Shown one piece after another: positions 1 through 64,000 of a stretch of DNA of 64,000 nt; positions within the stretch are counted from its first letter, which is position 1, and every line of letters starts with the position of its first letter. A program made the translations under genes and the position numbers. The stretch lies in NCBI GenBank assembly GCA_002269645.1, contig NIVC01000594.1, positions 124,001-188,000 on the forward strand, given 5' to 3'. The notes below the pieces were generated by a model. It was not told the origin of the DNA, did no database searches, and saw only the letters and a list, made by a program, of their open reading frames with translations. Source of the DNA: Macrostomum lignano. Its lineage: Eukaryota.

Positions 1-320
1 TCCACGTAAACTTCATCCATGGTTACTTTCCATCCATGTACATTGATGTATGATTTTAAATATAATTTTCCTTACTACACTACTGTTAGTAGAACGCAAT
101 GTTTGCGTAGGTTCATTTTAAAGCTGAAATTTTCTAAACAAATTCGGCAGCATCTTTAGTGCTGCTGAGAAATATGTTTCCATTCCCTTATAAATCACTT
201 TCAAAACAAAAAAGTATCAGAACAAATACTTATGCAATTAAATGTAGAAGTAATTGAAAACTCGTATGATGACCATTTCGAGACTTATATTATTAATGAT
301 AATTAGGCATAATTCATTTC

Positions 321-864
321 AAAGTACTGTAAGAAAAAATAAGACAGCTCAGTCTCAGAGAGCTTTAAAATACAGAATGGACAGAATTTGACGCATTTCA
401 AGGTACTGTAAGAAAAAATAAGACAGCTCAGAGAGCTTTAAAATACAGAATAGACAGAATTTGACGCATTTCAAGGTACTGTAAGAAAAAATAAAACAGC
501 TCAGAGAGCTTTAAAATACAGAATAGACAGAATTTGACGCATTTCAAGGTACTGTAAGAAAAAATAAAACAGCTCAGAGAGCTTTAAAATACAGAATAGA
601 CAGAATTTGACGCATTTCAAGGTACTGTAAGAAAAAATAAAACAGCTCAGAGAGCTTTAAAATACAGAATAGACAGAATTTGACGCATTTCAAGGTACTG
701 TAAGAAAAATAAAACAGCTCAGAGAGCTTTAAGATACAGAATAGACAGAATTTGACGCATTTCAAGGTACTGTAAGAAAAAATAAAACAGCTCAGAGAGC
801 TTTAAGATACAGAATAGACAGAATTTGACGCATTTCAAGGTACTGTAAGAAAAAATAAAACAGT
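321..864. repeat. 73-bp tandem repeat, about 7 copies
   Basis: Unit aaggtactgtaagaaaaaataaaacagctcagagagctttaaaatacagaatagacagaatttgacgcatttc starts at 400, 473, 546, 619 and onward; lies downstream of the transposase. Confidence 0.95.
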
Positions 865-1276
865 AAATTTTACTGAACAGTCAATAAATAGAATTAGCCG
901 AATTCGGTACGCATTAAGGGCAAGGGCCGACTAATCCTTTACGAAACGAAGTTAATGCTGCATTAGTCAATTATTTGCGCACAGAAACTTGGAGATTTTG
1001 AATATGGAGAGATCGGACAAAGAGAGGTAACGGTGGGAGTCTGAGAGGGAGGAAGTTGGGCATCTGGAAAGTTATTCTGATTCCCTGATGGTTTTATCTT
1101 GGTCATGGAGCATAATTTTATTTTCTGCCAGACTTTGCAGCATTAATAATAAAATAATCGGATCTAAGGTACGGACACATACTCGTACCTTTTTAATCAT
1201 GTTCAAACTCTTTGAACAATGGCACAGCGCAATAACAGTCTTTGCTGAACGATTCTACTGGAACAGCGATGCAGGG

Positions 1277-3493
1277 TCAATCGACCTCTGAAAAATTAAC
1301 TATACGTTCGCGTCTGGCCGATCTGGGCGCATTAGACAGGGATATCAATACAAAATTGAATGTCGAAGACTTTTTGAACATGGATTCCAGCAATGCTTTC
1401 CAATTAAGTAAATCGATGGGGAAAGTTGCTGCTGGTACTCGTAAAACAAAATCAAACAGCGAACCAATGGGATCCAAAATTTGCACTCGAATAGTATTAG
1501 GCTCGAGGAACTCTGCAATAGTGCAGATTTCGCCGGACTTCAATTGGCAAAGATGGTTAGAATTTTTCGACGCACAAGCTGAGCTTGTCGAGAAAAAATG
1601 TCCATTAAAATAAGCAAGTGAGTTTCGAAGAATACCATGTGGCCTGGATGGCTCTAAAGATATAGAGTTAACTGCATCCACTACAATAGAGTCCTTAACA
1701 CAAGAAAAGTAGTGATGTAGCAACTTTTGAAACAAAAACTTGCGAACAAGCTGTGGGCCAAATGACACAGTTCCGCATAAGAACTTTTTGAACATGCCAA
1801 TGGAGCTCTCAAATGCGAACATAGAATAATTAAATACAGGTCCGTACAATTCGTACTGTTCAGCCATATGCAAAAGCAGGTGGAAATTAAGGCGGAGTAC
1901 TTTCGGTCCGAATATTTGCTGAGCATTGGAGATAAAAGCTTTGCATAGCTTTTCGATATCAGTCTTATTTGATTGGGGGCTATACAACATGTGATAAATA
2001 AGAACTAAATTAGTTAACAGCAGTTTCAATGGAAAATGCGAAATTCTCTGCAAAAACGTAGGAAGAAGAAAGTATAGCGCAAAGTTTTTAAAATGCTTTG
2101 CTTTCCAATCTGAAAAGCCTTTAAAATTTGTGTTGATTGTGATGCTAGAAGGAGTTATAGATTGACGAATACAATTAGATATGAAATCCATGCAATTAGC
2201 TGAGCAAAAATACAACTCGCGCCTGTTTGCAGGTAATGACAGCTCTTCTAGTAGATACTTGGTGTGGCCTTCGAAAAAGCAGTGTAAACTGTCAATAGGA
2301 TTGCAGCTGGGAAACGGAACATAGTCTAACAAGCAACTGCGCATCTTTACGCCAAAAACAGGCCGATTTCGAATTTGTGCGAGCCGACAGTGTTCAAGAT
2401 GGGAAGATGGGTTTCTCAAAGGAAACAAGTAGCCTTCACCATAGCGGAAGATCCAGTTTTTACCTTTCTCGGATACTTTAAAGCTCTCACCTGGGTGCAA
2501 GCACCTAGGACAGCTAAACGCACCATTGTACTGGTGAATGCAGAAGAGCTTAGCAAGAGCGGGCAAGTCACAAACAAAGAGTGTGTAATGGACATGAACG
2601 GTGTATTCCGAGAATATAAACTGTTTTGGCAAATTGTTCATAATTTCAGACAGAAAAGACTGGAAATGCGGGACTGCCTTCGATGAAACAAGAGCAATTA
2701 GAATTAAATTTGCAAAGCGTTGACGGATGTAAACAGGAAGGTTTAGAAGTTGAGCCTGAAATGGCCAAAAGCTACTCTGAACAGATTCAAAAAAATTGGC
2801 GCCATCAGCTGAGATTAGAAGATGCAAGTGAAGCGACTTGCCAGAAGATAGGCTTAAGCCTTGTTCTTTAACTATTTTGGAATTCAAAACGTCTGTGTTT
2901 TTATCCTTTTGCAATTCTTGCTCATACTGCAGAATAGTTGAAGTGTGGCTGCTTAAGATAGTCCGCAGCTGTGGAACAATATTGAGCTGTGTCACAGCAA
3001 CCTTTGACTTTGGGGAATGAACCTGACACTGGCTTTTGCATTCTGGGCAAAAGCCAAATTCAGACACGTCACTATCATCAAGAGGGCAAGTATCTTGAAT
3101 CAATGATTTGAGCAACTTGACGCTATTTGGAAGAGCTAGAGAATCTCTACTAAAAATAGAAAGTAGCTTCAGGAGTCTATCAAGAGCAGCCTCTGAAACT
3201 CCGGAAGTAATTGCCCACTGAAAAATCAGAGCCGCCTGCACACTGGGATCTGAGATGGAAGCCAAATTCGCTAAGCTATCTGAACTCTCCTCAAGCACAG
3301 GCACAGCATTGTTTTCACCAATAAAAGTTTCCACAGCGTCAGGACAGCTGTGCGAGTGCGTTACACCGGCTTCGCTTGAAATTGAACTCCTATTACTTGT
3401 AGAAAAACTATTTGAGGGAGAAGAAATCGCCTGACAAGAGTAGGCTGAGTAATTAGTAGAAAGAGAGTGCTCAGATTCTGATTTACTAGACAT
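1277..3493 (-). CDS. CMC/EnSpm (CACTA)-type DDE transposase, 738 aa, intronless
   Basis: Motifs typical of EnSpm/CACTA transposases: LLISADGA, CDLPALAK..HQYNGAFSCPRC, DSLHCFFEG, WKAKHFKNFALY, NFHLLLHMAEQYELYGPVFNYSMFAFES; N-terminal CxxC (FCPECK). Uninterrupted ORF. Confidence 0.85.
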   Translation of the reverse strand: MSSKSESEHSLSTNYSAYSCQAISSPSNSFSTSNRSSISSEAGVTHSHSCPDAVETFIGENNAVPVLEESSDSLANLASISDPSVQAALIFQWAITSGVSEAALDRLLKLLSIFSRDSLALPNSVKLLKSLIQDTCPLDDSDVSEFGFCPECKSQCQVHSPKSKVAVTQLNIVPQLRTILSSHTSTILQYEQELQKDKNTDVLNSKIVKEQGLSLSSGKSLHLHLLISADGANFFESVQSSFWPFQAQLLNLPVYIRQRFANLILIALVSSKAVPHFQSFLSEIMNNLPKQFIFSEYTVHVHYTLFVCDLPALAKLFCIHQYNGAFSCPRCLHPGESFKVSEKGKNWIFRYGEGYLFPLRNPSSHLEHCRLAQIRNRPVFGVKMRSCLLDYVPFPSCNPIDSLHCFFEGHTKYLLEELSLPANRRELYFCSANCMDFISNCIRQSITPSSITINTNFKGFSDWKAKHFKNFALYFLLPTFLQRISHFPLKLLLTNLVLIYHMLYSPQSNKTDIEKLCKAFISNAQQIFGPKVLRLNFHLLLHMAEQYELYGPVFNYSMFAFESSIGMFKKFLCGTVSFGPQLVRKFLFQKLLHHYFSCVKDSIVVDAVNSISLEPSRPHGILRNSLAYFNGHFFSTSSACASKNSNHLCQLKSGEICTIAEFLEPNTIRVQILDPIGSLFDFVLRVPAATFPIDLLNWKALLESMFKKSSTFNFVLISLSNAPRSARRERIVNFSEVD

Positions 3494-3542
3494 AAAAATA
3501 GCAATTCAAATATTCAAAAGTTACTAGAATTTTTTCCGCAAT

Positions 3543-5493
3543 TCACGGTCCCATTCGCCTTGAGCGGGAAATGGAATCCCCTGACTCGGGTCCAGAAGCA
3601 GCAGTTGAAGTTCGCTTTCTCGCCCGTGTCTCCTCCCTGGCCAGCTGATTGAGATGGTCTCGTACAGACTTCCAGATTTCGTGGAAGTCGTAGCCAGATG
3701 TTCGATAGCACAATTGAAGCAAACCTGAAAATTCACGAGTATAGTAAAATATTTTTACAATAGACATTGTGTACTGTGTTTATAGTAGAAATAGGCTAAA
3801 TTTAAAAGGAAGTTGATTTATGATGCTAATCATTAAATAGGTCAATGGGATGTATTGAACTTTAGAACTATTTTTCCTCAATTTCTTTTATCTCAGACCT
3901 AAATGTGTTTTTTTAGAAAATATCCCAAGTATTGGATTCAGATCATTTAGCATTAATTAGCCTAAATTGCTTTATAATAAAAAAATTGCACAAAACTGTG
4001 AAAAAATTATATATATATATTTACGTTGAAACTCTGTCACATGCTCAGATGGAGCAGGCCTTCGGGAACTGCGAGCACCACAGGATGAATCGATTATATG
4101 CTCAAGCAAGTAGCCTTCGCCAAATCGCAGCTTGATATACCTTCGGAGGAACACCTTAGGATCGTTGCAAAGAATTGAAGACAGCTCAGCTAGGGAACCA
4201 TCAATGCACCTAAATTCCTAAAAAATGTTATTATATAGTAGAACTTTTATACTACAGACGTGATGCTGCTGATGCTAAGAAAAAACTGACATACCTCATT
4301 TTGGTATTCTTTAATTGTTAGCATTCCACCAAAGTTGTCATCCTTTTTTAAAAGTCGGCATATCCTTGCAGCAAGACGCTTCTCAAGAGAAAGCAACTCG
4401 GATTGAATGAACAGTTTTAGATCTAGAGTAAGATATATGCTCATATATAAAAATATGGTGATTTTGATTTTTAATAATGTGATTGTATCATATTAAAAAA
4501 ATAAAATTATACCTTTCATTGTTGCATCCGATTCACTGTTTACTATCTGTACCCCTCGGAGGGGTTGCACTTCTTGAATTGCACCTAGTGATAAAAAAGG
4601 CTTATTGCTACAAAAATATTGACTCATTTGGTATTTGGTTTTCAATTAGGTGTAATAGAATATACAAACTTGATTCCAAGAGGCCTGTGGCACGAGCTTG
4701 CTCATTTTCAACCAAAGATGCCTCTCTCTCAAATGCAGAAATGGCTTTTTCTAAAAAATAATAATTAATCAAATAATACAACAAAAAAAACAAATTGCAA
4801 ACAATTAATAGTTCATATATATTGCAGTTTTACCCATTGATTGAGTAGCTGGTATCGCCAAATTTGGTTCGCCACTTTCACTATCCACTTCATAAAGCTC
4901 GTCAAGTAGTCCATGCTGATGACAACTAGAACTTGAAGCAACCTGCTTTGAACTAGATGACCTTATTGTCCTTACATTTGCAATGCCAGCTTGGGGATCT
5001 TTCATTGCAAAAAGCTCAATAGCTTGGCTAATCAATGAATCAGTATTTTCAGCCTCACTAACCAAGTTGGAAAGTTGGTTCATAGTTGAAGCCATTTGCC
5101 TTTCACTACCTTTTGCCACAAGTGTAGCAGAAAATAGTTTGCCATACATGCGTAAAAAGACTTTAGTCCCCTAAAATATAATTTAATAAAGTAATATTAC
5201 ATTTGTAGTTGGAATAATTTGTTTTAGAAACCATGTACTCAATAACAAAATATTATGCATATAAATCCAACTTAAAATCTTACTTGTGCAAGTTCCAACT
5301 TTTCATCATTAGTTATTGTACTTGGCCAATAGGGAGACCCAAATGCAATGGTCACATATTGCTCATCATGGCCAACATTGTGAAGAATAAAGCAGAAAAA
5401 CAATGCTGAATTGTCATTTCCAAATTTAGAAGTACTTTTTGTCTGCTTTCGAAGAGGCCTAGAATTAGATGCACTTAATCCAATATCATCCAT
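3543..5493 (-). CDS. Spliced BEN-domain protein, second gene of the transposon (about 376 aa)
   Basis: Phase-consistent GT-AG exons 5493-5284, 5170-4834, 4750-4670, 4422-4295, 4217-4025, 3724-3543. The joined C-terminus FLRRYIKLRFGEGYLLEHII..RRPAPSEHVTEFQRLLQLCY..FHEIWKSVRDHLNQLAREE fits the BEN pattern. Start codon uncertain. Stop lies 49 nt upstream of the transposase ATG. Confidence 0.7.
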
Positions 5494-7372
5494 AACAATT
5501 TGTTCTGAAAAAGTTTCACAAGGAGATAAGGTTTGAAGAATCAATCAAGAGGCCAATGACAAACCAATTAGAATTGTATATAAAAAAAATTTAATGTAGG
5601 GACCCTAGGCCCCTATGATTTTAAATAAAAATTATAATATAAGGCCTAGGCCCTATATATAGGCCTATAATTATAAAGTTGTGCCATTGTGGATTTTCTG
5701 ATACAAAGTAGACAATATTAGGCCTAATTGGGCCTAGTCTAGTCTAGTTTTGATTATAGACTGTATATTAGATACAAAGGACATGAAAGGTCTCGAAATT
5801 AAGTACCAATTACCATAATATACTATTATTTTTTATTATTTTGAAACTGTCAGCCTACCATGTGATTTTTATCATTAGGCTATGGCCTAGGTCTAGGATG
5901 CCACTTTAGACTAGGCCTTTGGCTTTGGTTAGGCCAACCTATCATTATAAAAATGCAGCAAAATATCATTCAAAAATATACATCTAACCCCTATAGGTTA
6001 TCTTTGCATCCCAAATATAATATATAATAGGGTTTCTATTTTCTAATATATCTACAAATACAATTTTCACTGAAGGAGTGAAGATCAAAATTAGCATGTC
6101 AAAAAACCTTACAAGCCACCGAATTTTAAAACTAGCTACCAAAAGTGGAACTGGAAGTATATAGCTAAGAAAAAACATAAACATAAACATAGCACATAGT
6201 GACACATAATGAAATGATGACAACATGCAAGAGTGACAGAGTCCTCTTAGAAAGGAAAAATAGGCCTAGTAATTTATGTTTATGGGAAGTTAAGTCCGTA
6301 ATTAACTAAACCGAAACAAAATGGCCAACAAAATTGCTGGTAATATATTCAAAGCAATTTGTAGGTGAAGATTTTAACAAATCTATTAAACTATTTTTTG
6401 TATTTACAATTTCGCTTTTATTAAATATATTTAAAACTTTATTAGATATACATAAAATAGCCTGAAATTTTTTATAAGCTTAGTTATTTATTTTCCCGTA
6501 TGAACTCCCTGACATGGATGATTTTACCATGGAAAGTTTTAAAAATCCATGCATGAAAATACCATGAACATGCATGATTTATCAATGGATCATGGATCAT
6601 AGATGATTTATCCATGATAAGAGAGTAGGGAAGGAATAAAATTGCATACAAAGCATGCATAAATAATGTGTGCAAGCAGACTTCGTCTGTATGTTGTTGT
6701 ATATGTTGTTACATGTATATAGGTACAAGTACTGTACAAGTAATATTATAGTGACAATCGTGTGTGTAATCGTGTGGTATACATGTAACCTGCAGATATA
6801 GGGACAAAATATGTTCTGTATACAAAATGTAGAGGAATTGATTGATGACTTACATATTAAAATTTAGTTCAGGCCTTCTGTCGCATCTAGACCTTAAGGT
6901 AGTAGAAGATAGGACGAATTAAGCTGTCTTGACGTAAATGCAAGGGTTAGAACGGACGGCCAGCTGGTGGTACATGTAGCTCAGCGATAAGCGCGTCTGG
7001 ATCTCGCGTCACGAAACCCCCGCGGCCCTCACTGGTCGATACGCGGCCATACATATACATGTACATGTAATAAGTTTAGGCCGCTTGTGCACGAAAAATT
7101 GGCCGAGATGTTGTCATGAGATTCACACTTACGAGGTCCACCCCGTGACACAGAGAGTCTCGGTGGGCGGTGAGTGGAGGGATCTCCCCGGAGTGGAGGG
7201 ATCTCCCCGGAGTGGAGGGAGTCACTTTTTTGAAGCAATATAACTGTGTCACAATTGCGGGAGTTGCATGTCTTTCTGCAGTAGTGGTCAAATTATTTCT
7301 ATTTTAGTATTATACTATCTTCAACTTAAGTGAACGCCCCCCAAAAATGACAAGGCCGCACGGGTCTCGGCG

Positions 7373-7416
7373 CAAGGACTTCTAGACTAGCTAGCTAGCT
7401 AGTCTAGAAGTCCTTG
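7373..7416. mobile_element. 44-bp perfect palindrome with 8-bp TSD (minimal hAT-like MITE or footprint)
   Basis: caaggacttctagactagctagctagctagtctagaagtccttg is its own reverse complement and is flanked by tctcggcg at 7365-7372 and 7417-7424. Confidence 0.75.
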
Positions 7417-9015
7417 TCTCGGCGTTACGTCTGGATAAAACACCGATTTGCTAGCTTACATTTTCGAAATAGCCTGGAATTAGAGACAGTTTGTCATGCA
7501 CAGTATATATACGAATTATACGAAATTTTAGACACAGAAATCCCGCAAATGAAAAATCTTGTAAATTCGTAATAGGAAATCAATGGTGTAGATTCAAAAC
7601 TATTAGACTATTTTTCATGCGTTTTTAAAGTTTACTAACGATTCGATATTTGAACTAGAAATTTTCCAAGAAAGTTTCTAAATCTAAATGTTCAGATGAC
7701 AGCTCGCTAATGAAACGTCGTCGACATGGTCAATGGACTCACCCAAATTTTATTATAGATAATTAAATTATTAAGAACAGATGAGTGATTCATTTAGTCG
7801 TACGCTATAAAGATTCTGCTATACGTTATTATCTATCTAATTGTAATATCTAAATAGTCAGTTTATTAACCATCTATTATTACAAATTGATATATTCTTC
7901 ATTTTGAGAAGTATAACTCAATTTAAAATATGGATGACTAATATAATATAGACCCCTTAGCTTTAAAAACTCAACAGTGTAACTGGTTAGGTATTCAATG
8001 GAAAAAGTCTATACATAGATAAGTAATGTATTAATATATTAAGGAATTAATATCCTAACTTATATGCTCCTTGCTCCTAGTCTTACCCTTCAAAATCTTA
8101 CCAATTGACAATTCAGTGCAATAATTTTTTGCTTTGTTATCATTATTTTGCCCAGAGAATAAACTAAAACAGTTTTAGCTGTATATGCTTGAATATAATA
8201 AGATATCATATTATTATTAATAACATAACATAAATGTAATAGATTTTGTCTATATATATGCTTAAAATCAAAGACATCATTAGAAAGCTTTGTTATTTGA
8301 ACTCATCATTTTTCTTGTCCCAATTAAAGCTAATTTTATTTCATAATATAAATAATAATATTATTATAAATAAACAAATGTCTAAAATTTAGACTAATTA
8401 ACTAAAATTTATAAATTGCACTCTAAACCTAGCTTTAGTTCCATGAATTTTAGTAATTTTAGTAGATATTATAATATTATTGCTAGATATAAAAAATTAT
8501 GTCTATTCTTATATAATTCTATATAGCAATTTAATATTTGCAACATTGACCAATATTTTTGGCATTTATTTATATTGCATTGTTGCTATAGAAAATAAGT
8601 ACTTTTATATTGCACTGATGTTTAGCCAATATATATTATCATTTCCCATGGCTATAATGTAAAAATACCCATTTGCCAGTGGTATCCATTCATATTGGAT
8701 ATACTAGATATGCTGGCAGATATAGGTATTGTATAAGAGTAAAGCTTTAATAGAACTCTAAATTAGTAGTGTTGCCATGAATTTTGCAGTAGAAAGGACA
8801 AAGAAAAGAATTCTGCAAGGCCAAATTCCTGCATTATTTTGGAAGTCAGTGTTGCCTATTAGCACTCATTTTTCTATAGACACTTATTTTGGCATTATAG
8901 GCACTCATTTTGGTAGCACAGGCACTCATTTGATGAGTGCTCAATTCTGAGTTACTCAATTCCCTCTAGTTTTGCTGGTCGGCCTAATTATCATAAATTA
9001 TGCCTGTTTCAGAGA

Positions 9016-12285
<3,270 letters not shown>

Positions 12286-12358
12286 CGCATTCGACTTTGC
12301 ATTTGCACCGGCTGCCTGAGCTGGCCACACATTTTAGTCTGCGTCTGCTTTTCAGGAG

Positions 12359-12795
12359 CCCCAGAATCCCGCAACCCAGATGAAGCTTTCCGAGCCCCAG
12401 AATCCCTGATCACAGGTGAAGCTTTCCAAACCCCCGGAATCCTTGATCCCAGATGAAGCTTTCCAAACCCCCAGAATCCTTGATCCCAGATGAAGCTTTC
12501 CAAACCCCAGAATCCCTGATCCCAGATGAAGCTTTCCAAACCCCCAGAATCCTTGATCCCAGATGAGGCTTTCCGAACCCCCAGAATCCCTGATCCCAGA
12601 TGAGGCTTTCCAAACCCCAGAATCCCTGATCCCAGATGAGGCTTTCCAAACCCCCAGAATCCCTGATCCCAGATGAAGCTTTCCGAACCCCAGAATCCCT
12701 GATCCCAGATGAGGCTTTCCGAGCCTCAGAATCCCTGATCCCAGATGAAGCTTTCCGAACCCCAGAATCCCTGATCCCAGATGAAGCTTTCCGGA
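12359..12795. repeat. About 36-bp minisatellite 3' of TrpRS
   Basis: Unit cccagaatccctgatcccagatgaagctttccgaac. Confidence 0.9.
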
Positions 12796-13134
12796 TTCTA
12801 GATCTTATGAGGTCAACTCCTTAAGTCAAGGTAAGACATAGATTATCCAGTGACCAAATCTGAAATCCAATGATAACCTTGCTTAAACTTTATATTAGCA
12901 AATCTTGCAATTATTAAAGGTTTTAGCTTGTTGATTCCTGTTCACAAGCAGTCTTTTCAACTGGTTCTAAAGTACTCGTAGTTTCCATGTTTCGCGCGCG
13001 CCCATGTTCGACTGTGCTTTCTTTGCACCTAAAATAAATTATTTTATATGGCTGCGCAGTAGTCTTACAGGTTTTTATTTAGTACATGCTGATCTCTACT
13101 ATTGATTTTCAACAGGTAGTTTGTTTTTTTGCTA

Positions 13135-14066
13135 ACCGCTGGTCCTTGACCGGTCGTTGCTAACCGGGAGTTTCTAACCGGTGGTTGTTAACCGGTGGTG
13201 GCTAACCGATGGTTGTTAACCGGTGGTGGCTAACCGATGGTTGTTAACCGGTGGTGGCTAACCGATGGTTGCTAACCAAGAGTTGCTAACCGGTGGTCGC
13301 TAACCGAGAGTTGCTAACCGGTGGTCGCTAACCAAGAGTTGCTAACCGGTGGTTGCTAACCGAGAGTTGCTAACCGGTGGTCGCTAACCGAGAGTTGCTA
13401 ACCGGTGGTCGCTAACCGAGAGTTGCTAACCGGTGGTCGCTAACCGAGAGTTGCTAACCGGTGGTCGCTAACCGAGAGTTGCTAACCGGTGGTCGCTAAC
13501 CGAGAGTTGCTAACCGGTGGTCGCTAACCGAGAGTTGCTAACCGGTGGTTGCTAACCGAGAGTTGCTGACCGGTGGTCGCTAACCGAGAGTTGCTAACCG
13601 GTGGTTGCTAACCGAGAGTTGCTAACCGGTGGTTGCTAACCGGTGGTTGCTAACCGAGAGTTGCTAACCGGTGGTCGCTAACCAAGAGTTGCTAACCGGT
13701 GGTCGCTAACCAAGAGTTGCTAACCGGTGGTCGCTAACCAAAGAGTTGCTAAACGGTGGTTGCTAACCAAAGAGTTGCTAACCGGTGGTTGCTAAATAAG
13801 AGTTGCTAACCGGTGGTTGCTAACCAAGAGTTGCTAACCGGTGGTTGCTAACCGGTGGTCGCTAACCGAGAGTTGCTAACCGGTGGTTGCTAACCGAGAG
13901 TTGCTAACCGGTGGTTGCTAACCGGTGGTCGCTAACCAAAGAGTTGCTAACCAAAGAGTTGCTAACCGAGAGTTGCTAACCGAGAGTTGCTAACCGAGAG
14001 TTGCTAACCGAGAGTTGCTAACCGGTGGTTGCTAACCAAGAGTTGCTAACTGGTGGTTGCTAACCT
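13135..14066. repeat. 14/28-bp minisatellite with GCTAACC core
   Basis: Alternating units gttgctaaccgaga and (gtt/gtc)gctaaccggtg. Confidence 0.93.
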
Positions 14067-14470
14067 TTCAATGCAGTCCATGAAATTTAATTTTGACAAT
14101 AGACAAAAGATGATAAAAGTAAATGGCCCTATATGTATTTCAAAGCTTGCCACCTCAAATAGACTGCACAAATATTGTGCAATATCTAATCAGGAGACAA
14201 TATACTACTTGTAAGCGACTGTTGCAGCGTGTATATTTAAGCGAATCCGCGCTCACTTTTTTCAGTTAATTACGATTACGCAGCAGCAGTTGCCACTGAA
14301 CAGCGCTTGGTTCCTTAATTAAAAGTGCATGGTGTATTTACTCTATATAATACACGTGTATGAAAGTCTTCTACGTATTCGTAGGACTAGACACCGAATC
14401 CTCGACCACATATTTGATCTGCATGACCGCATGCTGCAGAGCATGCAGTCAGTCCATACATTGAGTGCAG

Positions 14471-14678
14471 CTATGGCTTCTCAACCCTGACCAGCTTTTC
14501 CGCCGCAATGTCCGCCGCCGTTGCCGTGTCGCCTCGCTCCGGACGCCATGAGAAGGCCGAGGCGGCGGCGGCCGCGGCGGCAGCGGCAGCTTTGCTTCTG
14601 GACAGCCAGCCGCTGCCGCTGTTGGCTGCCCAGCTCGGTGCAAATTTGGAATAGCAGTTGGTGGACTGCAGCTGGTCC

Positions 14679-14711
<33 letters not shown>

Positions 14712-14895
14712 GGCTGATTGGAAGGCTGCTGACTCAAAACTTCGCACGGCTGATATTGGAACTGATATGGCAGACAGCACGACTGCGGATAGCCAAGACA
14801 GCGACAGCAGCAGCGACAGCAGCCGCTTCCGTAGCCTGACGATGAGGAGCAGCAGTTTCTGAAGCCAACAGCCCCGCAACCGCAACCGCTGTTGG

Positions 14896-14926
<31 letters not shown>

Positions 14927-17900
14927 GCGAGAACTGGAGCAGCAGCTGCTGGTACCGCAGCCACCACGCCCGTGGCCGCAGCCACATCCTGACGGTGCTG
15001 GCTGATGTCGACAGTGCGACGAGGAGCAGCAGGCCGGTTGATGATGTTGGCTACAGCAGCTCCTACCGCCGCAGCCGCCGCTACAGCCACCGCCTCCACA
15101 GCCACCGCTTCCACAGCCACCACTGTTGCAGCCGCGACCGCCGCAGCCACTGCCGCCGCAGCCAGGTGTGCACAGGCGCATCAGCTGCCGCAAACAGTCC
15201 GACGATAGCCGGTGCCCGCCAACTGGACTGCCGCAGACGCAGCCGAGATTCGCTGCCACGGCGCCGGCGCAGTCCAACGCCTGCCGAGACGCCTGCGGGA
15301 GGTCAGCGGGCAGCCGGTCTCCGTCTCGAAAGTAGCTGTCTTGCAAAGCCTGGCTGGCGGTTGCCTCTGCTGCTTTTGCGCCGTCAGGGCCTGCCTTTGC
15401 GCCGATGCCGCCTGACGGCTGCGAGTAGCCTGGGGGCCGCTGGAGCTCTTCGTACTGCCGATTCTGGGGACGGTTTTCGATTCTGAGTTAGGCTTTCGTC
15501 CGGGCTTGAATTTTCTACGACATAACTTGGAAAGAGTTTCCAGTTATAAAAGTGCATGATTATTTAACATTTAATTTAACATTAAAATTTAGCGCAAGTG
15601 CAGCTTGAATTGCATGTACTTCGTACACATACATTTACACATACATTTACACATACATTTACACATACATTTACACATACATTTACACATACATTTACAC
15701 ATACATTTACTCATAAATTTACACATACATTTACACATACATTTACACATACATTTACACATACATTTACATATACATGTCAGAAATCAATCTCGAGCTC
15801 ACCTTAAGACGATCTTTGGCATCTCCGCCGCCTGCCTGGGCCGCCGCTGCAGCTGCCGCCGCTGCTGCCTCCCTAGCCGCCAAAGACATTGGTGTCGCAG
15901 AGCTGTCCGACTGTGCCGACGTTGCCGACTGTGCCGACAGTGCCGACTGTGCCGACGTTGCTGACTGTGCCGACTGGTCTAGCCCGAGACCCGACGCGCC
16001 CGGCGCCACCTCCAGCTCCACTTTTGACGAATCGGACGAGTCCTGAAGCTGTCTGTCAGACCGTCCCGGTGATGTTGGAGTCGATGTCTGCGGCTGGCTC
16101 AGGCTGCTGTTCGAGGTGAAGCTGTTCGACTGCCGGCCGCCCCGCTGCACCTCCAGGATCAGCGCCACGTCGGTAGGTGTGTCGGCTCCCAGCTGCTGCT
16201 GCCGCTGAAAGCTGCCGCGGTCGAGCCGGCTCTCCGCACTCTGCTGTTGTTGGCTTCTAGAATAGTTCGATCTGCTTGCGACTGTCGGTTCAGTCGAAAG
16301 AGAGGGATACCTGGGAATGTCAGTTTAATTGCGGTCTTGTCAATCAATACGAGTTTCAACCTGCTGGGACAGAGAAGAGGGCGGAAAAAATCAAGTATTT
16401 TTTTAACCACGCGGCCACCTCGTGAACAGCCTAAAATTCTAGAAAGTTCTAGAATTCTCTGCCTCCTTGGTAGATCTAAACAGACGCAGCTGTCATAAAC
16501 CCTCACTTCACCCTATGAAACAACGCATTTTTTGCAATAATTCCCTCCCGTTTTGTTTGTCGTTCTCCTTAATCTCTGTCTAATGACTAAAACTAACTCG
16601 GTACTAAATTAAAGCTTTCGGAGTTTCAATCGGTAAGGCCCATTCTCGCAGCATATCGGTGGCACAGTTCAGCTGTCTATGGTCGAAGCACCTCTAGGCA
16701 GCTTTAGGAAGTTGAACAGTAATTCCTCCTTTGGGGCACCGGTTTGATGTCAATGGAGAAAGTTTAAGTAGGCCGTGTCAAAGGTGCTTATTGAAGGCAT
16801 CGAGAGGTATAGTCGTTTGACCATATCCACCAGTTCCTTCACTATATGAATACCCTGGTGTGTTTCCAGTTTAACATGATAGGGCTCGGGACAGACCGAG
16901 ACGGCAGACGGAATTACCTCGCGGTGAACTGAAACCGCGGCCTCTCCCTCCATCGCTCCACCGCCACCGACTCGGCAGAAGACGACGACGAGTCTTGAAT
17001 CTCCGTTGTCGACGACGACCTTGCCAACAGTTGCTGGCGAATCGCCGAGCTGACCGGCGATGCGGTCACGTTGCTGATTTTTGCGGATGCAGCGTCAGCC
17101 GACGACTTCAACGGCGTGATTGTCGAGCTGCCGCCACGGCCGCCGCTGCTGTTCCCGTTCCAGGCGGCGTTGTTGGAGGCGAAGCTGCCGCCGCTCAGCC
17201 ACTCGCGCTCCTCGGCGGTGCAGAGCTGGATGTCTTTCAGATCCTCTCGATATCTGGCGGACTCCGTCGGAAGCTCGTCGGTGTCATGCGTCGGCACGGC
17301 GAAGCTAACCGAGGCCGCGCAGCTGCGGCTGTTGAAGCCCCCGTCGATGCTGCAGTCGCCCAGGAAGTCGCGAATCACCGGGTCCTCCATCAGGAAGTTG
17401 TTGTCGATGCTGAGGCTAAAGCTGCGGCTGCTGCTCAGCGGCTGATCAACTGGCAGTGGCCTGTCCGAGCTCGGGTTCAAGCTGAAAGCGACCGACTCGC
17501 CTGACGGAGTCATCGGCGCCACGCTGATGCGCTCCAGGTGCACGCTGGGCAGCCTCGGCAGGCTGGAAGAGCCCGAGGTGGAGCCGGCCGTGGCCTGCGC
17601 GCTTCGCGACATCACCGTGGTAGACGAAGTCGGCACTTGGTCGGCAAACGCCTCGGCGGTGCTGAGCTCGGCCAGCTCGGCCGATGACTGGCTGCTGCAC
17701 ATCGCGTGGACATCTGTTTCCGTCACCTGGGAGCTGCTGTCTCCGCTCAGCGATCTGGTGCCCATCGTTGAAGCCGCGACTTCCTCGGCGATCGGCTCGA
17801 GCGCGGCTGCTCGACCGAGAGTGAACTGATGACGCTGGATGCCGTCGCAGCGTTCGGCCCCAGCCGCGGTTGCAGCAGGCTTGGCGGCGGCTGCCGCGGC

Positions 17901-18059
17901 CGCGTTGATGCGCCGGCGGACGCGGATTTTGCGCAGAGCTGCGCTCGCCTTGCCGTAGGGCGTGGCTGTTGTTGCCTTGGCTGCTGCCGCCTGCTTTTTA
18001 CCGCCGCCTCCTTGGTCTTTTTTGATCTCAGATTCCTGTGCAGTCCTGCGGCTCCACAT
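14471..18059 (-). CDS. Uncharacterised low-complexity protein with C-terminal Cys/Gly-rich domain (about 862 aa, 3 exons)
   Basis: Phase-consistent exons 18059-16918, 16256-15803, 15463-14471. The last acceptor has a ctaac branch-like motif about 25 nt upstream. Third-position wobble in GGN/TGY codons supports the Cys/Gly frame. No known domain recognised. Confidence 0.6.
15621..15775. repeat. 12-bp tandem repeat in an intron
   Basis: (cacatacattta)n. Confidence 0.9.
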
Positions 18060-18278
18060 GTCTGCACTGACTGAGCTCAAGGTTACTGATCGAATTCTCT
18101 CGCCTCTGCTTGTAATGCAGCATGAGAGCTTCTCGTGAAGAATTTGGGGTATTGCAAGAATTCAGAGCCTCAGTGTCTCTGGCCCAATCCACGGGTCTTA
18201 ATAAACTGGGTCCACTCGAGATGCCCCATTCGTTATACCTGCGCAAAGGCATAGCAAAGACTTTAACTGACCTACAGA

Positions 18279-18668
18279 CACGGATGAATGAATAGAATGG
18301 ATTGCTATTCTGGCTCTGGCTATTTTCGTTTTTGACTCTTTTGCATCCGGTTCCCCCCCGTGCCTTTTCATTGGTTGATGATTGCCATAGACAATTTTCG
18401 GCCTTCGCCCCTTTCTTTCGATGCACAAGCGAAAAGAACTGAGAATGTCAGTTACTTGCAGAGAATATCGAGCGCTCGTAGGTCTTCCCCCTTTATTTCA
18501 AAACACGAGCGAAAGCGCTTGTGCATCGAAAGAAAGGGGCGATGGCCGAAAATTGTCTATGGCAATCATCAACCAATGAAAAGGCACGGGGGGGAACCGG
18601 ATGCAAAAGAGTCAAAAACGAAAATAGCCAGAGCCAGAATAGCAATCCATTCTATTCATTCATCCATG
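18279..18668. mobile_element. 390-bp hAT-like foldback MITE
   Basis: Near-perfect inverted arms of about 150 bp (18279-18430 and 18517-18668), termini CA(C/T)GGATG, 8-bp TSD cctacaga at 18271-18278 and 18669-18676. Confidence 0.88.
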
Positions 18669-20120
18669 CCTACAGAAGAATGCTAAACATTTCCTGGAAG
18701 GAGAAGATCTACTAACGACTGGATTAAAAAGGAAGTGACAAGAATCTTTGGAAAGGAGGTGGAAGGCTTTGTAGATCTGATGAAGGGAAAAAATATTCGG
18801 GTATGTTGCGAGTTTGATGGAGTGCTGAAGACTGTGGTTGAAGGTGTGTTGAGGGACGAATGGACAGAGGCAGGCCACAAGGTGACTGGACGTCATGGAC
18901 AGGTAATCTGAAGGAGTGGAGAGGCTGTGTGCATCAGAGCAGGATGACGAAGGTGGAGAATCGTGGCTGTCGAGAAATGGGTGGCAAGGGGGGGGACAAG
19001 CCTGCTGACGCAAGGGGCGCCATATGCTTTACCAGCCTACCAATTGGGGGTCCGTGGCCCCCCTGCCCACGCCCCTGACTGTAGCATAATTGGAGTACCC
19101 ACTTTTAACTCCCGGTAAGTTCTGGAGAAGAGAAGAAGAGAGGAATATCCAGCATTTTTATCAGTCATGGTTGTGTCAATTGACTTTTAGCTGGTGTATG
19201 GATTTGCCAGGCAGCTCAGAGCAGCTGGGAGTTGAAACTATATTAGCTGCGGCTTTCCTGGGACACTCTCTCTGACAGGCTAGCCAGTAAATATCTGAAA
19301 ATCTGTGCGACATGTTTAGGTAAACGTCGCCTTCTGCCTTTGTACTCCTGAGAGGAATTTGTGTATCTCCAGCTCCACTGAAGTGTTGGTGCCAAATACT
19401 GACCATCGTCAATGATCTTGTCTACAGTCGAAGGCTTCTATTCTTGGTTAGCTCTCCTTCTGCCGCACTCAATATGGCCTGTACAGAGTTACCTGTGTTT
19501 GCTTCCTCTGTGCTATGTTACATGTATGTCGCTTCTTCAACCGCATTGTTCTGCCTTGCACATCAAAATCGTCTATCTGCAGCAGCCAAACGACCTGATA
19601 CCAGGAATTCAAAAAACTGGTCATTTCCTAAAAACCCGTTCACCGATTTTTAAACCGGATTTCCAATATCAAATAGTAAAACAGTTTTTTTTACTACGAG
19701 CCAAAACGTCATTCGGAATTTTTAATAATTGAAATTAACTCAGTTTTGTTTCTAATTAAATAAGATTAATCATATTAAAATTACATTGCAGATATCCAAC
19801 TTATGCTGATGTAACTATAGAAACCTTCCATTTTTGTCAAATGTGAAATTTAGTAGTCTAGCTGATGATATATCGATATTGAACTATTTATTAAAATTAA
19901 ACGAATTTATGAATTTATGCCCATCTATTGCGGGCCTGCAAATTTATTTAAGTATTAGTCATTTAACCTGTAGCATCGTGAATACGAGTAAGCCAAAGTA
20001 ATCGGAGTGTAAACTCATTTTTTCCTGTATTCTTGGCTCTTAACCAATTCTACTTTCTGTCAGACTCAGACCGTGTATTCGTAACAACTCAAAATACAAG
20101 CGAATATAATAAATTAGCAA

Positions 20121-20470
20121 ATGAAACACACATACACAGAAAACCACAGACACACAGACACCCACAGACAGACACACAGACATTCACAGACAGACACACA
20201 GACATTCACAGACAGACACACAGACATTCACAGACAGACACACAGACATTCACAGACAGACACACAGACACCCACAGACACCCACAAACAGACACACAGA
20301 CACCCACAGACACCCACAAACAGACACACAGACACCCACAGACATCCACAAACAGACACACAGACACCCACAGACATCCACAAACAGACACACAGACACC
20401 CACAGACACCCACAAACAGACACACAGACACCCACAGACACACAGACACCCACAGACAGACACACAGACA
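20121..20470. repeat. Compound (CAGACA)-type simple repeat
   Basis: cacagacacccacagacagaca variants; abuts the 3' end of the LINE. Confidence 0.9.
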
Positions 20471-20483
20471 ACACAACAACAAA

Positions 20484-22900
20484 ATACGCTGTCAGGATGG
20501 CAAAAGTCAGCGTCACAGGGCGCGCTTCATGGTTTGGGCGCGAACAAAGGCCGCGCCACCGGCAGTGTCCGGGGCGCCGGCGTCAGCCAGCAGACAGTCG
20601 ACGTAACGCCGAGTTCGCGCTTGACCTCGCCGGTAGGGTGCCTGCAGCGTGAGCAGCAGCACCTCCTGCACCGGCTGTGGGCAGTACGACTCGGCGCGGA
20701 TGAGATGGCCTGCGAGCTGGAGTCGCCGACGGCGCAGTAGATCGCTTGGACGTGGCAGGCCAGCGCGGCGATAGAGTGCCGCGTTGTTGACTCGCTCGAC
20801 GCCGATGTTGAAGGCGGCGTGCAGCAGGCCAGCGTGCGCCGCATCGACTTGCTGTTCGAGTGAGTCCGTCAGCGTCCAGGTCTCGGCGTTGTAAAGCAGG
20901 ACGGTCTCGATTAGCGCCTGGAACAGCGCCGCCCTCTGGCGGTCCGGTAGGGCCTCGGACTGCAGGACTGCCCTCACAGAACGAAAGGCAGCCCAGGCAA
21001 GCCCGCGGCGGCGTCGCAGGTCCTCGCGAGCGTCTGGAACCAGACCGTCGAGGTAGACGAACTGCTGACATCGCGGGAGCTCGGTCGCCTGCCCGTCAGC
21101 GCCTCGGCAGAAGATTGCAGCCTCGGTGTCGTCCGGCACGCATAGCACGACGGTCTTCTGCGTGTTGACCACCAGGCCGACGCTCGCCGCAACGGCAACT
21201 AGCCTGTCCAGCTGCCGTTGGGCGCCCTCGACGGTCGAGGACAGCAGGGCGAGGTCGTCGGCGTAGCCAAGCATGCTGAGCCGCTTCTCCGGTTGACGTC
21301 GACCCACACATCGCCGCAGCAGAAAGCCGTCGTCGTCGGTAGGAAGAGCAGTCCGCAGCACCCAGTCAAGCACCAGAACGAACAGAAACGGCGCCAGCGT
21401 ATCTCCCTGAAGTACTCCGGAGGATGTCTCAAAGGAGTCCGATAGGCCGTCCGGTGTTGTCACAGCAGCTGTCGTATCACGGTACATCGCCATGATGGCG
21501 GAGATCAGCTGCTTAGGCACGTTGTACGCGCGGAGCACCATTGGAAGCACGGCTCTGACAACCGAGTCGAATGCCTTCTTGAAATCGATAAAGATTAGAA
21601 TCAGGATCGACTGGCGAATCCGCGCCTCCTCGATGACTCGGCGAAGAGCCAGGATCTGCGCCACTGTGCCGCGATGGGGCCGGAACCCGTTCTGCTCTGG
21701 GCGCAGGTACGGATCCAGCACGGGCTGCAACCGCGAAAGCAGCATCCGGTTGAACAGCTTCGCTGCACAGGACTGAAGGCAGATGCCTCGATGGTCTTCA
21801 AGCCTAGTGGTGCCCGGCTTCTTTGGAACAGCGACGATGTGCGCCGTGGTCCATTCATTGGGCGCCGCCTCACCGAAGAGCACGCGGTTCATCACTCTGG
21901 CGACCTCAGCGGCCACACAGGGGATGCGCAGCGCCTCGATGGGCACCTCGTCCGGACCCAGCGCTTTCCCGCCCGGTGACTGCTGGGCGAGCTTGACAAC
22001 GTCGGCTGCGTTGACTGGGGCTACGCTGAAACTCTCCTCTGCCGGCAACGGAGTCTCCGGCGGCAGCGTCAGACTGTCTGGCAGCGGGGGTGGCGGCGCG
22101 TTGACGATGGCGGCGAAGAACTCGCGCAGCTCGTTCCTGCGCTCGTCCGGAGTGTCACCAGCCAGGTTCAGCAGATTGCGCCGCTTTCGCCCCGTCAGAG
22201 CGTTGATGGCGGACCAGGCCACGCGCCCTCTGGCATCGGGCCCAGCGGCAGAGACAGCCTGAATGGCGTCATCGACAGACGCTTGTTGGCGCTGCAGGTA
22301 GACAGCCGCCAGAGCTGCCTCTGCCTCGCGGGTTGGTCGCCTGCTCAAGCGGAGCCTCTCCAGATCTTCCCTAGCTGCCTGAATCGCGGGGTCGTCCTGC
22401 CAGACCGGCTGCCCACGTTGAGCCGGTTGCATCATCGGACTGCTTGCTCCGCGGCGGTTCTGACTGCAGCGAACACTTCCGCATACTCCGCACTTCCACG
22501 CTTGTCGCCCAGCGCGATGTTAAAGGCGCTAGCAAAGCGACGCTGCATATCGGTGGCTCTGAGCGCGCGGTAGTAGCGCCGCGGTGGCCGTTTCGGCGGA
22601 CGGTAGAGCGGATCGCGAAGGTTGAGGTCGCAGATGAGGAGCCGGAGATCGGACCGCAGAGCCAGCAGCGTGATGGTGCGGCAGTTGACGGCGCAACGAC
22701 GCTCACGGAAACGCACGAGCACGTGGTCGAGCTGTGCTTGTCTCCGGGTTGCGTTCCTGCCACGCGCGTTCCGTCGCCTCCGCTGCAGCCTACGAAGGTT
22801 GCGAGACCACTCAGTGGCTTGCGGAAGCGGGTGTTGGCCGACACCATGTCCTGCCTCTCCAGGAAGTCCTCCAATGCCTCGGTGTTGTTCCCGCGTGGCG
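20484..22900 (-). mobile_element. 5'-truncated RTE-like non-LTR retrotransposon
   Basis: Partial AP-endonuclease in shifted frames ([27 protein letters not shown] in place of SDHR), then the RT ORF; short (TTG)n tail on the minus strand. Confidence 0.85.
20513..22435 (-). CDS. Non-LTR reverse transcriptase, RTE-like (640 aa in frame)
   Basis: [48 protein letters not shown]. Confidence 0.9.
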
Positions 22901-23088
22901 CAGACATTCACAGACAGACACACAGACACCCGCAGACACACAGACACCCGCAGACACACAGACACCCAGACATTCACAAACAGACACACAAACACCCACA
23001 AACAGACACACAGACAACCACAGACACCCACAGACAGACACAGACACCCACAGACAGACACAGACACCCACAGACACACAGACACAGA
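22901..23088. repeat. Compound (CAGACA)-type simple repeat
   Basis: Same repeat family as 20121-20470; lies between the LINE 5' junction and the caspase stop. Confidence 0.9.
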
Positions 23089-23100
23089 CAAGCAATCTAC

Positions 23101-23917
23101 TTAAAAGAAGTAGAACTTTTTGTTTAAGCGATTAATCGCGTGCGGAGTCTGAAGATTGCCGAAAGCCTCGCGAACAATTCGCCTCACCTCCACCAGCATG
23201 TCGGCCACATGCTCAGTCTCGAAGCGTGATTCAAACACCAACACCAATGTCTGGATGAACAAACTCCCTTTACTCTGGTTTCTCACGCTTAGCTGCCCAG
23301 GTGTCGCCGAGTGGGCTATCAGAATGTCATCGCAGCCCGTGGCCACCTCCTGGACGCTGATCTCTCGTTTATTTCGTTGACCTTTTTCAGGAGCCTGACG
23401 AACTGATCAGCTTCCACCGGAGTCGGGCCCTTGGATCCTCCGAGATCTAGCGTGTTGCTGCCACAGCAGAAGTAATTCCGTTGCGTATTTTCCTTGTTGG
23501 CGGCCCGGCAAGCCTGGATGATGACCAACTTGGGCTTGCCGGCCAGCTTGCAGCTGAACAGCTTGAAAATTTCAGCCTCCTTGACTTGTCTGCTGTCGCT
23601 GCCTATGATGCAGTCTTTTTCGCCGTGCGACAGAATGCAGAGTACGCAGGAGTCATATCTCTCCGATTGTTGAAGGAACTGACTGCAGTCGGACAGAATT
23701 TCGTCAGCTTCGAGATCCTGCCTCACCGTCACTATGTACCCAAATGCTTCGAACAACAATCGAAGACTTCTGGAGTCAATTTCAGTTCCAACTCGCACCG
23801 AGTGCAATTGGGTGTTGAAAAAATGGCGATTGCTAATTATGAGACAGTGGCCCCCCGCCTATCGCGACTCACATTGTACGCTTCGGTAAAATTAATGCTC
23901 TGATGTACGTATGACAT
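23101..23917 (-). CDS. Short-prodomain caspase, apparently intronless, with two 1-nt frameshifts in homopolymers
   Basis: AYNVSRDRRG/GHCLIISNRHF..RVGTEID, CILSHG, KPKLVIIQACRA; p10 DDILIAHSATPGQLSVRN..GSLFIQ..RLNKKFYF. Adding one base to the G6 run (about 23851-23856) and one to the A5 run (about 23383-23387) gives a single 272-aa ORF. May instead be a pseudogene or contain a tiny intron. Confidence 0.85.
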
Positions 23918-24544
23918 ACGCAGTCATACGCACAGGCACTCACTCATACAGGAGTGTACAGCGCCCTAACTCTATTTATAGTTAGGCATGTTTAATTTAG
24001 TTCCAAATCAATATGACTACTGGGCTAACTCGTACGGGCCCCAGTAAGTGGAAGTTCTAGACTTCTCTGGTTCCACATTGAAATGGCCAAAAGTAAGTAA
24101 AGATAGTTATTAAATGAGTCCATAATTGTTTTGCTCCAACGAATTCTAGCCCAGAACAGCAGCCAAACGCTAAACTGCACCACTAAGATGCCAGAAGCAG
24201 CAGACTGACTGTGCCTATTCTGTGTATTTTCAATGCAGACACGCAAGAAAAAAACTGGCTGATTCCTCGATTTCCAACAGCAATCATCAAGCACTTCGCA
24301 CACGAGAGGCATGGTCGGGAAACACAGATAAAAGAAAATCACTTAACCAAAATGTCTGCGAATCTTTCTAATAAATCAGAAGCTACCGTATACGCTAAAC
24401 AGGCAACTGTTCTACTTGTAAGTAGTATCTAACAAACCATACAATGTAGGTAAAATTAAAATTGCTTAGTTGCTCAAGTAAAATAATGTGGTCACCTCAC
24501 GCCTAAATATATAATAATAATAATAATAGTATATAAAAAAAATG

Positions 24545-24637
24545 NNNNNNNNNNNNNNNNNNNNNNNNNNNNNNNNNNNNNNNNNNNNNNNNNNNNNNNN
24601 NNNNNNNNNNNNNNNNNNNNNNNNNNNNNNNNNNNNN
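24545..24637. other. Assembly gap (N run)
   Basis: Run of Ns; truncates gypsy copy 1 inside RT. Confidence 1.
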
Positions 24638-27331
24638 GGAATGCTCCAGTCACGGACTTCCTTGATCTTCTCCGGGTCGACATCGATTCCGTCCTTTGAC
24701 ACGACGTGGCCAAGGAATTTGACCTCATCGGCCAGGAATCTGCACTTAGATGGCTTTAGCCTCAAGTTGGCTGCGCGCAGGCGCTGGAATACCGCCTCGA
24801 GATTCGTTAGATGCTCGCTGACAGTTCGGGACCAAATGATGATATCGTCGATGTAGACGAGCGCCATTTTCCACAGAAGGTCGTGTAGTACCATATTCAT
24901 CAACCTTGTGAATGTCGCCGGCGCATTGGTCAATCCGAAGGGCAGCACCTTGAACGCGAATTGCCCCCGATGCGGAATGACAAAAGCAGTCTTTTCTTGA
25001 TCCTCCCTTTTGACCTTAACTTGCCAATAGCCGGAGCACAGGTCGAGCGTCGAAAATACAGCCGCACCTCCGAGCGCTTCAAGTGCGTCATCGACACGCG
25101 GGATTGCTATGGCGTCCTTGACAGTTCGTTGATTCAACTCCTGTAGTCGACACACAGTCGCAGTTCCCCATTCTTCTTACGGACACAGACCACTGGCGAA
25201 CTCCACGGCGATTGGGTCGGTTCAATCATCTTCGTTGCCAAAAGCTCGTCGATTTGTCGGTCGACTTCGCCGCGCCAATGTGGCGGTAGCCGTCGCGGAG
25301 GCTGTTTTACGGCTGTTCCGGTGGTCTCAATTTCATGCTGCACGATGTCCGTCGTCCCGAGGCGCGCTGTACTCTCTGCGAAAACATCTGCGTATCGATT
25401 CACCAATCTTAGGAAGCTCGCTTTGTCTGCCCCCGTGAGCTGCTTGGAGCCGTGCTGGTTCAGTGCCGCCTCTGGTCCCATGGATCGCAGCTGGGTCGTA
25501 AAACCGACGCTTGCTCTTCGATGCTGGCTACCAGAACCTCTTGAGCCGGATCTGATGGTCGAAACCAGCCGATGACAGCTCCCTTCCGCAGCCGCAGCTC
25601 GGAGTCCGTGACATTCGCGAAGTGAACTGGTAGGGTGTTGCCCTGCTGGATGAGGCAGACGCTCCTGGCTAGCATTGGTCTCTCATCGCTCTTCAGTTTT
25701 TCGTCTGGCTCGGCGACGCCGAGCACTCCGGAATTCTGTGTCGCTGTTCTCGAATCCTGGCTGAGACGGTCCGTTCGTGATTGGCCGGAATGATCAAGTT
25801 TTCGTTCAGGTACAACCGGCAGACGACTGGTTTGTGCTTGGTCTCTCGGATTGGCACACGTGAACCGTTCACGCGGAAAACTCCTCCGGCGAAATCGATT
25901 TGGCACCGGTGGCGGCGTAAGAAGTCGGTGCCTAGCAACAGTTCGTAGCCGACCCCTTGGACCACCGCAATTGGCGTCTGTAAAGTTTCTGATCCGAACT
26001 GTAGGGGAAGCGACGCGCATCCTAACACATTCATGGGAGTTCCGTTCGCTGAGATCAGGTGGGTTTCCGAAGGGCTGAGTTCAACTCGAACCGACTTGCT
26101 CAACTGCCGCCAGGTCCTCTCGTTCACCAGCGACATGACCGAGCCCGAATCCAACAGACACGGCAACTCAATCTCGCCAATTTTTACCGACACGTAGATT
26201 GACACGGGATTAAAAGCTGTTGCAGGTTGATCTCTATCTCTTGAGCAGTCCGCCGGCATCCTGCTGCACGTCGCTCCGGGGCTGCATCTTCGTCTCGGGT
26301 TGGGGCCTCTACTGTCTCGGCGGAACTCCCTCGCCCCTGCGGAAGTTCCCCTTGCCGTTTCCCTGTTGCTGACGGGTTGGGCAGTTAGTCGCGATGTGCC
26401 CTGGCTTGTTGCAGAAGAAGCAGCGAATTCCTCCCGTTCGTCGAGGCTTCTGATGGTCGCCTTCGTCGGAGTCGGTCGGTCGAGCTGCGGCGCTGCTATG
26501 CGGTTCCGCTATCAGCGACTCGAGCTGAACCACTTTGCCTTGAAGCTGCCTCACCAGTTTCTTCAACTCCTCGAGCTCTTTGTCCTTTTCTTGGGAGTAG
26601 GCTCCATCCTCCCGAGGCACAGATTCCGCCGCGCCGCTCACCACGAAGACTCCTCGGTGGCCGCTGCCAGTTGCTCCAGCCGATCTCGGTCCCTTCGCCG
26701 CCTTGGACGCCGCCTCGAGCTGCCTCACCGCGCGTTGTGCTGCCACCAGACCTTCGGGCTGCTGCAGGTAGAGCTTCTCTCGCTGGAGGTCGGAGAGTCT
26801 CACCCCTTGCATGAAGCGATCCTTCGCGAGGTCGTCCTGCAGCTCGGCAGTTGCCGCCGGGTAGGCACAGCGCACCAGTTCAAGGAGAGCATCTGCGTAG
26901 GCCTCCAACGACTCGCCATCCTTCTGATCTCGGGTTTTTAGCTCGACCTTGCTGTCCTGCTCTGTCCGGTACGGGAGAAGCGAGCCTCCAACCGGGCGGT
27001 GAATCCCTCGTAGTCCAGCGGATCCACAGGATCGTCGGGTCCCGGCAGGTTCAGATTATCGACCGCAGCGTACGCCGTAGCGAGATCCAGCATGCTCATC
27101 AAGTGCTCGCGGCGATGCTCCTCGTCAATCTCGGCGGAGTCGCAATAAGCGTTGAAAGAGCGCAGCCAGAGTCGAAAATTCATGCTTGACGTGTACTTCA
27201 CGGGCTTCGGGAGTCTCGGTGGCTGGGCTGGTCCATCCGCTCGCAGACGCTCGGCTAGCAGCCGAATCAGTTCGTCCACATTCGCCATGACAGCTCACAA
27301 GCAAACTGAGCAGTCCCTGTTCGGGCGCCAA
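24638..27331 (-). mobile_element. Ty3/gypsy internal region, copy 1 (gag, protease, partial RT), cut by the gap
   Basis: Nearly identical to the corresponding part of copy 2. Extra 1-nt deletions near 26972, 26256, 25751 and 25474, and one synonymous SNP (25709 vs 33587). Confidence 0.93.
27313..27330 (-). promoter_or_regulatory. Primer binding site, tRNA-Lys(UUU), copy 1
   Basis: TGGCGCCCGAACAGGGAC, 1 nt after the LTR end. Confidence 0.92.
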
Positions 27332-28294
27332 TGTTGTATCCCCCTTCCTCGCTGGCACGGCCGGGTTGGGCGACGGGTAGCGGTGTCGGGGTTCGGGTAC
27401 TAGACTGCCCAGGGCTTACGAGCTCGATCGGCGACCCCGAGGCGTACGGACACTTCGGGGGGAGGTCAAGGTTGAGAAGTCGAGAGAGAGGGGAGGGGCG
27501 GCTGTGGGCGGGCGGCCACTCGACAGCCTGGTGAGTCAAGGAAGAGAGAGAGGGCTGCGGGCGGTCGGCCACTCGACAGCCTGGTGAATCAAGGAAAAGA
27601 GAGAGGGCTGTGGGCGGGCGGCCACTCGACAGCCTGGTGAGTCAAGGAAGAGAGAGAGGGCTGCGGGCGGTCGGCCACTCGACAGCCTGGTGAGTCAGAC
27701 TGAGGAGAGAGTGAGAGAGAGAGAGATCAGGAGAGCGACCCCGAGGAACACAGGCAATTGTCTCGACAGCTTACCGGGCCGGGTCGATTATAGCACTCAT
27801 ACACGGGAAGGCCGATCGATTGCAATAAATTGAGTCTTCGCAGTAAGAGACCGTCTTTACGGCTGATCGCTGGTCACGTTCGTTTATTTATCGCGGTGGG
27901 CGCAAATGGGCGCAGGCACGGTGAGAAAAGGGGCGGGGTCTGAGCGTCGCCTTAAATAACGAGTAAAAAGGGGCAGGGGCGCAAACAAGGGGGGGAGAAA
28001 GGGCTTAAACAATGGAGCTGATTGACAGCTGATTGGCTGCGGCGAGGGGAGGGTGGAAGCGCGCACGGCCAGGGAGAGGGAGAGAGAGCAGAGGCCCAGC
28101 CAATCAGCACGGCTAGCCAAAGGGCTAAACAGCCAAGGCGAGAGAGAGAGAGAAAGAGAGCAGAGGCTCAGCCAAAGGGCTCATAGCTCCAGACTGGCTT
28201 GAGCCGGGGGGGGGGGTAACAATAATCAACTACCAAAGTCAACAACTATCAAAGTGCACTTGCACCAGGGAGCACTGTGACACAGGTCACAACA
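27332..28294 (-). mobile_element. Shared LTR (963 bp): 3' LTR of copy 2 and 5' LTR of copy 1
   Basis: Termini TGTTGT...ACAACA; PPT upstream and PBS downstream. Minus-strand CCAAT at 28031-28036, TATTTAA at 27952-27958, AATAAA at 27883-27888. Four 53-bp repeats at about 27497-27700. Confidence 0.95.
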
Positions 28295-28304
28295 CCCTCC
28301 CCCT
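28295..28304 (-). promoter_or_regulatory. Polypurine tract
   Basis: AGGGGGAGGG directly abutting the LTR start TGTTGTG. Confidence 0.9.
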
Positions 28305-28397
28305 AAAAAAAAGAAAACGACGCGCTTTGACTGAATGAAAATGAAAAAAAAATGTAATGAAATGAAACTGAATGAAAGAGACCAAGAGTGTCAGGCA

Positions 28398-28875
28398 GCG
28401 GCCGAGAGCGCAGGACAGGGGCCGAGGATGTCGGACAGGCCGAGAACACCGGGCACGGCCGAGAATGCCGGACTGTGGCCGAAAACGCCGGGCATGGCCG
28501 AGAACACCGGCACGGCCGAGAATGCCGGACTGTGGCCGAAAACGCCGGCATGGCCGAGAATGCCGGACAGCGGCCGAGAATGCCGGGCAGCGGCCGAGAA
28601 TGCCGGGCAGCGACCGAGAACGCCGGGCATGGCCGAGAGTGCCGGACAGCGGCCGAGAATGCCGGGCAGCGGCCGAGAATGCCGGGCAGCGACCGAGAAC
28701 GCCGGGCATGGCCGAGAGTGCCGGACAGCGGCCGAGAATGCCGGGCAGCGGCCGAGAATGCCGGGCAGCGACCGAGAACGCCGGGCATGGCCGAGAGTGC
28801 CGGACAGCGGCCGAGAATGCCGGGCAGCGGCCGAGAATGCCGGGCAACGACCGAGAGCGCGGGCATGGCCGAGAG
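28398..28875. repeat. GC-rich 20-bp minisatellite inside the retrotransposon 3' region
   Basis: Unit gccgagaatgccgggcagcg and variants. Confidence 0.9.
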
Positions 28876-29007
28876 TGTTCCCCGCCCTTCCTTCGGGGCC
28901 GCTCCCAGTGCCAAACAGAGGGATCACAACGACGATCAGAGGAGAGATGGGATGAAATGAAGGAGTGAAGGTCTCTTGCCCGCCCTGGCATCCTGCCCCA
29001 GAACCCC

Positions 29008-29889
29008 CTAGACCGCCACCTCCGCCGCCCGGCGCAACAACCCCAACACGCGTCCTCCGTCGATTAGTTCAAACTGAGGGATCGCAACACTCATGACGAA
29101 CCGAGTGCTTCGCTTGAAGGCAGGCCGCCGCCAGACACGCCGAGCATGACCCCGACACTTGGCGCTGATGTCACGGAGAATGAACTTGACAGTCTGAGCC
29201 AAAAGCTCGGCGATTTCGCGTCGATGATCCAGCCGCTCGCTGCCGCACAGTCCCACCATTTCAGTCAAAAGCCGGAACATCGCAGCTGGACTCCCCGACA
29301 ACAAAGCGTGCCGAAGCTCCGACCGGATTCGAGCTCTTCGCTGCGTTGCCTCCCCGCTCCAGGTGTATTCCACCTCGGTACTCGGCTCGCTCCTCATCAG
29401 CCACGCTGGCGACTCCCGTTGGTCGATGACGAGCTCCGGTTCGTCTTCTGACATCGAAGTTTCGCCGTCGAATTCATTCAAGAGCTCTTCTTCCTCTGAC
29501 TGCGTGATTTCACAGCAGCTCTGAGCAGTCTCCTCGCCGCCGCAACCACCACGCTCGCTTCCTTCCGACTCCCTGTCCTCGTCTGACTCTTCTGTTTCGT
29601 CTTCAATCGTTACGACAAACTCCTCCGGGACGCACATCCCATCCGGCGGGACAAAATACCGGGCGCACTCGAGCGGGTTGCTAACGGCATCCTGCCCGAA
29701 CCGGTCGTACAGCGCTCGTCGAAACGGACACAGCAGGACCGCACTCGCATGCTGCAGCCTCTGGAAATTCTCCGTTCCACCGGGTCCACACTTGTCGGGG
29801 TGCCGTCGCAGGCTCTCACGGCGGTACGCACGTCGCAGCTCCTCCTCCGTCGCGAAGGGGCTGACACCAAACTCGGCGTAGAGGTCCAT
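29008..29889 (-). CDS. J-domain (DnaJ/Hsp40 class C-like) protein carried by the retrotransposon, 293 aa from ATG
   Basis: MDLYAEFGVSPFATEEELRRAYRRESLRRHPDK...ENFQRLQHASAVL..PFRRALYDRFG is a complete J-domain with HPD, followed by an acidic linker and an unknown C-terminal region. Intronless, same strand as pol. The track ORF starts at a GTG (29925); the first ATG is 29889 in GGCATGG context. Confidence 0.9.
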   Translation of the reverse strand: MDLYAEFGVSPFATEEELRRAYRRESLRRHPDKCGPGGTENFQRLQHASAVLLCPFRRALYDRFGQDAVSNPLECARYFVPPDGMCVPEEFVVTIEDETEESDEDRESEGSERGGCGGEETAQSCCEITQSEEEELLNEFDGETSMSEDEPELVIDQRESPAWLMRSEPSTEVEYTWSGEATQRRARIRSELRHALLSGSPAAMFRLLTEMVGLCGSERLDHRREIAELLAQTVKFILRDISAKCRGHARRVWRRPAFKRSTRFVMSVAIPQFELIDGGRVLGLLRRAAEVAV

Positions 29890-30086
29890 GCCCGGAAAGC
29901 AGTGCCTGCAACAACCACGACTCACTTTTGAGAGCAGGGCAATGGTTCCTTCGAGCCTCTTTGGGGCGCCGATCCTTCATCCCTGATGGCAGGGTTGGGC
30001 AGGTGGGACCTCCACTGACGGGCCTTAAGAGGGGAAATATATATTTTTGTTTGTGAAGCAGAGGCAATAACACGAGCCCAGTTTTC

Positions 30087-30240
30087 AATAACGCGGGTGA
30101 TGACGCAGACGATGCTTCGAACCAAATGTTGATGACGCAGGTGATGACGCGGATGATGCTTCGAACCAAATGTTGATGACGCAGGTGATGACGCGGATGA
30201 TGCTTCGAACCAAATGTTGATGACGCAGGTGATGACGCGA
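30087..30240. repeat. 44-bp tandem repeat (about 3 copies) between pol stop and J-domain ORF
   Basis: gatgacgcaggtgatgacgcggatgatgcttcgaaccaaatgtt at 30131 and 30175, with partial flanking copies. Confidence 0.88.
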
Positions 30241-30266
30241 CATTGCGCACGCACTCACGTCCGCTC

Positions 30267-33200
30267 TTAATAATAAACGGGCGTTCCATAACGCTGCGGA
30301 ACCCTTCGATCCCTCTGGGGTCGACCTTCGATGACTTCAACTGGCGCTTCCGGCTGCGGCTGCACTCCTGGCTGCTGCACATCCATTGGTTCTCCCTCCT
30401 CTCGAACCCGCCCGGAATGTCGCCACCATCGCTCCTCATCCTCATCGTCCGATTCCTGCGAGTCCTCCCTGACGGATTCCGTCTCTTGAGCAGGACCTGG
30501 GTGGTACCTCCTTGGTGCAGGACGCCGAGGGCCACCGGTGCCGTCGACCGGGTACTTCCGGTACCGAGGCAGGAGGTTGTTAAAGTGCACCACCTTGATC
30601 GGCTTCCGTCGACCTTCCTGTCGAATCCTATAGCGCGTCTCCGACAGCTTCTCGAGAACTACGGCAGGTCCGGTCCAGGGTGAGTGGAGCTTCGCTTTGG
30701 CACCGGCCTTCAACACGGGGTTGTAGACGAACACCTCGTCGCCAGCCACGAATTCTCGACCCTTCACCTTCCGGTCGTACCAGTCTTTCTGCACTCGTTG
30801 ATATGACGTTATTCTCTCACGCACCACCCGATGGGCTTCCACGAGCGTCTCCCGCAGGTTCTGGACTTCCTCGCAGTACGGTTCGATGTCCAGTGGGCGC
30901 GCCACTCCCAAGTCAACTGGCAGAGACATCTCGCGACCATGCAGAAGGAAGAAGGGTGAGTAGCCGGTGCCGCGGTGCACACTGGAGCGATACGCCATGA
31001 GCGCCGGGGCAACGAATTCGTCCCACCGCCTCTGATCCGGCTCCTTCACCAGGTGCGCCCGGATCACTGCAGTCAGCGTCTTATTGAAGCTTTCCACTTG
31101 GCCGTTTCCAGAGGGGTGATAGGCGGTCGTACGCGTCTTTCGGATATTCAGACTTTCGCACAGCTGGCCGATCAATTGCGACTCGAAATTGGCTCCCTGA
31201 TCCGAGTGGATTGTTCCTGGGGCTCCGTAGTGACAGACCCACTCCTCGAGCATTGCCCTTGCACAGGTGCTGGCCGTCTGATCTGGCACCGGTACTGCCA
31301 CTGGCCACTTACTGAACGCGTCCTGCATCGTCAGTATGTATTTGTTGCCTCGGACGCTGGTTGGCAGTGGTCCAATCAAATCCACCATCACTCTTTCAAA
31401 CACATGGCTGCTGGGAATCGGCTCCAATGGGGCCTTCCGCCGCATCCCGGGCTTGCTCCGGTTACAGTCGTCACACCTTCGCACAAACTCCTCGACCTCT
31501 CGCTTCAAGCCGGGTCTCCAGAATCGGTTCCTGACTTTCTCCAGAGTCTTTGCTACGCCGAAGTGTCCACCTCCTGGTCCAGAGTGCAGCGTCTGCAGAG
31601 CGTCGGGGATCAATTTCTTCGGGAGAACAGCCCGCGGTGGGTGACGTCCCAGATCCTTGATGACGAGGGTGTTGTCCACAATTTCCAGCCGAGGCTTTTG
31701 TGCCCAGATGGCTCGGGTCGTTGGTGACGCACCCCGAGGTGGCTCTTCGTTTGCTCGGCCGGCGTGCATCGACTGGTAAACTGGAGCGATGTCGTTGTCC
31801 ACAGCTTGTGCTGCTGCCAGCTCATCTCGGCTGAGCAACCCGAGCAGCGTCGTTACCCTGACCCCGGGGAGGTCATCAGTCCGGCACGACGGGCAGTTAT
31901 CCATTTCGGGATGTCGTCGCGGCGGCTTGCGTGACAGCGCGTCCGCATTCTGATGACGCGCCCCTGGCCGATGCTCCACTGCGAAGTCGAATGGCGCCAA
32001 CCTCTCCATCCACCGAGCCAACTGGCCTTCCGGCTGCCTCATACTTCGGAGCCACTGCAGACTTGCGTGGTCGGTGCGCACCCGGAACCTCCGGCCAAGT
32101 AGATAGTACCGGAACCTCTCTGCGAATGTCACCAGCGCCAGGAGCTCGATTCGTGTCGTGCAATAGTTGAATTCGGCCCCTTGCAGACGCCGACTCCCGT
32201 ACGCAATAACCCGCTCTGACCCGTCTTCTTGTACCTGCGACAAGACTGCTCCGAGACCCTGTCGGGTACTTCCATCGGTATCCAAGATGAACTCACCAGC
32301 CGTGGGGTCGAAGTTCGGGTAGGCCATCACGCGGCAACCGGTCAATTCTTCTTTCAGCTTTTTGAAGGCCTCATCGTGTTCCTCTCTCCAACTGAACGGC
32401 TTGTCTTTCTTTGTCAGATCAAAAAGTGGTGCAGCGACTATCGAGAATTCTGGTATGAAGTTTCGGTAGTAACCAGCCAGACCCAGGAACGACTGAAGGT
32501 CTTTTGCATTTCTTGGAATGCTCCAGTCACGGACTTCCTTGATCTTCTCCGGGTCGACATCGATTCCGTCCTTTGACACGACGTGGCCAAGGAATTTGAC
32601 CTCATCGGCCAGGAATCTGCACTTAGATGGCTTTAGCCTCAAGTTGGCTGCGCGCAGGCGCTGGAATACCGCCTCGAGATTCGTTAGATGCTCGCTGACA
32701 GTTCGGGACCAAATGATGATATCGTCGATGTAGACGAGCGCCATTTTCCACAGAAGGTCGTGTAGTACCATATTCATCAACCTTGTGAATGTCGCCGGCG
32801 CATTGGTCAATCCGAAGGGCAGCACCTTGAACGCGAATTGCCCCCGATGCGGAATGACAAAAGCAGTCTTTTCTTGATCCTCCCTTTTGACCTTAACTTG
32901 CCAATAGCCGGAGCACAGGTCGAGCGTCGAAAATACAGCCGCACCTCCGAGCGCTTCAAGTGCGTCATCGACACGCGGGATTGCTATGGCGTCCTTGACA
33001 GTTCGTTGATTCAACTCCTGTAGTCGACACACAGTCGCAGTTCCCCATTCTTCTTACGGACACAGACCACTGGCGAACTCCACGGCGATTGGGTCGGTTC
33101 AATCATCTTCGTTGCCAAAAGCTCGTCGATTTGTCGGTCGACTTCGCCGCGCCAATGTGGCGGTAGCCGTCGCGGAGGCTGTTTTACGGCTGTTCCGGTG

Positions 33201-34084
33201 GTCTCAATTTCATGCTGCACGATGTCCGTCGTCCCGAGGCGCGCTGTACTCTCTGCGAAAACATCTGCGTATCGATTCACCAATCTTAGGAAGCTCGCTT
33301 TGTCTGCCCCCGTGAGCTGCTTGGAGCCGTGCTGGTTCAGTGCCGCCTCTGGGTCCCATGGATCGCAGCTGGGTCGTAAAACCGACGCTTGCTCTTCGAT
33401 GCTGGCTACCAGAACCTCTTGAGCCGGATCTGATGGTCGAAACCAGCCGATGACAGCTCCCTTCCGCAGCCGCAGCTCGGAGTCCGTGACATTCGCGAAG
33501 TGAACTGGTAGGGTGTTGCCCTGCTGGATGAGGCAGACGCTCCTGGCTAGCATTGGTCTCTCATCGCTCTTCAGTTTTTCGTCTGGTTCGGCGACGCCGA
33601 GCACTCCGGAATTCTGTGTCGCTGTTCTCCGAATCCTGGCTGAGACGGTCCGTTCGTGATTGGCCGGAATGATCAAGTTTTCGTTCAGGTACAACCGGCA
33701 GACGACTGGTTTGTGCTTGGTCTCTCGGATTGGCACACGTGAACCGTTCACGCGGAAAACTCCTCCGGCGAAATCGATTTGGCACCGGTGGCGGCGTAAG
33801 AAGTCGGTGCCTAGCAACAGTTCGTAGCCGACCCCTTGGACCACCGCAATTGGCGTCTGTAAAGTTTCTGATCCGAACTGTAGGGGAAGCGACGCGCATC
33901 CTAACACATTCATGGGAGTTCCGTTCGCTGAGATCAGGTGGGTTTCCGAAGGGCTGAGTTCAACTCGAACCGACTTGCTCAACTGCCGCCAGGTCCTCTC
34001 GTTCACCAGCGACATGACCGAGCCCGAATCCAACAGACACGGCAACTCAATCTCGCCAATTTTTACCGACACGTAGATTGACAC
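30267..34084 (-). CDS. pol: Ty3/gypsy Pol (protease-RT-RNase H-integrase), with a 1-nt frameshift at about 33017
   Basis: Protease LLDSGS; RT LDLCSGYWQ, YIDD; RNase H DTDGS, ELLA, TDH, NADALS; integrase HHCC plus VDLIGP, SDQG, VESFN; GPY/F-like SPWTGP. The motif CVDYR(E)LN is split between two frames. Confidence 0.95.
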
Positions 34085-34181
34085 GGGATTAAAAGCTGTT
34101 GCAGGTTGATCTCTATCTCTTGAGCAGTCCGCCGGGCATCCTGCTGCACGTCGCTCCGGGGCTGCATCTTCGTCTCGGGTT

Positions 34182-34243
34182 GGGGCCTCTACTGTCTCGG
34201 CGGAACTCCCTCGCCCCTGCGGAAGTTCCCCTTGCCGTTTCCC
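34182..34243 (-). promoter_or_regulatory. Predicted -1 ribosomal frameshift cassette (slippery site plus H-type pseudoknot)
   Basis: G GGA AAC at 34243-34237, 7-nt spacer, stem 1 34229-34221/34210-34202, stem 2 34217-34213/34186-34182. The -1 frame is open into the protease. Confidence 0.75.
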
Positions 34244-35169
34244 TGTTGCTGACGGGTTGGGCAGTTAGTCGCGATGTGCCCTGGCTTGTTGCAGAAGAAG
34301 CAGCGAATTCCTCCCGTTCGTCGAGGCTTCTGATGGTCGCCTTCGTCGGAGTCGGTCGGTCGAGCTGCGGCGCTGCTATGCGGTTCCGCTATCAGCGACT
34401 CGAGCTGAACCACTTTGCCTTGAAGCTGCCTCACCAGTTTCTTCAACTCCTCGAGCTCTTTGTCCTTTTCTTGGGAGTAGGCTCCATCCTCCCGAGGCAC
34501 AGATTCCGCCGCGCCGCTCACCACGAAGACTCCTCGGTGGCCGCTGCCAGTTGCTCCAGCCGATCTCGGTCCCTTCGCCGCCTTGGACGCCGCCTCGAGC
34601 TGCCTCACCGCGCGTTGTGCTGCCACCAGACCTTCGGGCTGCTGCAGGTAGAGCTTCTCTCGCTGGAGGTCGGAGAGTCTCACCCCTTGCATGAAGCGAT
34701 CCTTCGCGAGGTCGTCCTGCAGCTCGGCAGTTGCCGCCGGGTAGGCACAGCGCACCAGTTCAAGGAGAGCATCTGCGTAGGCCTCCAACGACTCGCCATC
34801 CTTCTGATCTCGGGTTTTTAGCTCGACCTTGCTGTCCTGCTCTGTCCGGTACCGGGAGAAGCGAGCCTCCAACCGGGCGGTGAATCCCTCGTAGTCCAGC
34901 GGATCCACAGGATCGTCGGGTCCCGGCAGGTTCAGATTATCGACCGCAGCGTACGCCGTAGCGAGATCCAGCATGCTCATCAAGTGCTCGCGGCGATGCT
35001 CCTCGTCAATCTCGGCGGAGTCGCAATAAGCGTTGAAAGAGCGCAGCCAGAGTCGAAAATTCATGCTTGACGTGTACTTCACGGGCTTCGGGAGTCTCGG
35101 TGGCTGGGCTGGTCCATCCGCTCGCAGACGCTCGGCTAGCAGCCGAATCAGTTCGTCCACATTCGCCAT
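34189..35169 (-). CDS. gag: Gag (326 aa) with CCHC zinc knuckle
   Basis: CFFCNKPGHIATNC; RDQKDGESLEAYADAL major-homology-like segment; starts 24 nt after the PBS. Confidence 0.93.
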   Translation of the reverse strand: MANVDELIRLLAERLRADGPAQPPRLPKPVKYTSSMNFRLWLRSFNAYCDSAEIDEEHRREHLMSMLDLATAYAAVDNLNLPGPDDPVDPLDYEGFTARLEARFSRYRTEQDSKVELKTRDQKDGESLEAYADALLELVRCAYPAATAELQDDLAKDRFMQGVRLSDLQREKLYLQQPEGLVAAQRAVRQLEAASKAAKGPRSAGATGSGHRGVFVVSGAAESVPREDGAYSQEKDKELEELKKLVRQLQGKVVQLESLIAEPHSSAAARPTDSDEGDHQKPRRTGGIRCFFCNKPGHIATNCPTRQQQGNGKGNFRRGEGVPPRQ

Positions 35170-35193
35170 GACAGCTCACAAGCAAACTGAGCA

Positions 35194-35211
35194 GTCCCTG
35201 TTCGGGCGCCA
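35194..35211 (-). promoter_or_regulatory. Primer binding site, tRNA-Lys(UUU), copy 2
   Basis: TGGCGCCCGAACAGGGAC. Confidence 0.92.
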
Positions 35212-35212
35212 A

Positions 35213-36175
35213 TGTTGTATCCCCCTTCCTCGCTGGCACGGCCGGGTTGGGCGACGGGTAGCGGTGTCGGGGTTCGGGTACTAGACTGCCCAGGGCTTAC
35301 GAGCTCGATCGGCGACCCCGAGGCGTACGGACACTTCGGGGGGAGGTCAAGGTTGAGAAGTCGAGAGAGAGGGGAGGGGCGGCTGTGGGCGGGCGGCCAC
35401 TCGACAGCCTGGTGAGTCAAGGAAGAGAGAGAGGGCTGCGGGCGGTCGGCCACTCGACAGCCTGGTGAATCAAGGAAAAGAGAGAGGGCTGTGGGCGGGC
35501 GGCCACTCGACAGCCTGGTGAGTCAAGGAAGAGAGAGAGGGCTGCGGGCGGTCGGCCACTCGACAGCCTGGTGAGTCAGACTGAGGAGAGAGTGAGAGAG
35601 AGAGAGATCAGGAGAGCGACCCCGAGGAACACAGGCAATTGTCTCGACAGCTTACCGGGCCGGGTCGATTATAGCACTCATACACGGGAAGGCCGATCGA
35701 TTGCAATAAATTGAGTCTTCGCAGTAAGAGACCGTCTTTACGGCTGATCGCTGGTCACGTTCGTTTATTTATCGCGGTGGGCGCAAATGGGCGCAGGCAC
35801 GGTGAGAAAAGGGGCGGGGTCTGAGCGTCGCCTTAAATAACGAGTAAAAAGGGGCAGGGGCGCAAACAAGGGGGGGAGAAAGGGCTTAAACAATGGAGCT
35901 GATTGACAGCTGATTGGCTGCGGCGAGGGGAGGGTGGAAGCGCGCACGGCCAGGGAGAGGGAGAGAGAGCAGAGGCCCAGCCAATCAGCACGGCTAGCCA
36001 AAGGGCTAAACAGCCAAGGCGAGAGAGAGAGAGAAAGAGAGCAGAGGCTCAGCCAAAGGGCTCATAGCTCCAGACTGGCTTGAGCCGGGGGGGGGGTAAC
36101 AATAATCAACTACCAAAGTCAACAACTATCAAAGTGCACTTGCACCAAGGGAGCACTGTGACACAGGTCACAACA
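35213..36175 (-). mobile_element. 5' LTR of gypsy copy 2 (963 bp)
   Basis: Nearly identical to 27332-28294 at offset 7881; no PPT upstream, only genomic flank. Confidence 0.95.
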
Positions 36176-36182
36176 CAGGGAT

Positions 36183-36252
36183 CAGTGGCGTACGCAGGAC
36201 TTTCCATTGGGAGGGGGCCGCGCGGCCCCCTGCCCCCCTGCGTACGCCACTG
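36183..36252. mobile_element. 70-bp MITE-like element with 16-bp TIR
   Basis: cagtggcgtacgcagg...cctgcgtacgccactg; hAT-like terminus, but no clean TSD. Confidence 0.6.
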
Positions 36253-36742
36253 TAGAGGATCGGTGTAACCTAAGTTCTATAAAATAAATAATTGATCTTG
36301 TAGTGTGCGTGCGTACGCACCGTTATTGTGGGCCAGTGCACACATGATTAGGGCTGTCTGATTAGTTACGGAGTGGGGGTGGGTGTCGCCAACCACATTT
36401 AACCAAGTCAAGTCATAATATAAAGGCAGATGAGATAGATAAACGTACGCGCCCTGAGAGACGTTGAGTACCAGTTTCCCTGCACGCCAAAATATTGCCT
36501 GTTTCAGTTGTAGCAAATCCTATACTATTCTGTCAACTATGGTAGTTAGACCCATCCGCTGTAACATTAATGACAAGACTATCCACCAGATCCGAATGTT
36601 ACACACGTGTCACTAGGGCTCACAAATTCCCGGGATCCCAGGGGTTAGTCCCAGTATGTCACTTTTCATCCGACAGCTCATTCGATTCAAATGGTACCTT
36701 TGATTTGCTATTATTGGAAAATGAAATACTTTTCATAGAAAA

Positions 36743-37039
36743 ATGGTGGCAAACAACAAAAATCCTCCTTAACTCCGAACTCAATTTGACAGACTGACTC
36801 GAATTCGCGACCTCACCCAGAGCGGCTTAAGCGCCAACGAGATTCGCTTGGTCACCGGTCTGAAGTGCAGCAAGAGTGTTAGACGCTGTCTGAAATGGAG
36901 CTCCGCCGATGCTGCCGTGACTGCCGCATCTCCCTCCTCCGCTGCTAACGCCGTCGAGGACATCCCAGTTGACGATTTTGGCGAGGAATTTCAAGCGGGA
37001 ATTGGAATGGAATTTCAAACTGACTTTGAGATGGAGTGA
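36743..37039 (+). pseudogene. Possible degenerate helix-turn-helix fragment
   Basis: MVANNKNPP*LRTQFDRLTRIRDLTQSGLSANEIRLVTGLKCSKSVRRCLKW; one in-frame stop at 36770; HTH-like spacing judged by eye only. Confidence 0.3.
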
Positions 37040-37398
37040 ATGACTGGATGATGAGACTCAGAGACCTGGTTTCCTCGTTTTTTATTGAGTTTTTAAACTT
37101 CAAGTTACGTAGGTCGGCTTGTTTAAGGCTACTTTAGTGCATACATGTAGTATTCAGTAGTATCAGTAGGTTTTTTTCACATTTCTCTTATCAAATACTG
37201 AAGCTTGGTAAAATTTTTATATTACTCTACAGTCTAAAATTAATTAATTAACCTTTCAAAGACACGCCGTTGAAGTGGTTATTGTTAATATATATACTGT
37301 TTGTTTACCTGTAATCTGTTTCGTTAAAATGATTTTTAATACTCTTAGTTTTAAAAACAGGTTGTGCTACCGAAAGATCTACGTAGATTTAATAGGAG

Positions 37399-37620
37399 TA
37401 GATGTGTTTCGGGCTCTGGATGTGTTTCAGGCTCTTTAGACGCCTTTCAGGATCTAGAGAGCCTGAAACGCATTTAGAGAGCCTGAAGCATATCTAGAGA
37501 GCCTGAAACACATCTAGAGACTCTGAAACATATCTAGAGACTCTGAAACTCATCTAGGGAGCCCGAAACACATATAGAGACTTTGAAACCCGTCTAGAGA
37601 TCCCTGAAAGCGTCCAGAGG
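37399..37620. repeat. 20-bp repeat array that switches orientation (foldback)
   Basis: About 3 inverted units, then about 8 forward units of tctagagagcctgaaacaca, with the axis near 37456. Confidence 0.8.
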
Positions 37621-60621: not shown

Positions 60622-61179
60622 GCAGGTTATTATTGGCAAAATAAGCATAAAGGATGAGCTCATCAGATTAAATCACCAGTTAGTACCAATTCGAAAAAAT
60701 ATAATATTTGCTATAACTACGAGTAACATACAGAGAACAAGTTTAAGTTTTCTACTCGACCTACAAGTAAAAATGCCACGACAGATTGAATTCAGGGTCG
60801 GTAAATAATCGGCAGAAAGAAAATGTTCTCTTTCAACAAACGTGGAAATTAATTACTGGGACCGCTGCCCGACCCTCCCCCCCCGCTGACCCACCCACCT
60901 GCAAAAGCCATTTTTAGCACCACAGGACGGCAGGGAGGACTTAAACTCAAATAATAATGGCTACTGCATATAATAAATATAGCTGAGACTTATGGGGTCC
61001 ACGGCCGATTGAAGTCTACCGCTGTGGGTACATGCATGGCCTTGTTGGAGAGCGGCGCAGCCTGTTCCACTAATTCCGTGAACTGCTTTGATTCTCTCTG
61101 TGACCTCTTTCTCCATTGCTTTTCCTTCTCACTTTTACCTTTGTTCTCCCATATATACTCTTGTACTCTATCCTTATCC

Positions 61180-61770
61180 ACTCCACTCTCCCCTCTCCAC
61201 TCTCCCCTCTCCACTCCACTCTCCCCTCTATCCTCTCCATACTCTCCCCTCTACCCTCTCCACTCTCCCCTCTACCCTCTCCCATCTACTCTTCCCTCTC
61301 CACTCCATTCTCCCCTCTATCCTCTCCACTCTCCCCTCTATCCTCTCCACTCTCCCCTCTATCCTCTCCACTCTCCCCTCTATCCTCTCCACTCTCCCCT
61401 CTATCCTCTCCCCTCTCCTCTCTATCCTCTCCACTCTCCCCTCTATCCTCTCCACTCTCCCCTCTATCCTCTCCCCTCTCCTCTCTATCCTCTCCACTCT
61501 CCTCTCTATCCTCTCCACTCTCCCCTCTATCCTCTCCACTCTCCCCTCTATCCTCTCCCCTCTCCTCTCTATCCTCTCCACTCTCCCCTCTATCCTCTCC
61601 ACTCTCCCCTCTATCCTCTCCACTCTCCCCTCTATCCTCTCCCCTCTCCTCTCTATCCTCTCCATACTCTCCCCTCTATCCTCTCCCATCTACTCTTCCC
61701 TCTCCACTCCATTCTCCCCTCTATCCACTCCACTCTCCCCTCTACTCACTCTATTCTCCCCTCTACCATC
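61180..61770. repeat. CT-rich minisatellite, about 21-bp unit
   Basis: ctctcccctctatcctctcca. Confidence 0.9.
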
Positions 61771-62475
61771 TCACCTCTACTCTCACACTTTTCATTCGAT
61801 TTTTCTCCCCAGACTTTCCCGACAATCACCGTGACAACCAACTCTCGGACAAGACCACATGTAGAGATGCAGTTTTTTCAATATTAAAAAAATTTAAGCA
61901 TAAAACGCTTGCCCTGTACACTTGCTACGCAGATGTTACAATATTTCCACACTTGACTTGCCCATAGGCATCATAGAAATGCAATACGAATATGCTTTAG
62001 CGAATCTGATACAGTATACTCTACAATCCATGCTCTTGAAATTTATTCGCTAACTTCACTGTAACATTTATGATTCATTATACCGTTAAAATCTCAAAAT
62101 TCGTTAAATTCTAACTTAGCAACCAACCAGGAAGCTGTGAACTATGAACGGCATAGTTACCTCTCACTCACTAGAAAAAAAACTTCATGAGAGAGATAGC
62201 CCAATCAGATAAGTGAAACTGACTGGAAAAGTCATTCTAGTCTAGCGACATCATGTTCGAAGAACAACGCATGATAGGAATCCTAGCCTGCATGAAGATT
62301 TTATTCGGTATTTTTTCAACAAAAAATTTTTGTTAACCATCTATAACAAGTAGCGGAACTGAGGAAAATATGTTCATTTAACATATGCGATACAATATTC
62401 ATTAGCCATGATTTTTTTAACTGATTTATTGCAAATAAAAAAGCCGATGATGCTTATCATTGTCTGAGGAAGGTT

Positions 62476-62972
62476 GGAAGAGAGGAGAGAGGAGAGGGGA
62501 AGAGAGGAGGGAGAGGAGAGGAGAGGAGAGGAGAGGAGAGGAGAGGAGAGGAGAGAGGAGAGGAAAGGAGAGGAGAGGAAAGGAGAGGAGAGGAGAGGAG
62601 AGGAGAGGAGAGGAGAGGAGAGGAGAGGAGAGGAGAGGAGAGGAGAGGAGAGGAGAGGAGAGGAGAGGAGAGGAGAGGAGAGGAGAGGAGAGGAGAGGAG
62701 AGGAGAGGAGAGGAAAGGAGAGGAAAGGAGAGGAGAGGAAAGGAGAGGAAAGGAGAGGAAAGGAGAGGAGAGGAAAGGAGAGGAAAGGAGAGGAAAGGAG
62801 AGGAGAGGAAAGGAGAGGAAAGGAGAGGAGAGGAGAGGAGAGGAGAGGAGAGGAGAGGAGAGGAGAGGAGAGGAGAGGAGAGGAGAGGAGAGGAGAGGAG
62901 AGGAGAGGAGAGGAGAGGAGAGGAGAGGAGAGGAGAGGAGAGGAGAGGAGAGGAAAAGAGAGGAGAGGAGAC
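62476..62972. repeat. (GAGGA)n microsatellite
   Basis: Direct reading. Confidence 0.97.
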
Positions 62973-63604
62973 AGTAGAGATAAGATCTGACCTCAATAAA
63001 AGATTGCCTAAAACGCACTGCACAAGTTGTACATTGTACAAGATAGTAAACGAGCTCTCTAATAAAAGTTAACAAAATTAGTGCCTACAAAATTTACAGC
63101 ATAAATTGTACATTGAACTCAATTATATTTTTATGGCATAGGAGGCTTATTTTCAAGACGACGGCAAAGTTCAAAGGAGTCGCCTCCGCGGCCAGCCAAG
63201 ATCAATTGCCCAGTTGTAATTTACTCTTGGGTTCAGGTTGTAAAACTGGCTTATGACGAGGCATATAAATAAAATTAGAGCATATTCCATGAGAGAATTT
63301 GCTCAACCAAGTTTATCAGGAGCGGCCATGTCAAGCCAATGAAGCTAAGATAACTTTGTAAATTATTTTACAGGTGCAGTAATTTACTAGCAATAAAAAT
63401 AGGTTGAGATCAAATTAATACTTATGACAGTTTAAAACAAGTGCTTGACGGACCGTCACGCACCTACAACAACTGGACTTCGAGGCACTCAATATGGTCA
63501 GGACCGCTGTGTGTGTCAGGGGAATGGAAATGGCTGCTGGCCTCCTTGCTGGCTGCGGGTCCAATGTGTCGCTATTGATTTGCGGCAGCCAAAATCCGTG
63601 ACAT

Positions 63605-64000
63605 CTCCCCTCCTTGCCTCTCCCTTGGCCCTCCCCCTCTCCCCTGGCTCCCCTGGCCCTCCTCCTCTCCCCTGGCCCTCTCCCTCTCCCCTGGCCCTCT
63701 CCCCTCTCCCCTGGCCCTCTCCCCTCTCCCCTGGCCCTCCCCCTCTCCCCTGGCCCTCTCCCTCTCCTCTGAGTCTTCTCTCTCCTCCCCCTCTCCCCTC
63801 TCCTCTCTCTTCTCTCCCCGTCTCCTCTCTCTCCTCTCCTCTCTCCCCTCTCCTCTCTCTCTCCTCTCCCCTCTCTTCTCTCCCCCTCCTCTAGCCCTCT
63901 CCTCTCTCCTCCTCTCCTCTCTCTCCTCTCTCTCTCCTCTCCCCTCTCTTCTCTCCCCCTCCTCTAGCCCTCTCCTCTCTCCTCCTCTCCTCTCTCTCCT
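63605..64000. repeat. CT-rich low-complexity repeat
   Basis: Direct reading; runs off the window end. Confidence 0.9.

Follow-up and report, generated by a model that had tools for sequence, protein, structure and literature searches.

The Ty3/gypsy retrotransposon located in the window, i.e. the whole stretch of 64,000 nucleotides of the Macrostomum lignano genome analysed here, carries downstream of pol a third open reading frame (ORF3) that encodes a J-domain protein. This J-domain ORF3 is real, is found throughout a clade of elements, is under selection, and is, in the literature searched, new among ORF3-bearing gypsy elements. Extra genes fixed in retrotransposon lineages reveal where host defences bite, and in a species amenable to both transgenesis and RNAi, ORF3 would provide a direct handle on the chaperone control of transposon silencing.

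Organization of the element in the window

The element, which lies on the reverse strand, contains gag followed by pol, with the Pfam domain order protease (PR), reverse transcriptase (RT), RNase H (RH) and integrase (IN), and is therefore a Ty3/gypsy element; the hallmarks of this group (TG...CA LTRs, a primer binding site (PBS), a polypurine tract (PPT) and a target-site duplication (TSD)) are present in family A, to which it belongs. Its 5' LTR of 963 bp, bounded by TG...CA (35213..36175), is followed by the PBS (35194..35211), presumably of the tRNA-Lys type, by a putative splice-donor-like GTGAG in the PBS-gag interval (35174..35179), by gag (34189..35169; 326 aa with a CCHC knuckle), and by pol (30267..34015). 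The pol of this copy occupies two frames, with the break near 33,010, and a single pol frame of 1332-1374 aa was present in four of the 19 family-A stretches fetched. Over 290 aa the Pol of the window is identical to a database protein of M. lignano. ORF3 (29008..29889), an uninterrupted frame of 293 aa, starts 378 nt past the pol stop (30267) and ends 714 nt short of the 3' LTR, with a putative splice-acceptor-like CAG (29906..29908) 16 nt upstream of its start. The pol-ORF3 spacer contains 3.4 copies of a 44-bp tandem repeat (30091..30239), the 3' untranslated region about 25 copies of a 20-bp tandem repeat (28394..28877), and the PPT (28295..28304) lies directly next to the following LTR, which begins at 28294.

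This 3' LTR (27332..28294) is the middle LTR of a tandem and is shared with the next unit: it runs on into a second internal copy (24638..27331), composed of PBS, gag and the 5' part of pol and ending in an N gap. A PBS directly follows each LTR (36175-35213 and 28294-27332), and the segments 24638-28295 and 32515-36176 are 99.8% identical. The original prediction had placed the ORF inside the element, and this is borne out by its position between the pol stop and the PPT abutting the middle LTR, with genomic flank found beyond the right LTR. The 4-bp TSD and the Lys-type PBS may hint at the Gmr1/Osvaldo cluster.

Tandem LTR-internal-LTR-internal layouts were seen in the window (24638-36175), at L128-L129 and at L065. 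The last four bases of the 5' flank in the window equal the first four of the 3' flank on C3538, so that the two may belong to one locus; no match to the window was obtained with the sequence 3' of the C3538 tandem. Just outside the 5' LTR (window 36184-36252) lies an inverted-repeat element of about 70 bp with CAGTGGCG...CGCCACTG ends.

Anatomy of the ORF3 protein

The presence of a true J-domain, as originally predicted from the HPD and RRALYDRFG motifs, both of which are kept, was confirmed by a Pfam DnaJ match over residues 2-62 (29704..29886; E 1.2e-12, 48 bits with a cut-off of 27.8), beyond which a conserved helical extension continues to about residue 101. HPD is present in all ten full-length ORF3 proteins examined, and the four-helix J fold carrying it was confirmed (e.g. 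rmsd of 1.4 over 66 columns with the J-domain of DNAJB12). In the AlphaFold model the J-domain and the helices up to about residue 101 are followed by an acidic linker predicted to be disordered (29356..29586) and by a helical domain of residues 179-292 (29014..29355), which is basic and kept across families. The C-terminal region had been described as of no known kind; this part of the prediction stands, and the limits of the folded part are refined from about 190-293 to about 179-292. Modelled alone, the domain has five helices (pLDDT 91.7), and Foldseek searches against the PDB and viral libraries returned nothing at E<=0.001, as did a fold search of the Atlas, which was blank; it can be regarded as a confidently predicted fold without a convincing match. 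The best VIA match (Z 8.4) falls inside the range of generic helical bundles and was rejected. The C-terminal 115 aa carry a charge of +11 to +17 in seven of the ten proteins, beside the acidic linker, and are weakly charged in families G and K and in protein P0010. When Gag (1-195) was paired with the C-terminal domain, the score, computed without alignments, was 0.00.

A C-terminal profile searched against 1.84 billion representatives gave ten matches, of which two (P0003 and P0011) are repeat proteins and were discarded; the eight true homologues comprise two from M. lignano and six from sequencing runs or metagenomes. Full-length homologues of the latter origin are 34-76% identical to the closest family described here, and metagenome scans for their genomic context gave 146 and 124 pattern matches, none of which was confirmed. 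The C-terminal domain was not found in any host gene.

The maximum 19-residue hydropathy is 1.09 in the window ORF3 and 0.94-1.56 among the ten proteins, in none of which hydropathy revealed a transmembrane (TM) or signal segment; ORF3 is therefore not env, in agreement with the original prediction, and the element, whose ORF3 begins with a J-domain and has neither signal peptide nor TM anchor, was rejected as an env-bearing errantivirus. DnaJ_C gave no match in any ORF3 scanned and is present in the host gene L067; ORF3 was likewise rejected as a class A/B Hsp40, which has a G/F region and DnaJ_C. Lacking both TM segment and DnaJ_C, it is a J-domain protein of the class C type, neither env nor folding Hsp40.

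In two families the linker holds a further domain. The ORF3 proteins of family K (L070:2023-3006, reverse strand) and family K2 (L090:2149-2805, reverse strand) contain an HP1-like chromodomain (E 1e-12 and 8e-7, respectively), with the J-domain on one side and the C-terminal domain on the other, and its nearest solved structures are those of Swi6/HP1/Rhino. At the positions that we take, by eye, to form the aromatic cage, the cage is complete in K2 and its third position is non-aromatic in K and P0010. Family A has no chromodomain at this place: a degenerate one, plausible by eye in A and P0008, failed a profile test for a remnant of the domain, in which none of 13 proteins scored above shuffles. 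The window element was also rejected as a chromovirus, as its Pol has no Chromo match and the chromodomain occurs instead in the ORF3 of K and K2.

Copies of family A

A DNA search with the element gave at least 24 matches: 19 full-length at 96-100%, three partial and two at 73%. That the J ORF is intact in other copies was verified, since the full 293 aa with HPD are present in 12 of 22 family-A copies; the other ten have an altered HPD (one), an altered start (one), interruptions (four) or deletions (four), and part of the interruptions may be assembly indels. Of the copies whose two ends could both be inspected, seven of seven carry a 4-bp TSD of their own, which disposes of a misassembled host gene, and the LTR pairs (n = 7) differ by 0-2 substitutions each. 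Family A is young and ORF3 travels with it, so that misassembly is excluded. One deletion, with the same junction at two separate insertions, removes the acceptor, the start and the J-domain; ORF3 is therefore not required in cis. This J-less variant fits an action of ORF3 in trans, and ORF3 may be dispensable at times.

Distribution across the clade

A protein search with ORF3 gave 153 matches. Forty stretches were fetched, among which the ORF lies directly 3' of a gypsy pol in 27, seven are host DNAJ genes, and six hold ORF3 pieces without a matching pol in view; 20 further stretches were added to these. ORF3 was seen in DNA in ten families (A, B, C, D, D2, E, E2, G, K and K2), and family C2 has the ORF with pol out of view. 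Family H, known from coordinates only, has a J-like match some 500 nt past pol, and the open frame around it spans up to 571 aa; the family's ORF3, nearly twice the usual length, occurs at G000:C1104:288281 and about 15 other places and may have extra domains. With ten families in fetched DNA and an eleventh by coordinates, a one-off capture is excluded, and the original picture of one gypsy element with J-domain cargo, correct as to its presence, was understated: the trait is old and belongs to a whole clade. Between families Pol is 47-88% alike and ORF3 about 24-59% alike. Individual ORF3 proteins are already auto-annotated as J-domain proteins in databases.

A quick-search RT-RNase H tree with 75 rows places every one of the 12 J-labelled rows in a single RT clade of 17 rows (SH-aLRT 96); the remaining five are database proteins from M. 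lignano, of which four lie at or beside A, D and K and the fifth belongs to family H. In a J tree (30 rows, 77 columns, only eight host J-domains), 15 of the 16 element J-domains group together (SH-aLRT 93), and G forms a long branch. The simplest reading would be a single capture at the base of the clade. The matches listed include no J match adjoining either sister family of P0035 (73% and 57%). No donor DNAJ is named by the J tree with its eight host J-domains, and the PDB ranking favours none of the class A/B J-domains. The J-domain of ORF3 may resemble that of DNAJC9.

A deletion copy of family G (L072:2203-5499, reverse strand; database protein P0007) has protease-RT-RNase H fused in frame to the J ORF. 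Pfam recognizes only an N-terminal J-domain in a 1449-aa open frame (L093:2726-7072, reverse strand), which occurs in five near-identical genomic copies without adjoining gypsy genes.

Selection and exchange of ORF3

Purifying selection, estimated by the Nei-Gojobori method between sister families, acts on both parts of the protein: dN/dS is 0.09-0.11 for the J region (five pairs; K/K2 is saturated, with a pN/pS of 0.34) and 0.20-0.33 for the C-terminal part (four pairs), values that are rough given dS of about 0.7-2, near saturation. This answers the original question about selection, with ratios of about 0.1 and 0.2-0.3, and all pN/pS bootstrap intervals are below 1. In D/D2 and K/K2, dS is 0.1-0.2 for pol versus 0.7-1.0 or more for ORF3, which hints that ORF3 cassettes may have been swapped between Pol backgrounds.

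These data bear on a further explanation, in which ORF3 would be a neutral piece of captured host sequence or a product of faulty assembly, which could account for its damage or deletion in ten of the 22 family-A copies and for the broken ORF3 in the sampled copies of B, C2, D2, E, E2 and K2. Against this stand purifying selection at near-saturated dS, retention of HPD across about 70% divergence, independent insertions each with a TSD, and the lack of any host gene found with the C-terminal domain; the explanation is already largely refuted and we give it hardly any weight.

Expression

An AG lies immediately 5' of the ATG in six of 14 ORF3 starts (C, C2, D, D2, K and one K2) and 1-16 nt from the start in A, B, G and the other K2 starts; E and E2 have no ATG and the AG overlaps the first codon. 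A donor-like GTGAG between PBS and gag is present in A, C, D and K and absent from E, E2 and G. These signals suggest that ORF3 may be expressed from an env-style spliced subgenomic mRNA. ORF3 indeed resembles the env of errantiviruses and retroviruses in its position between pol and PPT, in the acceptor-like AG at its start and in the donor-like GTGAG before gag, but differs from it in lacking a signal peptide, a TM segment and an env fold. Contigs of four runs (from four studies, and RNA by our guess) cover the internal region including ORF3, and no spliced joint to the ORF3 acceptor was found in them. Three joints in these contigs were rejected as element splicing: they begin at the spliced leader, have sides of 20-22 letters, and were read as host trans-spliced mRNAs.

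The LTR sequence of A, C, D (partial LTRs), E, E2, G and K, scanned with the regular expression of PMC12801592, contains no canonical heat-shock element (HSE), and membership of an HSE-driven, heat-inducible M. lignano LTR family was rejected for the LTRs scanned. Double canonical HSEs were seen at L067:6837-6856, just upstream of the host DNAJB-like gene, and at window 16435-16454.

Putative function of ORF3

J-domains bring Hsp70 to a target picked by their other domains. ORF3 is very probably functional cargo and, with only slightly less assurance, a recruiter of Hsp70, whose stimulation by ORF3 would follow from the HPD motif and established J-domain chemistry. That selection acts on the C-terminal domain as well as on the HPD domain points to a specific target, and the combination of a basic C-terminal domain, an acidic linker and, in one branch, an HP1-like reader likely favours chromatin. 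Compared with the roles originally proposed (Gag/RT folding, particle assembly, diversion of Piwi loading), a nuclear chromatin target is indicated by the chromodomain of one branch and by the basic domain to at least the same degree. That the target is chromatin or a silencing complex is nevertheless put at a little below an even chance. The chromodomain is confined to one branch, and the C-terminal domain lacks a fold match that could hint at its role. We propose that ORF3 acts as an anti-silencing adaptor (rough probability 0.45): the C-terminal helical domain would dock ORF3 on chromatin or on a nucleic-acid-bound complex, the docked protein would recruit host Hsp70, which would dismantle that complex, and its removal would relieve the silencing of the element. 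In this proposal ORF3 would act in trans and on a nuclear target.

Precedents exist in viruses and in plants. SV40 T antigen has a J-domain according to the available text of PMC13254874, where a title on Rb-E2F disruption by this protein is cited. As far as described in the accessible parts of PMC13254874 and PMC3486835, polyomavirus T antigen and the phage protein Rki share with ORF3 an N-terminal J-domain with HPD, unrelated targeting regions after it, and the lack of G/F, zinc-finger and DnaJ_C domains. ORF3 is unlike these viral proteins in being retrotransposon-borne, in having no helicase and in its novel C-terminal domain, and the LxCxE motif occurs in only one of the ten ORF3 proteins. 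In Arabidopsis, SUVH1/3-DNAJ1/2 counteract methylation silencing (PMC12902148, available portion) and MBD5/6-SILENZIO couples a reader of silent chromatin to a J-domain (PMC8616336, available portion). Both complexes resemble the family K protein, which joins such a reader and a J-domain in one chain; they are, in the portions available, host-encoded and read DNA methylation, whereas the ORF3 of family K is element-encoded, has an HP1-like chromodomain and is of putative function.

The same J-domain, selection and linkage evidence applies equally to a private co-chaperone, with which the element would aim Hsp70 at its Gag particles, RT or integration complex for folding, activation or disassembly. 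The basic helical domain might serve to bind the element's RNA or cDNA, and the chromodomain could tether integration, as it does in chromoviruses. Polyomavirus J-domains serve replication and capsid assembly (accessible text of PMC3486835). However, close relatives outside the clade, compared by Pol only, share this Pol and are not known to carry a J-domain, and the apparent swapping of ORF3 between Pol backgrounds in D/D2 and K/K2 fits poorly with tight co-adaptation; we consider this alternative possible but rather doubtful. Less likely still is a global effect, in which ORF3 would titrate or redirect Hsp70 so as to starve Piwi/Argonaute loading or to induce a heat-shock-like state favouring transposition, in the manner of phage Rki. 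The available texts report that piRNA chaperone complexes are displaced by Hsp70 in Drosophila (10.1101/423210), that Rki acts on sigma32 (PMC13254874), and that M. lignano has heat-activated LTR families (PMC12801592), but the lack of a canonical HSE in the scanned LTRs weakens a heat-shock loop, and titration alone would need neither a conserved folded C-terminal domain nor a chromodomain.

Among known extra ORFs, those of bdelloid Ty3/gypsy elements encode a GDSL esterase and a DEDDy exonuclease (PMC5408684, accessible text) and the cargo of orchid Ty3/gypsy elements is an AlkB m6A demethylase (PMC9289625, accessible text); in these as in ORF3 a cellular domain was captured and fixed as an extra ORF across an LTR lineage, but their cargo is an enzyme and that described here a putative chaperone adaptor. 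No J-domain is among the extra domains named in the accessible text of these two papers. No J-domain cargo of an LTR element was found in the literature searched; the 2020 M. lignano survey, Repbase, Dfam and subscription journals lay outside that scope and may note the domain. Within the literature searched, a J-domain adaptor would be the first indication that an LTR element, like polyomaviruses, takes over Hsp70 by means of a co-chaperone it encodes.

A spliced leader inside the LTR

A second, separate oddity of family A is a host spliced leader inside the LTR. In the contigs of the four runs, one LTR bin shows a depth spike of 26,000-93,000. The M. lignano spliced leader is published as 35 nt (PMC8629364, available text), and the LTR sequence at the spike matches it at 33 of 35 nt and matches an SL RNA gene of the same genome at 43 of 43 nt. 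This 43-nt leader exon, without its last two bases and the donor, is located at 35702..35744 in the 5' LTR and at 27821-27863 in the middle LTR (both on the reverse strand), and the LTR copies have neither the donor nor the intron, both of which are present in L148 and L152. The LTR copy was rejected as an SL RNA gene, in which the exon precedes a GTAAG donor and an Sm site. A 33-mer of the leader occurs 84 times in the genome. At the loci examined, 39 occurrences are in family-A LTRs, 38 of them without and one with the terminal TG of the leader's ATG. Twenty further places were sampled, comprising seven family-A LTRs (within the 39), two SL genes, three variants and eight in which the leader is joined to other sequence. 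The latter eight (L133-L151), three of which have one downstream sequence in common, are probably retrocopies of trans-spliced RNAs.

No spliced leader was seen in the other J families. The leader exon of the LTR lies 19 nt downstream of a ATAAATAAA motif, a spacing that fits transcription initiation as well as polyadenylation, and we infer that the leader was acquired as a trans-spliced 5' end captured during strand transfer. The combined scenario, in which the clade encodes an Hsp70-powered anti-silencing factor that strips repressive complexes off the chromatin of the element and in which family-A RNA also starts with a copy of the host leader and so passes as a trans-spliced host message, seems to us unlikely as a whole. 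Nothing on point was found in the literature searched for a spliced leader within an LTR, and the main text of an M. lignano LTR survey (PMC12801592) mentions no DnaJ, ORF3 or spliced leader.

Other features of the window

The window also contains tryptophanyl/tyrosyl-tRNA synthetase-like exons on the forward strand (9000-12285) and, on the reverse strand, a CACTA/tnp2-like transposase (1277-3493), a LINE RT (20513-22435) and a NeuroD-like bHLH gene (49572-50456).
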